A stretch of 64,000 nt of DNA, from the IMG/VR virus record IMGVR_UViG_3300007708_000003, positions 34,361 through 98,360 of that record; one strand, written 5' to 3'. This stretch comes from a virus. A program made the translations under genes and the position numbers. Shown one piece after another: positions 1 through 64,000 of this stretch (its first letter is position 1; the number at the start of each line of letters is the position of its first letter). Under the pieces are notes generated by a model. The model was not told the origin of the DNA and did not search any database. It saw nothing but the letters and a program-made list of their open reading frames with translations.

Positions 1-3000
1 TCTACATATTCTGGATGTAAAAATACTTGAAGTTTATTAAGTGTAGCAACTTTATGAAATCCATTTTTAAAGTTATTACCTGCAATAATAAATCTTTTGT
101 TTCTTTTAACTAACTGTACAGCACCTTTAACATTCAATGCTTCATCAGCATCAAACATTTGATTAAACATCAAGGAGTTGTGCATGTGATTAAATACTTT
201 GTCAAAAAGAAACCCTTCAAGATTTATAGATGTAAATGCTGAACTTGGTTTATAAGTTTTAGTAGCTTCATCATAAGTCATAATTGCTTCTTTACCAGTA
301 CCTTTACCATATAAAGAAGACAAGTCTTCTAATCTAAAACCTAATTGTATTTGCTGATCATCTGTGATAAAATCACTTGTTATCTTTTTAGTAATGTTTA
401 CTCTACCACGATCTTGTTTAAATATACGCTCATTTGTTTCTTTATTAACACCAACAATTTCTGCAGTATCAACATATTTTATTATACCTTGTTTAGCATA
501 ATTTTCTACAGCATAGTTAAACTGATCATATGCATAATCATCCAATGTATCTAAAAACTTTTTAGTCTTGTCATCATTATATAACTCATCAAAGTTTACC
601 TGATTAAAAGGTACACCTTGTTTAGCACTATTAATAAGTGATTGCTTAATACTTTTATTGTTTTGAAAATACTTAGGTAACTTACTAAAGTTATATGCTC
701 TTAAACTGTTATCTTTTTGATCTTCTACATCCGCAGTTTTATCTTCATTAAAAATAGCATTATACTCACCTCTAAGCATATTATACTTTCTACTATCATA
801 TGCTTCTTTTAATACTTTTCTTCTGGACCACTCTTTTCTTATTCTTTCATACTCTTGTCCAATAACATTTTTAAATGTATCAGTAATCTTTAATCTACCA
901 TTTACTTTGATAATACCTTTTGAGTCTGCAAATTGCTCATATAATCCTGATACTAAGAAGTTAGTTGGAGATGTTTCATTCTGACCATACTGACGCATAT
1001 AAGTATATATAGTGTCACCACTCTCTGTTACTATCTCATCCCTTTTTAAGAAAGAGTATATGTCAAGTAAGTGCATGTCTCTTTCTTGCAATTTATTATA
1101 TGATGTTCCACTGATAGGTTTACCATCTACAAATTGTTGAGTACCACCATATAAGCTTATGTCAAAGTTTTTGATAAATGTATTTAACTTATCATAGTTT
1201 CTTTTAGCTAATTCTCTTGCAGCAGTTTGTTCTGCAGTTTCACCTTTTTTCTTTTTAAAAGCTGTTTCAGGATTAGGTATCATCAACTGAGATAACAATA
1301 CATTGTCACCATAAAAAGATTCTAAAAAGTTGTTAAACTCAAAATCATCTTTTACAAAATCTACAAATCCTTCTTCTCTTAATGTTTTAACCATATAGAT
1401 AAGAGGAGTATATTTTACATATCTGTATATAAGTTTACCCTCAGCATTTCTTACAACGCTTGGTAATTCTGTTGGATCATATTTTACAATATACTCAGAA
1501 GCTTTTCTAAGAATAGAATTGAATGCACCATACTCTTTTGATGCATCATCAAATTTCTTATTTAAAACAGCAGGAGCAGGTTTTGCTTTAAGTATATCAT
1601 AGACATTGTTAAAGAAACTTTTAGTCAAATATTTATCTGACTTTATAAAGTTCTCATTTATTTCTAAATGATTTTTTACAGTTTTATTGTATATTGAAAC
1701 ATTTCCACCATTTTCTTTTGTTTCAATGCCTATAAGAGATAATCTAACTAATGACTTAGGAACATTTAGTCCTACATCTTTCATTGCAGTATGCAATCTT
1801 TCAGTAAGTTCTTTTAATATTTTATCATTATATTTTTTACCTGTATCTAATATTAATTTTTGAGTTTTGATTTCTGCTAATATATACACTAACTTTTGTA
1901 TTTTATCTTGATAATCACTAGATGTATACTCATTATTATATTTATACAAGAAGCTATCTACAATATCTTTTTTCTTTTTGTTAATGTCTTCATATAAGAT
2001 TTTATCTTTTAAAGAAATCTTACCAGCTGCAATATAACTATCACCCTGTTCATCTACTTTGTTTTCAAAAGACAAGTTAAATAACGCGTAGTTCATTGCT
2101 GTAACATGCAATACTTCAACAAACATATTATATAACTGTTTGTTTTTTGTTGCCATGTTATTACTATCCAGACCAGATGCTTTTTTAAGATTGTTGTATA
2201 TGGTCATGATGTCATTACCAGCTTTTACATTACCATCATTAATCATAATCTCAGCTGCATTAAGCAACTGATCAATAATTTTATCAGGTTTAACATCACT
2301 AGTAATTTTTAACAATATTGGAAACAATGTAGCACCATCAATAACACGTGGAAGTTTTACACCAATATACTTTTCATGTGGAGCATAGTACATGTTGATA
2401 GCTAAGAACTTCTTAATCTGATTTGGTAAAGACTCTAATGTATTCTTTTGTACAAAATTATCAAAGTCTTCAGTACCATCTTCACCTAGTTCTTCATCTG
2501 CAGTATCTTCAACATCTTTAACAACCTCTTGTTCTTGATTGGCAATGTTTTGCATTGTTTCAGCATCAACGCTTGTATCATCAGCTTCCTCTAATTCAGA
2601 AAGCAAGTTGTTCAATGTTACGTATTGTTTTTTAACAGTCTTACGTAACAAATCATTGGATACTTGACCATTAGTATTATCTAAAACATCTGTTGTTAAA
2701 CTGTCAACATAGTCATTTGCTTCAGACATGAAGTTATAATTTTCATCTCCTGTAAGGTTTATATCAAATACTTCTTTGTTTTGAAGTTTAGCTCCTAGTA
2801 TAAATCTGTATTGTTTGTATAAATCATTTAACTCCTCAGTAAGTTCATCTTTACCTTCTTGAGTATTTTCTTGTGCAGTAACAATATTTATATCTAGCAC
2901 ATTGTCTAATAAATGTTTTGTAGCAAGATCAAATTTCTCATCAAAAGATAACTTAGTATTGTTATTGTTTAATACTTCATACAACACCATCCCAGTCAAT

Positions 3001-6000
3001 TGATTTGCATGGAATGAGTCAAGTGTGCTATCTTTATACTCTACTTGATTTGTAATACTATTATTGTATATAACAGGTAGTCCTGGTATTGCTAGATATT
3101 TAATATTACCTTCATCTGCAATCTCAGCAACTTGTCTGTTTGCATACTTACCACGTTGTACATTTCTAAATGTAGAATCTATTACATCAGAGTTTCTGCT
3201 AAACATTCTTAATAAGTTGCTTAACATCTTAAAGAATCTTTCCAATAATGTTTTTGGAGCATTCTCTTTAATCATATAGTTTTGGAAAGCATCAGCTAAT
3301 ATTTCTTCAGCTTGAAGTTCTCTTAATCTTTCTAATGACTCTGTGTAGTTTCTATCTTCAGCAAATTTATTTAATGCATCTTCAGTAAACATTTTTGCAT
3401 ACTTAGAATTGTTATACACAGATTCTAATAATGCTTGTCTTTCTCTTGCATTCATCAAGTATTTAAACACTCCGTGGAATGCTTCATGATATGCAGTACC
3501 TTTTGCTTTTAAAGTATCATTTAAGTATATAAACTTATCTTTTATAAAACCAAGTACAGTAGGATTGATTTCTGTTAATGCATTAATATCTTCTATATCT
3601 AAAAGATTTAATCCAAACATTGAGTATGTTCTTTGTAACCATGCAATCTCACTTGCCCATTCTTGTTCTGACGCAGTATCAAAACCTTCACCTATATCTA
3701 TAGAAAAATAGTTATGTAAACCACCTGATTTTTTAATAGGTTTAGGAGTCACTTTAGGTTGTTCTGCCTCAACTTTTTCTTCTTGCTTTTCAGTATCACG
3801 TTGCACTTCTTCTAAAGTAGCATTTACCTTTTCAAAATAAGGTGTACTCTTAGGAGATATGATGCTAGTCATACTTCTATTTCTGTTAGCTATTTGAATA
3901 TCATTGATGCCAAAATCACTATCAAGTTGTAGACCAGTATATTTTTTTACTTTGCCTAACTTTAATTTTGTAATTTCATCATTGTTGTCATAATCAAAGA
4001 ATATAAGATCAGGTCTAAAGTTACCATTAATGGTAAAATCTTCTCTAAACTTTTTACCAAAGTCTTCACCAAATTGCTCTGGATTTTCTAACTTTTTTAC
4101 AACAGTATCTTTAATAATATCAATAAATCTTTCTTGTGCGTCTTTTATATTTTGTCCAGATAAACCTTGACCAAGAAGTTCTTTATAAATACTTTGTATT
4201 TCTTTTTCAGGTAGTGCTATATTATATTTACCTCTATTAGATTTTATAAAATTATATCTATCATTTGTTGAGTATGGTCTTATTTCTAATACAAAATTAC
4301 CTGCTGTATCTGTAGAATATTTAAAATCTAATACAGCATTTCTATCTACTGCAGAATTTCTTAATGGTATTTGATAAAAATTAAAACTAAATTGACGCAT
4401 ATCAGATATTCTATTATTACTTGATAACGTGGCATTTAGCACAGAAATAAAATCAGCAAATGTTTTTTGATTATTGTTTGCTGCTTCAATAAGTATAGGT
4501 TTGTATCTACCATCAAGACTGCCATCTTTAAATGTAACAATAAGTTTTTCTTGTCTTTGATCTGATTCTGTTAAAATACTTTTAGCATATGAATCTATAG
4601 AGTTACCTCTGTTTAATATTTCTTTAAAGTATACATTAAGAGATGTTTGTTTATTTTTAAACAAGACTCTCTCATTATTTGCTAGTACATTCTTTACATC
4701 AAATATATTTGTGTCAGCTCTTCTTAGTAATATAAAAGGAATGTTTCTTTCTTCAGTGCTTAGTATCTCACCTTCTTCATTAATAGTAACTATTGTTAAT
4801 GGTACAGATAAATTGTTATCTTCTTCAAGAACATCTGCAAGTTTTATATTATCATCAACTCTATTACTATAAGAATTGATATCATAGTACCCATGGAACA
4901 AACTACTAACATCTGTTATATTATTACTATCTAAACTTTTAAGTAACTCTTCATTTTCTAAAACAGCTTTCTTAAACATTTGAAATGTTTCATAATTGCT
5001 TTTTATCAGTTGCAGTTCATCTAATGATAAAGACTCTGTAACAGTGGCTCCTTTTGGCATCTTTGCAAAAGTATTAGATACTAATTCTAAATTCTCTGTA
5101 TTAGAAAAATCAATTTTTGTAGTTCTATTATTAGAATCTAAGAATGCATAGTTATCTAATGTGTAGATGTTAAATCTTTTACCATTGTATTCTCCTACTA
5201 AAGTAAAAGTATTCTCAGATTTTTTTGGTGAGTACAATGTAGATACAACAGCACTGCTATTTCTTTGAAGTTCAGCTACTTGCTGTGCAAATTCAAAAGT
5301 TTCATGGTTTCTATTTGCAAGTTGTGCATACTCTGGAGCAGCTACTGCAATATTTTTAAACTCTGTAATTCTTTCATCTGTAGTTTCACTAATTGGCACA
5401 GCATATATTTTAACTTGACCAACAGCATTTCTTACAGTATTTAATCCAACATTAGTATCAATATCTACTATTGTAATGCCTGATAAAATAAGACTTTCAT
5501 ACAGTATAGTTTTTGCATTATCTCCAAGATTTTTTGCAACAAGAGGTAATACTAAAAGAGGTCTTTTACTTCTAATATCTGAATCATCTACAACTTCATT
5601 TGTAGCAGTGTCTATAAAATAACCTGCTTGATTTCTGATACTGTCAACATATCTACCATCTTTTAATTGTAATAGTACTCTATTAGATATCTCATCTCCA
5701 AATTCATATTTGTTTAAGTCTATAGAACTTAAATCAATGAACTTTGTATCTCTTAAGTGTTTCTTTATTTTAGTATCAAATAAAGCTTTTAATGCTATCT
5801 CACTTGGACTACCTTGAATAGCTACTTCATATGCTGCAGTTATTTCATTTATAGTATCAGTTTTTACATCCTGACTTTTAAAACTGGTAGAACTTAAAAA
5901 GTTATCTATGTCAGTAAGAGCACTCATGACAGGATAACTTAATGTAGTAATAGTATCTTTTACCTTGAATAGTTTTTTAATTTCTGATAAGACATTGGCT

Positions 6001-6323
6001 TTTGTTATCTTTTTAACTTCAAGATCTTTGTATATGGTTTTTAATACTGTGCTAATATATTTTTTATCATCTGTATTAATAAAGTCCACTAAACTTACTA
6101 TAGCATTTGCCTGACCTTTCTGTATTTCACCATTACTAGCATCATGTAACTGATCATATATAATAGCAAGATGATGCAAAGTATTTGTTTTTGCATTATC
6201 TTTTAAGGGATTGCTTAGTATAAACTTTGCAACATTGTCAAAGTTTGAATAATATTCTGGATCTTTTTTAAGAAATTGAGAAACTAAATTTTTATACTTG
6301 TCAGTATTGCTAGTACAGTTCAT
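1..6323 (-). CDS. Giant virion protein, >2100 aa and 3'-truncated by the window; zincin metalloprotease domain; probable crAss-type virion RNA polymerase
   Basis: Not in the ORF track because it has no stop in the window. ATG at 6321-6323 (MNCTSNTDKYK); frame spot-checked open near 3480, 1200 and 3-60. HEAFH at 3474-3488 followed by EEILADAF. Position after the cargo genes matches crAss-like RNAP/ejected proteins. The catalytic DxDxD motif was not seen and would lie beyond the edge. Confidence 0.7.
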   Translation of the reverse strand, partial: MNCTSNTDKYKNLVSQFLKKDPEYYSNFDNVAKFILSNPLKDNAKTNTLHHLAIIYDQLHDASNGEIQKGQANAIVSLVDFINTDDKKYISTVLKTIYKDLEVKKITKANVLSEIKKLFKVKDTITTLSYPVMSALTDIDNFLSSTSFKSQDVKTDTINEITAAYEVAIQGSPSEIALKALFDTKIKKHLRDTKFIDLSSIDLNKYEFGDEISNRVLLQLKDGRYVDSIRNQAGYFIDTATNEVVDDSDIRSKRPLLVLPLVAKNLGDNAKTILYESLILSGITIVDIDTNVGLNTVRNAVGQVKIYAVPISETTDERITEFKNIAVAAPEYAQLANRNHETFEFAQQVAELQRNSSAVVSTLYSPKKSENTFTLVGEYNGKRFNIYTLDNYAFLDSNNRTTKIDFSNTENLELVSNTFAKMPKGATVTESLSLDELQLIKSNYETFQMFKKAVLENEELLKSLDSNNITDVSSLFHGYYDINSYSNRVDDNIKLADVLEEDNNLSVPLTIVTINEEGEILSTEERNIPFILLRRADTNIFDVKNVLANNERVLFKNKQTSLNVYFKEILNRGNSIDSYAKSILTESDQRQEKLIVTFKDGSLDGRYKPILIEAANNNQKTFADFISVLNATLSSNNRISDMRQFSFNFYQIPLRNSAVDRNAVLDFKYSTDTAGNFVLEIRPYSTNDRYNFIKSNRGKYNIALPEKEIQSIYKELLGQGLSGQNIKDAQERFIDIIKDTVVKKLENPEQFGEDFGKKFREDFTINGNFRPDLIFFDYDNNDEITKLKLGKVKKYTGLQLDSDFGINDIQIANRNRSMTSIISPKSTPYFEKVNATLEEVQRDTEKQEEKVEAEQPKVTPKPIKKSGGLHNYFSIDIGEGFDTASEQEWASEIAWLQRTYSMFGLNLLDIEDINALTEINPTVLGFIKDKFIYLNDTLKAKGTAYHEAFHGVFKYLMNARERQALLESVYNNSKYAKMFTEDALNKFAEDRNYTESLERLRELQAEEILADAFQNYMIKENAPKTLLERFFKMLSNLLRMFSRNSDVIDSTFRNVQRGKYANRQVAEIADEGNIKYLAIPGLPVIYNNSITNQVEYKDSTLDSFHANQLTGMVLYEVLNNNNTKLSFDEKFDLATKHLLDNVLDINIVTAQENTQEGKDELTEELNDLYKQYRFILGAKLQNKEVFDINLTGDENYNFMSEANDYVDSLTTDVLDNTNGQVSNDLLRKTVKKQYVTLNNLLSELEEADDTSVDAETMQNIANQEQEVVKDVEDTADEELGEDGTEDFDNFVQKNTLESLPNQIKKFLAINMYYAPHEKYIGVKLPRVIDGATLFPILLKITSDVKPDKIIDQLLNAAEIMINDGNVKAGNDIMTIYNNLKKASGLDSNNMATKNKQLYNMFVEVLHVTAMNYALFNLSFENKVDEQGDSYIAAGKISLKDKILYEDINKKKKDIVDSFLYKYNNEYTSSDYQDKIQKLVYILAEIKTQKLILDTGKKYNDKILKELTERLHTAMKDVGLNVPKSLVRLSLIGIETKENGGNVSIYNKTVKNHLEINENFIKSDKYLTKSFFNNVYDILKAKPAPAVLNKKFDDASKEYGAFNSILRKASEYIVKYDPTELPSVVRNAEGKLIYRYVKYTPLIYMVKTLREEGFVDFVKDDFEFNNFLESFYGDNVLLSQLMIPNPETAFKKKKGETAEQTAARELAKRNYDKLNTFIKNFDISLYGGTQQFVDGKPISGTSYNKLQERDMHLLDIYSFLKRDEIVTESGDTIYTYMRQYGQNETSPTNFLVSGLYEQFADSKGIIKVNGRLKITDTFKNVIGQEYERIRKEWSRRKVLKEAYDSRKYNMLRGEYNAIFNEDKTADVEDQKDNSLRAYNFSKLPKYFQNNKSIKQSLINSAKQGVPFNQVNFDELYNDDKTKKFLDTLDDYAYDQFNYAVENYAKQGIIKYVDTAEIVGVNKETNERIFKQDRGRVNITKKITSDFITDDQQIQLGFRLEDLSSLYGKGTGKEAIMTYDEATKTYKPSSAFTSINLEGFLFDKVFNHMHNSLMFNQMFDADEALNVKGAVQLVKRNKRFIIAGNNFKNGFHKVATLNKLQVFLHPEYV

Positions 6324-6348
6324 AGTGATTGAAGTGTTTATTTATAGA

Positions 6349-9300
6349 TTAGCATCCAGGCTCGTCATGAATGTCATTGATTTCATCAAGTAATGACTGA
6401 TCACCCTTCTCTACAAATTTACTACTTTTTTTGGAAATATCACTCTTTGCTTGATTGTAATCTTCTAAAATAGATTGAATATCATTGTTTTGTATTTCTG
6501 TTGGTGCTGTTTCATCTACTGTAATCTTAGCATCTTCTTCTACTTCAGTTACATCACTCATGTTAAAAAAGTCTTCAAAATCAACAGCGTCTTCTTCATC
6601 AAACTCATCTGTTACAACAGCTAATACATTCTTACGCATTTCTTCTACTGAATCTTTTACAGATGGTATTCTTGAAAACATGCTTAGTAATTCAATAGTA
6701 CCATTTACTTCTTTATTATATTTATCCATAGCTTCAATAGCTCTAGACATAAAAGCATTTATTAAATCTTCATCTTCAGTATTCAGATAATCTTTTACAA
6801 ACTCTCTGTTTTCTTTTTGTATTTCAATTTTGCGTTCTAATTGATCTCCAAATATACTATCAAAGTCTACAGCTCCAGACATATCATCTGCCATCTCTGT
6901 GTAGTCTTCATCTTTTTTAAGTTTGTTATCTTGTTCTTTCTGAAACTTAACTTCCTCTTCTTTTTGAATATCCATTTTTCTTTGAACAGGAACTTTATTC
7001 ATTAAATCTTGTTCTTCAGAAGTAAATTTATTAATAGTTTTACCATTAGGTTTAACCATCTCTCTTACAAGTTCTTCAGCTTTCTGCATATCTACTGCAG
7101 GTTCTACAGGTTTACTTTCTAAAGCTTTATATTTAGTATTAATTTTATTTATTGCTTCTTCTCTTGTATATCCAAGTATTTTATCTTTTCTATTTTTTAA
7201 ATCATCTTTAGTAATTTCTTCTGAAACAAATGCTCCTGCCCAAATTCCTCCATATCTATTAGGAGATAATTGATGTAAATTAGAAATTTCTTTTTCCTTT
7301 TCAGTTTCTATATTAGAAACAATAGGAGCTACTTGTGATGGAGCTGTACTAGCAGGTTGATTAGGTTGACTGTTTACATCAGTAGATGTATTACTGTCTT
7401 GTGCTTTAGCTTTATCTAATAATACTTTAAGAGTTAATTCTTCTGCACCTTTTTTAAATATGGTAGCATTGATTTTATCTACTTCAGCTTGATACTGATC
7501 TTTACTAATCTCTTGTTTACCAAATCTTGTTTTAAGAGCTTTGTATGCAGGATTAAATTCTCTAACCATCTCTAAGGTTTTTATCTTAGATGCGTCAGAC
7601 ATAGATAAAAATTCCTGCACCATTGACTCAGGAGAAATAACTTCAACAGATTTTGCTTCTGTATCTTCTTCATCATCTTCAATAACAGGAGTTTTTATAG
7701 TTGATGGATCTGGAATATTTTGTACAGTAGTTTCACTAGGTAGATTGTCAATTTCTGCTTTTAATGTTTCTGCTGCCTCAACACTAAGAGGTTCTTCATT
7801 TACTACATCACCTGTAGCAATATCAACAACATCTGCTGTACCATCTTCATTTTGTACAACATTAACTTTAGGAGCATATCCTATTATACCTAACTCTTGA
7901 ATTTTATAATCTATTTGTTCTTTGTATATAGGATCTTCATACAACTTTGCCTCATTAGGTAATAACTCAGTATTATTCATTATCTTTTCAGCAATAATTA
8001 ATAGTCTGTAGTCATCTAATGATTTCTTTTCTTGTATGTCATTCATCTCACCTTCAGTAATGTCTTCATTGTATTGCTGAGGTGTATATTGTTTTATTGC
8101 TTTATGTACTTCTAATGATATAATTTTCTCAATCTCATTAACATATTTCTTAGCATCTTTATATGCTTCTATTCCTATCTTAGGATCTGTGATAATAATG
8201 TTTAATGCAATGTATGCGTCAGATTCTTTTACTCTATCAAATATCTGTTGGTATATTTCATTTGCAATTTTAAAATGTTCAACAGGATCTGCAGATACAT
8301 TTGATGCAATGCCACTACTAACTTTAACAACAGCTTCTTCTAGATTAGATATTAATGACTCTAAGTTATATTTAAATAAACCTGCCTCTGATCTTTTAAC
8401 CATAGACATAAATTTATCAGGATCAGATAATACTTCTACAGCTCTTAAATAGTCTTTAGAATCTTTATCTAATCTAATGTAATCTACAATTTTTTCAAAG
8501 CTATCATTAAGAGCACTTTGACCTAACTCTGAATCTAAACCTGCTTGTGAATTTTTAAGATTAATAATCTCTCTAAATAATTTAGATATCTTTTTGTTTT
8601 TAATATCCCATGTTTTAACTGGTGTCCAAAGTTTTTTACCATCTGCATTTTCAACTCTTTGTTTTTTGTTTTGCTCAATACCTGCAAAAACAAAATCTGT
8701 ATGTTCTACAACACCTGTTACTTCACTACGTTGTTTCCAAAGTTTTGCCCATTCATTTAATAAGTCAAGTTCTTTCTTAGTACTTTTTAATTGCTTTTCA
8801 GTTTGCTTTTTAACATCACCTGTAAGATTACCTTCTTCAAGTGTAGTGTTAAGTTGTTTTATTTGAGACATCACTGTATCAATTTCATTTGATAAAAATG
8901 ATGGGTTACTCAATACACGCATTGCATAATCAGAAGACATAGAAAGACCAGGAATAGCTGATAAATCTGCAGTAACACCTTTCAACCTTTCAGCTGTCAT
9001 GTCTGCTTTAATAGCATTCATTGCAATAATAGATATAGCTTCTTCTTGTGCAGCTCTTGTATGATTTGCAATAGTTCTGTCTATAGTTCCTTCTTGGTAT
9101 GCTTGAGGATCAACTAATTTATTTTTTACACCTCTTTTCATATCTTCAATGATATTAGTGTATTTTTGTAAATCACTTGCTACTTTTTCTGCATACTCTT
9201 GTGGAGTATTATAATTTGTATCTGCAATATCTATATTAAATTCTTTTTGGAATGCTTCAGCAGTATAATCCTGCCCCATATCTCTAATAGCACTTACAAA

Positions 9301-11442
9301 ACCCTTAATAGTATTTGTTCTATATGCAGCCATAGTTGCTGCAAGAAGTGCATTATTCTTAGAATTTTGAAATTCATATTGTAATCCTTTTGCTGCTGCT
9401 TCAGCCATTTCAGCAGAACTAATAGTTTGTGCATTAAAATTAACAACTTTATTTGAAAAAGCATTTGGACCACCTGATTCAAAAACAGAATTAACCATTC
9501 TTATATCAGCTTGCAATCTTTCTTTTGCTTGAACAATAGGGTTTTGATTTGGATTATCTTTATACTTGTTATTATAATATTGCTCTTGTGTTTTTTGTAC
9601 AACATTATTTAATACCTTACTTGGTCCTTTAACCATCATACCTGTCAATGCACCAGTAAGAAAAGTTTTTAAACCTTGCTTAGACCACTGATCTTTAAAT
9701 CCTTGACCAAAGTAATCTGACAAAGTATATTTTAAATTGTTACCATATTTATCTACATAGTAATTTTTCCATGCATTACCTGATGCTTCTTGGTATATCT
9801 CTTGCGCACCTTCTGCAATTTCAAAAGATAATGTGTTTCTTAAAAAAGATTTACCTAGCATCTTGCCAGCTTCTTTAGTACCAAACTCTGATCTTACTTG
9901 ACCTAATATACCAAAGGTTCCAAAGAAACCACTCTTGTCAAATATTTTAAATGCACCTTTTTTACGAACAGCAGCAATTGTATTGTTTGCCATTGTTTCT
10001 TCTATTGCTTGTAATGCTTTATTTGCTGGTACAAATTTATTAAACAAGTTTCCAAACTGTAACTTGTTGGTTGCTAATAAGATAGCAGTGTTTGTATCAT
10101 AGTTAGATGAACTTGCTTGTACAGCATAGTCACGCATTTTATTAAATTCTGTAGCATCTGGTAATTCACCTTCATGTGTACTTTGATAATTTTTTACCAT
10201 CATGTCAAGTGAATCTCCATAAGAAGATACTGATTCAAACATTGCTTCTGACATAGACATGTTTAACTCTTGTGCTACACGTCTAAAGCCTTGCACTGCC
10301 ATTCCTGTAAGTTCTGCTCCGCCTGCACCTGCTCTAAAAGCAACTACACCTTTTTCACCAAAGTTTACAGCTGTACCAAGAAGTGGTGTACCTCTTAATA
10401 TATTTTCTGCAAACTCACCTACACTTTTTGATTTGGCTACATTTAATATATTATTACTAAATATTCTTGTATAAGAATTAAAAGTCTCTCTTGCTGTAGC
10501 AGAAGGTATTCTTCTAAATGAACCTGCAATTTCAGCTTCTGTAGCTTCTCTTACTATAGGTTTTATTACATCAACAGATTTATCAGCTAATGATAAACCA
10601 CTTCCAAATCTTGTAAAAAGATTTCTTTTTGCTGCAAGTTCTACACCTTCTTTAGCTGCAGTCTTTAATCCTAATTTACTTAATGCTCTTGCACCTGTAG
10701 CACCAAAACTTCCAACACCTCCACCACCTGTAAGACCTGTTATTAAAACATCAGCTACTAACTCAGTACCTATAGCTGCAATAGTACCATATGTAAAACC
10801 AACATTACCTAAAAATTCAGAGAAAAACTTTTTATTAAATATTCCATCTTCATCTTCTTCTGGTACAAATACATAGTTTTGACTTGCATTCTTTTGATCT
10901 AAATAGTATTGACTTATTAACTCACTTTCAGATGGTTTTACTAAATCCCAATCACCTTCAGATATTGCATCAAACATTTTACCATAGTCAGAAAACCAGG
11001 ATGTATATGTATTACCTGCATTATATAACATGCTATCAAATCCTTTAGCTAATGCAGAACCCCATGTTTCATTTTCAATGGCTTGCTTAGTATTACTTTC
11101 ATAAAAGTTAGGATTAAACTCTAAAGGATTATAACCTTTTTGTTCTTTAAATTTATCTACATATTCTGGATTAACAGACTTAACAGCACTACCTAAATAG
11201 TTTTCTGCTGTCATAGGTGTAGGAGCAGACATCTTATCTAAGAAATCTGTATTACTTTTTTGTAATTGTAAATTTAAAGCAGCTGCTCCTTTTTTAGTTG
11301 GATCAATAGCACCATCTGCCTGCATATCATCTGCAGGTATATCACCTGTAACAACAGCTTGAGTTTCAACTATAGAAGGGTCATCAGATACTAAATTATT
11401 AAAAACATTATCTGTATCAGTAAAATTAAAAATATCACTCAT
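6349..11442 (-). CDS. Large virion cargo/ejection protein (1697 aa)
   Basis: Long helical ORF with Gly-rich hydrophobic segments (GTIAAIGTELVADVLITGLTGGGG; TFLTGALTGMMV) and acidic C-terminus; lies next to the giant RNAP-like gene as in crAss-like phages. Confidence 0.6.
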   Translation of the reverse strand: MSDIFNFTDTDNVFNNLVSDDPSIVETQAVVTGDIPADDMQADGAIDPTKKGAAALNLQLQKSNTDFLDKMSAPTPMTAENYLGSAVKSVNPEYVDKFKEQKGYNPLEFNPNFYESNTKQAIENETWGSALAKGFDSMLYNAGNTYTSWFSDYGKMFDAISEGDWDLVKPSESELISQYYLDQKNASQNYVFVPEEDEDGIFNKKFFSEFLGNVGFTYGTIAAIGTELVADVLITGLTGGGGVGSFGATGARALSKLGLKTAAKEGVELAAKRNLFTRFGSGLSLADKSVDVIKPIVREATEAEIAGSFRRIPSATARETFNSYTRIFSNNILNVAKSKSVGEFAENILRGTPLLGTAVNFGEKGVVAFRAGAGGAELTGMAVQGFRRVAQELNMSMSEAMFESVSSYGDSLDMMVKNYQSTHEGELPDATEFNKMRDYAVQASSSNYDTNTAILLATNKLQFGNLFNKFVPANKALQAIEETMANNTIAAVRKKGAFKIFDKSGFFGTFGILGQVRSEFGTKEAGKMLGKSFLRNTLSFEIAEGAQEIYQEASGNAWKNYYVDKYGNNLKYTLSDYFGQGFKDQWSKQGLKTFLTGALTGMMVKGPSKVLNNVVQKTQEQYYNNKYKDNPNQNPIVQAKERLQADIRMVNSVFESGGPNAFSNKVVNFNAQTISSAEMAEAAAKGLQYEFQNSKNNALLAATMAAYRTNTIKGFVSAIRDMGQDYTAEAFQKEFNIDIADTNYNTPQEYAEKVASDLQKYTNIIEDMKRGVKNKLVDPQAYQEGTIDRTIANHTRAAQEEAISIIAMNAIKADMTAERLKGVTADLSAIPGLSMSSDYAMRVLSNPSFLSNEIDTVMSQIKQLNTTLEEGNLTGDVKKQTEKQLKSTKKELDLLNEWAKLWKQRSEVTGVVEHTDFVFAGIEQNKKQRVENADGKKLWTPVKTWDIKNKKISKLFREIINLKNSQAGLDSELGQSALNDSFEKIVDYIRLDKDSKDYLRAVEVLSDPDKFMSMVKRSEAGLFKYNLESLISNLEEAVVKVSSGIASNVSADPVEHFKIANEIYQQIFDRVKESDAYIALNIIITDPKIGIEAYKDAKKYVNEIEKIISLEVHKAIKQYTPQQYNEDITEGEMNDIQEKKSLDDYRLLIIAEKIMNNTELLPNEAKLYEDPIYKEQIDYKIQELGIIGYAPKVNVVQNEDGTADVVDIATGDVVNEEPLSVEAAETLKAEIDNLPSETTVQNIPDPSTIKTPVIEDDEEDTEAKSVEVISPESMVQEFLSMSDASKIKTLEMVREFNPAYKALKTRFGKQEISKDQYQAEVDKINATIFKKGAEELTLKVLLDKAKAQDSNTSTDVNSQPNQPASTAPSQVAPIVSNIETEKEKEISNLHQLSPNRYGGIWAGAFVSEEITKDDLKNRKDKILGYTREEAINKINTKYKALESKPVEPAVDMQKAEELVREMVKPNGKTINKFTSEEQDLMNKVPVQRKMDIQKEEEVKFQKEQDNKLKKDEDYTEMADDMSGAVDFDSIFGDQLERKIEIQKENREFVKDYLNTEDEDLINAFMSRAIEAMDKYNKEVNGTIELLSMFSRIPSVKDSVEEMRKNVLAVVTDEFDEEDAVDFEDFFNMSDVTEVEEDAKITVDETAPTEIQNNDIQSILEDYNQAKSDISKKSSKFVEKGDQSLLDEINDIHDEPGC

Positions 11443-11445
11443 GTT

Positions 11446-14055
11446 TTAATATTTTATTTGTTGTGCAGATGAGCTTTTTAAATAGGTAGCATTTGCATTT
11501 TGTATCATTGCAAGATATTGAGAAAAATCCATACTTATGCCATTTTCAATTTCTAATAGTTTTGATTTATCATCAATGCTCATTGGTATAAATCTTCCAG
11601 GACTGTTATTCCATGTATTATTAAAATGATTCTTTTTACCTATTGTAACATATACACCAGGCTTACCATCAACATCGTTTGTTCTTTGGATGTCATATTT
11701 GTATCCAAACTTCTCCATGTATGCAGGAGAACTAATGCTGCCATTAGGATTTTTATACAAGTCAACAGCTATACCTAATGATCTATTACTTATTGTATTT
11801 GCCATTATACCTGATTTTAATCTTTCAGATGGTATTGCAGATGCTTCATCATATGTCATTGTGAAAGTAACAGGACCTGACACACCAGATTTTTTGGTTT
11901 CACCTGCAGCAAGATTAGGTTTTAATGTAAAATTAACAGTTTTATCTACAGGGTTAAATGTTACTGTAGCATAGTCAGAAAATATTTTTCCTAGTTGTTC
12001 TTTTGACATTGTTGCAAGTCTTTCTGTAACACCTTGATTATCAGACTTTGATCTTATAACATTCATGATTTCAGAATCAGATAGCTTATTAAAAGTATAT
12101 TGTGTACTTGTAACAGCACCATTTTGAAATTGATTTGCTACTGTTGTAGATATAAATTTCTTAGCATCCTCACTAGCATTTGTAAAATCATATATAGGTT
12201 TACCTGCTGATGTTCTACCTGTTACTTTTACACCTTTAAATGTTGGATTAATATATCCATTGTTACCAGGTGATACAATGTCAGCTATGTTATTATATGA
12301 CTCTTCAAGAGTTTTATCAGTTGCTAATAATGTTCTTAAGTTAGATTGTATTTCTTGAAAAGGTTTTGAGTTAAGTATGTTACCTGCTTTAATGTGATCA
12401 TCTATAATATGAGAAGATGCTTTACCTATTGCACCTATTGAGATTTTCTTTAACAAACTTTGTGCAGATGTTGGATCATTAGGATTAAACTTAGCATCTT
12501 CAATTTCAAAGGTTTTAAACATACTATTTAAGTTCTTGCGATCTTCTTCATTAAATGTTGCTTTTTCATTTTTAGTAACATTTCTTAGTTTGTTAATTGT
12601 GTTAGTCATTTTATTGAACGTAGCAGCATCATACACCATACTTAGTATACCTCCTGCACCATAAGTATTATCCATAATACCTTCAGTAACTCTTTCTTTG
12701 CTTGCTTGTAAACTAGATATTGCTGGTAAATCAGTGCCTCCTACTTGACCTATATAGTTAGTAGTAGGTAGTTTTCCATCAGCAGTAAGTTTTAACATTG
12801 CAAGTTTACGATTCTCATCATCATTGTACATTTGATATTTAAACTTTCTTTCATTTAAATCTAATGTTCTACTAAACTGTGATTCAGATTGTGCCATTCT
12901 CCACTTGGTAAGTTGAACTTCATCAGCTTTCATTTCAACTTTTGCAGTTACTCCAGCTTGATTAACTGCCCATTCAGATGCAGCATTATGTTTATATTTA
13001 TCAGCAATAATGTTACCCATGTTTGATAAAACATATTCTACACCTTTAGTACTTAAATTAGATAAGTCTGTTTTAGATTTTGCAAGTTCATTTACATAGT
13101 TATTTCTTTCTGCAACAAGTTTATCATATGCAGGTTTGTTAACTATCTTACCACCATTTTTACCAGCAACTTGATGAAAGACATTCAATCGTAAATCATA
13201 ATCTTTTATTTTTTCATCAGACTGTTGACCTCTTATAGTAGCTTCATTAATAAGTGACTTTGTCATATCAGTAGCCATAAGTTGTGTAGCTTCAGTTCTT
13301 GATATGTTTCTTTGTGTCATTAAATTATTTACAGTTGACTCAGATTGAACTTTACCAACTTGATTAAAGTATCTATCATACTTTTTACCCATAGTAGTTA
13401 CTGCCCAGTTAGTAAAAGGATCTACAGCTATCTTACCATTTTTAAATGTTTTTAAATAACCATCACCCATTGCTTGTGTAATTTCTATATCAAGTCCTAT
13501 TTCTTTTGCAGCTTTATTTAATAGGTCAGCAGGATTTTCATAAGGTACAAACTCTCCAGGTTGTACTTGCATAATACTACCATCACCACGTTTAGCAGTT
13601 TTTAATTTTTGTGCTTGTTGTTGTATATCTAATTCTGAATACTCATTGTACATATTACGCACATCAGCATCAAAACTATTTTTCACAGAATCTAATCTGG
13701 ATGCAGCTTCTTGATTTTGTCTTGTTACAGACATGTCATATAATATCTCCTTATCATTTACAATAGGATCAAGTATACTCATTGCTTGAGCAACATTAGA
13801 TTGATTAGATAAATCTAAACCTGCAGTAGCTTTTAGATTGTCTTGTATTTTTTTAAAGATGTCTTGTCTAGTTTTTTGATTCTCACTATTTGTTAATGCA
13901 GAATTTAAAGCAGAACTTGCAAGAGTTTTAAATGCATTAAAACCCTTATCATATCTTGCTTGTCTTTGACCCATGGCTGTACTTAAAAAAGCAAAGTCTG
14001 GAGTATAAAGTTCTTGATCAAAAGTATCTGTTACGCCTTGTACAAAAGTAGCCAT
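11446..14055 (-). CDS. Putative virion cargo/ejection protein (869 aa)
   Basis: Long ORF within the cargo cluster; helical/coiled-coil character. Confidence 0.5.
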   Translation of the reverse strand: MATFVQGVTDTFDQELYTPDFAFLSTAMGQRQARYDKGFNAFKTLASSALNSALTNSENQKTRQDIFKKIQDNLKATAGLDLSNQSNVAQAMSILDPIVNDKEILYDMSVTRQNQEAASRLDSVKNSFDADVRNMYNEYSELDIQQQAQKLKTAKRGDGSIMQVQPGEFVPYENPADLLNKAAKEIGLDIEITQAMGDGYLKTFKNGKIAVDPFTNWAVTTMGKKYDRYFNQVGKVQSESTVNNLMTQRNISRTEATQLMATDMTKSLINEATIRGQQSDEKIKDYDLRLNVFHQVAGKNGGKIVNKPAYDKLVAERNNYVNELAKSKTDLSNLSTKGVEYVLSNMGNIIADKYKHNAASEWAVNQAGVTAKVEMKADEVQLTKWRMAQSESQFSRTLDLNERKFKYQMYNDDENRKLAMLKLTADGKLPTTNYIGQVGGTDLPAISSLQASKERVTEGIMDNTYGAGGILSMVYDAATFNKMTNTINKLRNVTKNEKATFNEEDRKNLNSMFKTFEIEDAKFNPNDPTSAQSLLKKISIGAIGKASSHIIDDHIKAGNILNSKPFQEIQSNLRTLLATDKTLEESYNNIADIVSPGNNGYINPTFKGVKVTGRTSAGKPIYDFTNASEDAKKFISTTVANQFQNGAVTSTQYTFNKLSDSEIMNVIRSKSDNQGVTERLATMSKEQLGKIFSDYATVTFNPVDKTVNFTLKPNLAAGETKKSGVSGPVTFTMTYDEASAIPSERLKSGIMANTISNRSLGIAVDLYKNPNGSISSPAYMEKFGYKYDIQRTNDVDGKPGVYVTIGKKNHFNNTWNNSPGRFIPMSIDDKSKLLEIENGISMDFSQYLAMIQNANATYLKSSSAQQIKY

Positions 14056-14070
14056 GTATTTATTTTTTTA

Positions 14071-17000
14071 TTAAAACATATTACCTAATCCTTCAGCCAT
14101 AGCTTGTCCAGGATTGTATGGATCATATGTATTATTTCTAGATTTTTTAGCCATAATTATTTTACTTGCAAGAGAATATGCTTGGTCTTTACTCAAACCA
14201 TTTTCTATACCTTTATTTGTAAAAGCAGATATTTGTTTCCAGTCATCATCATCCCAATCATCAGCATATCCTTTATTACCTTTAGCACTTGCTGCAGCTG
14301 TTAATGGATTTATGTAAGTATCAACTCCAAAAGGATTTCTACCTTCACCTGAATATCCAATATCACCATATACTCTATCAATACCAACTTGAGGGAACAT
14401 ATCTTCTAGAATATTACCTTTAAATGCATTACCCCATCCTTGATTAAATGCTTTTGTCATTCCTAACATTTTAGCATTTTCAGCATTAACACGTTGTTGA
14501 CCATAAATAGCATTCTCTTGATTAAATTTTGATCTAAGTTCTGCGTTTGCTAGTGCTTCTTGATTAGCTACACCAGAACCATAACGTGATGCCTCATTAG
14601 ATATACCAACATTAGCATTAGAGTATTTACCTTGTGTGTCAGTTACTTTATCTATTGCTTGCCCTTGTACACCAAGTCCTGCTCCAAATGCAACATTACC
14701 TGCCATTGTATTTGCAGCTTGGTTACTTAACATATTACCTGTAGATTGTATTTTAGCAATCTCACCTTCAGGACTTAATAAGTTATAAGGACCTGTTTGA
14801 AAATCAACTTGTTGTAGTGTAGGTGGAAAATTACCTATTTTTCTACCAAAAGCATTTGCAAGATTTAATACATCAGGTGTAAACCATCCTCTTGTTTTAT
14901 TTACAATAGAAGGAGTTATAGTTTTTTCCTGTACATCCACAGTTGTATTTATTGAAGCAGGAGTTGTTGTTTGTGCAACTTGTGCAGGAGCTTTTTTAAA
15001 TTTTTTAAGAGTAAAAACATCTTGTCCTGGTACATATGCATCTTCTTGAGTAACATCAACTTGAGGTCCAAAACCTGCAGCAACAGAATATTCATTTGCT
15101 TTATCAACTAAATATTTAGAAGCAGGTCCTTCTTGACCTTTTTGACTAATAAAATCTTTTCTCCATGCCTCAACACCTTTACCTGATGGTCCATTGTATT
15201 GTTCTAACTCATCTTTCCAATTATTAATAGTCTCATCTAAACCTTGTTTTCCTACAGGAAATTGTTTGCTTTCATAATACCCTGATTCAGGATTCCAAGT
15301 AAAACCAGTTTTAGATGTTTGCTCAGGTATATAACTTACATTAGGTGCATATTTATTGCCTATAATTTCATAGCCTGCAGCTGCTGCTTTATCTAAAAGT
15401 TCTTTATCTCTTACATTGTATGTAGTACCTGCTTTATATGGTGTACCAACAGGCTTACCTTGTGCATCATAATTTTGATACATACCTGTAGCAGAATTAA
15501 ATCTTGGTGTACCACCTACTTGCATTTTATATATTGAACCACCATATGCTTTTTGTTCTTCACCAGAAGTATCAATTATAAAAGGTGATAAAGATGTATC
15601 TGTTTTTAAAGAAGAAGTTTGTTTTTTTACTACAGAAGCAGGTTTTGATTCAGCAGGTTTTGGTTTACCAACCTCTTTACTTTTTACTTGTTCATCAACT
15701 CCCATACTATTTGTTGTAGTTGAATCATTTCCTGTAACAGTCCACTCACCTGTTGTAGGTGTACCACCAGGATTGATATCTGCTGCTTCAGGATATTTAG
15801 TTAAGTTTTTAGCAAATCCTGCATCAAACTTTTCTTTTAACTCATCTAATCTTAATTCTTCTACTTGTCCTGTAGTTAAGTTTTTAGCACGTATCTTTTC
15901 ATTATACAAATCAGAAGGAACACCTAAAAATCTTTCAGGTGCTAATAATGGATTATTTTCACCAACACCATATTGTGTATCAATTACTTTAAACCTACCA
16001 TTTGGTAATTCTAATATATCATTTTGATCTATTGCAATATTGTTATCTCTAGAACCATAGTATCTTGTAGGTTGAGAAGTTGGTACAGTTGAAAAGTTAT
16101 AAGCTCTATTATTATCAGCTGTCCACCATGAACTTGCTGTTCTACCATGTTTTCTAAGTACAGGTGCATTACCTGTTTCAGGATCTAATTTTCTTAATGC
16201 TTTAAACTCATCAAAAGTTAAATAATACTTTTTATTTTTATTATCATAATCAGTAGTTCCTTGTGGACTAAAATAAATACCTTGAGGATCATTTAACCAG
16301 TTAGGCAACCAGTCACCTGTAGATGACATTTCTATATCACTTACTTTAATAGGTTGACCATTTACATAATATACATCTCCTATTTTAGGAATAGCACTTA
16401 ATTTTTGTTGTCTTATAACAACTTCATCTAATGGTATAGTACCTGGTGCTGTGTACATAGTGTCTTCTGAAAAGTTCCAATTTGGTTCAGCTTTAGTTGT
16501 TGCTGTTTTATCTTTAGCAGTTTCTGCACTTTCTTTATCAGTAGGTATAATAGTAGGTATTGGTGGGATAGGTAAAGGAACACCAAATTGTGCTTTAGGT
16601 AATTGTGTACCACCATAACGTCTAGTTAGTGTATGATCATATTGGTTTAGCAATTCTTTAGAAGCAGGTAAATTTATATAGTTACCTTGTGCATCTTTAG
16701 TACCTTGTCTATCTATATTATTTGCAGAATAAACTTCTGGTACATTAAAACCTTTATTTTGATTTTGTTTATAATATTTCATAGCAGTTGCTAATCTTTC
16801 ATCTGCAGTATATTTTGTTTTATTAGATGTTACACTATTATAATTATCATCATTTATTTCTGTTAATATGTCATAATCATTTTTGTTCATCAAAGTGTGT
16901 TGTCCTTTACTATCACCATCACCTCTCCAGTTATTATTTTCTATTGAATATCTATATTCAGCAGGTGTTTGAAAGTTTGGAACTTGTCTATTTAAGTTTG

Positions 17001-17787
17001 TATCAAAATGAGTTTCTCCAGGTTTAATTACATTTTTAAAAAATGGATCAGATAAATCAGCATCTGAATTATTTTGTAAATATGTTGCTGCATATGTATC
17101 TTTTACCTCACCTTTAGTTTGATACTTAGTAAGACCACCATATCTTGCTTGAGGTTGTCCTTGTTGTTCTTCTTCTTGTTGTTCAGCAGAACCACCACCC
17201 ATCATGCCTTCCATAACAGATTCTGCAATAGCAGGTACACCATCAGGAAATCCTTTCATTGATTCTTGTACAAGTGCAAGCATTCCTAATTTTTTAAGAT
17301 TGCTGTCTAACATTACTTGTGCTGTTTCTTTAGAGTACTTATCTTTAGTATCATCTTTAAGAATAGCCATGTAATCATTTACTTGATATTTCTTTGCTAT
17401 TTCTGCAGGAGTATAACCTTTTTTATTAGCAGACATACCAAACATTTTAAGAATCTCAGGATCTTTAATTTTAAGTTTATCTGTATCAGAAAATATAAAG
17501 GAACCTTCAGGTACATTAAGAGGAACTCCACCTTTAGAGTGACGTTTACCTACAATAGTTTGATGCTCTAAAAATCCATCATTGTTTGTATCACCTATAA
17601 TAGTTTCTCCACCTTCAGCTTCAATGTTAGCTTTATCACGTGGTACTGCACTTATAGTATTCTTTACATCACTTTGTACTTGAGTATCTGGTTTTAAAAA
17701 TAAAGTGTTTCTATCAACTAAACTATAATCTAATTGTTGACCAGTTTTTGCTCTATTGGGTACTGACTTAATCTTGATATTGTACAT
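14071..17787 (-). CDS. Putative crAss-type cargo protein (1238 aa)
   Basis: N-terminal NIEAEGGET..GKRHSKGGVP..FIFSD motif that I recognise from crAss-like virion proteins; repeated xxGG motifs. Confidence 0.55.
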   Translation of the reverse strand: MYNIKIKSVPNRAKTGQQLDYSLVDRNTLFLKPDTQVQSDVKNTISAVPRDKANIEAEGGETIIGDTNNDGFLEHQTIVGKRHSKGGVPLNVPEGSFIFSDTDKLKIKDPEILKMFGMSANKKGYTPAEIAKKYQVNDYMAILKDDTKDKYSKETAQVMLDSNLKKLGMLALVQESMKGFPDGVPAIAESVMEGMMGGGSAEQQEEEQQGQPQARYGGLTKYQTKGEVKDTYAATYLQNNSDADLSDPFFKNVIKPGETHFDTNLNRQVPNFQTPAEYRYSIENNNWRGDGDSKGQHTLMNKNDYDILTEINDDNYNSVTSNKTKYTADERLATAMKYYKQNQNKGFNVPEVYSANNIDRQGTKDAQGNYINLPASKELLNQYDHTLTRRYGGTQLPKAQFGVPLPIPPIPTIIPTDKESAETAKDKTATTKAEPNWNFSEDTMYTAPGTIPLDEVVIRQQKLSAIPKIGDVYYVNGQPIKVSDIEMSSTGDWLPNWLNDPQGIYFSPQGTTDYDNKNKKYYLTFDEFKALRKLDPETGNAPVLRKHGRTASSWWTADNNRAYNFSTVPTSQPTRYYGSRDNNIAIDQNDILELPNGRFKVIDTQYGVGENNPLLAPERFLGVPSDLYNEKIRAKNLTTGQVEELRLDELKEKFDAGFAKNLTKYPEAADINPGGTPTTGEWTVTGNDSTTTNSMGVDEQVKSKEVGKPKPAESKPASVVKKQTSSLKTDTSLSPFIIDTSGEEQKAYGGSIYKMQVGGTPRFNSATGMYQNYDAQGKPVGTPYKAGTTYNVRDKELLDKAAAAGYEIIGNKYAPNVSYIPEQTSKTGFTWNPESGYYESKQFPVGKQGLDETINNWKDELEQYNGPSGKGVEAWRKDFISQKGQEGPASKYLVDKANEYSVAAGFGPQVDVTQEDAYVPGQDVFTLKKFKKAPAQVAQTTTPASINTTVDVQEKTITPSIVNKTRGWFTPDVLNLANAFGRKIGNFPPTLQQVDFQTGPYNLLSPEGEIAKIQSTGNMLSNQAANTMAGNVAFGAGLGVQGQAIDKVTDTQGKYSNANVGISNEASRYGSGVANQEALANAELRSKFNQENAIYGQQRVNAENAKMLGMTKAFNQGWGNAFKGNILEDMFPQVGIDRVYGDIGYSGEGRNPFGVDTYINPLTAAASAKGNKGYADDWDDDDWKQISAFTNKGIENGLSKDQAYSLASKIIMAKKSRNNTYDPYNPGQAMAEGLGNMF

Positions 17788-17839
17788 AAACTTCTAAAGT
17801 TTAAAGGTTTGATATTAAACATCTTACATTTAGAAGATA

Positions 17840-17847
17840 CAAATATA
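17840..17847 (-). promoter_or_regulatory. Bacteroidota sigma-A -7 element (TATATTTG)
   Basis: Matches TAnnTTTG in the intergenic gap upstream of the 17787 start. Confidence 0.5.
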
Positions 17848-17869
17848 AGTTGTTTTTTCCAATTATATA

Positions 17870-19936
17870 TTATAAAAATTCAATTTCTGCTCCATCACGT
17901 AAGAGCTGTAGTAACTGTTCATGTGATACTTTGTATTGTCCACCTGCAGCAAAATTCATTTGACCTCCTGCTTTAGCAATAACATTTCCTCTAGTACCAT
18001 AATCTTGTATTGCAGTATATCTATTAGGAATATAATCATTACCACCACCTTGAACATTTGGTGTATATATACCTGTAGTATTTACAGGATTATATACCAT
18101 ACTTGCTTCACGTTGTTGATTAACTTGTGCTTTACTCATTGCTTTTGGACCACGTTCTCCTAATGAATTATTGAAAATTGATAAACCTAATAATGCATTA
18201 TTAGCCATTTGTCTACCTGATACATTGTTAACAGTTTTTTTATTTACTTTTTTATTATATGTTTCAGGAGAATTTTGAGGAAATGCATATCCATCATACA
18301 TACCTTTTTTATTTGCTACTTGCTCATCTGTAAGAGATATAGTATTTTGTCCTGCTGCACCTAAAGCTTGTTGATCATTATATGATTTTATACTAGCTGC
18401 AGTTGGTGCATTTGGATCATTACGATCATATCTAGTATTATCAGCTCCACCATATCCTTCTTGTCCTACACCCATTCCTTCTACAAAACCAGGAGTTGAA
18501 TAAACACTTGTATATCTATCACGTATAGGTTGTCCATTAGTATATCCTCTTGTATCTGCAAAGTTAGCAGTCTGTCCAAATCTAGGTTGTTGTAAACCAT
18601 AAGGATCATTAAAATCAAATCCTGGAGGTATACCTACTTGTGCTAATGGTAATCCACCATATTCCATATTAGCAATAATTTTTTCTTGTACATAATCTGG
18701 TAATGCTTTAAATCCTGGATTATTAATTCCTCCACCTTCAGCTTTCATATCATATGGAACACCTTTCCAACTTTGCATTTGTTGTTCTTGTTGTGATAAA
18801 TCTTCAAATCTTTGAGGACCAACTCTTGGAGATGAAGTCATTGGATTTATATTTGACGTTACATTACCTGTAACACTATATGATGTAGCAGGTTTATTTT
18901 TTTTACCAAACACAGCATTTGCTGCACCTTTGTATCCTTGAAAAGCACCAGCTAACCCACTTGCTAAACTTGCTATACCAGCTATTTGTTTTAATGGTTT
19001 AATATTAGTAGCTGCCATAGCTGCTGCAGGCATACTTAACATATTAATATCTGTCATTGCATTATTAAATGCATCTTGTGGTAAGAAATCAGCATAATAT
19101 TTTTTATCAGCATATATACCACCATAAGGATATTTAGCAATACCTCCATATTTCATTCCTTGTTGAGCAGGTTCTTCCATACCTTGCTCTTGCATTTGCT
19201 CTTGTGGAACTTCTTGTTCTTGTCCACCACCCATTTGTTGCATTACTTCTTGAACTACTGGAACTACTTGTTCTTGAGGCATACCAAGTTGTACAAATAT
19301 TTCTACAATCATTTGTGGATCTATTTGTAATTGTAATAACTGAGCTATAACTTCTTGAGGTTGAGCACCTTGCTGTAGCATTTGTTGTATTTGCTGAATC
19401 AGCTGTTCTATATCACCACCTTGTTGTTGTGGAGCTTGTTGCATTTGAGATGGATCACCACCCATTTGCATAGCAGGTTGTTGAGATACAGTCTGAACTT
19501 GTTTTACAATTTCTTGCATAGCTGCTTGTTGTTGCTCAGGTTTCATTTGTTGTAATTGCCCCATAAGTTCTTGATAAACTTTATTTGGATCTTCACCTGA
19601 TTGTTGTGCAACCATTTGTGCATATGTTTGAATCATCTGCATCATTTGTTGATTACCTTGATCACCTTGTGCAACACCACCTTCTTGTTTAGCAAAGTTT
19701 TTAGCAAAGTTTGCTTTCTTTACCATAGTAGAAGAATAGTCATCTTTGTTTGCTAATATATGTGAAGCAGCTTCTTGTACTCCCATGTTCATGCGAGTTG
19801 CTTGAGCTTTAAAAGTTCCTTTTTTAGATGGATCAATATGTATACCGCCACCTGCTGCATATTCATATACATCATGAATAGTTGCTGGTACATAACCATT
19901 CATAAATTCCATTTGTGCTTTTGTGAGTCTATCCAT
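17870..19936 (-). CDS. Gln/Met-rich putative internal virion protein (688 aa)
   Basis: N-terminal GGIHIDPSKKGTF..KKANFAKNF motif typical of crAss-like virion proteins; Q-rich helical repeats; many xxGG motifs. Confidence 0.5.
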   Translation of the reverse strand: MDRLTKAQMEFMNGYVPATIHDVYEYAAGGGIHIDPSKKGTFKAQATRMNMGVQEAASHILANKDDYSSTMVKKANFAKNFAKQEGGVAQGDQGNQQMMQMIQTYAQMVAQQSGEDPNKVYQELMGQLQQMKPEQQQAAMQEIVKQVQTVSQQPAMQMGGDPSQMQQAPQQQGGDIEQLIQQIQQMLQQGAQPQEVIAQLLQLQIDPQMIVEIFVQLGMPQEQVVPVVQEVMQQMGGGQEQEVPQEQMQEQGMEEPAQQGMKYGGIAKYPYGGIYADKKYYADFLPQDAFNNAMTDINMLSMPAAAMAATNIKPLKQIAGIASLASGLAGAFQGYKGAANAVFGKKNKPATSYSVTGNVTSNINPMTSSPRVGPQRFEDLSQQEQQMQSWKGVPYDMKAEGGGINNPGFKALPDYVQEKIIANMEYGGLPLAQVGIPPGFDFNDPYGLQQPRFGQTANFADTRGYTNGQPIRDRYTSVYSTPGFVEGMGVGQEGYGGADNTRYDRNDPNAPTAASIKSYNDQQALGAAGQNTISLTDEQVANKKGMYDGYAFPQNSPETYNKKVNKKTVNNVSGRQMANNALLGLSIFNNSLGERGPKAMSKAQVNQQREASMVYNPVNTTGIYTPNVQGGGNDYIPNRYTAIQDYGTRGNVIAKAGGQMNFAAGGQYKVSHEQLLQLLRDGAEIEFL

Positions 19937-19995
19937 AATTGTAAGTTTTTGATACTAGTATCATTATAATTTAGTGATTTTTATTGAGATATGCA

Positions 19996-22900
19996 TTATG
20001 AACTAAGCCAACTTAGTGCTTTCTTTTGTTTTCCTACAGTGCCACCTTGTTTTTCTTTTGATAATCCAACTGCTGTTGCACCTGTTGCTAATCCAACTGG
20101 TAATATTGCAGGAAGTTTATTAAAAGCATCTGATAAGAATTTTAAAGTTTGTGGTGAATCATTAGCAAAATCAAATATTCTATGATATGATTGTTCAGTA
20201 TAAGGATTTTTATAAGGTTGAGTTTTAAAATGTTTCATTGCATCAAAAACTTTTTTAGGAGTAATTGGCTCATAAATATCTTTTATCAATCCTCTTTCTA
20301 ACATCGCTCTTCTTGCTTCTGCTAAAAATGATGATGGCTCTTTTGATGGTATACCATGTTTACTTTTTCTAAAATAGTTATATGCTTTATTTGTTTTTTC
20401 TGAAAAGTCTTTTAATAAATTTTGTGAGTTATTAAAGTATTTTCTAAGCATATCATCTAATGCAGTATTTCTACTGTTTTGCAAAGCATGATTTATTTCA
20501 TGGTCATAAACAGGCATACCTTCTGCATACTCTCTACCAATAGCAATTTCACCTGGCATTTCAACACCATAGAATTCTTTTGCAAAAATATTATTTCTTA
20601 ATTCTGCAGGTGAGTTAGCTTTAGATAAATCAATAACACTATCTGAAAAATTGCTTGATCCTAGACCTGGTCTAAAGAATGCATTGTTTCTAGGTATTCC
20701 AAATTTTTGAGGTGTTAATGCAGAATTTAATTTTTTTGCTTCAAGATAATTTGCATTAAAGTTTCCTTGTAAAGCTGTTTGATATAATTCTGATATTCTT
20801 GTTTGTGCATTACTGATAGCTTTGTTTTCTAAATCTACCATTCCTGGAAAATCTCTTTTTAACATTTCAGCTTCTTGTGCAACTAATCTATTAAATCCTT
20901 CAGGAGATTCAAGTTGAGTTATCTTTTTTAATAATTCTTTATCTAGATTTTCAGCACCAATAGTTATTAATTTTTTATTTCTATTTTTAAAAGTTGCTGC
21001 AAGATCTTTTATAGGATTAGCATAATCAATTGCAGCATTTTCAACTTTACTTGTAGCAGATAATCCTTTACCTATAGTTTTAGCAGCAGGTCCAGCAATA
21101 GGTGCTATTTCTAAAATATCCATACCTAAAGAACCTGCATTACTCCAACTAGGATTTTTATACATCTCTGCAGCATCAGGTCCAACATTAGCCAAACCAT
21201 GTCCTGCAAATCCTGCTGTAATAGCATTACCAACAGTTGCTCCAGGAACAGCTGCCATACCAGGTAGTTGAGTTGCTAATGCACCTGTAATATATGGTGC
21301 AGCTGCAGCACCTGCTGCTTCTAAACCAAGAAGACCTAATCCTCCAGTAGCTATAACACCTGGTGCATACCATAAAGGATTTTTATATACTTCATCCCAT
21401 TGATCTCTAACTACTGCTTTTCTACGTTTTGTATTTACTTCATTGATAATATCTTGTTGCCATTCAGGTAATTTTTCAATTTGTGCATCTTGAGATTTAG
21501 TTGTAAATCCTTGAGGTGCATGTAAATCATCAAATATTCTGCTTCCTATAAACTGATCTTTTTTACTTAATCCCTTTACAGGTTTCTTTAAAGGAAAAGT
21601 TCCTCCTGTTGTAGGATCAAAACCAAACTTACCTGAATCAATTTGTTTATTAATCCAATCATCTGCTCTAACATCGCCTGTAAAAGAAATTCTGTTACCA
21701 CCTTTAGTAGTAGATGTTATGTATCCTTCAGGAGTTAAAGTATTACCTAACCATTTTTTTACAGGACCTGCATTTTGATATTTGGTAAGACCTCCATCTT
21801 CATATTGTATAGAGTTTAATTGAGGTTTTATATAATCAATAATAGGATCTATAGTGTTTTTATTTAACCATTTTACATTGCGTTTAGCACCTTCACTTCC
21901 ATTAGCAATATAACCTGCAGCAGCTAAAGGACCTGCATAACTTGCATATTTTTCAACTAATGATTGAACATGAGGTAATTGTGTTGCAAGTTGAAATTTA
22001 CCATCTATTAATTTTTGTTTATCTACTTTTACATATCTTGTTGAAAAAGGTAGTCTTCTATTAAAAGAAAGTCCTGGGTCTGTTAATGGTATATCTACAT
22101 TATTATCTATCATTCTATATACTGTTCCATTCCTTGTACTACCCATGTCTACTTCTTTTATTTTAGAACCTATAACATTAGGATTCATAGTTGCTTCAAA
22201 AACACCACTGTATGCTTCATCAGGAGCACCTGTTGCTGCCCAGTTACCTTCACTGATGATTTGATCTCTACCCATAGAAAATTTTCCACTTCCTTTTGGA
22301 CTTAATGCTTGTCTATCAATAACATCTTGTAGTGAGTTTCCAAATTTTCTAAAACCTATTGCTGGAGAATTAGAATTCATAGGGTTAATTCCTTTTTTAA
22401 CAAGTGGTCCACTTGAATTAAAAAGTTGTGATTCACCAGGATAACCATATAGTTCTCCTTTTGATGATATTTTTTTTCCATATCCAGGAAGCCAGTTCAA
22501 AGGACTTAATGAATTCCAACCACCAGCATTATTTCCCATAACTATAGCTTGTGGTTGTAAGTTCATTGGAACAACATCATCAATAATTTTTACAGGATTG
22601 GGAAATCTTTGTGTAGCTAATGCTTCTCTTAACTCAGGAGCTATACTTGTTGGTATATTTTTTAATTTAGAAAGAGCTTGTGCTTTTGTTAATCTACCTA
22701 ATGATGTTAAATTACCTGCTCCAATTAAATTTGTAGGATCAGTTATAGCATTAACAGCAAACGCTCCATAAGGATTTTGTATATCCATTGCTTCAGAAGG
22801 TCTTTGCATTTCTCCTGTTAAACCTTTCATCATTGCTAATTGTGGAAAACTTGTTATAGCAGAAATAGGTGTACCAATAATAGCACCTAATACTCCAGCA

Positions 22901-23565
22901 TCTTTATTTTCTTCAACAATCTTATCTCTATACTTTTCTAAGAATCCTCTTTTATAATTATTTTGAATTGAAACCTCGTCTAACATACCTCCTTGTAATG
23001 TTACAGGAGATGTTACACCTTGTTCTGTTACTACTTGTCCAGCATTATATGCTCTTTCATATTCAGGTGTTCCCCAGTCTACTATATTACCAGTAGTAGT
23101 ATAATATTTACCTCCACCTACTTGATATTTTTTATCAGCATACATCATACCTGCTCCACCCATTTGCATAATTTTATTTTCAGCACCACATTTGTGACAT
23201 GTTGAAACATCATTACCACCATCAGCAGCTTTCCAACTCCAACCACAATTAGAACATGTAATAGTTTTATTAAGTAAACCACCATACTTTGCAACACGTG
23301 TTTCAGTAACTTGACTACCAGGAAATTGATACTCTTGTCCAGGTTGCATGTACTGTTTATTTCCGTACTCATCCATACCTATAAGAGGTGTACTTACACC
23401 TTTCATAGTAATAGAAGTAGGTTGTCCTGGCTGTCCTTGTATAAGATTAAAAGGATTATTTTTATAGGGAGAGTTATCTTTATATCCTTGTTTAGATATA
23501 TCATCCTGCAACTTTTGATTTTGTGCAGAAATAAATTTCATCAAAGTTTCTCTATGTCTATTCAT
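19996..23565 (-). CDS. Modular (polyvalent-like) virion protein with Zn ribbon and C-terminal HExxH metallopeptidase-like domain (1189 aa)
   Basis: CSNCGW..CHKCG; YDHEINHALQ..KEPSSFLAEAR; several Gly/Ala hydrophobic segments. Confidence 0.5.
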   Translation of the reverse strand: MNRHRETLMKFISAQNQKLQDDISKQGYKDNSPYKNNPFNLIQGQPGQPTSITMKGVSTPLIGMDEYGNKQYMQPGQEYQFPGSQVTETRVAKYGGLLNKTITCSNCGWSWKAADGGNDVSTCHKCGAENKIMQMGGAGMMYADKKYQVGGGKYYTTTGNIVDWGTPEYERAYNAGQVVTEQGVTSPVTLQGGMLDEVSIQNNYKRGFLEKYRDKIVEENKDAGVLGAIIGTPISAITSFPQLAMMKGLTGEMQRPSEAMDIQNPYGAFAVNAITDPTNLIGAGNLTSLGRLTKAQALSKLKNIPTSIAPELREALATQRFPNPVKIIDDVVPMNLQPQAIVMGNNAGGWNSLSPLNWLPGYGKKISSKGELYGYPGESQLFNSSGPLVKKGINPMNSNSPAIGFRKFGNSLQDVIDRQALSPKGSGKFSMGRDQIISEGNWAATGAPDEAYSGVFEATMNPNVIGSKIKEVDMGSTRNGTVYRMIDNNVDIPLTDPGLSFNRRLPFSTRYVKVDKQKLIDGKFQLATQLPHVQSLVEKYASYAGPLAAAGYIANGSEGAKRNVKWLNKNTIDPIIDYIKPQLNSIQYEDGGLTKYQNAGPVKKWLGNTLTPEGYITSTTKGGNRISFTGDVRADDWINKQIDSGKFGFDPTTGGTFPLKKPVKGLSKKDQFIGSRIFDDLHAPQGFTTKSQDAQIEKLPEWQQDIINEVNTKRRKAVVRDQWDEVYKNPLWYAPGVIATGGLGLLGLEAAGAAAAPYITGALATQLPGMAAVPGATVGNAITAGFAGHGLANVGPDAAEMYKNPSWSNAGSLGMDILEIAPIAGPAAKTIGKGLSATSKVENAAIDYANPIKDLAATFKNRNKKLITIGAENLDKELLKKITQLESPEGFNRLVAQEAEMLKRDFPGMVDLENKAISNAQTRISELYQTALQGNFNANYLEAKKLNSALTPQKFGIPRNNAFFRPGLGSSNFSDSVIDLSKANSPAELRNNIFAKEFYGVEMPGEIAIGREYAEGMPVYDHEINHALQNSRNTALDDMLRKYFNNSQNLLKDFSEKTNKAYNYFRKSKHGIPSKEPSSFLAEARRAMLERGLIKDIYEPITPKKVFDAMKHFKTQPYKNPYTEQSYHRIFDFANDSPQTLKFLSDAFNKLPAILPVGLATGATAVGLSKEKQGGTVGKQKKALSWLSS

Positions 23566-25781
23566 TACTTAGGACTATTAAGCATTTTACTATTAACAAG
23601 TTTTAACAACATCTTCTTATCACCACTCTGTGTTTTTCTAAGAATTATTTTATTACCAAAATGTCTAAACTTTTTATGTTCAGTAGCTGGTTTAAATACA
23701 TCTACATATGCAGGATTAATAGTTTTATGATAACCATCAGGTGCTGTAATAAACATTGGTACTATTGGATTAGTACTTGGAAACTCATGTCTATCTTTAG
23801 TTATATCATAAAAGTTATTAAATCTATATTTGTTTTCTTCTTTTGATGCAAGTATCTGTGTATTTACTGGACCAACAATTGGATATTGTAATGGTTGTAA
23901 TGGATTGTTTTTATCTTTTACAGTTAATGATAAAAGAGGTGATACTTGTTCAGAGTTATATATGATAGCTCTATTAAAATTTTCATCTAATATATGAAAC
24001 ATATCTTTACCATCATTATAATATTTATATGCTTCCATATAATATTCAATACTTCTTAAAGTAGTAATTTGATTAGGTGTTACAATATTATACTCAACTT
24101 CCCAACCATAATCTTTACTACGATCAGCATCATTAATATTATAATAATTTGTAAAGCTATCAAATCTTTCATTATGTTTCCAAAAAGTATTACCTTTTAT
24201 TGTTAAAAAATGACTGTATGAAGGTATCATAAATGAAGGATGCCAATCATGAAAGCTTATCCACATTTTATTTTTAGGATCATAACTAACAGTCCATTCT
24301 ATTTTTTCAAAATAGTTAGGATCATCTAAACTAATAGGTGTGTAAGTTGGAATTATAACAGGATTAACTGATATTATATTTACACATTCACCATCTACTA
24401 TATTTTCAATAGAACATAAAGCAGGGGCAGGTATTGAACATACACAATTTGAACTTGTTCCTGAAGGTGGTGATACTGTACAAGGTGAAGCACAATCAAC
24501 TGTTGTAGGTACTGTTACTAAACAACTACATTGATTAGTATTAACAAGAGTACATCCTGGAGGACAACTATATGAATTAGTAGTAGAACATACTGCTGGA
24601 GTTCCTGGTAATGCTAATATATCAGCATATACTTGATTAGCAATAGTTACTCCATTAGCATTATTTACAATAGAAACTGGAGAAGTTCCCGCATTTCTTA
24701 TATCAGTATAATATTGACTCTGTCCTGTTGCACCTCCCCATCCTGAACCACCAATGGTTCCATCAGTTACTGTAAATATATTTAATGCAGAATAATTATT
24801 TTTTAAACATTGTGCAGCATTTACTGCATTACGCATTGCAGTATAATTAGTATATGAACTAGGATAACCTGGAGTTCCAAAGTTAGCATTATTATTTGAT
24901 GTACATGAACCAAAAAATGAAGGTGAAGGAGCTGAAGCATAATAATCTGGCGAATCAGTTAATACAATGATGATTTTTCTCACATTTGTTCTTACTGGAA
25001 CAAGATTACCACTATTAACAACGTTGTCATTTATATAGAGTGGATTCATTGCTTCTAACATTTTTTTAGCAATAGAATTTCCCACATTAATTTGACAGGT
25101 AGGTGTATTAAAATTAATACTTTGAAAATATCCTGAAGCTCCACCAGGTTGACCACTAAAAGTACCTGTTCCTGAAAGTAATCGAACAGTTGTAGTACTT
25201 GTAGAAAATGATGAACTCATAACTGCTAATCTAATATTTCCTGAATCTAAACCTGGAGTTAAGTTAGCTATAAGTTGATCATAAAAAGCTTGTCTACGAC
25301 TTACATCATAACAAGGACTTACTAGTAATACTATATCAGCTCTACATGCTTCAGTTGAGGTAACTGCTGCAGGACTTGTTGTTGTAGCACTACATATTCC
25401 AGGAGTATTTCCTGAACCTGGAGTATATGTATATCCAACAGGACACATTGGTATACTAGTAGGTGCAGGAACACATGGAGGATTTGATAAAGGATTATAT
25501 GTAAATCCTTCTGTGCATGCAGGTGTTACTATTGTTTTTTCACATTTGTTTGTTGTAGGGTTGTATACAAAACCATTTGCTTCATCACATGTTACTTCAT
25601 TGCATTCAAAAGTTGTAGCAGTTTGAATTGTTCTACAAATCCAAGTACCATTTTCAAGTTCAACAAGTTCTCCTGAACATGGTACTGATGATACTGACTC
25701 TACACAATTACAAATTACTTGTTCTCCAGCTGTAGATTCTGTGCATATTTTTGTTGGTGTGCTGGTGCATATACAAGCCAT
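23565..25781 (-). CDS. Cys-rich repeats plus vWA-like domain fused to the C-terminal part of the tail stabilisation (muzzle-like) protein (738 aa)
   Basis: CPxGYTY-type repeats; ADIVLLVS..RKIIIVLTD vWA-like strands; WTVSYDP..WISFHDWHP..WKHN resembles the C-terminal propeller of crAss-like stabilisation proteins. Confidence 0.55.
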   Translation of the reverse strand: MACICTSTPTKICTESTAGEQVICNCVESVSSVPCSGELVELENGTWICRTIQTATTFECNEVTCDEANGFVYNPTTNKCEKTIVTPACTEGFTYNPLSNPPCVPAPTSIPMCPVGYTYTPGSGNTPGICSATTTSPAAVTSTEACRADIVLLVSPCYDVSRRQAFYDQLIANLTPGLDSGNIRLAVMSSSFSTSTTTVRLLSGTGTFSGQPGGASGYFQSINFNTPTCQINVGNSIAKKMLEAMNPLYINDNVVNSGNLVPVRTNVRKIIIVLTDSPDYYASAPSPSFFGSCTSNNNANFGTPGYPSSYTNYTAMRNAVNAAQCLKNNYSALNIFTVTDGTIGGSGWGGATGQSQYYTDIRNAGTSPVSIVNNANGVTIANQVYADILALPGTPAVCSTTNSYSCPPGCTLVNTNQCSCLVTVPTTVDCASPCTVSPPSGTSSNCVCSIPAPALCSIENIVDGECVNIISVNPVIIPTYTPISLDDPNYFEKIEWTVSYDPKNKMWISFHDWHPSFMIPSYSHFLTIKGNTFWKHNERFDSFTNYYNINDADRSKDYGWEVEYNIVTPNQITTLRSIEYYMEAYKYYNDGKDMFHILDENFNRAIIYNSEQVSPLLSLTVKDKNNPLQPLQYPIVGPVNTQILASKEENKYRFNNFYDITKDRHEFPSTNPIVPMFITAPDGYHKTINPAYVDVFKPATEHKKFRHFGNKIILRKTQSGDKKMLLKLVNSKMLNSPK

Positions 25782-25799
25782 AGATTTATTTTTTTATTA

Positions 25800-28700
25800 T
25801 TAACAAGATGCTATATCATTAAAGTTTGTTATTGCAGTTACAACTCCTGCTACAACAGTTATTACAACTCTATTTGGTGGTATAATACCTGGAGAAGTAC
25901 CTGGAATACCTTCAACACTATCACCTACAAAATTACCATTCATTCCAGTATCTATAAGACTATTGGCAGGATGATACACTATAGAACCAACAGCTATATC
26001 TCCTATTAATCCACGCCCAAGACCTTCTCTATTTGCATTATAAGTATTACATGTAATATTTGGTGCATTTAGATATGAACATTTTGCAAATTGTAAACTA
26101 CCTTGTGTAAAGTTGGTCAATGTTGAACCACATTCTACTTTAGCTTTATTCCAAAAAGTAAATAAAATAATTGTTATAGCTGGATCACATGCAGGATTTT
26201 CAGTAGTCATTTTTTCACAATTACCTGTTTCTGGATTATAAGTATAAGTTGGATCAGCACATAACGCAGTATCAAAATTTCTTGTACAAACTCCATCAAC
26301 TAAAATATAATTATCAGGACAATCTCCACAATTACACGCATCATAAAAACCAAAGTTAGGATCATATCCTACACAATCAAGTGGTTTGTAATCTTTTTTA
26401 GTTATATATAATAATTCATATTGTGCATCATATATTGCTTGAACAGCAACACCTGCAACAGGATTGTCATATTCTGTAAAATTAGGAAATGCTTGTAATA
26501 AAGGAGAAGGTAAGTTTTGAAGAAACCAGTTTTTCATTCCTGATTTAGATATTTCATTCATACCTTCTGCACCATACTGTATTACTTTACCAGCTTTTTG
26601 TGATACAAAGAATAAACCATAAGGTGTATTTAGTGTAGCTCTATTTGATATACTAGCTCCATACTCAATAACATCTTCTGCATTTACAAGAGATTGTATA
26701 TTATTAGCAAATAATCCACCATCACCAATTGTAATCTTAGTACCACCAGTATCTGTTTTAAGTGTATCAACACCCACAAATTGTGAAGGACTAAAATCTT
26801 CATATAAGATTAAAGCACCACTAGAGTTTACTGATTTTATATTTGTTACTATTCCTTCAAAGGTATAATAGTTAAGAGGTAAGAAGTTTCTCCAGTTGTC
26901 TCTTTTAAGTCCATCTTGTTGTTGTAATGAATAGATACCTCTGTATGGAAAGTATTCATAACATGTTTCGTACAACACTGGGTCATAGTCTGCTGGTAAG
27001 AGTAATCCCCAAGATATGAAATTGTTGTAGAGTTTTGCTGTGCTAAGTGATAAATCATATTTATAAAATACTGGTTTAGTTATTAAATCTGATCTAAACA
27101 TTGTTTGAAGATCATTAAAAGTGTTTCCATATACATCATAGAATTTCTCATAATCATTTTCACCATAGTCTCTATATGCCATATTTAATTCTGATTCAGC
27201 AAAGAAGTCTTTTACTCCATTGTTAAATAAATATATCCATGAATTGTTAACTGAAAAACTTACACCTTGTGTACTACCATACCAATTAAATTTACTACTA
27301 GGTGTACTTATATTAAAATATATCCAACCTACGTTAAATCCAAAATCTTCATACACATCATAGTCTTCAAAATTTGCCCAATACGTTGCTTCAGGTCCAT
27401 TAAAATAATTTTGATAATTAAACTGTGTACCATCAGGTTCATTTATTAACCATGTGTTAAAAAAGAAATATGGATTTTTATCAGTATATCTATTGATATA
27501 AACATCACCTCCAAATATTGGTAATGTAACATGTGTAGTATTTAATTCTGGTGGAGTAAAATATATACATGAATCAGTTGGTATTTGCACAATAGAACTT
27601 AATTGTCCATATTGATTTTCATAATCAAGTTTTAAAGCTCCATAGTATGAAGCTATATTAGTATTTTTAATATCAAAAGGACTATTTGTGGTAACATGAA
27701 CTTTTGAAAAATCTGTATTAGTACCTGTTATATCTGGTAATGTAGTATTATTAGTTAAATTAAGACAAACATATTTACCTCTAAATAAATTGTTTATTCT
27801 ATAAGTTGCATTAAAATCTTGAACACCTGTTCCTATATATTTAACCCCACTTGGTGCAAGTGTTCTATTAAATGAGGGTTGTACTCCAACTGGTACATTT
27901 GTATTTTTAACATTTCCATGACTGTTATAAAATCCATGACTATTATATTGCAACACATAATTTTTATAAGGAATCATTTTCCTAAATATTTCAATCATTT
28001 GTGCTGTTGCTTCATAGAAATAAAATGCACCTGAAATTACTGTAGCAACTGTAGATGCTATAGCAGCTATTGTTGAAAATGAACTAAGTCCAGTAGTAAG
28101 CGCGTTTGTAGTACCTTGTGCCAGATAAGTAACAAGATTGGCAGCAGCAGATCCTGCACTACCTTCAGTACTCATTCCAACACTGTCGTCAAAATTTGCT
28201 TGAGGTAAATGTAAAGTTCTTGCTTCAACACCAACACCATAAAGAGCACCCCAAGTTGTTTGCCAAGCTCTTGTTTGTCCACTATTACTTGTACTAGTAC
28301 TTGTTTTACCCATTATAGATAATAAAGCTATTCCTAATCCTACTATAGAGGAAAAAGTAAAAGCAAGATCAGTTATAACTTTAAATTTAGGATGTTTATA
28401 TGGAAACTCATATGCTCCAGTAGCAACACCGTATTGTTCTTTATATATTCTAGTATATACACCTCTACCTAAATAAGGTTTAACAAATGCTGTTTCAGGT
28501 GAATTAAAAGAAAAATAATTTCTTACTGGTGTTATACCAGAACTTAAAAAAGGATCAGGGCGTAAATCATTATAAGGATAGTTTTGAATAAGTCCTTTTC
28601 TATTACCAGCAGTAGAACCAGGTATATTATACTCAAGCATGTTATTAAACAAACCTTTAGCAACAATTGTTCTATTACCTTCTCTTGAACCTCTTAATAT

Positions 28701-30263
28701 TTCATATCCTGCAATATCTATAAGAGGATTACCTTGGTTATCTATTGGATGTAATATGTTACTAAACTGAACACCAAGTATATTTATAAAATTACCTGTT
28801 GTGTCATGTATGTGTATAGTTTCATTTGAAGGCATCTTATGATGTCTTATAGGCGTATTGCATAAATTTCCCCAAATCTCTGGATGATTGTTAGGGTATA
28901 ATTGACTAGATTCCCAATAAGCCATATTACCTTTTGCAATTATAACACCACCATCAGGTAATGTACCAGAAAATGCTCCTGTTGTAGAAGTATCATACGT
29001 CTGCCATACTTTAGTTTTGCCAGGTAATAGATCTGGATTACTTGCTGATAATATTGTAAGGTCAGAAGATATTGATGTTCTACCAGGAATATGATAAGAT
29101 GCAGATTTTGCACCTGTTTTATATACCCATCTAATAAAAAATGAATATACTTCATCACGCATGTATCCTGTTTTATTACCACCTTTCCAGTAATAATCTG
29201 CAGGATATTTTACAGCAACCCATTCTGTTTTTATTCTATTTGCAAAAGGTTGATAATTAAAATAAGGTTGTGTTGTTACACTTGTTCTTATAAGATAGTT
29301 ATTAAGAGAAAACATCTTTTTACTTTTCTCATATATTTGTGATCTTAAAGGAATTAATGATAATGGTATTGTTTCTAAACTTGCTAAATACTGATCTAAA
29401 TGTACTTTAGTTTGTGAAATGTCATAGTTACCAACTTTTTTTGCAACAGTTTGATTTGCAATAACTGATACAATAACTAATTCATACTCTTCAAAATTAG
29501 TATCTAATCCTGTTATATTTATATCAAGTGAACCACCAAAAGAAGAATGATCCCATAGTGCTTGTGGAGTTGAAGGAGTAGTGTAATCTGTTAACCTTAT
29601 ACCATTATTTGAATATGCTATAACTGCTTGATAACTACCATTTTGTAATTGACCTGAACCTATTGATATACTTACAGTTACACATGGTTGATCCACAAAT
29701 GGATGCAATCTAAGCTGTTCACAATCTAATTGATTAGTGCAGTTTTCATCACCACAACTATCTGGAATAGGTGTGCATATATAAGGTATACGTGAAGGAT
29801 CCAGAATCATTGTTCTATCTGGATTATTATTATCTTGCCAGTATGCAGAGTAAGTACAATCTGTATTATACTTAACAGCACCTGTAATTAAATACTTAGT
29901 GTTAAAATTTAAACATTGATCATTTACCAAAACAGTATATGAACAATCTGCTTCATCAAATATGCCTATTTCAGAAAATACATTATCAGTTGAATATACT
30001 ACCCATTCAGTTCTATACTTGTGTAATATACCAATAACAGTATAAGTTGAAGAAGTACAATATTTATTAGACTGTTCATTACCAAGATTACCTTCATCAC
30101 CTTTATGTGATGTGTTAATAGCATTAATAGCATTAGTCCATACTCCTTCAGGTACAAAGATTTCAGAATAATCTTTAACCATACCTTTTACAAAGCTGTT
30201 TGTTTTTCCTGTACTTGTACCTTGACTTGGTGTTTTATCTTGGTTTGTTGTATCTTCAGCCAT
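25800..30263 (-). CDS. Tail stabilisation / muzzle-like protein, N-terminal and main part (1487 aa)
   Basis: NSFVKGMVKD start; GYMRDEVYSF, YHIPGR, IRHHKMP and FGGDVYINRY motifs typical of crAss-like tail stabilisation proteins; follows the ring protein genes. Confidence 0.7.
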   Translation of the reverse strand: MAEDTTNQDKTPSQGTSTGKTNSFVKGMVKDYSEIFVPEGVWTNAINAINTSHKGDEGNLGNEQSNKYCTSSTYTVIGILHKYRTEWVVYSTDNVFSEIGIFDEADCSYTVLVNDQCLNFNTKYLITGAVKYNTDCTYSAYWQDNNNPDRTMILDPSRIPYICTPIPDSCGDENCTNQLDCEQLRLHPFVDQPCVTVSISIGSGQLQNGSYQAVIAYSNNGIRLTDYTTPSTPQALWDHSSFGGSLDINITGLDTNFEEYELVIVSVIANQTVAKKVGNYDISQTKVHLDQYLASLETIPLSLIPLRSQIYEKSKKMFSLNNYLIRTSVTTQPYFNYQPFANRIKTEWVAVKYPADYYWKGGNKTGYMRDEVYSFFIRWVYKTGAKSASYHIPGRTSISSDLTILSASNPDLLPGKTKVWQTYDTSTTGAFSGTLPDGGVIIAKGNMAYWESSQLYPNNHPEIWGNLCNTPIRHHKMPSNETIHIHDTTGNFINILGVQFSNILHPIDNQGNPLIDIAGYEILRGSREGNRTIVAKGLFNNMLEYNIPGSTAGNRKGLIQNYPYNDLRPDPFLSSGITPVRNYFSFNSPETAFVKPYLGRGVYTRIYKEQYGVATGAYEFPYKHPKFKVITDLAFTFSSIVGLGIALLSIMGKTSTSTSNSGQTRAWQTTWGALYGVGVEARTLHLPQANFDDSVGMSTEGSAGSAAANLVTYLAQGTTNALTTGLSSFSTIAAIASTVATVISGAFYFYEATAQMIEIFRKMIPYKNYVLQYNSHGFYNSHGNVKNTNVPVGVQPSFNRTLAPSGVKYIGTGVQDFNATYRINNLFRGKYVCLNLTNNTTLPDITGTNTDFSKVHVTTNSPFDIKNTNIASYYGALKLDYENQYGQLSSIVQIPTDSCIYFTPPELNTTHVTLPIFGGDVYINRYTDKNPYFFFNTWLINEPDGTQFNYQNYFNGPEATYWANFEDYDVYEDFGFNVGWIYFNISTPSSKFNWYGSTQGVSFSVNNSWIYLFNNGVKDFFAESELNMAYRDYGENDYEKFYDVYGNTFNDLQTMFRSDLITKPVFYKYDLSLSTAKLYNNFISWGLLLPADYDPVLYETCYEYFPYRGIYSLQQQDGLKRDNWRNFLPLNYYTFEGIVTNIKSVNSSGALILYEDFSPSQFVGVDTLKTDTGGTKITIGDGGLFANNIQSLVNAEDVIEYGASISNRATLNTPYGLFFVSQKAGKVIQYGAEGMNEISKSGMKNWFLQNLPSPLLQAFPNFTEYDNPVAGVAVQAIYDAQYELLYITKKDYKPLDCVGYDPNFGFYDACNCGDCPDNYILVDGVCTRNFDTALCADPTYTYNPETGNCEKMTTENPACDPAITIILFTFWNKAKVECGSTLTNFTQGSLQFAKCSYLNAPNITCNTYNANREGLGRGLIGDIAVGSIVYHPANSLIDTGMNGNFVGDSVEGIPGTSPGIIPPNRVVITVVAGVVTAITNFNDIASC

Positions 30264-31408
30264 TATAAATAATTTTTGAACATGTTGTAATAATTATGAT
30301 ATTGAGCTTTTCTGTTCATATCATGTAATTTTTTCATCTCTGCAAAATCAGGAGTATTAACATAAGACAATGCATTGTTTCTAGCAGCTCTTAATTGTCC
30401 ACTCATTAATTGTAAATGATTTTGCACAGGTTCACCAGCCATAAACAAGTTTTCAAATATACGTTGCTTTAACGCATACTCATAATATTCATTTGTGTAT
30501 GGATTATCAAGTATTAATAAGTTACCATCATCATCTTCCATAATAGATTGGTAATTTAAAAATACAACACCCTCATCAAAGTTTACATGTAAAAATCCAT
30601 TTTTTAGATATGCATCATAATAATTACCTTTTTTCATACCTAACCCTGTAATAAAACTATCATCCATTCTTGCATCATAATCTTCTCTAGGTTCAGGTGA
30701 TAATGATTCAGTTTTGTATATGTGCAATCTAACTGGTTGTCTACTTTCAGTTCTTCTACCATTCGTAGTATAATGAACTCTAGGAGTACCATCAGCTGCA
30801 CAATCAAGTAATGCAGGACAAGTTCCTGAACCATTACCAACAGTACTTATTTTAGCACCCATTACAATAATCTTAACATCTGCTATTGTTTCAACTGATT
30901 CAGAATATAATCTTACATTATCCATATCTAAAACAGTAACATCAAAATCTAGTAAACTACCATCTGTTGCAAATGCTTGTATTACTACATTCATTGTATG
31001 CAATTGATGATTAATTACATTGATACCTTGTGTTACATTTGTATATATTGTAGATTGATTAACAAATCTAGGTTCTAAAAAGTTTTGAGCCAGCACAACT
31101 CCTTCTAAAATACCTTCAGTATATGTTTTATTATAACTAGGTATTTCAGATACAAGTTTATCTTCACAAACAAGTGCAAAATTTAACACATCCATATTAT
31201 CTGGTAGTCTACCTTTTCCCTTATGTATATCTATTACTCTTGACTTTTGCATATTAATACGCAATCCTAAATCATAGTTACAACGCATTGCAACTTTAAT
31301 CATTTGTTGAGGATTTAAAAGACCTTCAAGATCATAAGTATACAAGTCAAGTTTGACACTATCCATCAAATCATCAAAAGTTCTATATTTAGGTTCAGCT
31401 AATGGCAT
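30263..31408 (-). CDS. Putative tail ring (tubular) protein (381 aa)
   Basis: Position before the stabilisation gene; C-terminal FDEGVVFLNY..DDDGNLLILD..YEYALK pattern. Confidence 0.55.
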   Translation of the reverse strand: MPLAEPKYRTFDDLMDSVKLDLYTYDLEGLLNPQQMIKVAMRCNYDLGLRINMQKSRVIDIHKGKGRLPDNMDVLNFALVCEDKLVSEIPSYNKTYTEGILEGVVLAQNFLEPRFVNQSTIYTNVTQGINVINHQLHTMNVVIQAFATDGSLLDFDVTVLDMDNVRLYSESVETIADVKIIVMGAKISTVGNGSGTCPALLDCAADGTPRVHYTTNGRRTESRQPVRLHIYKTESLSPEPREDYDARMDDSFITGLGMKKGNYYDAYLKNGFLHVNFDEGVVFLNYQSIMEDDDGNLLILDNPYTNEYYEYALKQRIFENLFMAGEPVQNHLQLMSGQLRAARNNALSYVNTPDFAEMKKLHDMNRKAQYHNYYNMFKNYL

Positions 31409-31414
31409 GGTATA

Positions 31415-32086
31415 TTATTTTACAATGTTTTTATTATCTTGTTGATTATCTTGTGGCACACCCATCATTCCAATTAAATCTCTTATAACAGCTTGTTCAA
31501 TTTCTGCATATAAATATTCAGGAATTGTAAACATGGTGTCTTGTATATAAGCACAGTCATCAGTAAGATCGCAATTATAAGAACTTATATCCCCTTCAAA
31601 TAAACCTTCTATTCTTACAGCATCCCATTCTAAGTTAGGAAAATATATATATCCATCAAGATACCAGTAGTATTTCTTTTTGTTATACTTAAATGTTTTC
31701 TGATTTACCATTTTTTGGAACACAGAAGGAAATGTAGGAACTATTTCTTCAGAAAGGTCTATTGATGTCACTGATCTAAATAGTGGTCCAAATACGCCTT
31801 CAAATGCGCGTGGCAATCTTTCTTTTGTACGCTTGAATGTACAACCTGTTGTAATACAATGACAATGTGATTCAGCTCTATCTACATCTATAAGCTCAAC
31901 AAAGTTTAATACTTGAAATACAGCATTAAACTTCATGATTTTATTTTGAATATCTTGTCGTCTTATAAGCATTTTAGCATGCTTCATTACCATAGAATAC
32001 AAAAATCTATCTGTTAAAAAAGCATCTTGTTTAGATCCCTTAACTTGATTACGTACTCTTGATAAAACTTCACCTATTGTTATCAT
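31415..32086 (-). CDS. Putative tail ring protein (223 aa)
   Basis: Tail module synteny; YYWYLDGYIYF..IEGLFE..PQDNQQD pattern of crAss-like ring proteins. Confidence 0.55.
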   Translation of the reverse strand: MITIGEVLSRVRNQVKGSKQDAFLTDRFLYSMVMKHAKMLIRRQDIQNKIMKFNAVFQVLNFVELIDVDRAESHCHCITTGCTFKRTKERLPRAFEGVFGPLFRSVTSIDLSEEIVPTFPSVFQKMVNQKTFKYNKKKYYWYLDGYIYFPNLEWDAVRIEGLFEGDISSYNCDLTDDCAYIQDTMFTIPEYLYAEIEQAVIRDLIGMMGVPQDNQQDNKNIVK

Positions 32087-32091
32087 AATTT

Positions 32092-32676
32092 TTATATATC
32101 AAATTCATTATATTCTTGTAGAAGATCTTTTTCTTCTTCCTTTCTTTCAAGCTTATAATTTTCTTTATTAAAAACTTTTGAAATCTTTACACGTGGATCT
32201 ACTTCTACATACTTTTTCCAATTTTCAGGATATGTTGCACTTACTTTTCTACTAAAATCTCTTGTAGCATCAAATGCCCATAACTCATGATTTTTGAATC
32301 TATACTTATTAGCAAATGTTGTAAAAAATATTTTTGCTATATGTTGATCACTTTCCCAATTTCTATGTTTTATTTTTTGCATATACTCCAGACTTGTTTT
32401 CATATCCATGTTATATCTCTTCTTAGGAGGAGGACATGTGCCAACAAAGATATGTCCAATTTGTAATGGTAATTCTACACCATCTCTAATATCAATTGCA
32501 GTTTTCCAAACATTTTGATTAAAAGTATATATAATATTTTTTATTTCATCTGATGTAAGATGTTCATACTGAGGAAATTTCAATTTTAAATTTTCTATAA
32601 ACTGAGTATTTAATATATTACAACTTGTTTTTCTAAACCTTGGTGCATTTAAATCTGGTTTTCTTATTTCATTCAT
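32092..32676 (-). CDS. IHF/HU-like protein of the crAss tail module (194 aa)
   Basis: Helix-helix-GVELPLQIGHIFV pattern; crAss-like phages carry an IHF-like gene before the ring genes. Confidence 0.5.
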   Translation of the reverse strand: MNEIRKPDLNAPRFRKTSCNILNTQFIENLKLKFPQYEHLTSDEIKNIIYTFNQNVWKTAIDIRDGVELPLQIGHIFVGTCPPPKKRYNMDMKTSLEYMQKIKHRNWESDQHIAKIFFTTFANKYRFKNHELWAFDATRDFSRKVSATYPENWKKYVEVDPRVKISKVFNKENYKLERKEEEKDLLQEYNEFDI

Positions 32677-32737
32677 ACAGTATACATTAAGAATTTACTA
32701 AAAATTATGTAGATATTAAAGGATTTTTATAACTATA

Positions 32738-34012
32738 TTATATTGTGAATACAAATTCTGATATAAGACCTTTGTTAGCTTCATGTATATGTATAATAGC
32801 TGCACGCTGATTACCTGTCCATTTGTTATGATAATGATAATAATCTGATGAAGTTAATGCAGGAATTATTCTAGTAACAAACCCTTGTTCTTCATTCTCA
32901 GTAATTACTTCTTTTGTTTTTCTACCATGATAATGTCCTGTATATAGAAATCTATGTTTAGAAGATCCCCACTCTTTTGGAAAATCAGTAGCAAATACTA
33001 ATGGATTATTTTTAGAAGATACATCACCATGCTCAAGAGCAATCATGTTGTCATAATACATTACAACCTTTCTTTCTTTGTATGTTGTATTAAATATTAT
33101 TTCTGGTGATAATTTAAATACTTGTGATACTGCATGTATCAAATGAAAAGAAGATAGTCTATCATGATTACCTGGAATAAAGACTACTTCAAGATTATTA
33201 CAAAAGTGTTTCATCTTGCCTATTGCTAAACATATTGCATCAAATGCTTTCATATATGCTTTAGTAGCTGTTTCAGAATTTTCTACAGGAGTTCCTTTTG
33301 TAGTAGTACCATCAAATGTGTCCATATTAAGTGTATCAGGACCAATAACAAATATTATTTTTTCAAGATTATAGTTAGCATATGCTTTACCTATTAAGTA
33401 ACATATTGCTTTATCCATAACTATGCCCATGTTTTCATTACCAGGTTTACCAAAATGTAAATCTTGTAAAGAAATAACCCCACATACTTTTTCTGAAGAT
33501 GACTCATTTAAATATGCAGGGTTTATTTTATCATAGGTTGGTAGTTCATATTTAGACAACTCTTCTATAAAAGATTTCTGAACTATTTGTTCTTGTGGAA
33601 GTCTTGTTATTAATGCTGATACTAACCATTTATTATTTTGTTCTTTATTCCAAAACTGTGATAACTTCCATATTCTGGTATCAATGCCTAGTATTTTAAT
33701 TATCTCATCAGGTGTTCTAGGTTCTGTACTTGATATACCTGTTATCTTACTTGTACCAGTATCTAAATTTTGATGAGTTTCAATTACTTTTGATTCTTCA
33801 TTTTTTTGTATAAATATTTTATCATCAATATTTTTAAAAAAATCATCATCCATTATCTCATCATTTGTAATATTTTTTATAATATCTAATGTTCTTTTTT
33901 TAATAAACATATAATCATGAAGAGATAAACACATTCTATCTGCTTCTTCTTGATTAGACTTTTTTCTTGTTAATCCTTGATAAATTAGTTTACTAATAAT
34001 TTTCATAATCAA
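32738..34012 (-). CDS. Calcineurin-like metallophosphoesterase (424 aa)
   Basis: DLHFG, GPD..NMD, GNHD, EHGD and GHYH motifs. Confidence 0.85.
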   Translation of the reverse strand: MIMKIISKLIYQGLTRKKSNQEEADRMCLSLHDYMFIKKRTLDIIKNITNDEIMDDDFFKNIDDKIFIQKNEESKVIETHQNLDTGTSKITGISSTEPRTPDEIIKILGIDTRIWKLSQFWNKEQNNKWLVSALITRLPQEQIVQKSFIEELSKYELPTYDKINPAYLNESSSEKVCGVISLQDLHFGKPGNENMGIVMDKAICYLIGKAYANYNLEKIIFVIGPDTLNMDTFDGTTTKGTPVENSETATKAYMKAFDAICLAIGKMKHFCNNLEVVFIPGNHDRLSSFHLIHAVSQVFKLSPEIIFNTTYKERKVVMYYDNMIALEHGDVSSKNNPLVFATDFPKEWGSSKHRFLYTGHYHGRKTKEVITENEEQGFVTRIIPALTSSDYYHYHNKWTGNQRAAIIHIHEANKGLISEFVFTI

Positions 34013-34027
34013 TTATTTAGGGTTATA

Positions 34028-34035
34028 CAAATGTA
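34028..34035 (-). promoter_or_regulatory. Bacteroidota -7 element (TACATTTG)
   Basis: TAnnTTTG just downstream of a terminator and upstream of the 34012 start. Confidence 0.55.
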
Positions 34036-34050
34036 ATGAAAAGTTTTTAT

Positions 34051-34086
34051 AAAAAAACAACCCCCGCGTAACAGCGAGGGAAGTTT
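34051..34086 (-). terminator. Intrinsic terminator
   Basis: Minus sense CCCTCGC-tgttac-GCGGGGG followed by TTGTTTTTTT. Confidence 0.7.
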
Positions 34087-34125
34087 CTCAGAATATGGAA
34101 AACCAACAAACCATTTCTGATACTA

Positions 34126-37086
34126 TTATAAGAAAAATTCACCAATTCTATTAAAAAATAAAAAAGAACCAGTACCACTAGCTGTAAAAGTACCTGTGTA
34201 AGTACTATTTACAGTACCATCTGAATTAAGTACATAATAACCTTTTGACACATTTCCTGTACCTAAGTAACTTGTTAAATATCCTGCAAATAAAACACTA
34301 CCATCATTAAGAACACTTACATCATATCCACATCTACCTATTGTAGAAGAAGAAAAATCTCCTAAAACTGTTGTTGTGTCAATAGTAAATGATGTATCTT
34401 TTGTTCCATCAGTATTAAGTTTAATTAAACCATTTGCTCTATTTGTAGTATCATCTGAACTATTATAATATGCAAAATTACCTGTTACTAAAATACCATT
34501 TACATGTGGTATAATTCTTTCTACACATACTCCATATTGTAGTAAAGTTCCAGACCCATAGTCTTTTGTACCATCTCTAAATGGTCTAAACCAACCTGAG
34601 TTAATACCTAAACTAGCATTTGGTTTTAAGAATCCTGTACCTGTATCAAATTCTAAAACTGGAGCAATGTCACCATTTTTTTTAATTTTAACAATGTTAT
34701 ATGCATTTACTCCTCTATAAGTATAAAAAGCACCACCTGCATATATATCTCCTAATACATCAACATATATTGTTTTTACTATTGAAGATGCATTTATAAA
34801 TCCAGTAGTAGTATCACGTACAGATTGTTGTACAGAAAAACTTGTTGATAAAGCACTAAATGTAGGATCTAGTGTTCCATCAAAGTTAAGCCTTACTAAG
34901 TTAAGTACATTAACAAATGTACCAGTAATATTTGTATAAGCATTAAATGCTCCTGCTACTACAATTTTTGTTTCAGTAGGATCTGATTCGTCAAATTGAA
35001 TATCATATACACATGGAGGCATACTAGCAGCTGAAGTATAACGTAATCCAGAAATTCCTATTTTAAATATAGTTTGAGGTATAATTGCTCCTGTAGTTGC
35101 GTCTAAACAAACAAGATTTGCTGAACATGGAATACCTTTATATGATTGAAAGCTACCTCCTACAAATATTCTATTTGAAGCTTGATGGTATTTTATTGCA
35201 CGTACAACAGCAGGAGTAATTGTACCAGTACTTACTCCAAATCCTTGATTAATACCTGATCCTGGATTAAATGTTCTATTTATTTGACCAAAAAATCTTG
35301 TAGATGAACTAGTACAATTTAATTTAATAACACCTCCTGACAAATATGAACCAGCTTGATCTGTTGCACCAGCTCCTGCTAAAGTACCTATAAAAATACC
35401 ATCATTAGCAAGTTCAGTAGTATAAATATTTGTATTATTTGATGATGGTACACTAAATCCTAAAACAGGTTTTGTTGTATTAAGATTTCCTGCAGAACTA
35501 TCTATTTTTAGCATACCTGTTTGAGGTGTAGCTATGTTACCCATAATAAATGATAAAGCTTCACCATTACAAAATTGAGGATCAGGACATGGAGGTATTT
35601 CAATAGTAAAATTTGTAGGATTACTATTTAAAATTCCACAATTTGTAGTAATAGAACCATTGTAAGTTACACCACATACCCATGGAAAACTAAATGATGG
35701 TAATGAACTTGTTAATGATGTAGAACTACCACCTGTAAAACCATATGTTAAAGTATAACCTACTGCACCAGGTAAAGCTGCAAATGTTACAAGTACATTA
35801 ATACCAGATATAACTACAGTAGGAGAAAAAGGTTGTGGACAATTTGGTTCACAACATGATTGTTGTGTAGAAGGTGATGGTTCACATATCCCATTACCTG
35901 AAGCTGGTGTAGTTATAGTACATGTACGTGTTTGAGTACAACCAGAACCTGGTACACATGGATCAGGTGTCCAAGCTGTACAAGTCCATACACAATCAAC
36001 ATCTGGTGGTTGTACACACCCTCCTCCTAATGTAGATGTTATCATTGCAGAAACTCCAGGTTCAGCAGCTGTCCACTCAGCACTTGATGTGCTAATAGGA
36101 TTAAATGTATCTGTATCTAAAGTATATCCTAAAATATAAGATATTCCAGTTTGATAAAAATGTTGCCATCCTTCAACAACATCATATATAACCTTCATAT
36201 TATATACACCATCTGGTGTAGTAATAGTCCACCAATATTCAGGAAACCCTGAGTTTCCTAAGTATACTGGTGCAACAGATGTATAATAAGTAAAAAGTTC
36301 AGGATCATCACCGCCACTATTTGTTATTAAAATTGTATATTGAAAACACATTTTTACAGCAGGACATGTTGATATTTGTGAGGAAATTAAAAAATCGTTA
36401 CATAACTCACAATTGCTCCATATTTGAGTAGTATTATTACTTATTGGTAAATAGTTGCTATTATTATTTAATGTTTGATATCCTGCTGCCATAGTACCTA
36501 AAATAGGTGTTATATGCCATAAAAGAGTAACATTATTATACCATACATAAAGATCAGGAGCACCACAAATAAATTCTAATAAATAATATGGTTTCTCATT
36601 AAGTATACCTACAGGTGATGTTAATATTTGTGTAGGATCAGGTTCTGATTCACACATATAACTACTAAAACTAAAACATACATCTTTAACATCACACACT
36701 TTATAATCAACTAAAGATCCACATTCAGCACCACCATTTGCAGCAGGTGTAATTACAGTTCTTGTACGTGTACTTCTACCACATACTAATAACTCATCTT
36801 CATAATAACATTCACATGAACTCCATGGTCCCCATGCACTAACTACACAGTCTTGTGGCACTTGTTCACAACAATCACATATAGGTAAAACATTATTAAA
36901 AATACTTAATACTTCTAAAAAAGTCATTCCTGATTCTATACCTAAACATTTAATATTGCTACCTGTATATATTACACAAGCAGCATTATATTCATTACCA
37001 CATAATCCTGACAAATCTGGAAGTGGTAATGGTGTTATTGTACTAGGACACGGTGAACAATCGTTGCAATTATTATTTGGATACAT
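34126..37086 (-). CDS. Cys-rich fibre/adhesin: two thrombospondin type-1-like repeats, FN3-like domain, delta-60-type beta-propeller repeats (986 aa)
   Basis: DCVVSAWGPWSSC..RTRTVITPAANGGAEC; KIVVAGAF..LVRLNFDGTLDPTF; LIKLNTDGTKDTSF. Confidence 0.65.
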   Translation of the reverse strand: MYPNNNCNDCSPCPSTITPLPLPDLSGLCGNEYNAACVIYTGSNIKCLGIESGMTFLEVLSIFNNVLPICDCCEQVPQDCVVSAWGPWSSCECYYEDELLVCGRSTRTRTVITPAANGGAECGSLVDYKVCDVKDVCFSFSSYMCESEPDPTQILTSPVGILNEKPYYLLEFICGAPDLYVWYNNVTLLWHITPILGTMAAGYQTLNNNSNYLPISNNTTQIWSNCELCNDFLISSQISTCPAVKMCFQYTILITNSGGDDPELFTYYTSVAPVYLGNSGFPEYWWTITTPDGVYNMKVIYDVVEGWQHFYQTGISYILGYTLDTDTFNPISTSSAEWTAAEPGVSAMITSTLGGGCVQPPDVDCVWTCTAWTPDPCVPGSGCTQTRTCTITTPASGNGICEPSPSTQQSCCEPNCPQPFSPTVVISGINVLVTFAALPGAVGYTLTYGFTGGSSTSLTSSLPSFSFPWVCGVTYNGSITTNCGILNSNPTNFTIEIPPCPDPQFCNGEALSFIMGNIATPQTGMLKIDSSAGNLNTTKPVLGFSVPSSNNTNIYTTELANDGIFIGTLAGAGATDQAGSYLSGGVIKLNCTSSSTRFFGQINRTFNPGSGINQGFGVSTGTITPAVVRAIKYHQASNRIFVGGSFQSYKGIPCSANLVCLDATTGAIIPQTIFKIGISGLRYTSAASMPPCVYDIQFDESDPTETKIVVAGAFNAYTNITGTFVNVLNLVRLNFDGTLDPTFSALSTSFSVQQSVRDTTTGFINASSIVKTIYVDVLGDIYAGGAFYTYRGVNAYNIVKIKKNGDIAPVLEFDTGTGFLKPNASLGINSGWFRPFRDGTKDYGSGTLLQYGVCVERIIPHVNGILVTGNFAYYNSSDDTTNRANGLIKLNTDGTKDTSFTIDTTTVLGDFSSSTIGRCGYDVSVLNDGSVLFAGYLTSYLGTGNVSKGYYVLNSDGTVNSTYTGTFTASGTGSFLFFNRIGEFFL

Positions 37087-37095
37087 ATTTTATTT

Positions 37096-37737
37096 TTATA
37101 ATTTTGTACTACACCATAATGAGTCATAATTTGCAACAGTAAATACGTATACATAGTTATTTATACTATCATAAGTAAATACTAAACCAACTGATAAAAT
37201 TTGTGAAATATAAGTACTTACTTTTACTGGATCATTGTATCTGTCTTCTAAATAAGTTTTTAGAAAACAAATATTATCATCATCATCAATAGTACCATAT
37301 TCAACAACACCATTACTCATCAATTCTAGATAAGATCCTTCAGGTACAGCTGTTTCAAATGTTTTAAAACAAGTATCTAAATCTTTACAACATCTAGGAA
37401 TAGATGACCAGCACATTTCTGATTTTATTAATAGTGAAGTTGAAAATGTTCCCATAAAGTTATAGCAACAAGGAGCACTTGCAGGATTAGTTGTCCATCC
37501 TTTAAAAGTTGCTAAAGATATAAACATAGAAGCATTTCCTAAAAAATAAATATTTCCACAAATATCATCTATTGCTTCACAACTTGGTTCACAGTATGGA
37601 GGAACAGGATAAATACCAAAAACACTACCTGTTGCATTATTAGATATAAAAGTTGAAAGATCTAAAACAGGACCAGATGCATCATATGCTTCAAACAAAT
37701 CTTCAACAAATTTTTTAAAAGGACTTAGACAAGCCAT
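37096..37737 (-). CDS. Cys-rich hypothetical tail-region protein (213 aa)
   Basis: ORF track; shares CC..GVVEY..GLV pattern with 37794-38804. Confidence 0.5.
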   Translation of the reverse strand: MACLSPFKKFVEDLFEAYDASGPVLDLSTFISNNATGSVFGIYPVPPYCEPSCEAIDDICGNIYFLGNASMFISLATFKGWTTNPASAPCCYNFMGTFSTSLLIKSEMCWSSIPRCCKDLDTCFKTFETAVPEGSYLELMSNGVVEYGTIDDDDNICFLKTYLEDRYNDPVKVSTYISQILSVGLVFTYDSINNYVYVFTVANYDSLWCSTKL

Positions 37738-37793
37738 AGTGTATATTTTTTATTATTAAACAATGTTTATTTTTTTATTATATTATAATTTTA

Positions 37794-38804
37794 TTATCTA
37801 AAATTACATGCAATAGCACATTCAGTTTTTAAACTTGAATCAATTACATTACTAAATGTATTAGATACTTGGTCAGTCCAGTTAAGTGTAGTTAAGTATA
37901 TATCTAATGAAGAATTAGATAAAGATGAATGAAATATTCCTACACCAGTGTTTGTAATAGAATTAAATCCACTCCAAACTTCCCATCTATTATTTAAAGA
38001 ACTCCAAAATACATAATATGTTCCTGTATTTGCACCTTCAGTATAAGGAATTATATAAAAATATTTACCATTTACTAAATTTGTTTCTGGTAGGTTATCT
38101 GCATATTCATATGTTGTAACTACTCCTAATGTGTTTCTTTCAGTTTTTAAACATAAATATAAATTAGATCCAGTGTAACTACTTAAAAATTCAAAATATT
38201 CTGCAGTATGTGACATTAAAATATTATCATTAACACATCTTATTACAAGTCCTTTATCATAACTTCCTATACTAGGAATACCAACTATAGTTAAAAATAA
38301 TTCTTGATTTTGAGCTTGTGTAAGACCTGTTGAAGATAAAAAGTCATATATAAATTTCAATCCACTATGACCATTAATAGTATTAATTTCAACAATACCA
38401 AATTGTTCAACAAAGTTTTCAATAAAATTTATTCCACTAAATGCTTCTATTCCTAACAACACTGATAATTGATTTATGTAAAACATAAAATCAGAATTTG
38501 ATCCACATTGTGTATAAGCTTCACCATAAGATGTTGTAATAGAATCTAAATTTGGAAAATCAGCAATGTAGTCTTCTGAAAATTGAAGCCAAGTTCTTGA
38601 ATTTACAAATAAAGACAAACAACATAATTCGCCTACATCTTTACCTGCAATTTGAGAAACATTATAATTTTCAAAAAAACTTTCAAAATCAATAAAATTA
38701 TTTAAAGTATAAGGACCATTACAATCTGGACAACATAAATTAAATTTTGTTAATATAAGTCCTTCGTTTAATGCATCACTAAAAATTTCCATACCTTCTG
38801 CCAT
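37794..38804 (-). CDS. Cys-containing hypothetical tail-region protein (336 aa)
   Basis: ORF track; paralog-like to 37096-37737. Confidence 0.5.
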   Translation of the reverse strand: MAEGMEIFSDALNEGLILTKFNLCCPDCNGPYTLNNFIDFESFFENYNVSQIAGKDVGELCCLSLFVNSRTWLQFSEDYIADFPNLDSITTSYGEAYTQCGSNSDFMFYINQLSVLLGIEAFSGINFIENFVEQFGIVEINTINGHSGLKFIYDFLSSTGLTQAQNQELFLTIVGIPSIGSYDKGLVIRCVNDNILMSHTAEYFEFLSSYTGSNLYLCLKTERNTLGVVTTYEYADNLPETNLVNGKYFYIIPYTEGANTGTYYVFWSSLNNRWEVWSGFNSITNTGVGIFHSSLSNSSLDIYLTTLNWTDQVSNTFSNVIDSSLKTECAIACNFR

Positions 38805-38826
38805 TTTTTTTATTTTTTATTTATTA

Positions 38827-39480
38827 TTATAAACCTGATGTAGTAAAAGCATAATTTAAGAAATATACAATTGGATTTTCACAACAACTTGTACATAATA
38901 CTAGTGGTGTAATTGTAACATTTGCTTCTAAATCTTCTGATTGATCTGCAGACAATATTGCAAGATTTTCATATGCACCTAAACAATTAACTTTAACAGT
39001 CATTGTCAGTGTTGATACTTGATAAGGATCCATTGTACCAATTGTCCAAGCAGGTGCTAACCATGTACCATCTGTTACAGTATTACTTATATATTCAAAA
39101 CCAGTTTGTAATATATCTGTAACAATAACATTTGTTGCTGTAGAATTACTTGTGTTACTTACAACAATTGTAAATGTCATTTCAGATTCTACAATTGGAG
39201 TTAAAGTACTTGCTGTTTTTTGAATTGTTAAAATATTATTTAAACAACATTCACAAACTCTTGCAGCCAATGCTTGTATAATAGTATTTATACTATCATT
39301 AGTTTCAATACCTATACATGGAATATCTAGACCTGTATATATTACACAATTACCATCATAATGTTCAACACAATCCTCACCAATACATGTAGGAGGTGTA
39401 GGTGGAACTGGAGGTGGAACAGGTGGACAACAGCTATTACAGCCACATCCAGGATTACAATTAGAATTAGTACAAGACAT
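38827..39480 (-). CDS. Cys-rich fibre-associated protein with DUF11-like Ig domain (217 aa)
   Basis: LTIQKTAS..MTFTIVVSN..ATNVIVTDIL..WTIGTM..YENLA is the DUF11 pattern. Confidence 0.65.
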   Translation of the reverse strand: MSCTNSNCNPGCGCNSCCPPVPPPVPPTPPTCIGEDCVEHYDGNCVIYTGLDIPCIGIETNDSINTIIQALAARVCECCLNNILTIQKTASTLTPIVESEMTFTIVVSNTSNSTATNVIVTDILQTGFEYISNTVTDGTWLAPAWTIGTMDPYQVSTLTMTVKVNCLGAYENLAILSADQSEDLEANVTITPLVLCTSCCENPIVYFLNYAFTTSGL

Positions 39481-39499
39481 ATTTATTTATTTATTTTTA

Positions 39500-41122
39500 T
39501 TATACACAAACTGAAAAAGTATTTGCAGGATTAAATTCTGTATTTATATCATTTACAGATACTTGACAACTTAACACTGTATTAACTGGAGTACATAAAG
39601 CAGTGCCACAATTATTATAGGTTCCTGCAGCATATACATAATTAGCAGAAGAATTACCAGGAATTATAGGTATTATTACATCTACATATGATGTTCCATA
39701 AAATGAACAACTTGTAACTGCATATCTTATTTTAACTTCAATATTATAAGCATTCCCATTTATTACTGGAACTCCTGAAACAGCATTTACTAATTGAACA
39801 GTTGTTTTATTATTTTTTTCTGTATATGCTACAGGTAAAGCACTTTCAGTACAGAATATACTCGTATCTGGAGCAGCTACATCATCAACATTAATATGAA
39901 ATAATATAGTAGGTACTAATAATTCAGTAACTATAGGTGCACCATTTGATTCACCACAAGAATATCCTGCATGTATATATACTACATATTCTGTACCTAC
40001 AACAATAGAAGAACCTACAATATTTACGCTAAATGTACTATTTGAAACAACAGAGTCAAAAAGAGAAGGTCCTGTTGGAGCACTTCCTGTCCATTCAAAA
40101 ACTTCAATTCTATAAGTAAGTGGTAATTCAATTCCTGCATAACTAGGTGCAGTCCAAGTAATTGTAGAATATGCTGTACCTATTGTCATTGCAGTAACAT
40201 TTTCTGGTACTGCTAATACACATGGTAATGCAACTGGTAATGAAAAATAATTTACAAGTTGGTTTCTCATATCACATACAGTTAACCATAAATTATTTAT
40301 AGCATCTGCAGCTGTTGTAGGTGTGCCAACCCATTCTGGTATATCACCCATTAAACCTGAACCAAATAATACTGGAGAACTTGCTAATGAAGGACATTGT
40401 CTATTTACTGCAGCAAATAATATTGTTGAAATACCAACACTACTTAACATGTTACAATAAGATGCTTCTAAATTTGCAAATGCATCTTGTATTAATAGTG
40501 TTTGTCCTGGTGTAGGTGCACTTGCACATTGAGAAGTTACAAATATTTCATATGTATATGCTTGCAAATTAGCAACTTGAAATTGTAAAGTTGATACATT
40601 ATTTGTAAGCATTAATATGTTACTATTAATATTATTAATATCTAATATAACTGTACAAATAGTATTTGCTAAATACAAAAGATAATCTGTAAAAAGCATT
40701 GTAGTTACAAGATCTCCATTACTATCTGTAAAATATAAACATGGAGGTAATGCTACATATGTGTCTGATGTTGATGTACCAGTATCACCACTATTTCTAT
40801 TTTCATTTCCAAAACTTGTACCTCCTCCATTAGCTTCTAAACTACAAATTTTATTTATAATAAGTTGTAATAATTGCTTTAAATTTTGAGGATCTTCAAC
40901 ACCTGATTGTATAAAACAAGCAAATTCTAATGTTGTAATATCAAGTATATTTTCAGTAACATCACATAATAATGTTGCAAGTTTAAATACAACTTCATCT
41001 ATAGAATCTCCAGCACACAAATCTATACAAGGAATATCTGGTCCTTGCCATATCACACATGCTGTAGATATTTTAGGGCAGTTATCTCTATTAGATCCTG
41101 GAGTGGTTATTGGTGTTCCCAT
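39500..41122 (-). CDS. Putative tail fibre protein with coiled coil and FN3-like domain (540 aa)
   Basis: Cys-rich N-terminus, heptad segment, PENVTA..ITWTAP..YRIEV..GTEYVVYI FN3 pattern. Confidence 0.55.
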   Translation of the reverse strand: MGTPITTPGSNRDNCPKISTACVIWQGPDIPCIDLCAGDSIDEVVFKLATLLCDVTENILDITTLEFACFIQSGVEDPQNLKQLLQLIINKICSLEANGGGTSFGNENRNSGDTGTSTSDTYVALPPCLYFTDSNGDLVTTMLFTDYLLYLANTICTVILDINNINSNILMLTNNVSTLQFQVANLQAYTYEIFVTSQCASAPTPGQTLLIQDAFANLEASYCNMLSSVGISTILFAAVNRQCPSLASSPVLFGSGLMGDIPEWVGTPTTAADAINNLWLTVCDMRNQLVNYFSLPVALPCVLAVPENVTAMTIGTAYSTITWTAPSYAGIELPLTYRIEVFEWTGSAPTGPSLFDSVVSNSTFSVNIVGSSIVVGTEYVVYIHAGYSCGESNGAPIVTELLVPTILFHINVDDVAAPDTSIFCTESALPVAYTEKNNKTTVQLVNAVSGVPVINGNAYNIEVKIRYAVTSCSFYGTSYVDVIIPIIPGNSSANYVYAAGTYNNCGTALCTPVNTVLSCQVSVNDINTEFNPANTFSVCV

Positions 41123-41346
41123 TATATTGTATTTATTTTTTCTTCAATTTTTGATAAACTACATATAGCAGGCATTACACATGCACATAGTTCCATTTCT
41201 TTTCCTCTTATAAGTAAATTACGCAAGTCATCTGCAAGTTCTACATTAATAAGTGCAGAGCATGTTTTTAAACCATAACGCTTTCTTTTATAACCTGCAT
41301 ATACAGATTCAGCAAATACTTCATTTATACGTATAAGAGTATCCAT
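41122..41346 (-). CDS. Small tail-region protein (74 aa)
   Basis: ORF track; stop overlaps the next start. Confidence 0.55.
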   Translation of the reverse strand: MDTLIRINEVFAESVYAGYKRKRYGLKTCSALINVELADDLRNLLIRGKEMELCACVMPAICSLSKIEEKINTI

Positions 41347-41350
41347 TTAC

Positions 41351-41515
41351 TTATTTGTTTATATTAGTTGCTACTCTTTTTTGTTCATTGCTTTGATATA
41401 CAAGCGATTGCTCATAAGTACTTAAACAATTTACACATACTGATGCACCATTAGATGCTTTTCTTGTTTGACAACCACAACCTAGTTGTGCTTGACAGTT
41501 GCTACATTGTGCCAT
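41351..41515 (-). CDS. Small Cys-rich putative Zn-binding protein (54 aa)
   Basis: Read manually: MAQCSNCQAQLGCGCQTRKASNGASVCVNCLSTYEQSLVYQSNEQKRVATNINK; fills the gap and has an A-rich leader. Confidence 0.7.
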   Translation of the reverse strand: MAQCSNCQAQLGCGCQTRKASNGASVCVNCLSTYEQSLVYQSNEQKRVATNINK

Positions 41516-41538
41516 TTGGTTTTAATATTTAAAGGTTA

Positions 41539-42105
41539 TTAGTTATTACATGTTACGCAACATCCTGTTAAATACTTGGCGAGAAGCTTTTCTGCATATG
41601 TGTACATTTCTACTGCCTGCAAAGGTGCGTGACAATATTCTGCTTTTGCCTTTGCTGCTTCAATATACATTCTAATGTATCTTAAATCATGCATCTTTTG
41701 ATGCTGCTCTGCATTTGGCTCACATGCTTGTAATTGAATTTTACATACCTCTCTGTAGTAAGTATTCATTATATGCGTTATTCTTAAATAATAATATTGT
41801 ACAAAAACAATATCATTTGGTGATACACTATATCTTATTGTATATAATCCATCAGGAAATGTTCCAGGTTCAGTATCCACTGTTGTTATACCTAAATCTG
41901 ATGTAGACAAATTTAATACAAAATTTGGTGCTAAACCTTCAGCTTCAGTATAATAAATTGGTAAAGAAAATCCTGGTAAATATATGTCAAGTCTAGGACA
42001 ATCAATATCAAGTCCTTCTCCATATACAGATGCATCCAATATTCTTATGATGTTTTCACAAGCTGTATCTGGAATGTCTAATGCAAGGGTGTGTTTAATT
42101 GCCAT
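41539..42105 (-). CDS. Putative structural (tail hub-like) protein (188 aa)
   Basis: FPDGLYTIRYSV motif; position at the head of the fibre cluster. Confidence 0.45.
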   Translation of the reverse strand: MAIKHTLALDIPDTACENIIRILDASVYGEGLDIDCPRLDIYLPGFSLPIYYTEAEGLAPNFVLNLSTSDLGITTVDTEPGTFPDGLYTIRYSVSPNDIVFVQYYYLRITHIMNTYYREVCKIQLQACEPNAEQHQKMHDLRYIRMYIEAAKAKAEYCHAPLQAVEMYTYAEKLLAKYLTGCCVTCNN

Positions 42106-42164
42106 AACTGGTTTATTATAAGTATCATTACAATAAGAATTTACAAAAAATATTTTAATAAAAC

Positions 42165-42196
42165 AAAAAGAGGAAGCAATTTAATACTTCCTCTTT
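42165..42196 (-). terminator. Intrinsic terminator
   Basis: AAAGAGGAAGT..GCTTCCTCTTT followed by T-tract. Confidence 0.7.
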
Positions 42197-42218
42197 CATA
42201 TTTATATACTTTGCAGTA

Positions 42219-43844
42219 CTATGGTTGCAATGTAAGTCTTACATCATAGTTATTTGCAGAATTTAACAAGTTTGTAAAGATACCTTCAAAAGTAGAATTT
42301 CTTGTAGAAGCAACTACTCTTACCAAGTATTGATCATTATCCATTGTTCCACTTGGATTACCTTTACGAGGAACACTGTGTAAAATGTTGTAAACAACAT
42401 ATTTGTTACCACGTGTAAGTTCAGTAAAAGGATTATAATCAAGAACCTCTCTTAAACGTGGATCTTGGATCCATGGTTCTTGTTGGTATCTCTTAGCTAA
42501 GATTAACTCTCTAATAAGAGTTTCACCAAAACCTCTACCTTGTATAGCTTGTTGTACTTCAGTAGGTACAAAACATTGAGCTAAACATTGATTTCCTAAT
42601 GGGTCTAATGCAGTAATAGAACCATAAATTTCAACTGGTTGTAATTCTACGTGATCTCTTGGAGCAAATGAACAGTCACCAAATACAGTATCTACATAAG
42701 CACCTACAATTTCTAAGAAAGAATTTACAGTATCAGGAGCAGTAGCACCTGTTAATGGAGTATATCCAGCAGTTGTAATTACACCATATATTTTAGGAGT
42801 AATAATAGTAGTTGTAATATTAGCAATAGCTGTAGTACTTGGAGTTTGAATAGTATCAGCAGCAACTAAAGCAACAGCTCCAGAACCAGTAGCAGCAACA
42901 TAACTTGAAATTACATAAGCAGTTACAGGAGTAACAGAACTAATTGTAGTAGAAGCAACAGTTTGAGAAATATTAACTGTAAAAGTTGAACCTGTACCAC
43001 CACCACCAGTTAATAGTTTAGTAATAGTTGTACCAGCAGCAACACCAGTTCCAGTAAGTACTTGACCTACAGAGAAAATTGTGTTAGTTGCAGTACCTAC
43101 AGTAAATACATTACCTGCAATAGTACAACCAGTTGCAGAAGTAGCAGTAGTTGGTGTAAATACAACTCTTTGTCCAGCTAAAATACCTGTTCTATCAGAT
43201 ACTGTTAATGCATTTGCAGCAGTTGCAGTAGCTGTAGCACCAAGACCACTAGATAATAATACTTGGTTCCATACAGTTCCTTGTACATAATCTTTTATAG
43301 TTGGATATAAAGCCAATCTATCTGCCCATCCTAACAATACAATATTTGGATCTACATTATTAGGAGAAGTTGCAGAATCACAACATCCTGTTTGTGCATC
43401 TAATGTAAAGTAAGCATTGTGAGTTAAGAAACGCAATACTGGAGAACCTTTAAGATCAATTCTTAATCTGTAAGTAGTGTTACAAGTAACAGAACATCCA
43501 GGAGTAGAAGCTATTTGAACAATATCTTGTACAGGATTAGATGGTTCAGTTACATAGTATGCACTAATGTACTTAGGGTTGATCCCTTTTGATTTCACTG
43601 ATTCTTTGTAACCTCCATGATAAGGTCCCAATTTATCAACAGTGTGATAACTTCCTTGTGCAATATACACTAAGGGATTTACTTGGTAAGCAGTAGTAGT
43701 TAATGTTGCATCAACAGTTAAGTTGGTAGCAGCACTAAATACACCTACTTGTCCAGCAGTTAAAGCAGAACTAGCAATACCAGTTGTTGTCTGGAAGCTT
43801 CCTGCAACGAGCATTTTTTGAAATGCATGTGGAAAATAAGCCAT
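42219..43844 (-). CDS. Abundant structural protein, probably auxiliary capsid protein, with Thr/Gly-rich beta insert (541 aa)
   Basis: Position in the capsid module with its own terminator; central T/A/G-rich insertion. Confidence 0.5.
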
Positions 43845-43877
43845 TTTATAAAATATTTAAGGTTAATAATACATTTA

Positions 43878-44306
43878 TTATTTGAGGAATAGTAGTTTAT
43901 ATTTAATACTATTCAGTGTACTTTTGACAGTATCAAGATCATTTACAATTTCACTATAAGGCATTAACCCTTGTAATGTGCTAATCATCTGATATATATC
44001 TCTTATATAAGATAAAGATTCTTCTACAGAATTCAAAACAATTGGAGAAAAATCTTCATATTCTAATAGTTTTTCTGTAGCACCTTGAAATCCTTCTGCT
44101 AAATCATCAGCATGTCCAGGTAGTGCATCATATAATTCATTTAAAGCTTTGTGTCCAGCAAATGATCCTACACCAGTAATCTTTAAATGCATTTTGTGAA
44201 AACTTACTGCAGCATTCATTAACTCAGTAATACACGCAGCAGTTTGTTTTTCTAAAGAATTTATTGAAAACAATTCTTCTTTTTTTAATTTATAATTTTC
44301 TTCCAT
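43878..44306 (-). CDS. Dps/ferritin-like protein (DUF5856-like, 142 aa)
   Basis: HKMHL..SFAGHKALNELYD..DDLAE..QG four-helix ferritin pattern. Confidence 0.75.
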   Translation of the reverse strand: MEENYKLKKEELFSINSLEKQTAACITELMNAAVSFHKMHLKITGVGSFAGHKALNELYDALPGHADDLAEGFQGATEKLLEYEDFSPIVLNSVEESLSYIRDIYQMISTLQGLMPYSEIVNDLDTVKSTLNSIKYKLLFLK

Positions 44307-44932
44307 TATCCACCCATTTCATTATCAAGTAATCTTAGTGCAAGTTTATCAGTGCCAAATGCTTCAAGTTTATCAACCCAAGTTTGCATTTTGTCATGTT
44401 CTTCTACTTGTTCTTTTAAGAATTTTAATGATAATTCATATAACATATGATCACCTTTTTTAAATGATTCTGATGCCATTTGTTTACACTGTGTGCTAAC
44501 TAATATTTCATGATCAAATGAATCTTGAATAATCTGTGGTAAACCTGAAAAATTCTGTGCAGGTTGATCTAGACGTGGTGTAAGTGGTTGAATACCAAAT
44601 GACAATAAATATGTTCTAGACCAATCAGCATGTTTTAATTCTTCATCAGAATATGTTTTCCATAATCCAGCAGCACCTGAATATCCTTTATTATTTAACC
44701 ACATAGACATTGCTAAATATACTCTTGATGAATATTCTTCTTGTTGTATTCTATAATTTAAATAATCAACACAGTGCTCAGATATAAGTGGGTTCTGTGT
44801 TATTTTTGAAGGAACTTGTGTTGTTGCTCCTGCACTAGGTCTAGCTGTTGAAACATTGTCTAAAACAGATATTTCTTTTACAGTTTCTTCTATATTTCTT
44901 TTTAACATTCTTGTTGTTGCACTGTTATCCAT
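44306..44932 (-). CDS. Ferritin (FtnA-like, 208 aa)
   Basis: QEEYSSRVYLAM, DEELKHA, DHE and KEQVEEH carry the ferroxidase ligands. Confidence 0.85.
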   Translation of the reverse strand: MDNSATTRMLKRNIEETVKEISVLDNVSTARPSAGATTQVPSKITQNPLISEHCVDYLNYRIQQEEYSSRVYLAMSMWLNNKGYSGAAGLWKTYSDEELKHADWSRTYLLSFGIQPLTPRLDQPAQNFSGLPQIIQDSFDHEILVSTQCKQMASESFKKGDHMLYELSLKFLKEQVEEHDKMQTWVDKLEAFGTDKLALRLLDNEMGG

Positions 44933-44937
44933 AGTGT

Positions 44938-45651
44938 TTAATTATTTAATGTTGAGTTTTGTTTATTTCTTTGGTATTGAGTCATAGATTCTATATCTCC
45001 TGCAAGAATAGAACATGCTTCATCTACCAGCATTTCTGCAATATCATCTTTAAATTCACAAGTAACATCCGTAATTATTAAATTTCCTGTTGAAGGATCT
45101 ACACAATTTGCAAATTTTACTTCTCTTGGTTTTCTATAATAATATAAAACAGGAGTTGCTAATTCAAATTCATCATTTATATACACTTTTATTCTATTAC
45201 CAGATAGTGTACAAAAAGTTTCACCCCATTTAGCACTTGGTTGTCTAAATTCATCACTAAGAAGAAGATCAATATCAGCAACTTGTGCAAGGTAAACAGT
45301 CATTCTTCTTGGTTCAGTACAACAATCTGCTATAGAGTTTACTGCAAATCTTTTAAAATATAAATAATCAGCAGGTAAAACACCAGTTTCATAATAAACA
45401 TCACGTTTTGTTAATACTATAGGACTTGTTAAAGTATCAGTAAGTAATAACTGTATATCATCTATACTCATCTTAGAAGATTCATCACCTTCTTTAAATT
45501 GATTTGCACCATGAACTTGTCTACGCACCCATTCTAACTGTGCTTTATTAAATGCTTCACTAACTTGCCAGCATTCTATGTTATCATAGTCTAAACTGGC
45601 AAGCTTGTTTAAGCGTTCTTTTATTTTTATTTGTAATAAACTATTTGTCAT
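44938..45651 (-). CDS. Putative head-tail ring/adaptor protein (237 aa)
   Basis: LNKLAS..AFNKAQ..YYRKP..EMLVDEA pattern of crAss-like ring proteins. Confidence 0.6.
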   Translation of the reverse strand: MTNSLLQIKIKERLNKLASLDYDNIECWQVSEAFNKAQLEWVRRQVHGANQFKEGDESSKMSIDDIQLLLTDTLTSPIVLTKRDVYYETGVLPADYLYFKRFAVNSIADCCTEPRRMTVYLAQVADIDLLLSDEFRQPSAKWGETFCTLSGNRIKVYINDEFELATPVLYYYRKPREVKFANCVDPSTGNLIITDVTCEFKDDIAEMLVDEACSILAGDIESMTQYQRNKQNSTLNN

Positions 45652-45654
45652 GTC

Positions 45655-45897
45655 TTAACATTTCCATTTTTTTAAGGCTAATGCTTTTCTTGTTGGATCA
45701 CCATTAGGTTTTTTCATAGGACCTTTTACACCAGACATTCTTGCACAAAATGATTCTTTTCTAGGACCACCTTCAGGTTGAGGTGCTTTAAGATGAGAAC
45801 CAGGATTTGCTTTATTATAAGAATCTCTTCCTTTCTGGTTTAAACCACCAGAAGGAGATTTACCTTCTTTTCTTTGCCAAGCTGCTGTCTTTGCCAT
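45655..45897 (-). CDS. Small basic protein (DUF6321-like, 80 aa)
   Basis: AWQRKEGK..GGLN..RKESFCARM..ALKKWKC. Confidence 0.7.
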   Translation of the reverse strand: MAKTAAWQRKEGKSPSGGLNQKGRDSYNKANPGSHLKAPQPEGGPRKESFCARMSGVKGPMKKPNGDPTRKALALKKWKC

Positions 45898-45902
45898 GAT
45901 GC

Positions 45903-46025
45903 TTATTTTTTAGATGTTTTTTTAGAACCTGCAATTTTATCAGCAAAAGTTATTTTATTCTTTGGAGGTGCCAAAGAAGCAAACTTTTTTTGAGATGGAG
46001 TTGTAGGAGTTTTACCTTTTGCCAT
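45903..46025 (-). CDS. Small basic peptide (40 aa)
   Basis: Read manually: MAKGKTPTTPSQKKFASLAPPKNKITFADKIAGSKKTSKK. Confidence 0.7.
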   Translation of the reverse strand: MAKGKTPTTPSQKKFASLAPPKNKITFADKIAGSKKTSKK

Positions 46026-46030
46026 AATTT

Positions 46031-46174
46031 CTATTTTTTAGATTTTATTTTTTTCTCTTGTTTAAGCATCTCAGCTGTAGGTTTCTTTCCAGAACCTTTG
46101 TTAGCTCTGATATTATCCCAAAGTCCTCTTTGAGAAGTAGAACCATCTGCTCTTTTAATCATTTGTTTTGCCAT
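46031..46174 (-). CDS. Small basic peptide (47 aa)
   Basis: Read manually: MAKQMIKRADGSTSQRGLWDNIRANKGSGKKPTAEMLKQEKKIKSKK. Confidence 0.7.
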   Translation of the reverse strand: MAKQMIKRADGSTSQRGLWDNIRANKGSGKKPTAEMLKQEKKIKSKK

Positions 46175-46188
46175 GACTTATATAGTTA

Positions 46189-46344
46189 TTAACAACCTCT
46201 ACCACTTTTTTTAATACTACCACCCATTTTTTTCACATTTGGTGTTGCAATACTTTTAAAAGGAGGAATAATAGGACTAGTTTTATGTATAACCTTTTTT
46301 GATTCTAAAGAATCTTTATCTAATTGTTTTTTATTGAATGACAT
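46189..46344 (-). CDS. Small basic peptide with KKMGG motif (51 aa)
   Basis: Read manually: MSFNKKQLDKDSLESKKVIHKTSPIIPPFKSIATPNVKKMGGSIKKSGRGC. Confidence 0.6.
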   Translation of the reverse strand: MSFNKKQLDKDSLESKKVIHKTSPIIPPFKSIATPNVKKMGGSIKKSGRGC

Positions 46345-46360
46345 AGTATATAAATTTAAG

Positions 46361-47377
46361 TTATGAGTTCCAATATTTTTCTGTATTTGTAATTACATCC
46401 AAAAGAATTTCTTCATTTAAAGGATTCTTCAAGTATAATAAAATATCAGAAGGGTTTTTACCTAACATAGAACCTGACTTCATATGATAGATGTTACCAT
46501 CACCTCTTGTTGCAATTAATTTATAAAAATTAGCATCTTTAATTACAGCTCTTAATTTAAGAGTTTCCATATCTAATAGGCATATATCTAAAAACTTTTG
46601 AGCAGTTTGACGTTTATTAGTTTCTACTGATTCTCCACTAATGTATTTATCCATATTATCATATAATACATCAAGTGGTGTAGATTTTTTATATTGTGTT
46701 GAATTTGGATCAACTACTTTACATACATAAAATAACTTATTTGTATTCTTATCAAACATTTTTTGTAATTCAGCAAATGCTTTGTTTTTAAGTTTTTTAA
46801 GTTCTGTTTTAATGGATGCAGTTTCTTCAAACTTGTCTAAATAAAACTTATACCTAGGAGCTTCAGTTCTAGCATGTTGTAATGATTTTGCAATAATACT
46901 AAATCCTCCATGTTCAATAGCTCTTAACTTAATAAGATCATAAGGATCATTTGCAGCATCTAAATACACTGGTTCATTACTGCATCTTAATGCAATCTTA
47001 CTCCAAAATTCATCATTATCAGGTCTTAGTAATTTTACCTTATTCCAAAAATCAGGATCTTTAGGATCAATAACATTTGCAATAAGTTCTTTTTCTAATT
47101 GAGCAACAGTATTTCTAATATCTTTTACCAAAGCATCTTTTTCTTCTTCAGGTAAATTTTTTATTTCTGGAGCAAATTCATTAAGTCCTGTAACATATCT
47201 TTTAATTCCATTATTTTCAAGACATATAATTTGTTCTTCATGAAAAATTCCTTCAAACAATACCATATTGTATTTTTCTAAACCCATGTTTTCATTAATA
47301 TTGTCAACAAAAGGTCTAATTGTAACACTGCTATTTCTTTTTAAAGACTGATGCTTGTCTATCATTGTAATTTCCAT
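46361..47377 (-). CDS. Conserved crAss-like capsid-module protein downstream of the major capsid protein (338 aa)
   Basis: YVTGL..DEFW..DPYDLIK..YLKNPLNEE pattern and synteny. Confidence 0.55.
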   Translation of the reverse strand: MEITMIDKHQSLKRNSSVTIRPFVDNINENMGLEKYNMVLFEGIFHEEQIICLENNGIKRYVTGLNEFAPEIKNLPEEEKDALVKDIRNTVAQLEKELIANVIDPKDPDFWNKVKLLRPDNDEFWSKIALRCSNEPVYLDAANDPYDLIKLRAIEHGGFSIIAKSLQHARTEAPRYKFYLDKFEETASIKTELKKLKNKAFAELQKMFDKNTNKLFYVCKVVDPNSTQYKKSTPLDVLYDNMDKYISGESVETNKRQTAQKFLDICLLDMETLKLRAVIKDANFYKLIATRGDGNIYHMKSGSMLGKNPSDILLYLKNPLNEEILLDVITNTEKYWNS

Positions 47378-47440
47378 CTGTAATAATTTAAGTTGTTGTT
47401 TTTTTTCTTTTCTCTGTTTTTTATAACTATTAGTTTAAAG

Positions 47441-47566
47441 CTCCTAAACCACGTCAAGGTTGTTATATCTTAGGAGAAATGCCTACATTTCTGTAGACAA
47501 AGTGAGTGAGTTAACACTCAGGGGAGAGAGGATATCTCTTTAACTTGCCATACTATGTACAAGTTA
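47441..47566 (-). ncRNA. Candidate structured RNA or leader (five tandem hairpins)
   Basis: Minus sense: TAACTTG/CAAGTTA; AGAGA/TCTCT; TGAGTG/CACTCA; GTCTACA-GAAA-TGTAGGC; CTCCTAA/TTAGGAG. Confidence 0.45.
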
Positions 47567-47571
47567 CAAAT

Positions 47572-47760
47572 TTATGCTTTTTTATACTTTGTTGGTGACA
47601 CAGTAGCTTTAGCATTTTTTTGTACTGACTGAGGATTAGTAGCTGATTTAACAACAATATTATTCCCCATTGCACTTTTGTTTTTTACTACAGACTGAGG
47701 ATTTGTAGCTTTTTTAACTACAATATTATTTCCCATTACTGCTTTATTTTTTCCTGCCAT
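47572..47760 (-). CDS. Small basic protein with tandem 22-aa repeat (62 aa)
   Basis: KNKAVMGNNIVVKKATNPQSVV / KNKSAMGNNIVVKSATNPQSVQ. Confidence 0.7.
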   Translation of the reverse strand: MAGKNKAVMGNNIVVKKATNPQSVVKNKSAMGNNIVVKSATNPQSVQKNAKATVSPTKYKKA

Positions 47761-47785
47761 GATTTCTTATTGTTTTAAAGTTATT

Positions 47786-47829
47786 AAAAAAAAGACCTGG
47801 GAGCTATTCTTATGGGAAGCAACCCAGGT
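47786..47829 (-). terminator. Intrinsic terminator after the major capsid gene
   Basis: ACCTGGG..CCCAGGT followed by CTTTTTTTT. Confidence 0.75.
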
Positions 47830-47844
47830 ACTAATTTTTATTTA

Positions 47845-49494
47845 CTAGAATGATCCACCAGTTACTGGGTTTCTCATTACAATTTTCAATACTTTAGTAG
47901 GATCTTTAACCCAGATGCTTGGCATAGTTTGAGTCATAAATACTCTATAACCATTGAAGTTTCCAGAAGATGCAAATCCTTGAGATCTACCCATATAGTC
48001 CATAGTACCATTTTGGTAGAACCATTTCAATTGATTATCCCAGCTTAATTTCAACAAAAAGATGTTGTCATTAGTGTTGTCAGTAATATCAAATACAATG
48101 AAGTTGTAAGATGATAATGGGTATCCATCAATGATTGGATTCTCAATATCATTTGTGTGAACATTGTCAAATGCTGGATTCAATACAAACTTAACATTTG
48201 CCAAGAATGGAATTGTATAACTTGTAAAAGCAAATCCAAAGTTCAAGTCCATTGCATTTTTACCAGAGATAGCACCAACACCAGACTGATCCATGTTAGC
48301 AATTAATCCAGTAGTACCACCAATAGTTCCTGAGAACGCTTCTTTTTTGATAGACTCATTAACCATTCTCATACCAGCCATACCAGTTTGAACAATGATT
48401 TGTCTGTTTGGATCTGGTCCTTTGAATTCAACTTTACCATTGTAGAAGTTGAAAATTTCAGATCTGAACAACTCTAAGTTGAAAGATCCTTTGTTGTATA
48501 TTCTCTTATAAGAGTTATCTAATTGAGACCAAAGACCTACTGATAATCTAATATCATCTGGACCATCTTGTTTAATTCTACCACCTTGCCCCCACATTAA
48601 GTAAGTCTCAATGTCATTAGCTACTTTAGATAAGTGAGCTGCTTCAAGATTAGTAACAAAAGATCTAGTCAAATTACCATTATCATATGATTTTTTGATC
48701 CAGTCTTTACCCATAGATTTAACCATATCATCAATCTTAGTGATAGATGGATCAAGGTTTTTATCAAATGATCTCCAGATTTCAGTTACAGGAACTGTAC
48801 CATCTGCATTAAGACCACCTTTCATCATCATGTCAGCACGAGAAGAAATTGAATAGTGTACGTGAGCTTCAGCACCTCCTACAAAGTTGTAGTATTCTCT
48901 GAAACCATTTTGTAATTCTCCTATGTCAGAGAATTTTTCTCCATATTCCCCACGAGCAGAACCTTTTCTGAAGAATTTAGTACCTGGTTTAAGATACTTT
49001 TTGTCTAAGGTAGCTGTGTTGTTGTTGTTTACTAATTGTACAGTATAGATAAATCCATCTCCAGAAGGAAGAATGTCTTCACTAGGTACAATGTAAAGTT
49101 CTAGACCTTTATATTTGTCATAAGTGATGATATCACCTGATCCAAATATACGTCTGTTAATTTTAATTTTGAAGAGTGTACCATCAGCTCCTAAAGCTGT
49201 TTGTGTAGGTTCTACGTCTTCTACAATGTACGGAAGATCTTGTACAATTGGTGTTTGCCATTTGTACTCTCCACGAGCATTGTCTACCATTATGGTGTTT
49301 TTACCACCAAAAGATGCCATCTGATAAAGAGGCATTTCTACCTTTTGCGTCATTGCCCATAAGTCAACAGGTCCTAAATCCATAGGTTCTGAAGTCTTTA
49401 GCATATTTTGCAAATGGTATGAATCTACATGCGAACTAACTTTGTAAGTAGTATCACGCAAGAAGAGACCATTGTTTAAAACAGGTGTAGCCAT
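47845..49494 (-). CDS. Major capsid protein (549 aa)
   Basis: TerL-portal-scaffold-MCP order; highly expressed codon bias (TTC, AAC, ATC); own terminator. Confidence 0.85.
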   Translation of the reverse strand: MATPVLNNGLFLRDTTYKVSSHVDSYHLQNMLKTSEPMDLGPVDLWAMTQKVEMPLYQMASFGGKNTIMVDNARGEYKWQTPIVQDLPYIVEDVEPTQTALGADGTLFKIKINRRIFGSGDIITYDKYKGLELYIVPSEDILPSGDGFIYTVQLVNNNNTATLDKKYLKPGTKFFRKGSARGEYGEKFSDIGELQNGFREYYNFVGGAEAHVHYSISSRADMMMKGGLNADGTVPVTEIWRSFDKNLDPSITKIDDMVKSMGKDWIKKSYDNGNLTRSFVTNLEAAHLSKVANDIETYLMWGQGGRIKQDGPDDIRLSVGLWSQLDNSYKRIYNKGSFNLELFRSEIFNFYNGKVEFKGPDPNRQIIVQTGMAGMRMVNESIKKEAFSGTIGGTTGLIANMDQSGVGAISGKNAMDLNFGFAFTSYTIPFLANVKFVLNPAFDNVHTNDIENPIIDGYPLSSYNFIVFDITDNTNDNIFLLKLSWDNQLKWFYQNGTMDYMGRSQGFASSGNFNGYRVFMTQTMPSIWVKDPTKVLKIVMRNPVTGGSF

Positions 49495-49520
49495 TGTAAT
49501 TAATTAATTAAGGTTAATGT

Positions 49521-50780
49521 TTATCTTTTAAATATATTTGTTTGTCTTGTAATCTTTCTTGTAGCTGGTCTTTGATCATCATCATCATCTCTTGTATAAG
49601 AAGAAATTTTTCTTGCTTCTTCTGTTTTAAGTTTTCTAACTGTATCTGCAACTACCTCATTTTTTGCTTGTTTTCGTACATTCTCTTTATAATCTTCTGG
49701 ATCAGAAAGTAACCATAAAGTTTCTGCAATTAAATCATATCTTGGTTGTTTTCCAAATTGATAATCTTCTAAAAGTTTACCTAACATATTTGTAGGTCTT
49801 CCTGAGATACTTTCATACTTAACAGTAGTAAGTTCATCCCATAACATCTTTTGTCTTTTACCATCAATCTTTACACCATTTAGTTCACCTGGTTTTAAAG
49901 TCTCATATATATTATGCATATATGCTTCTTTTTTAGCTTGTTGTTGTTGTTTAAAATGTTCTTGTTGTGCAAGTTTACCTTGTAACATTTCTTCTTGCAA
50001 ATCATCTAATTTTGGTTTAAACTGATTTGCTTTTTTAGATAAATTATTACCATCTGTCCATTCTTGAATTTGATCTTCAATTAATTCTTGATCACCATTA
50101 CCAAATCCTGTAGCTTGTAAATATTGTCTAACAATCATTTCTTGATGTTCAGGTTGTCTTACATCAAGTTCACGAATTTCTTCAACATGTGCCAAAGCTC
50201 TAAATAAACCTTTTAAATCATTTCCACCTTTTGCAACATACTCAGCAGCATATTGTAATTCTTCAGGTAAACTTTCAAAGAACTCTTTTGGAGTTTTTGC
50301 AGCAACATCATTTTTGATACTATCAACATTTGCTGTCCATAACTCATCAATATCTTTTTCTGATAGATTTCCTAAATAATCATCTAATGATTGTTTAGTT
50401 TCATCATAATCATCAAAAGCAAACATTTCATTATTTTCAATTCTTTTCTTTAAGAATGAAACTAATCCACTTTTATCTGTTTTAGTTCTACCACCTTTTT
50501 TCTTAGGTTCATCTTCATCATCAAAATCATCACCTGTTTTAAGTGTTGAGTCTAATTCATCAAGAGTAGAATCTACAATTTCTTTATCATCTGTCTTATC
50601 ATCATCATTCTTATCTAAGAAATCAAGATTAACAGGTTTGTTTTTTGCACTAAATAAGTTTGGCTTATCATCTTCTTCATCAGAAGTTACCACACTATCT
50701 GCACCAGGCATTGGTAAAAAGTCATCAATGTTTTCAATAACTACGTCTTCTACCTGAGATTTGTTGTTTTCTGTATTCAT
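49521..50780 (-). CDS. Acidic scaffold-like protein (419 aa)
   Basis: Very acidic N-terminus and coiled coil, between portal and capsid genes. Confidence 0.65.
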   Translation of the reverse strand: MNTENNKSQVEDVVIENIDDFLPMPGADSVVTSDEEDDKPNLFSAKNKPVNLDFLDKNDDDKTDDKEIVDSTLDELDSTLKTGDDFDDEDEPKKKGGRTKTDKSGLVSFLKKRIENNEMFAFDDYDETKQSLDDYLGNLSEKDIDELWTANVDSIKNDVAAKTPKEFFESLPEELQYAAEYVAKGGNDLKGLFRALAHVEEIRELDVRQPEHQEMIVRQYLQATGFGNGDQELIEDQIQEWTDGNNLSKKANQFKPKLDDLQEEMLQGKLAQQEHFKQQQQAKKEAYMHNIYETLKPGELNGVKIDGKRQKMLWDELTTVKYESISGRPTNMLGKLLEDYQFGKQPRYDLIAETLWLLSDPEDYKENVRKQAKNEVVADTVRKLKTEEARKISSYTRDDDDDQRPATRKITRQTNIFKR

Positions 50781-50889
50781 CTGTTTAATAATTATTAGTT
50801 CTTATTCTTCTTCATATATAATCTACCAATTAAATCTGAAAGATTTAACAGTAAGCTATTTTTATTTTTACATTTTTAACACTATAACG

Positions 50890-53625
50890 CTATGACTGTT
50901 TTTTGTCATATTTGTTTTTATTCATTGCTGCAACTTGCACTTGTTTATTAGCAATTGTTTCACGTACTTGTAATTCTTTATTTTTTAAAGAATTCTTTTC
51001 TTGATCATTTATTTGCTGATTAACTTCACGTGTTCTAGCTAATGATTGGTCAACTTGTTTTGCATTTTTCTTATCAAGATATTCTAATGTATCAATATAA
51101 TCTGATTGTTCATTAGCATTAATATCTTGTGTTGCAGTATTAACAGATGCTCTAACTTCAGCAACACGCTCATTAGATTCTCTATTAAGTTGATTTTGTT
51201 CAGCTGTAAATTTCTGTTGAGATTCTAATCTTTCAGCAGCAGCTTGATCTTGCATTTGAATTTCTTGTTGTCTAGCTTGTTGTTCTTGTTGACGTTGAGC
51301 ATTAACTTTTTCTTCAATGTTTTTAAGAGTATGATCAATTTCAGCAAGTGAGTCAGCTTTGATAAGATTACCTAAATCATATATTGATGCTCCAGCAGTA
51401 TTGTTAGATAATGCTAAAGATCTAATTTGTTCTGTAATTTGTTTTTGATTTACTTTTGTAGATGTAAATATATTTAGTTCTCTTGCTAATAAATCTGTAC
51501 CATTGATTTCAAAATTTATCTTTTCATCTAAAGATGTTATATACTGTAACCTTATACTAGGTTTTGTACTATGATAATATTGTGCAAGATCTGTACGCAT
51601 TTGATGTACTCTAGGCATTAGATATTCTGAATGATTTACAAAATACATTTCTGTTTGTGAATAACTCATGTTTATAGCTTGCTCTATACCTGTAGCAGTT
51701 TCTTGTGCATTTACTGCACCCATACGTTGAGGTGTAAGACCAATAACTTCAAATGCTTGTTGTTTAAAATAATTAGATAATTGTATTCTAGACATTAATC
51801 TTTGAGTTTGTTCAAGATTAAGTACTTGATAATGTTGAAAGTTTAATCCATTTTCAGTATTTGTAATAGATGTATCTAAAGGTAACATTTGAAAATCTTT
51901 CATTGCTACATATGCTTTAGCTAAATTGTTTTTACCCCAGTCTTCACCCATTGAGTGACGTGGTAATGCATTCTGATCAAGCATAATAACTGTACCTAAT
52001 TCATCTACTAAGATGTCTGCAATCTGATTGTTAGTAAGATTATATCCAATTTGGAATGGTTTCATCTTATCTACTAGCGCGCGCGAGCGTGAATTTCTAT
52101 CATGAAATACAGAACCTTCAACAGGTAACTTACAACCATATAAACTATTATCACCTTTAAACTGAAACTTTAATGGATGACAATTTAGATACAAAGGTTT
52201 GAATCCCATGTTATCATTGTTACCATAGAATGATGGTCTATTAGGACCTATCTTTACACCACCCCATACTTGGTTAATCCATATCCAATCAATATGATCT
52301 CCAAATATAAGTGTATCTTTTGTTTTACCTTTTATAACAGAGTTGTCGTATATAGGCTTTTCTGTTACTTTAAAATTTTCATCTACAATCATTTGATGCA
52401 TAATTCCTTCATCATCTATTCTTGTAAGATGTCCTAACATTCTTTGAGATTTCCAGTATGCTGTAGTAACACGTAATAAAGAGTAATTACTAAAGTCCAT
52501 TAAATCTTCAGACTCATTTAATATTCTATATATAATGTCATCTCCAGTATTAAGTACTGCATCTTTGTGTGCTAAAAATTGACGCATACCTAATGATGGA
52601 CCTTCAACATTCCAATCATGTGATCTTGTAGAGTCATAAAATGAACCATCATTTTGTACACCTGGCAATGCATATCCTGCAGATTTAACAGGGTATATAG
52701 CTTCTAACTGTTGCATTTGATCTTTGGTCATCATGTATCCATATCTATCTATGATGTCTGATATGGTCATTAAGTCTACTCTTCCTACCCAGTTAGATTG
52801 TGATATATATCTTGCTTCAGGTGATTTATGATAGAATGTAAGAACAGGGTTCCATATCTCAATATCATAATCATCTTCATTTAATTTAAAATGCCAGAAC
52901 TCTCTATCAGTAATAAGCATATCTCTGAAAGCCATATTCTCTAATTCTTTCATATAGAATCTTTCAGTATCTACTGAATGCTGATGTGTTGCCCATTGTT
53001 CTACCATAGATCTATAATCTTTTTTAAAGAATTGTTCTATTTCTGGTAGTGTTTTAATACTGTCTGGTGACATCATTTGTTGAGCTTGTTGAGCTTGCTC
53101 TTGATTGTTTGGATCTAATCCCATTTTAGAGATGTTCTCTTGCATTTTTTGTTCACCATATGCCATAAGAGTTTCTTCAATCATTCCTCTTTTAGCATCA
53201 AGCATTTCATTAAAAGAAGTATCATCTACAGCTCTGTATGTAATCTTATCATTTCTTTTAGCAAACTCTCCTGTAAGAACATTAATAACATTAGGTATAA
53301 TAGGAAAGAATTTTAACTCAAATGCAGATAAATCTTCTTGAGTAAGTGTATCTATTAAATCAGCATACTCATTATTTTCTTCAACAATATAATCTGTTTT
53401 GTCTATAATACCATTGGCTAACTTATAATTTTTTAATAAACGTCTTGCATTACGTCTTATTTGTTTTAGACCTTGCATTTCTAACCAATCTAGATTCCAT
53501 GCTGCCCATTGCTCATTTTTTTGTGAAGCAAGCAAAAACTGAATAGGCTGAGTAAGTGTACCCATTCTATTATATTCTGTAGTAGCACCTCCTTTAAGTT
53601 GAAGAGCATTATATAATTTTGGCAT
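50890..53625 (-). CDS. Portal protein (911 aa)
   Basis: FPIIPNVINVLTGE, SLVDKMKPFQ-like and IGLTPQRMG motifs; C-terminal coiled coil; follows terL. Confidence 0.85.
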   Translation of the reverse strand: MPKLYNALQLKGGATTEYNRMGTLTQPIQFLLASQKNEQWAAWNLDWLEMQGLKQIRRNARRLLKNYKLANGIIDKTDYIVEENNEYADLIDTLTQEDLSAFELKFFPIIPNVINVLTGEFAKRNDKITYRAVDDTSFNEMLDAKRGMIEETLMAYGEQKMQENISKMGLDPNNQEQAQQAQQMMSPDSIKTLPEIEQFFKKDYRSMVEQWATHQHSVDTERFYMKELENMAFRDMLITDREFWHFKLNEDDYDIEIWNPVLTFYHKSPEARYISQSNWVGRVDLMTISDIIDRYGYMMTKDQMQQLEAIYPVKSAGYALPGVQNDGSFYDSTRSHDWNVEGPSLGMRQFLAHKDAVLNTGDDIIYRILNESEDLMDFSNYSLLRVTTAYWKSQRMLGHLTRIDDEGIMHQMIVDENFKVTEKPIYDNSVIKGKTKDTLIFGDHIDWIWINQVWGGVKIGPNRPSFYGNNDNMGFKPLYLNCHPLKFQFKGDNSLYGCKLPVEGSVFHDRNSRSRALVDKMKPFQIGYNLTNNQIADILVDELGTVIMLDQNALPRHSMGEDWGKNNLAKAYVAMKDFQMLPLDTSITNTENGLNFQHYQVLNLEQTQRLMSRIQLSNYFKQQAFEVIGLTPQRMGAVNAQETATGIEQAINMSYSQTEMYFVNHSEYLMPRVHQMRTDLAQYYHSTKPSIRLQYITSLDEKINFEINGTDLLARELNIFTSTKVNQKQITEQIRSLALSNNTAGASIYDLGNLIKADSLAEIDHTLKNIEEKVNAQRQQEQQARQQEIQMQDQAAAERLESQQKFTAEQNQLNRESNERVAEVRASVNTATQDINANEQSDYIDTLEYLDKKNAKQVDQSLARTREVNQQINDQEKNSLKNKELQVRETIANKQVQVAAMNKNKYDKKQS

Positions 53626-53633
53626 GTTGTATG

Positions 53634-55835
53634 TTATTTAAAATTTCTAAATGGATTGCGTGGTTTTGTCATGCCACTATTTACACTTTTATTTTTTCCC
53701 ATATGACGAAAAGGACTCACTTGTAATTTAGCATAATTATTTGACTTTTGCAAATTATCATCTTCTCTTTCAGTACGTTTAGTATATCCTCTATTAGATT
53801 GTTGTACTTGTGCAAATGCTACCATGGCACAAAATGCAACTAATCTATCTACGTTAAGTCCATCTCTATATGCTTGCATTTCTTTTAACAACATTATATC
53901 AGGTATTCTTTCAATACCATATGTTGTTTTTACAATTGTACCATCTGGTTTTGTTTCATGATCTAACTCTTCTTCTATAAATTGCTGTGCATATGATATA
54001 AGATTTGTCTTAAATAATGTACTAACATTTCTCCAACCATATTCTTGAAATACATTTGTATTACTTTGCAATTCTTTTAAGAATAATATTTGACTTTTAG
54101 GTACTAAATACTTTTGCTTTCTTTTTGCAATCATATACTGAATAAATAAAGATATATTATTTTCTACCACTGTCCAGGCATTATACCATTCTATAATAAG
54201 TTCTAGTCTTTCATGTGTTTTGTTAAGGTCATCAAACCTACCACACCATGCTGCAACAATTTTATCTCTTTCTACATATGAATCTATTGTACCATCAGCT
54301 TTATGTTTGGTAATTTCTTGTGATGTCTTGTATACAAATATGGAACACAATGAGTCTGAGGTAGTTGTCTTTCCTTCTGCAACAGGGTCAATAGATGCAT
54401 AGTACATCCCAAAGGTTATATCTTTTGCAGGTCTTTCCCATACAACAAGAACTCCTTCTTTATTTTCTGTTTTTGCAGATATAGGAAATTCAGATATAGG
54501 AATTTTTTTAGATTCTTTTGCTGTGATTGTATTATTTTCATCTCTTGATAATTCTAAAAATTCTTTATAGTATGTACCATCTTCTATTCTTCTAATTTGT
54601 GATACAACTAATGCAGGATTAAACTTGGGAGCTTTTCTACTTGTAAATGCTTCTTCTATAGTTATAGGATGCTGAGATATACGCAATTGATAATCATCAG
54701 GTTTAAGATCTCTCTTCCATTGTATTCTTTCTTCTTTGATCATTTCTAATGCTTTCTCTACTAGAGAGTTACCATAGTTATCTATACATGGTATCATTGA
54801 CCATTGCTGAGGTATAAACAATCCACACTGACCTTTAGTACCTTTATCATCTAACAAGTCAGTTTCAACAGCAAGAATGTCTTTACTGTTTGGCATCATT
54901 AACATTTCTCTTAAAGGTTCACATTGATCTAAATCTCCAACAGAACCAGCAACAACAAATTGTCCAGTATATACCATACCAGACTTCATTGCAGGAAGTA
55001 AGTATTCTAATGTTTGATTCATTTTAGGGGCAATACCTGCCTCCTCATGAAAGAAAAAAGTACAAGGACCTCCTACACCATTTGTAGGATCTTTGTCTAA
55101 TATAAGTCCTAATAATACAGATTTTAAACCTATATCTCTTTTTCTACCAGATTGATTTATTTCAATCTTTTGTTCCCAGTTAAATATCTTATCTGGAGTA
55201 CATGGTCTATACCATGCAGTATAAGTATTAAGAAAGTTTCTGTATTCTTCAAGAAAACGCCATGTACCTTTTTCTCCAATATAGTCTTTTAAAGATCCTG
55301 CCATTTTATTTATAGAACCTTCTTCAAACCAAAAGTAATTTATCATTTTTCCTGCATGATAATAACTAGATGCTATCTGACGTTTCTTTAATATAAGTGC
55401 ATGTTTAGAACTATGTCTACCAATTTCTTCATATAGTGCCATATGATACTGTGCATCTCTGACACTAGCAAATCCAAACTTAGATATTTCTTTGTTATAT
55501 ATAGGAAGAAAGTTTAACCACATGTAATAGTCTCTTGAAAGATACCATCTGTTTTTTTTGTTCTTATATATTACACCATTTCTACATTTATCTTTTTCAG
55601 TATCCCAATAAGTAATATAATCTTTTGAACGCATTGGAGCATAGCAATACACTTTGTTATTTTTTTCAAAGTTTGTTGCTTGTTCATTAAACTTTTGTGA
55701 TGTTTCATCAAACTCATATTTACCTGGTTCCTTAAATAAAGACCACATAAACTTTACAAATTCTTCTCTTGTTTCAAAATCTGTGTGTGACCATACATCA
55801 GTTGTATCATCATATGTTGGTACAGATATATACAT
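53634..55835 (-). CDS. terL: Terminase large subunit (733 aa)
   Basis: LKKRQIASSY Walker A variant, FFHEEAG Walker B, YASIDPV nuclease motif, NVDRLVA. Confidence 0.9.
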   Translation of the reverse strand: MYISVPTYDDTTDVWSHTDFETREEFVKFMWSLFKEPGKYEFDETSQKFNEQATNFEKNNKVYCYAPMRSKDYITYWDTEKDKCRNGVIYKNKKNRWYLSRDYYMWLNFLPIYNKEISKFGFASVRDAQYHMALYEEIGRHSSKHALILKKRQIASSYYHAGKMINYFWFEEGSINKMAGSLKDYIGEKGTWRFLEEYRNFLNTYTAWYRPCTPDKIFNWEQKIEINQSGRKRDIGLKSVLLGLILDKDPTNGVGGPCTFFFHEEAGIAPKMNQTLEYLLPAMKSGMVYTGQFVVAGSVGDLDQCEPLREMLMMPNSKDILAVETDLLDDKGTKGQCGLFIPQQWSMIPCIDNYGNSLVEKALEMIKEERIQWKRDLKPDDYQLRISQHPITIEEAFTSRKAPKFNPALVVSQIRRIEDGTYYKEFLELSRDENNTITAKESKKIPISEFPISAKTENKEGVLVVWERPAKDITFGMYYASIDPVAEGKTTTSDSLCSIFVYKTSQEITKHKADGTIDSYVERDKIVAAWCGRFDDLNKTHERLELIIEWYNAWTVVENNISLFIQYMIAKRKQKYLVPKSQILFLKELQSNTNVFQEYGWRNVSTLFKTNLISYAQQFIEEELDHETKPDGTIVKTTYGIERIPDIMLLKEMQAYRDGLNVDRLVAFCAMVAFAQVQQSNRGYTKRTEREDDNLQKSNNYAKLQVSPFRHMGKNKSVNSGMTKPRNPFRNFK

Positions 55836-55837
55836 TC

Positions 55838-56029
55838 TTATGATTTATTTGGAAATTCAAAATCAAAAAGTTGTATCAATAGACTTTCAAAAGATGGGTC
55901 TCTATATATTCTATGTGTAGATTTAGCACCATTCCAATAAGCTGAATGATCTTCTCTATGAAAAGCTGTCCAAACTTCTTCATTGTGGTTATAATGAAAT
56001 AACCAGTTATATAATTGTTCTTTTTCCAT
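55838..56029 (-). CDS. Hypothetical protein (63 aa)
   Basis: ORF track; tight operon packing. Confidence 0.6.
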   Translation of the reverse strand: MEKEQLYNWLFHYNHNEEVWTAFHREDHSAYWNGAKSTHRIYRDPSFESLLIQLFDFEFPNKS

Positions 56030-56034
56030 AATGT

Positions 56035-56550
56035 TTACATTTGATCGTATCCTAAGTTTTGTCCTCCTCTTACAGAGCTTTTTTGTTCTTCCATTAAATC
56101 TTTATATGCTCCTCTAAATGAGAGTCTTATAGGTTCAAATTTTGCTGCAGCGTTTACAATTGCAGTTATGTTTCCATCTCTACCATCTGTTATTTCACTA
56201 TTTTCCATATATGAAGCTAACTTATCTAACATAGTTTTGATACCCATGTATGCACGAAACGTAGGAGTTTGGTAAAGCTTTTCACAAAATTTTCTAGCAG
56301 TAATGATAGTGTCATCCTCCAAACTAAAATTAACAGTAAGCTGCGAAAGTATAAGTTCTTCTTTTTCATGTTCTAGTGTATCAAAGTATGGGTTTAAATC
56401 TGGGTTAGGGCAGGTCATATAAAATAAATACGCGTATACATTATGATAATCTTCAGGATATTCATCCATGATAGTCCTTAAATCTCTTAATGTATAACAA
56501 TGTTCTGATGGTACAACTTGTCCATTATTTATATCAAATAATTTAATCAT
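56035..56550 (-). CDS. Conserved hypothetical protein upstream of terL, possibly the terminase small subunit (171 aa)
   Basis: Position, helical content and C-terminal SVRGG; function is inference. Confidence 0.45.
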   Translation of the reverse strand: MIKLFDINNGQVVPSEHCYTLRDLRTIMDEYPEDYHNVYAYLFYMTCPNPDLNPYFDTLEHEKEELILSQLTVNFSLEDDTIITARKFCEKLYQTPTFRAYMGIKTMLDKLASYMENSEITDGRDGNITAIVNAAAKFEPIRLSFRGAYKDLMEEQKSSVRGGQNLGYDQM

Positions 56551-57395
56551 TATTTCTTTTTTACTTTATCTTTATTGCTTTCATACCATTTAAGTACAGA
56601 CATGACTTCACTTTTAAGATAAGGCATTTCATATACTTCTATATCTCTAATTATAGGTTCTCCTTCATCGGATAGTTTTGTTATAGGATATTCAAACTCA
56701 TCTGTTTGTTCTTCTTCTTCAAAACTAATATGATGAATAATAAGCTTACCTGCTTTTAAATTAGGATTATGCTTCAATATAATATACATATAAATACTTA
56801 ATTGTAAATTATAATGATTTAAATTACAGTCATCTAGGTGCGCTAGAGGACCTAACATTTTTTTAGAAATACCCTCCCAATTTACAAAAGAAGTTTTATC
56901 AATCTTTTTATTAGTCTTGTAATCAGTTATATGTACTGTATCATTAACAATCTCAACTAAATCAGATTGTCCACATATACCAGCAGATTTTAAATATACC
57001 ATGTGTTCAGGATATATACCATTAATTAACTTCTGTAAGGGAGCTAACTTTTTACCAGTACCATCTAACAAAGGTTTAATAACTGGAAGTTGTACTTCAT
57101 GTCTTACTATAGTTTCACAACCAATAATATCTTGTTCTCTTTGATCATGATACCAGTTACCTAATGTACATGCTCTATCTGATTCTCTTTTCCAAGCAGC
57201 TTGAATCATTGCTGGTGACATACCTCGCCACTTGTTTGTTTTCTTTTGATTTTGAGAACATTTAAGTGCAATTGCTTCAGAATCAAATGGTTGCTTTAAA
57301 GCACCAAGTAATGTTGTTACTGATACCCATTTAGTTTTATCTTCTGGATCTATTGATGCATAAGAATGTGTTTGTGCTTCAAATACTATTGCCAT
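56550..57395 (-). CDS. PD-(D/E)XK exonuclease-like protein (281 aa)
   Basis: SVTTLL, G..H, GQSDLV..ITDYKT, YNLQLSIY. Confidence 0.8.
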   Translation of the reverse strand: MAIVFEAQTHSYASIDPEDKTKWVSVTTLLGALKQPFDSEAIALKCSQNQKKTNKWRGMSPAMIQAAWKRESDRACTLGNWYHDQREQDIIGCETIVRHEVQLPVIKPLLDGTGKKLAPLQKLINGIYPEHMVYLKSAGICGQSDLVEIVNDTVHITDYKTNKKIDKTSFVNWEGISKKMLGPLAHLDDCNLNHYNLQLSIYMYIILKHNPNLKAGKLIIHHISFEEEEQTDEFEYPITKLSDEGEPIIRDIEVYEMPYLKSEVMSVLKWYESNKDKVKKK

Positions 57396-57397
57396 AA

Positions 57398-57709
57398 TTA
57401 AACAGTATTTAATTGTTGGTTTACAATTGCTTCTTCTTGTTCAGTAAGTTCAGCTTTCCAAAATCCTTTTGGACAATCAGAAGATAAAGATCTTGTCTTT
57501 AACTTTAAAGAACATCCACATTCTCCACAACAAGGTTGTGTTCCAGGTACTGCACATTTTGCACCAGTAGTATCTATAAATTCACAAGACCTGCATATCT
57601 CATTTCTAAAAAATGCAATGTCTTCTACATGTTTGGTTTTGAAGATGTTGTTCTTTACACCTTCTGCAATCTTGTTGCGTTCTTTCCAAATTCTAATCAA
57701 GTTTCCCAT
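57398..57709 (-). CDS. Cys-rich Zn-binding protein (103 aa)
   Basis: ICRSC..CGECGCSLKLKTRS..CPKGFW. Confidence 0.65.
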   Translation of the reverse strand: MGNLIRIWKERNKIAEGVKNNIFKTKHVEDIAFFRNEICRSCEFIDTTGAKCAVPGTQPCCGECGCSLKLKTRSLSSDCPKGFWKAELTEQEEAIVNQQLNTV

Positions 57710-58085
57710 CTTTGTATATTTGTTTTTTAAGTTTGACTTCTTGTTTTCTTTCTTCTTCTTGCTGCATTCTTTCTTGCAGTTTTGTAAGTTGTTCTATATC
57801 AGCACGTTTCTTTATAATTAACTCATAAGTGTGTACTGTTATATGTTCATCTTTTTCAATTTTATTTACAAAGTTCTGATGTTTTGTTATCATCTCTACT
57901 AGAGATTTCTTTTTAACCACAAAAGTTCCCAATCTAGGAACTGATATATAAGGATGATCTGCAAGAGATAGTTTTTTTTGTAATGTCAAATAATAATATG
58001 AAACAATATCATCTATTACATCAACTGAAAGATTCAAATCTTTTGCAGTCAACTCTACTATACTTTTACGCTTTATTGGATTCAA
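57693..58085 (-). CDS. HU/IHF-like DNA-binding protein (130 aa)
   Basis: Two N-terminal helices followed by ISVPRLGTFVVK. Confidence 0.65.
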   Translation of the reverse strand: MNPIKRKSIVELTAKDLNLSVDVIDDIVSYYYLTLQKKLSLADHPYISVPRLGTFVVKKKSLVEMITKHQNFVNKIEKDEHITVHTYELIIKKRADIEQLTKLQERMQQEEERKQEVKLKKQIYKDGKLD

Positions 58086-58461
58086 CTGCTAAATAATTAT
58101 AGTCTAACAATATGTTACCTTTAGATTGTATATCAATATTAGGATTAAGTACAATTACTTTTCTACCTGATTTAGATTTTACAATAATGTTTCTTTTTTC
58201 TAATTTAACAATTCTATTTCTAATGTTCTGCGCGCGCGTAGATAACTCTTCAGGTGCAACATCAGGATAGATTATCTTTGCAGAAGCAAGACAAAATTTA
58301 CCTAACTCAATAGGTCCCCATATAACAAGAAGTGTAAGTATCTCTAAATCAGAAGGTATAAGATATTCCTTTCTGAAAAAAGATATTTCTGTTATAAGTT
58401 GATACTTAACTATATCTTGTGTAGATAATCTTAGTTTTTTATTTATTTTTTTTACTTCCAT
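58066..58461 (-). CDS. Winged-helix-like DNA-binding protein (131 aa)
   Basis: QNIRNRIVKLEKRNIIVK..VIVLNP recognition helix plus wing pattern. Confidence 0.45.
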   Translation of the reverse strand: MEVKKINKKLRLSTQDIVKYQLITEISFFRKEYLIPSDLEILTLLVIWGPIELGKFCLASAKIIYPDVAPEELSTRAQNIRNRIVKLEKRNIIVKSKSGRKVIVLNPNIDIQSKGNILLDYNYLAVESNKA

Positions 58462-58528
58462 TTATGTATAAAATGTTGGTTATTTAATGCAAAATGCATG
58501 TTTTTGTATAGAATACTATACATTCTTG

Positions 58529-58886
58529 TGGAGGTGAGGAGAATCGAACTCCTGTCCAAACCATGATCAATAATACAATTTATACAGCTTATAGGTAATC
58601 AACTCAGTTGATGACTCCACCACTCTATTTAATCTAACAGAGAAATCTTTATGGCAATTTTTAAAGTCTTGAGCCAGTGTTTGACTGAATTAATCTAGGC
58701 TGCTACAGCAACTTCTTCTCTAATCAAAGAGAATACTTTGTTCATGTTAGCTTCTACTTGTGCGTTGTCTCCTAGAGATACTACACCAATTGTGTTTTTG
58801 CCATTTATTATATTCACCTTAGTTTACAGTTATCTCTCTGGCTGATTGTATTACTTACTAATGACCTGTCAAAACCAGTCACCCCC
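58529..58886 (-). ncRNA. ssrA: tmRNA (transfer-messenger RNA)
   Basis: 5' GGGGGTGACTGGTTTTGACAGG and 3' GGACAGGAGTTCGATTCTCCTCACCTCCA; 7-bp acceptor with G3.U alanine determinant; T-arm; internal tag ORF ending VAVAA-TAG; 358 nt; CCA not encoded. Confidence 0.93.
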
Positions 58887-58890
58887 AGTA

Positions 58891-59085
58891 TTATTTTCTA
58901 TCTAATGATACGTTTTTACAAAATCTTATTTCTTTATTGTTCAATGTCCAAATCTCACCATCATCCATTGCACATGTAAATAATAAGTCATGTTCTTGAC
59001 TATAATCAATAACTAAAAAAGCATAACCTTCCATATTATCAGATACTCTTTTAATAGGTATCATTGGTTCTAATTGTAACATCAT
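58891..59085 (-). CDS. Small phage hypothetical protein (64 aa)
   Basis: MMLQLEPMIP..LVIDYSQEHDLLF..GEIWT; start moved from 59148 because that start lies inside the tRNA. Confidence 0.7.
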   Translation of the reverse strand: MMLQLEPMIPIKRVSDNMEGYAFLVIDYSQEHDLLFTCAMDDGEIWTLNNKEIRFCKNVSLDRK

Positions 59086-59099
59086 ACTTTTATCTTTAG

Positions 59100-59170
59100 T
59101 TGCGTGGGAGGGAGTCGAACCCTCAGCTCTGGAATATGAGTCCAGCAAGTTACTATTACTCTACCACACT
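59100..59170 (-). tRNA. tRNA-Met(CAT), initiator-like
   Basis: AGTGTGG/CCACGCA acceptor with 1:72 mismatch, A11:U24 pair, CTGGA-CTCATAT-TCCAG anticodon arm, GAGGG-TTCGACT-CCCTC T-arm. Confidence 0.85.
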
Positions 59171-59175
59171 ATAAA

Positions 59176-59335
59176 ACAGTTGTTTATGGCACAACTGACT
59201 AAGCCTTCAGTAACTTTTGAATACCCCCAGAGTTACAAACTGTGCTAACCTACGATTTAGAGAGCCTCCACGCCAACACTATAAGTGTCTGTAATCTCTG
59301 TCTTCGTTACGTACCAGTGCACTGGCAGAGGTCTT
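59176..59335 (-). ncRNA. Candidate structured RNA between the GroES-like gene and the tRNA
   Basis: GC-richer gap with nested stems CTCTG/CAGAG around CCAGT/ACTGG; GACACT/AGTGTT; GTAACT/AGTTAC; CAGTTGT/ACAACTG. Confidence 0.4.
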
Positions 59336-59336
59336 T

Positions 59337-59633
59337 CTACCAATAGATTGCTATATCACCTTCGTATATCATCATTCTTAAAGCACCATCTACTTCAATA
59401 ATTTCTGATGATTGTAATGCATATGTAGCAACATATACTTTAGCACCTACTACAGTATTAGGATTTGATACATCTGCACCAAGAGCATATATCTCTAAAG
59501 AAGTCCATCTCTTCATATCTTCTGCATCTAACATTGCTTTTGTTTCATCAGATAATTCAATTGCACTTTCTTTTCTTACAGGTTTAGTAATCAATACTCT
59601 CTTTCCTGTCAATTCTTTAAAAGGTGTTGTCAT
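59337..59633 (-). CDS. GroES-like co-chaperonin (98 aa)
   Basis: FKELTGKRVLI, mobile-loop-like ESAIEL, VVGAKVYV, IEVDG..MIYEGDI. Confidence 0.7.
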   Translation of the reverse strand: MTTPFKELTGKRVLITKPVRKESAIELSDETKAMLDAEDMKRWTSLEIYALGADVSNPNTVVGAKVYVATYALQSSEIIEVDGALRMMIYEGDIAIYW

Positions 59634-59635
59634 TA

Positions 59636-59890
59636 TTATTTATTAAAGGTTAATGCTTTTACTACTGCCATTTGTGCTTCTACAATTTTCATTATTGCAT
59701 GATCAATAATCTTACCATGCATAGGAGCAATCTGTTGATTGTCAAAACTGTTAGCTAATGCATCTATCATACCAGAACACATCATCTTAACAGTATCTAC
59801 CTCTGGCATAGATGAAGGGTTGTGACTTACACCAATTATCTGTTGACCAAATGTCAACTCTTGCTTAACTGTTTTTTCTTCTGTACTCAT
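59636..59890 (-). CDS. Acb2/Tad1-like helical-hairpin protein (84 aa)
   Basis: TFGQQIIGVSHNPS..VDTVK..MID..AIMKIVEAQMAVVKALT matches my recollection of this family pattern. Confidence 0.6.
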   Translation of the reverse strand: MSTEEKTVKQELTFGQQIIGVSHNPSSMPEVDTVKMMCSGMIDALANSFDNQQIAPMHGKIIDHAIMKIVEAQMAVVKALTFNK

Positions 59891-60285
59891 TACTCTTTTT
59901 TAAGTTTTCTTACTGGTGCTTCATCATCTGTAACTGGATCAACTTCAGACATCATTTGATTTTCAGGTTGTGGTTTTTCTGAAATACCAACTACATCACC
60001 TACCTTAATACCTTGTTCTGCTAACTCAGGATTGTTATCCAAATCCTCTTGTGTTACAGTGTGAGGAACTACTCCCTCTGGCATATCTTGTGGTTGTTGT
60101 GGTGGAGGTGCTGTAAAGTGCGCTTGTTTAGCAATTGCCTCAACTCTTCTAGCATCAAACTCAGCAGTTTGACATACAATCTCTGCAAGATCTCTTCTTA
60201 GTTTTGCAACTTCAATTTGTTCTTTATAAAAAGATAATACTTCTGCTTTTGTAGGAACCTTTTTTTCTTCTGTTTGTGTACTCAT
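59890..60285 (-). CDS. Hypothetical protein (131 aa)
   Basis: First gene after the leftward promoter; HTVTQEDLDNNPEL..GIKVGD motif. Confidence 0.65.
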   Translation of the reverse strand: MSTQTEEKKVPTKAEVLSFYKEQIEVAKLRRDLAEIVCQTAEFDARRVEAIAKQAHFTAPPPQQPQDMPEGVVPHTVTQEDLDNNPELAEQGIKVGDVVGISEKPQPENQMMSEVDPVTDDEAPVRKLKKE

Positions 60286-60310
60286 GTTTTTGTTTATTTA
60301 AATTAACACT

Positions 60311-60360
60311 ACAAATATATAAATAAAAGTTTAACTTTTACAAATTTATTATATATTTGT
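60311..60360. promoter_or_regulatory. Divergent Bacteroidota sigma-A promoters
   Basis: Minus strand: TTTG (60341-44), 21 nt, TATATTTG (60312-19). Plus strand: TATATTTG (60352-59). Central near-palindrome AAAAGTT-T-AACTTTT. Confidence 0.75.
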
Positions 60361-60384
60361 AAAATAATTTAAAAACAAACAAAC

Positions 60385-60585
60385 ATGAAAAAGTTATTTC
60401 AATATGCAGTATTACTGCATTCTTATGACAAAGACAAACTGTACTTAGATTCTAAACTTATTATTGCGCCAACAACTGCTTTGGCTAAATCTGAAAAAGA
60501 TCTTATATTTAAAATCACAAGAGACATTCCTACAGAATTTGCAGAGAATCCTGATAATATACAAATACTAGTTAGAAATTTTTAA
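60385..60585 (+). CDS. Small protein (66 aa); probable -1 frameshift extension to 60749
   Basis: ORF track; ends in A AAT TTT TAA. Confidence 0.8.
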   Translation: MKKLFQYAVLLHSYDKDKLYLDSKLIIAPTTALAKSEKDLIFKITRDIPTEFAENPDNIQILVRNF

Positions 60586-60652
60586 ATGTTCCAGACTGGT
60601 CTAATACTAATGGTACTGTATCCTTTAGTAATTCTGGAACTAATAATAGACC
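60576..60652 (+). promoter_or_regulatory. -1 programmed ribosomal frameshift signal (slippery heptamer plus pseudoknot)
   Basis: A_AAT_TTT at 60576-82; stem 1 60588-95/60633-40; stem 2 60598-603/60647-52. Confidence 0.75.
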
Positions 60653-60745
60653 TTATGATCCAAGAGAAGCAATGTATAATAATACAATTACTAATAACAC
60701 AAGCAACAGTTATAGTCTAACTGAAGCATTAAATACAGCAACATT

Positions 60746-61051
60746 ATGAAAATAGAAGTTTTAAAATTCTACGCCAATTGGTGTGGACCATGTAGAGCAC
60801 TTTCTCAAAGATTAGAAGGTGAGAAACTAACAGAAATAAATGTAGATACAGAACATGAAACAGCTATTAAGTATAGAGTAAGAACAATCCCTGTTCTTGT
60901 CTTTTTAAAAGATGGAGAAGAAGTACATAGAACTACTGGTCTTATAAGTAAGAATGAGTTTGATCTTATACTAAATGAGATCAATGATGAAAAGGATGTA
61001 GACAATATAGAAGTGACAGCAGAAATTGTAAAACCTAATACAGAAGAATAA
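60746..61051 (+). CDS. Thioredoxin (101 aa)
   Basis: FYANWCGPC active site; YRVRTIPVLVFLKDG. Confidence 0.92.
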   Translation: MKIEVLKFYANWCGPCRALSQRLEGEKLTEINVDTEHETAIKYRVRTIPVLVFLKDGEEVHRTTGLISKNEFDLILNEINDEKDVDNIEVTAEIVKPNTEE

Positions 61052-61260
61052 TGGGAGTAACAGTAAGATGTAAATTTAATTATGGACAAGTGGTATATGT
61101 CAAGACAGATATAAACCAAGATCCAAGACAAGTAATAGGAGTACAAGGTACAGCTGATGGTGGTATGCTTATAAAACTTACTATAGATGGAGATGCCAGC
61201 TGGCACTATGAATGTGAAATATCAGAAGAGAAAGATGTAATGTTAGCAATGAGTAACTAA
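61051..61260 (+). CDS. Hypothetical protein (69 aa)
   Basis: ORF track; start overlaps the thioredoxin stop. Confidence 0.65.
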   Translation: MGVTVRCKFNYGQVVYVKTDINQDPRQVIGVQGTADGGMLIKLTIDGDASWHYECEISEEKDVMLAMSN

Positions 61261-61350
61261 GTCACTTGGTGTAAGTGGGAATGAATACCACAGTAGATAA
61301 ACATGTCAACCTAATGTTGATGGATGAGAGTTCAAATCTCTCAGTGACTT
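61260..61350 (+). ncRNA. Aberrant tRNA-like element
   Basis: AGTCACT/AGTGACT acceptor, GAGAG-TTCAAAT-CTCTC T-arm, enlarged D-loop, non-canonical anticodon loop. Confidence 0.6.
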
Positions 61351-61351
61351 G

Positions 61352-61381
61352 AAACCCTGGCAGTGCTGCTGGGGTTTTTTG
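61352..61381 (+). terminator. Intrinsic terminator
   Basis: AAACCCTGGCAG..CTGCTGGGGTTT followed by T-tract. Confidence 0.75.
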
Positions 61382-61946
61382 TTACTGGTGTTTTAGCAAA
61401 AAAATTTTGGTATTTTTTAGATGACTTGAGAAAGAGAATGTGAGTACTGTATACCATAACCACCCCACGCCAAAAGACAAGCACCACCATACCCCCACTT
61501 GAAATAGCATTGTAATATAAAATATAGAATAACTTTGGGAAAAGTTTCTGTATAGAATGTTATTATGTTATGAAGCCAACTTTCTCAGGTGAGAGTTAGT
61601 ACACTAAGTAATATAGCTTAGTAGAAAATAATCTGCTTCATTGTTCCATTGTATTGTGTACAGATGCAATGCAGAATATTATATACTATAGGCATAGTCA
61701 ACTCCCCCTGACTGTGCTTGTAGTGTGTAGTATTATTAACATGTGGCTGAAGAGCATTGTACTTATCACTTTCTAAGGTGTTGTCTTATTGCTTTGACAT
61801 GTAATACCAAAGGAAGCTTTAGCAAAGCATTATTATTTATTATGACATAAGGCACACTGTACCCTCAAGTGTGTCTTATTGTTATAGTTGTTGTTACACA
61901 ACAAACCACAACACATCCATTTAACAGAACGTTAAACAATAATATT

Positions 61947-62045
61947 ATGACTGAGAACCAACTGATTGATGAACTTAACATGTCAAGAGAAGAGATTGCT
62001 GAAAGAGAGTATGAAAGAAGACATTGTAATGATGAGCAGGAGTAA
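61947..62045 (+). CDS. Small acidic peptide (32 aa)
   Basis: Read manually: MTENQLIDELNMSREEIAEREYERRHCNDEQE; A-rich leader; followed by a terminator. Confidence 0.55.
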   Translation: MTENQLIDELNMSREEIAEREYERRHCNDEQE

Positions 62046-62056
62046 TCCTGCTTTTT
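62035..62056 (+). terminator. Intrinsic terminator
   Basis: AGCAGGA-GTAA-TCCTGCT followed by TTTT. Confidence 0.65.
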
Positions 62057-62112
62057 CATTAAAGACATGACCACAACACCACCAAAGTATATAACTCTTA
62101 AATAAATAAATC

Positions 62113-62574
62113 ATGAACAATCTTGAAAGAAAACTTATTGAATTAACATTTCCAACTATCAATGTAGATAGTCTAATGGAAGTTATTGTTGTAACACCTA
62201 ACGCTACAGTTGCAACAGAAATCTTATGTGGTGTATATGTAGAACCTGTGTTTGAGAAACACAAACTTACATCAGAAGGCACTGCGCGTACATTCATGTC
62301 TTATGATAAATGGACTGAACAGATTAAGTACAAGTATCTTAGTGAGATAACTGACTACTGTTACTTTCCTGAAACTGTTGACAAATATACTATCACTCGT
62401 GATAACTATAAATCACTTGAGTGTGAATATGGTAGTACAAGCAAATCATATAGATATGGTGTAAAAACAGGTGTTATGGAAGAGCGTACTGATTGGTGTA
62501 GTGTTAAAGATTGGAACAGACTTAAAGATAATAAGTTTGAACTATCAGCAGAAGAGCTTGAGGCTACATTGTAA
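62113..62574 (+). CDS. Hypothetical (putative early) protein (153 aa)
   Basis: ORF track; A-rich leader. Confidence 0.7.
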   Translation: MNNLERKLIELTFPTINVDSLMEVIVVTPNATVATEILCGVYVEPVFEKHKLTSEGTARTFMSYDKWTEQIKYKYLSEITDYCYFPETVDKYTITRDNYKSLECEYGSTSKSYRYGVKTGVMEERTDWCSVKDWNRLKDNKFELSAEELEATL

Positions 62575-62578
62575 TAAT

Positions 62579-62609
62579 AAGAGTGTTGTGTAACAACAGC
62601 ACTCTTTTT
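62579..62609 (+). terminator. Intrinsic terminator
   Basis: AAGAGTGTTGT-GTAACA-ACAGCACTCTT followed by TTT. Confidence 0.65.
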
Positions 62610-62709
62610 AAAACAACAACCACCACACCGCCACCAAACAGAGCGCAAAAACAACACAACCCACCACCACACACCCAAAAGGTTCAGTATAACTTTAAAT
62701 AACTTTATT

Positions 62710-63267
62710 ATGTCTATTACAGTAGCAAAATCCAAAAATGGTGTTGATTATGTAACACCAAGCAAAACTCAACGTGACGCTTCAAAGCCACGTGGCTATT
62801 TCAGAATTGAGCAATCTTCTGAAAACATCACACCTAATGGTCTATTAGTTGTGAACACTAAATCTATGTTGATTAGTGGCGAAATCAGCAAGCTTGAAAA
62901 AATGCTTGCAGATAAAAACTATAAGCTTGCAGGTTGTCTTCATATTGAAGAAGTTTCTGAAGCTGATATTGATAACAGACCTGAGCTTAAAAACAGGCTG
63001 AATATCAAAAAGGAATTAAAAACAGTTCCTGTTGCTGATTATACAGCTGATGAAGTAGCTGAATATGAAACAGCTCTTGCTAAGTTTGTTAAGCGTACAG
63101 GTGCTGAGGGTGTTGAGCTTAGAAACAATGGTAATAGAATATTACGCTTCACAAGCTACGACCCAACAGGTGTATCTGTTGACAAATTGTTGCAATACAA
63201 CAATGTTGAGGAAGTTAATGCATTTAGAATTGCTCAGGAGCAAATAGGTGCTTCATTACCTCAATAG
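62710..63267 (+). CDS. Conserved-looking hypothetical early protein, possibly ssDNA-binding (185 aa)
   Basis: GYFRIEQ..GLL..SMLISG..LAG beta-rich pattern; function is a weak inference. Confidence 0.5.
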   Translation: MSITVAKSKNGVDYVTPSKTQRDASKPRGYFRIEQSSENITPNGLLVVNTKSMLISGEISKLEKMLADKNYKLAGCLHIEEVSEADIDNRPELKNRLNIKKELKTVPVADYTADEVAEYETALAKFVKRTGAEGVELRNNGNRILRFTSYDPTGVSVDKLLQYNNVEEVNAFRIAQEQIGASLPQ

Positions 63268-63287
63268 TAAGTTGAGTTGATTAGGTT

Positions 63288-63318
63288 AGAACACACCCTT
63301 AACAGGGTGTAGTTCTTT
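63288..63318 (+). terminator. Hairpin, possible terminator
   Basis: AGAACACACCCT-TAAC-AGGGTGTAGTTCT. Confidence 0.45.
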
Positions 63319-63367
63319 CCAACATAAGACAGAAAGCAATTCTTTAGAAAGATAACAACACTGTAAG

Positions 63368-63826
63368 TTATTTATCAGCATGTAACAAACTAATAGTTTT
63401 ACATCTATCAATAAATTCTTGTTGTGTTTGTGTGTGTTTCATTATATTACATTTTATACAACATGAAATAATGTTGTCAGGTGTATATCCTTTTGTGTTA
63501 TCAACTCTATCTAAAGATATATCATTAACAACATCATTACAATAATAACATTCTTTCTTATAGTAAGATTTAAGCACATCAATTGTAAGAGTATATTCAT
63601 ATCCTCTTTCTTTAGCACTGCGTTTATAATTAGAATGTTTTCTTTTCAATATCCATTCTATATCAACACCTTGCTGAAGTTTAAGTTTGGCTCTTTCTTT
63701 ATTAGTTTTGTTTACTTGTTGTCTAACAGCAGTTCTACATTCTATAGAACAATAAGAAGGTGAACAAGTATAAAATGTTTTTAATGTGATATCATATTCT
63801 TTACCACAGTGCTTACATGTTTTCAT
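63368..63826 (-). CDS. HNH endonuclease (homing-endonuclease-like) with N-terminal Zn ribbon (152 aa)
   Basis: CYYC..SLDRVDNTKGYTPDNIISCCIKCNIMK; CKHCG..YCS..C. Confidence 0.8.
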   Translation of the reverse strand: MKTCKHCGKEYDITLKTFYTCSPSYCSIECRTAVRQQVNKTNKERAKLKLQQGVDIEWILKRKHSNYKRSAKERGYEYTLTIDVLKSYYKKECYYCNDVVNDISLDRVDNTKGYTPDNIISCCIKCNIMKHTQTQQEFIDRCKTISLLHADK

Positions 63827-64000
63827 ATCATTAAGTATTGATTACATTATAATATACTACTTTTATCTCTAATTACCAAAAGAGATAAGAAAGTTGTCTC
63901 CAGCCTGTGGACAAAGTAGACTACTAAAATGTAACTTGTTAGTATACAAGTACTTATAAAGTATTATTTGTTTGAGAAGATAGTGGATGAGAGTGGTTAA

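Follow-up and report, generated by a model that had tools for sequence, protein, structure and literature searches.

Long-tag tmRNAs of crAss-like and related phages share a conserved and probably helical tag core

Background

Proteobacterial ssrA tags with an adaptor-binding part have 11-14 residues and are unstructured; the A-A-N-D-E-N-Y part of the Escherichia coli tag is bound by SspB, while the Caulobacter tag ends in F-A-V-A-A. A tag of 27 residues, directed to Lon, was reportedly described for Mycoplasma by Gur and Sauer in 2008. The tmRNA of Mycoplasma with its 27-residue Lon-directed tag is also treated in later work (PMC8403727, Burgos et al. 2021), and the range of tag lengths given in a review is 8-35 residues (PMC8012679).

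Phage tmRNAs as such are known from the Bxz1-group mycobacteriophages and Bacillus phage G (PMC4131195), from the Methylophilales phage Melnitz, whose two-piece tmRNA was reported with a survey of 402 phage genomes with ssrA (PMC9004378), and from a further study (PMC7162821). Keeping host translation running and tagging proteins for recycling are the roles proposed for them (PMC4131195, PMC9004378). Papers on flavobacterial phages merely count tmRNA genes (PMC8776804, PMC11590407). Here we describe a tmRNA of a crAss-like phage whose tag of 35 codons contains a conserved core, and compare it with its phage relatives and with the chromosomal tmRNAs of Flavobacteriales.

An alanine-type tmRNA gene in a crAss-like phage record

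The window analysed here is a stretch of 64,000 nucleotides (positions 34,361 to 98,360) of the 98,360-bp IMG/VR record IMGVR_UViG_3300007708_000003, which belongs to a crAss-like phage and is 78% complete according to CheckV; all coordinates are those of the window, and (-) denotes the minus strand. Its large terminase (53634-55835) matches PHROG 6681 and is 24-26% identical to the terminases of crAss-like, Cellulophaga and FpV4-like Flavobacterium phages. Two RNA genes were found in the window by ARAGORN, a tmRNA at 58528-58886 (-) and a separate tRNA-Met(CAU) at 59099-59170 (-). The tmRNA has small unknown ORFs, a PD-(D/E)XK exonuclease and the large terminase as its neighbours.

The Rfam model RF00023 matches 58526-58886 (-) over its full length (model positions 1-374; 86.1 bits, E = 5.6e-32, against a gathering score of 47 bits), and a search of the whole 98,360-bp record again gave 86.1 bits for the tmRNA. 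The ends were defined by the pairing of the acceptor stem and T arm, which gives a one-piece gene of 358 nt running from 58886 to the discriminator A at 58529 (58529-58886, (-)). A preliminary description made from the sequence had proposed a tmRNA of exactly this range and length; our independent end-finding arrives at the same values, and ARAGORN and RF00023, the checks suggested there, concur.

The 5' strand of the acceptor stem, GGGGGUG (58880-58886, (-)), pairs with CACCUCC (58530-58536) and includes G3 of the G3:U70 alanine identity pair, while the T arm reads AGGAG-UUCGAUU-CUCCU. The domain lacks an anticodon arm. CCA is not encoded, the bases after the discriminator A being CAAG. The G3:U70 pair and the discriminator A of the window recur in each of 76 distinct full-length relatives (76/76). 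These RNAs of 301-474 nt also share, without exception, an acceptor stem of 7 bp and a T arm; the remaining acceptor-stem pairs vary among them with compensatory changes. RNAalifold, applied to the 5' and 3' parts of these 76 relatives, recovers the closing block at 58529-58590 (-), composed of the helix 2 3' strand, the T arm (58537-58553), the acceptor 3' strand (58530-58536) and the discriminator A (58529), and many compensatory double changes preserve helix 2 and the T arm. Judged from these sequences, the tmRNA is structurally intact and selected as RNA, and its tRNA-like domain is of the alanine type, for which charging is predicted.

The tRNA-Met(CAU), also matched by Rfam RF00005 (54.4 bits), precedes the tmRNA by 212 nt and shares its strand. 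It has an A1 x A72 mismatch atop its acceptor stem, and its anticodon stem has no more than two G-C pairs in a row. In several relatives the 3' end of a tRNA stands immediately upstream of the tmRNA, and hence the tmRNA is often part of a tRNA cluster. The only terminator-like hairpin in the 1.1-kb RNA-gene region of the window (59177-59197, (-)) is located just upstream of the tRNA-Met, which suggests that tRNA and tmRNA form a transcription unit apart from the preceding genes. A sigma-70 promoter scan gave a count at shuffle level, with a model that is unsuited to Bacteroidota or crAss-like promoters.

Distribution of the family and its genomic context

Relatives of the tmRNA were collected by a family-specific word at the position of pseudoknot 1 (PK1), a block of 26 nt at 58813-58838 (-) that ends 10 nt before the resume codon in the window and recurs exactly or as a one-base variant in all relatives. 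The exact word retrieved 24 plus 104 viral contigs, and a back-translated pattern of the tag peptide added 76 loci, of which 16 have one-base variants of the block; with exact-word collection, the breadth and host range of the family are lower bounds. The set used for comparison comprises 94 distinct relatives, found on well over 100 viral contigs.

Among 185,579 species genomes, the exact block occurs once, on the 4.9-kb contig JBIPLT010000239.1 (4,939 bp) of a Flavobacteriales MAG that comes from the same metagenome as family viral contigs. In IMG/VR, a contig of the same sample and of identical size (3300034064_000979) is listed as viral. We did not find a host-type tmRNA in the MAG, and it seems that a phage contig was binned into it, where its tmRNA could be mistaken for the ssrA of the organism. 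On present sampling the family is therefore restricted to phages.

The cultured carriers are Cellulophaga phage phi14:2 and the Fipvunavirus group around Flavobacterium phage FpV4. In phi14:2 (KC821624.1, L002:1528-1997), a frame of 38 codons starts from a host-type context where ARAGORN gives a tag of 11 residues, and in FpV4 (KT876724.1, L001:1501-1915) the frame has 35 codons in a gene that is missed by ARAGORN and reaches 58 bits with RF00023. No tmRNA feature is annotated in either GenBank record, and in phi14:2 the tmRNA is overlaid by the hypothetical CDSs gp011-gp014. These genes resemble the earlier phage tmRNAs in being complete ssrA genes of virulent phages without smpB, but the papers on the latter deal with other host phyla and describe neither tag length nor a conserved core (PMC4131195, PMC9004378). 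In the literature searched, which covered few subscription journals, we found no paper on this long-tag family.

No smpB had been noted in the window by the preliminary description, and this absence extends to the whole 98,360-bp record and to five complete or nearly complete carrier genomes. Since none of these six phage genomes encodes SmpB, we infer that the host protein must serve as the partner of the phage tmRNA, as had been assumed. An all-against-all comparison of the ORFs within 4 kb of the tmRNA at 76 loci revealed no co-travelling gene, as no ORF family was present in more than 17 loci.

The tag peptide and its conserved core

The reading frame of the tag comprises 35 codons (58698-58802, (-)) from the resume codon GGC (Gly; 58800-58802, (-)) to the stop codon TAG (58695-58697, (-)). 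The encoded peptide begins with G-K-N-T and ends with E-E-V-A-V-A-A, an ending that we take to be close to that of the Caulobacter tag. Across the family, tags have 26-45 residues with both median and mode at 35 (95 distinct peptides), and the stop codon is TAA in 76 and TAG in 18 relatives. The C-terminus is Ala-Ala in 90 of the 95 distinct tags and Val-Ala in the other five.

Within the 35-residue class (27 sequences), pN/pS is 0.54 in the tag frame, while the two other frames give 1.04 and 1.24, and the variable columns number 14, 11 and 21 at codon positions 1, 2 and 3, the third being the most variable. Taken separately, codons 1-14 have a pN/pS of 0.82 and codons 15-27 one of 0.22; at the end, a segment of low overall diversity, the value is 0.90. 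Codons 15-27 (58722-58760, (-)) encode the core, Q-V-E-A-N-M-N-K-V-F-S-L-I in the window and Q-[I/V]-x-A-N-M-x-x-V-[F/H/Y]-[S/N]-[L/I]-[L/I] as the 13-residue consensus of the family. Q, A, N and M do not vary among the 94 relatives and V is kept in 93/94, with varied synonymous codon use (four codons for Ala, three for Val and six at the Leu/Ile positions). By these codon comparisons, the 13-residue core is under purifying selection at the peptide level.

AlphaFold2, given an alignment of 89 sequences, models residues 10-34 as one helix, in which residues 11-30 have a pLDDT of about 86. The segment N-M-N-K-V-F-S-L-I-R-E has the highest helical hydrophobic moment, 0.56, and the hydrophobic face of the core is made up of M, V, F/H, L/I and L/I. 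The core thus probably forms an amphipathic helix.

The statements of the preliminary description on the tag that could be checked all agree with these data. It reported a GxN start and an AxAA end with about 25 residues inserted, and we find a host-like G-K/N-N start, a host-like x-A-A end and about 25 residues in between; the possible amphipathic helix that it marked is predicted by both AlphaFold2 and the hydrophobic moment; and the survey of related phage tmRNAs that it proposed yielded the length range and the mode at 35 given above. Its view of the tag as exceptionally long holds against the hosts (9-10 residues compared with 35), but 35 residues equals the published upper limit, although relatives reach 45.

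In a profile search of 1.84 billion protein representatives, the core motif was found in no protein family. The search gave 81 matches, of which 80 are ORF calls of 28-94 residues that match at or near their C-terminal end and the remaining one is a spurious long protein; all of the short-ORF matches that were inspected (12/12) read through a tmRNA. We also considered that the core was derived from a read-through copy of the host tag. E-N-A-Q-V-Q-A-N was compared by eye with E-N-N-Y-A-L-A-A, and the origin was rejected, as the base identity of ~44% is not significant. A few metagenome members (P0029, P0034) do not have the Ala-Ala end; one frame passes the usual stop and another ends in D-L-S. 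Such tags could be decaying copies, or variants that confer a different fate on the tagged proteins.

Host tmRNAs, host proteases and the possible role of the core

For comparison with hosts, 80 further genomes of the order Flavobacteriales were searched. Exactly one RF00023 match above the cut-off was found in 75 of them (392-411 nt, 110-181 bits), and a second tmRNA in none of the 80. Among 30 loci examined with ARAGORN, 28 have tags of 9-10 residues of the G-E-N-N-Y-A-L-A-A type, in line with the earlier statement that host tags of this type have about 10 residues; of the remaining loci, one was missed by the program and one was given an implausible tag. ClpX was detected above the curated cut-off in all five genomes of the host order that were searched for it (5/5), and SspB in none of the five (0/5).

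The chromosomal tmRNAs share with the phage RNA the G3:U70 tRNA-like domain, the U-A-A-N-Y context followed by G, the one-piece layout, a first residue G or D and a C-terminal hydrophobic-Ala-Ala. In contrast, the phage RNA is shorter and scores lower (358 nt and 86 bits against 392-411 nt and 110-181 bits), its tag has 35 instead of 9-10 residues and contains a conserved internal core without host counterpart, its PK1 sequence is unrelated, and the region past its tag, made up of other modules, has about half the host length.

By analogy with cellular trans-translation, the host alanyl-tRNA synthetase would charge the phage tmRNA via G3:U70 and the discriminator A, and host SmpB and EF-Tu would carry it to the stalled ribosomes of an infected Flavobacteria-type cell. 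Translation would then resume at GGC 58802-58800 and add alanine plus the 35 encoded residues ending in V-A-A to the stalled chain. The tag would thereby present a short host-like start (G-K-N), a variable spacer, the 13-residue core and a host-like Ala-Ala end, the last of which would still be recognised by host ClpXP and direct tagged chains to it. That the RNA is a tmRNA with a long translated tag we consider very highly probable. The sequences themselves show an RNA family with its reading frame, selection acting on the peptide and confinement to phages, and when these findings are taken jointly with the standard steps of charging, delivery, tagging and ClpXP recognition, the combined account is still quite probable.

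The role of the core is more weakly inferred. The preliminary description had suggested that the phage tag could redirect rescued chains to another protease or adaptor, or that the tmRNA could keep rescue going when nucleases attack, ideas that are hypothetical at this stage. The core may be a second recognition element through which a host factor, either a protease or an adaptor, changes what becomes of rescued chains in the infected cell, and a host factor is proposed rather than a phage factor because no phage gene co-travels with the tmRNA; we hold this role to be plausible, though with odds slightly against it. The core might enhance degradation or redirect it, for which the Lon-directed tag of Mycoplasma is a precedent. 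Both tags are unusually long, and the extra residues of the Mycoplasma tag carry recognition information. However, the latter belongs to a cellular tmRNA of a lineage that has lost ClpXP, while the phage tag retains Ala-Ala in hosts that keep ClpX, so that the proteome without ClpXP that marks the Mycoplasma case is not what the five host-order genomes display; in addition, the two tags have no sequence similarity. With the proteobacterial tags, the phage tag has in common an upstream adaptor element, putative in the phage case, combined with a C-terminal x-A-A for ClpX, but its core is longer and predicted to be helical, and SspB is absent from the five host genomes examined.

Alternatively, the core might switch the tag to Lon or FtsH rather than aid ClpXP, or it might shield, sequester or membrane-target the tagged chains. 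Lon prefers exposed hydrophobic stretches, and the hydrophobic face of the core would offer one. Hosts without SspB and the precedent of a long tag read by Lon (PMC8403727) also speak for such a switch. Against it, the hosts keep ClpX, unlike Mycoplasma, and the Ala-Ala end of 90 of the 95 variants would be needless if ClpXP were uninvolved; we therefore judge this alternative to be unlikely, though it is the strongest of those considered here.

The resume codon and the reading frame

The tag reported by ARAGORN has 18 residues and lies in the same frame as the tag of 35 codons, but it starts from GCU (58749-58751, (-)). If translation resumed there, the tag would begin with A-N-M and the 17 codons upstream would be an untranslated spacer. 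GCN is the commonest resume codon in bacteria, and the codons before the core are, with pN/pS of 0.82, weakly constrained as a peptide. The frame of the E. coli tmRNA is fixed by U85 at position -5 and A86 at position -4 (PMC2481249), and the U-A-G-A-A that precedes GCU in the window also gives U(-5) and A(-4). However, no more than 45/94 relatives have A(-4) at this site, a position that falls on the wobble base of a Val/Ile codon, and the distance of the site from the PK1 block varies between 27 and 64 nt.

The resume context in front of GGC, U-A-A-A-U (58803-58807, (-)), in contrast has A(-4) in 94/94 and U(-5) in 92/94 relatives, and the family context [U/G]-A-A-N-[U/C] followed by G sits 9-13 nt past the PK1 block in 94/94, as in hosts. 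The Rfam consensus resume codon aligns with GGC, and the first codons of the family are GGC in 52, GGA in 23 and GAC in 19 relatives. In the tmRNAs of Flavobacteriales, too, the first tag residue is G or D and U-A-A-N-Y stands in front of it, as U-U-U-A-A-A-U before GGC, A-A-U-A-A-U-U before GAC and U-A-U-A-A-A-C before GGC. Since the site was defined in part by this context, independent support comes from its frame relation to the core, the only independent test of the context itself, and from the comparison with hosts and the fixed PK1 distance.

The stretch between the context and the invariant GCN-AAY-AUG (Ala-Asn-Met) measures 18, 24, 27, 30, 39, 42 or 51 nt, seven classes that are all multiples of three. 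It contains an in-frame stop in 0/94 relatives, while the other two frames are stopped in 60 and 28 of the 94. No context out of frame with Ala-Asn-Met was found among 206 loci, and no locus without Ala-Asn-Met among the collected loci long enough to judge. Over the whole tag, the frame is open in 94/94 relatives and both other frames carry stops in 94/94. Selection on residues also extends upstream of the start called by ARAGORN, because the Q at -3 from Ala-Asn-Met is invariant, and the N at -5 is kept in 70/94. The weakly constrained spacer of codons 1-14 is considered to be translated on the grounds of frame conservation and resume context, not of residue conservation.

The host-like context, the frame-preserving indels, the lack of stops and the selection at the peptide level together support resumption at GGC 58802-58800 rather than at the GCU of ARAGORN, for which we see very little chance. 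In this respect, sequence, RF00023 alignment and family comparison agree with the original reading of GGC after ATAAAT, 35 codons and TAG at 58697-58695.

A similar argument applies to the possibility that the RNA is not a template at all. Phages often integrate into ssrA, and the gene could be a leftover of an integration site, or a decoy that titrates host SmpB, with a merely incidental frame. A tmRNA fragment in the mycobacteriophage DS6A that consists only of a TLD, suggested to titrate SmpB, may serve as a precedent (PMC4131195). The gene in the window is complete, unlike the 3' fragments of att-site duplicates, and its full tRNA-like domain and helix 2 covary in the family. Moreover, the frame is open in all relatives with both others stopped, the core combines pN/pS of 0.22 with synonymous codon turnover, and the Ala-Ala end and stop codon are kept, all of which makes a decoy or leftover highly improbable.

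The region around and downstream of the tag

At the PK1 position, the host tmRNA sequence differs from the family block, which is a candidate pseudoknot. The block is almost invariant and therefore offers no covariation, the RF00023 alignment has mismatches there, and inspection yielded no clear pairing scheme.

Downstream of the stop codon, two modules are recognised in the window. Module A (58652-58686, (-)) is an H-type pseudoknot of AGUC/GACU (58686-58683 with 58668-58665) and UGGC/GCCA (58676-58673 with 58655-58652). In the 11 relatives with this module, stem 1 covaries (AGUC/GACU, UGUC/GACA, CCUC/GAGG and ACUC/GAGU), and stem 2 is invariant. Module B (58592-58642, (-)) consists of a covarying stem, CUCUG/UAGAG (58642-58638 with 58627-58623), an invariant UGGUGGA and a hairpin of nine pairs; a perfect 5-bp stem is formed in 41 of the 65 relatives with the module, by 11 different pair combinations. 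The downstream pseudoknots are thus present in reduced form, with two modules instead of the three (PK2-PK4) of most bacteria. From the stop to the helix 2 3' strand there are ~104 nt in the window and down to ~65 nt in relatives, compared with ~200 nt in hosts, and the pseudoknot region is hence compressed to about half the host size, as the preliminary description had deduced from the total length. The post-tag regions of the relatives have one to about four modules in different combinations. Both at 58592-58686 of the window and in the relatives, this region appears as a mosaic of a few pseudoknot and hairpin modules within RNAs that measure 301-474 nt altogether, a pattern suggestive of recombination among phage tmRNAs. 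A further hairpin ('helix 5'), which spans the stop codon and the four codons before it, was not accepted as a general feature, being confined to the A-V-A-A subtype and having one compensatory pair.

Module B is also found in the uncultured crAss-like gut phage cr128_1 (MT774392.1 ~7820-8490; L170:400-1071), within a tmRNA-like 5' half, GGGGCAUGAUUUGG..., in which UUUAACU precedes a short tag frame, G-N-T-Y-R-A-A-A. L170:400-1071 is not called as a tmRNA by ARAGORN or RF00023, and a group I intron (RF00028, 86 bits, L170 802-1071) directly follows the tmRNA-like half. The tmRNA of cr128_1 may therefore be interrupted by this intron near its 3' part.

The notion that the long frame merely reflects RNA architecture, in which the coding stretch grew as pseudoknots 2-4 were lost and so kept the loop at a ribosome-wrapping length, would fit the short post-tag region but has very little likelihood, because tag and post-tag lengths are uncorrelated (Spearman -0.06, p 0.61, n = 76, by which length compensation between tag and pseudoknots was rejected), the total length ranges widely, and selection acts on residues and not on bases. 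Later resumption, a decoy and a pure spacer are thus contradicted by the frame, selection and correlation data.

Conclusions

Translation upkeep, amino-acid recycling and host-state sensing are the published ideas on why some phages carry their own tmRNA. The family described here provides a concrete handle on this question, with tags three to four times the host length, a peptide-selected core of 13 residues and ~95 distinct variants. It is directly testable in Cellulophaga baltica with phi14:2 and in Flavobacterium psychrophilum with FpV4-like phages, which carry the tmRNA unannotated. There are also consequences for annotation: ARAGORN misses some members, such as FpV4, and truncates the tags of others, and dozens of spurious small 'proteins' arise when gene callers take the tag frame for a gene (80/81 matched clusters in the library of 1.84 billion proteins).

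The helical core may be a sorting signal that is specified by the phage and read by a dedicated host (or distant phage) factor, an idea that we advance tentatively, as one that could well be wrong. If it is true, every nascent chain rescued during infection would take another route than chains that received the host tag: it might go to another protease, reach ClpXP faster in a host without SspB, or be prevented from poisoning the assembly of the giant virion proteins of the phage. The family would then be the first among tmRNA tags with a structured functional module beyond the terminal degron, and would give a direct handle on why phages carry tmRNA.

Follow-up and report, generated by a model that had tools for sequence, protein, structure and literature searches.

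A probable pseudoknot-stimulated -1 frameshift cassette at the end of a small uncharacterized gene in a crAss-like phage and its relatives

A small uncharacterized gene of the phage analyzed here very probably ends in a -1 programmed ribosomal frameshift (PRF) cassette that is stimulated by an RNA pseudoknot, and by sequence comparison this layout is kept in about 60 related phage sequences. The gene lies in a stretch of 64,000 nucleotides (the window; positions 34,361 to 98,360 of IMG/VR record IMGVR_UViG_3300007708_000003), to which all coordinates refer. Its zero-frame ORF, taken from the ORF list, encodes the 66-residue short isoform (60385..60585, + strand) and ends AGA AAT TTT TAA. The slippery heptamer A_AAT_TTT (60576..60582, +) stands in the zero-frame register, with AAU (Asn) in the P site and UUU (Phe) in the A site, and is abutted by the zero-frame stop TAA (60583..60585, +), which together with the following AT (60586-87) makes up a 5-nt spacer, TAAAT. 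Because the -1 frame contains a TAG at 60573-75, it opens exactly at the heptamer. From there it extends for 55 codons and a TGA (60582..60749, +), translating as LNVPDW...NTATL, so that the 66 residues plus this tail make a 121-residue trans-frame isoform with the junction ...VRNF-LNVPDW... and the predicted tryptic junction peptide NFLNVPDWSNTNGTVSFSNSGTNNR. A first-pass annotation of the DNA had proposed a -1 PRF with a pseudoknot and isoforms of 66 and ~121 residues; the positions that it gave for the heptamer, spacer, stem, pseudoknot, and -1 ORF are all correct to the base, and its reading gains strong support from the conserved layout, the covarying heptamer and stems, and the open -1 frame described below.

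The virus genome is a single contig of 98,360 bp with 30.6% GC. In a PHROG comparison its terminase, portal, and major head proteins matched phrog_6681, phrog_6547, and phrog_11589, respectively, and since the terminase is also 24-26% identical to the terminases of crAss-like and Flavobacterium phages, we classify the virus from these comparisons as an environmental crAss-like phage. The features found that are typical of Crassvirales-like phages are the crAss-type terminase, portal, and major head proteins, a size of ~100 kb, and low GC. The host is probably a member of the Bacteroidota. Nearly all of the window is occupied by one leftward structural module (terminase, portal, and major head genes), and the 66-residue protein is encoded at a divergent junction by the first gene of a rightward operon. 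A consensus scan placed a promoter-like site, TTTACA-17-TAAAAT (60337..60365, +; 10/12 matches), ahead of this operon, which is weak evidence as the probable Bacteroidota host has a different promoter type. To the left of the divergent junction ARAGORN identified a phage-encoded tmRNA (58528-58886, -; tag ANMNKVFSLIREEVAVAA) and a tRNA-Met (59099-59170, -), both 1.2-1.9 kb leftward of the 66-residue gene. Comparison of the region, the 66-residue protein, and the tail with GenBank phages by blastn and tblastn gave no match.

The 66-residue protein belongs to a family that comprises 268 clusters at 50% identity, as determined by a profile search of 1.84 billion cluster representatives (E ≤ 1e-3). 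Its N-terminal domain is confidently predicted (AF2 pLDDT 90.7) to consist of a beta-hairpin followed by a helix and a closing strand. There was no Pfam or PHROG match for the protein and 94 of its relatives, and no Pfam, PHROG, or PDB relatives were found for either half (domain or tail), PDB profile searches being empty. Foldseek searches of PDB and BFVD and VIA wide returned generic beta-alpha-beta folds only (best Z 6.4, eL20/PurS-like), and the hints of RNAP-epsilon (Foldseek probability 0.94, TM 0.53-0.57; ESM Atlas 0.76) were likewise too weak for use. The first-pass annotation had stated that the gene encodes neither a tail assembly chaperone nor a capsid protein, and we concur: the PHROG and Pfam comparisons link the protein to no tail assembly chaperone family, and its gene is not located between major tail and tape measure genes, but adjoins the gene for a thioredoxin and sits opposite the leftward structural module. 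Our best guess is that the product is an early, non-structural protein whose long form may be tethered to a partner via the motif at the end of its tail; for the roles of the two isoforms we can only infer.

On the window alone the case for frameshifting is only suggestive, and its real significance lies in the comparative data. The string AAATTTTTAR is not rare, being found twice in the window vs. 3.9 expected occurrences, and the local minimum free energy (MFE) of the single sequence is only modestly better than that of shuffles (z-score -1.9). Dinucleotide shuffles produced a match at the right spacing in 0.5% of cases for stem 1 and 3.5% for stem 2, and in 0/200 for both stems together. 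Scans of IMG/VR and metagenomes yielded 59 homologous AT-rich loci, 47 of which are unique across the site (scans queried with P0060, P0109, and P0065 gave zero loci). In every one of these 47 the stop of the small ORF (TAA or TAG) directly follows a Phe codon, TTT, and in 43 of them the X_XXY_YYZ pattern is held, with X switching in step (A, C, or G). The heptamer takes the forms A_AAT_TTT, C_CCT_TTY, and G_GGT_TTT across homologs, with the preceding codon matching in each case (AGA AAT TTT at 38 loci, CGA/AAA AAT TTT at 4, CGC CCT TTT at 2, and AAG GGT TTT at 1). Four loci have non-canonical P-site codons (G_CTT_TTT, G_GTT_TTT, T_CCT_TTT, and C_TCT_TTT at L045, L047, L048, and L065) and still carry T_TTT followed by the stop. 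The choice of arginine codon is informative: CGC makes up 0/61 of the other Arg codons in these ORFs and 16/865 in this genome, and this rare codon is chosen precisely before CCT, where C_CCT_TTT requires it.

The same signal is visible in the protein family. The close homologs of the 66-residue protein (n = 31; 57-72 residues) all end in VRNF except for one that ends in KVF, and among the 150 family representatives listed, 131 have a C-terminal Phe, with RPF in 104 and RNF in 8. We consider this near-universal C-terminus (RPF/RNF, then stop) to be largely a protein-level shadow of the slippery site, that is, to exist because of the recoding signal and not because of protein function. It had been anticipated in the first-pass annotation that homologs ending in RNF or RPF would do so on a slippery heptamer with an open -1 frame and covarying stems, and this is what the loci contain.

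Downstream of the heptamer, the 5' arm of stem 1, GTTCCAGA (60588..60595, +), which is part of a covarying RNAalifold consensus, pairs with the 3' arm TCTGGAAC (60633..60640, +), its exact reverse complement. Stem 2, the pseudoknot stem, joins GGTCTA (60598..60603, +) in the 5' bulge of the hairpin to TAGACC (60647..60652, +), 6 nt past stem 1, and all seven of its aligned pairs covary (7/7). An inner hairpin (60605..60630, +), formed by TACTAA (60605-10) and TTAGTA (60625-30), is present in the MFE fold, and its three basal pairs covary. The arms follow the H-type order S1a-S2a-S1b-S2b, in that bases of the hairpin loop pair with single-stranded sequence farther downstream. Coaxial stacking of stems 1 and 2 would call for a junction of 0-1 nt, and here a 26-nt hairpin and 3 nt intervene between the 5' arm of stem 2 and the 3' arm of stem 1. 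Since the inner hairpin occupies this junction, the fold is an elaborated three-helix pseudoknot. There is no Rfam family for the structure, and no terminator-like signal was found.

A search of each locus placed the start of the helix 3-7 nt past the heptamer in 46 of the 47 unique loci, at 5 nt in most, and stem 1 had a shuffle p ≤ 0.05 in 32/47 loci. The arms of stem 1 differ widely between loci (e.g., GTTCCAGA, CTTCCTTTGT, ACTCCATCAT, GTCCCAAG, TGTCTCAC, and TCCTCCAAGATC). A second helix between the 5' bulge after stem 1 and a segment 3-9 nt past stem 1 recurs with changed sequences, as GGTCTA/TAGACC, TTGGTC/GACCAA, TTTCCAA/TTGGAAA, and GTCCAA/TTGGGC, and in other loci as CCAACA/TGTTGG, TGTAAG/CTTACA, and TACCAATA/TATTGGTA. 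For the covariation test, 32 loci were aligned by sequence only with MAFFT (alignment A2), and 10 pairs of stem 1, 7 of the pseudoknot stem, and 3 at the base of the inner helix were scored. In this alignment 87.2% of cells are paired, vs. 33-49% after a shift of the partner by 1-3 columns, and 19 of the 20 pairs (stem 1, pseudoknot stem, and inner helix) have two-sided changes. The covariation score of 0.547 compares with ≤ 0.164 in controls and was reached by 0/500 shuffles. For the pseudoknot stem, 83-85% of cells are paired, and stem 1 was recovered independently by RNAalifold. In the most distant AT-rich and in the GC-rich relatives the pseudoknot stem is weak or not demonstrable, and a hairpin at equal spacing remains.

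Each of the 47 unique AT-rich loci has a -1 frame that runs on without a stop for 45-73 codons (45-86 with the further loci considered below), vs. a median from the same point of 12 codons in the zero frame past the stop and 8 in the +1 frame. Toward its end the tail carries a conserved motif, (S/T)(S/A)N-x-Y-(S/T)-L-T-x-A-(L/S)-N, which is located 9-13 residues before the C-terminus and ~50 nt or more beyond the RNA structure. Here it reads SNSYSLTEALN, and the corresponding peptide TSNSYSLTEALN (60699..60734, +) is found once in the 98-kb genome. The Tyr and Leu of the motif are invariant in 45/45 loci, with five Leu codons in use and serines switching between AGY and TCN. Because these residues are kept through synonymous and AGY/TCN switches, the comparison shows amino-acid selection on the motif in the -1 frame. 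The central part of the tail, which is rich in Ser, Thr, Asn, and Gly, evolves fast and almost neutrally (substitutions by codon position 122:90:140). An AlphaFold model from the tail alignment is disordered (mean pLDDT 61) except for a short C-terminal helix at LTEALNT.

Several weak matches to the tail were not taken as homology. The match to phrog_28929 (E 0.007) was found for only 1/46 tails, and those to the tail-fiber PHROGs phrog_9942 and phrog_18345 (E about 1e-3) for 3/46, via a GNVGIGT-like stretch. A stretch GNVGIGT(S/T)xP, common in tail-fiber-like proteins of Bacteroidota, is present in the tails of L014, L017, L018, L046, L039, and L008. A 44-codon hydrophobic zero-frame ORF whose ATG comes right after the TAA (60586-60720, +) is probably an artefact of composition and was rejected, since in homologs a stop closes this frame after a median of just 12 codons.

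The layout was kept in 9/10 further loci, 8 of them GC-rich, and likewise at L068 and L069. The RPF-type DNA that we examined represents one clade, made up of nine contigs of 52-67% GC, seven of them viral and two from MAGs. In this GC-rich clade CGC CCT TTC/T precedes the stop in eight contigs (6 viral, 2 MAG) and the remaining one reads CGC TCT TTT TGA; all have a hairpin 3-6 nt past the heptamer and a -1 ORF of 48-86 codons, and the tails end in a related motif (e.g., ATYMTASS and TSTYMMAN). Since contigs of 52-67% GC carry the same layout, the cassette is much older and wider than the crAss-like group.

In a few relatives the tail is fused in frame to the domain (P0041, P0044, P0051, and P0058, as well as P0057, P0092, and P0137), with, for example, ...YTLT... 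at the end; in P0058 the fused tail has just 14 residues and ends YDYTLTKTL. These relatives support the fused architecture as a real protein. All of the fused forms are singletons, among which homopolymer assembly errors may be included. One 61%-identical relative (L067:1201-1413, +) ends IIKKF-TAA, and its -1 frame shuts after 7 codons; an unrelated gene comes next, in the +1 frame, and the tail is fused in frame in P0044, a relative of L067. The L067 lineage appears to have lost the tail or never to have had it.

The tail's TGA (60747-49) overlaps the ATG (60746-48) of the thioredoxin gene (60746..61051, +; Pfam PF00085, E 9e-14; phrog_22) as ATGA, from which the first-pass annotation had suggested that frameshifting ribosomes couple to and tune thioredoxin expression. 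This suggestion is borne out in part: the tail stop overlaps the next start as ATGA at ~15/46 loci and as TAATG at 4, many loci have a 60-100 nt gap or an unrelated gene, and thioredoxin is the next gene in only ~10 loci, being a conserved neighbor in the closest relatives only. As the overlap and the thioredoxin neighbor are confined to some loci, coupling is better regarded, from these comparisons, as a lineage-specific consequence of tight gene packing and not as a conserved purpose. Neighbors vary between loci, and so the cassette travels as a self-contained unit. Small proteins ending in ...DDVPF or ...DSIPF adjoin the cassette in the GC-rich loci L060 (1789-2307, +) and L064 (191-442, +); these ends resemble the acidic C-terminal tip of single-stranded DNA-binding protein, with no match in Pfam, and hint at a replication or early-gene neighborhood. 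A homolog of the window's 98-residue leftward gene (59337-59633) is present downstream, on the cassette strand, in several distant loci, ~500-800 nt past the slip site in L017, L018, and L019 and ~1,100-1,400 nt past it in L023, so the two small genes tend to stay close despite rearrangement.

From the conserved signals we infer slippage itself and its efficiency as follows. Most ribosomes would read AAU-UUU and, on meeting the UAA next to it, would terminate and release the 66-residue folded domain. A fraction would be stalled by the structure that starts 5 nt past the heptamer, in which the 8-bp stem 1 would be stacked on the inner hairpin and the 5' bulge paired with the 6-nt downstream segment. 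The two tRNAs would then slip from A_AAU_UUU to AAA_UUU, UUA (Leu) would be read next, and translation would continue for 55 further codons. The resulting 121-residue product would consist of the same domain, a disordered ~40-residue Ser/Thr/Asn/Gly linker, and the peptide SNSYSLTEALN, which is most likely a docking motif on a flexible tether. The 'fixed ratio' of the two isoforms proposed in the first-pass annotation is an assumption.

One alternative, which we rate as rather unlikely, is that a single tRNA slips at a 'shifty stop', with the peptidyl-tRNA-Phe in the P site moving from UUU to U_UU while a slow stop codon occupies the A site, in which case the isoform ratio would depend on termination efficiency and not be fixed. 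It is favored by T_TTT_TAR (or TGA) being the sole feature in every locus, the non-canonical L045, L047, L048, and L065 included, and by the stop abutting the Phe codon in 47/47 unique loci, in agreement with the 131/150 representatives that end in Phe. However, the covariation of the upstream codons (AGA AAT, CGC CCT, and AAG GGT, with the rare CGC) is predicted by tandem slippage and unneeded for a P-site slip, and a pseudoknot set off by a 5-nt spacer is how sites of tandem slippage are built. Both routes yield the same protein, so sequence alone cannot separate them. Transcriptional slippage was rejected, there being no long homopolymer and the GC-rich relatives reading CCCTTTC.

The remaining explanations dispense with ribosomal slippage altogether. 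That the conserved element acts only as RNA, in mRNA stability or in control of downstream translation, with the open -1 frame as a by-product, would account for the strong covariation of the stems and for the conserved 'LxxPxWS' at the N-terminus of the tail, which overlaps the stem arms and could be an RNA constraint. We find this very improbable, as very divergent sequences keep 45-86 codons of the -1 frame free of stops where the other frames shut after ~10, the C-terminal motif lies ~50 nt or more past the structure and changes by synonymous codons, the genes that follow are not the same from locus to locus, and a terminator was not found. It is no more credible that the downstream frame represents an independent small gene which is not fused to the first and is translated either from its own start or by termination-reinitiation, although the overlap of its stop with the next start is ordinary for coupled genes in phages and TTG or GTG is found at tail codons 1-5 in some loci. 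No locus has an ATG, GTG, or TTG upstream of the slip site in the -1 ORF, and nine have none anywhere in the tail ORF (the tail in the window has its first at codon 30), for which reasons independent initiation is not credible; a separate gene would also leave unexplained why the frame opens exactly at the heptamer, why in-frame fused homologs exist, and why the heptamer covaries. The chance of a sequencing or assembly error, or of a decaying pseudogene of a once continuous 121-codon gene, is negligible: the A3T5 run is indel-prone and a few database proteins are continuous, but the same frame break falls on the same base in ~60 assemblies that are independent of each other, stem from different projects and platforms, and encode proteins of 50-80% identity, and GC-rich relatives have no homopolymer there (CCCTTTC).

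Because the stop abuts the slippery Phe codon in nearly all members, slippage would compete directly with release factor. It is conceivable, though we consider it distinctly unlikely, that the cassette is a regulated switch and not a fixed-ratio device, with putative roles either as a reporter of termination state or through a long form that docks on an adaptor. In the first case, the short:long ratio would report the termination/translation state of the host during infection. As regards the second, there is a loose likeness between the terminal peptide N-x-Y-x-L-T-x-A-L and the tmRNA tag of Bacteroidota (..NNYALAA), which is speculation on our part, and the putative adaptor on which the long form might dock would be one of host quality control or a protease; the phage's own tmRNA is 1.5 kb away.

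Tail assembly chaperone genes account for nearly all annotated frameshifts of tailed phages, and capsid genes for a few; in the PRFect training set 2,397 of the 2,476 annotated phage PRF genes are tail assembly chaperones (PMC10885494). The cassette would add a further class of phage PRF, in a deeply conserved family of small, non-structural, uncharacterized proteins that spreads from 30%-GC crAss-like phages to 67%-GC phages. Both stems of this bacterial-virus frameshift pseudoknot covary cleanly, and it is absent from Rfam, Pfam, and PHROGs. The 121-residue product is missed by gene callers in every genome that carries the cassette, and its conserved terminal peptide would offer a direct handle on the protein's partner. 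Our literature searches found no description of this frameshift; new here are the covariation test of both stems, the argument from Arg codons, the relatives with a tail fused in frame, and the finding of the cassette in GC-rich phages.

The G/GT frameshift of phage lambda is the -1 frameshift of a tail assembly chaperone, with counterparts in long-tailed phages. The cassette resembles it in the -1 slip on X_XXY_YYZ near the end of a short upstream ORF, in the production of a short and a C-terminally extended protein with a common N-terminal domain, and in the conservation of position despite sequence divergence. It differs in that its gene is unrelated, that the protein is far smaller (66 and 121 residues), that the stop abuts the heptamer, that it has a covarying pseudoknot, whereas lambda is not known to need a strong downstream structure, and that its place in the genome is not the one between the genes for tail tube and tape measure; to our knowledge, a crAss-like podovirus has neither of these genes. 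Phage T7 gene 10A/10B, a capsid -1 frameshift, shares with the cassette a U-rich slip site that involves the Phe codons with which the ORF closes, and a C-terminal extension of ~50 residues on a minority of molecules, but the cassette is not in a capsid gene, lies in a non-structural operon, and differs in heptamer and stimulator. The bacterial-type -1 PRFs of the IS3-family OrfA/OrfAB genes (IS3, IS150, and IS911) and of Escherichia coli dnaX are similar in their heptamer, 5-8 nt spacer, and hairpin or pseudoknot stimulator. In contrast to their A_AAA_AAG-type sites and often an upstream Shine-Dalgarno-like stimulator, the cassette has X_XXU_UUY sites and no evident upstream element, and its product is not an enzyme fusion. 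Three-stemmed frameshift pseudoknots are the coronavirus class (PMC11262651), and the fold described here is alike in having an H-type topology elaborated by a third helix. The position of the extra hairpin differs, however: in coronaviruses it lies in a long loop between the 3' arm of stem 1 and the 3' arm of stem 2, whereas in the cassette it is at the stem 1/stem 2 junction, between the 5' arm of stem 2 and the 3' arm of stem 1, and the stems of the cassette are shorter and AU-rich relative to those of coronaviruses.
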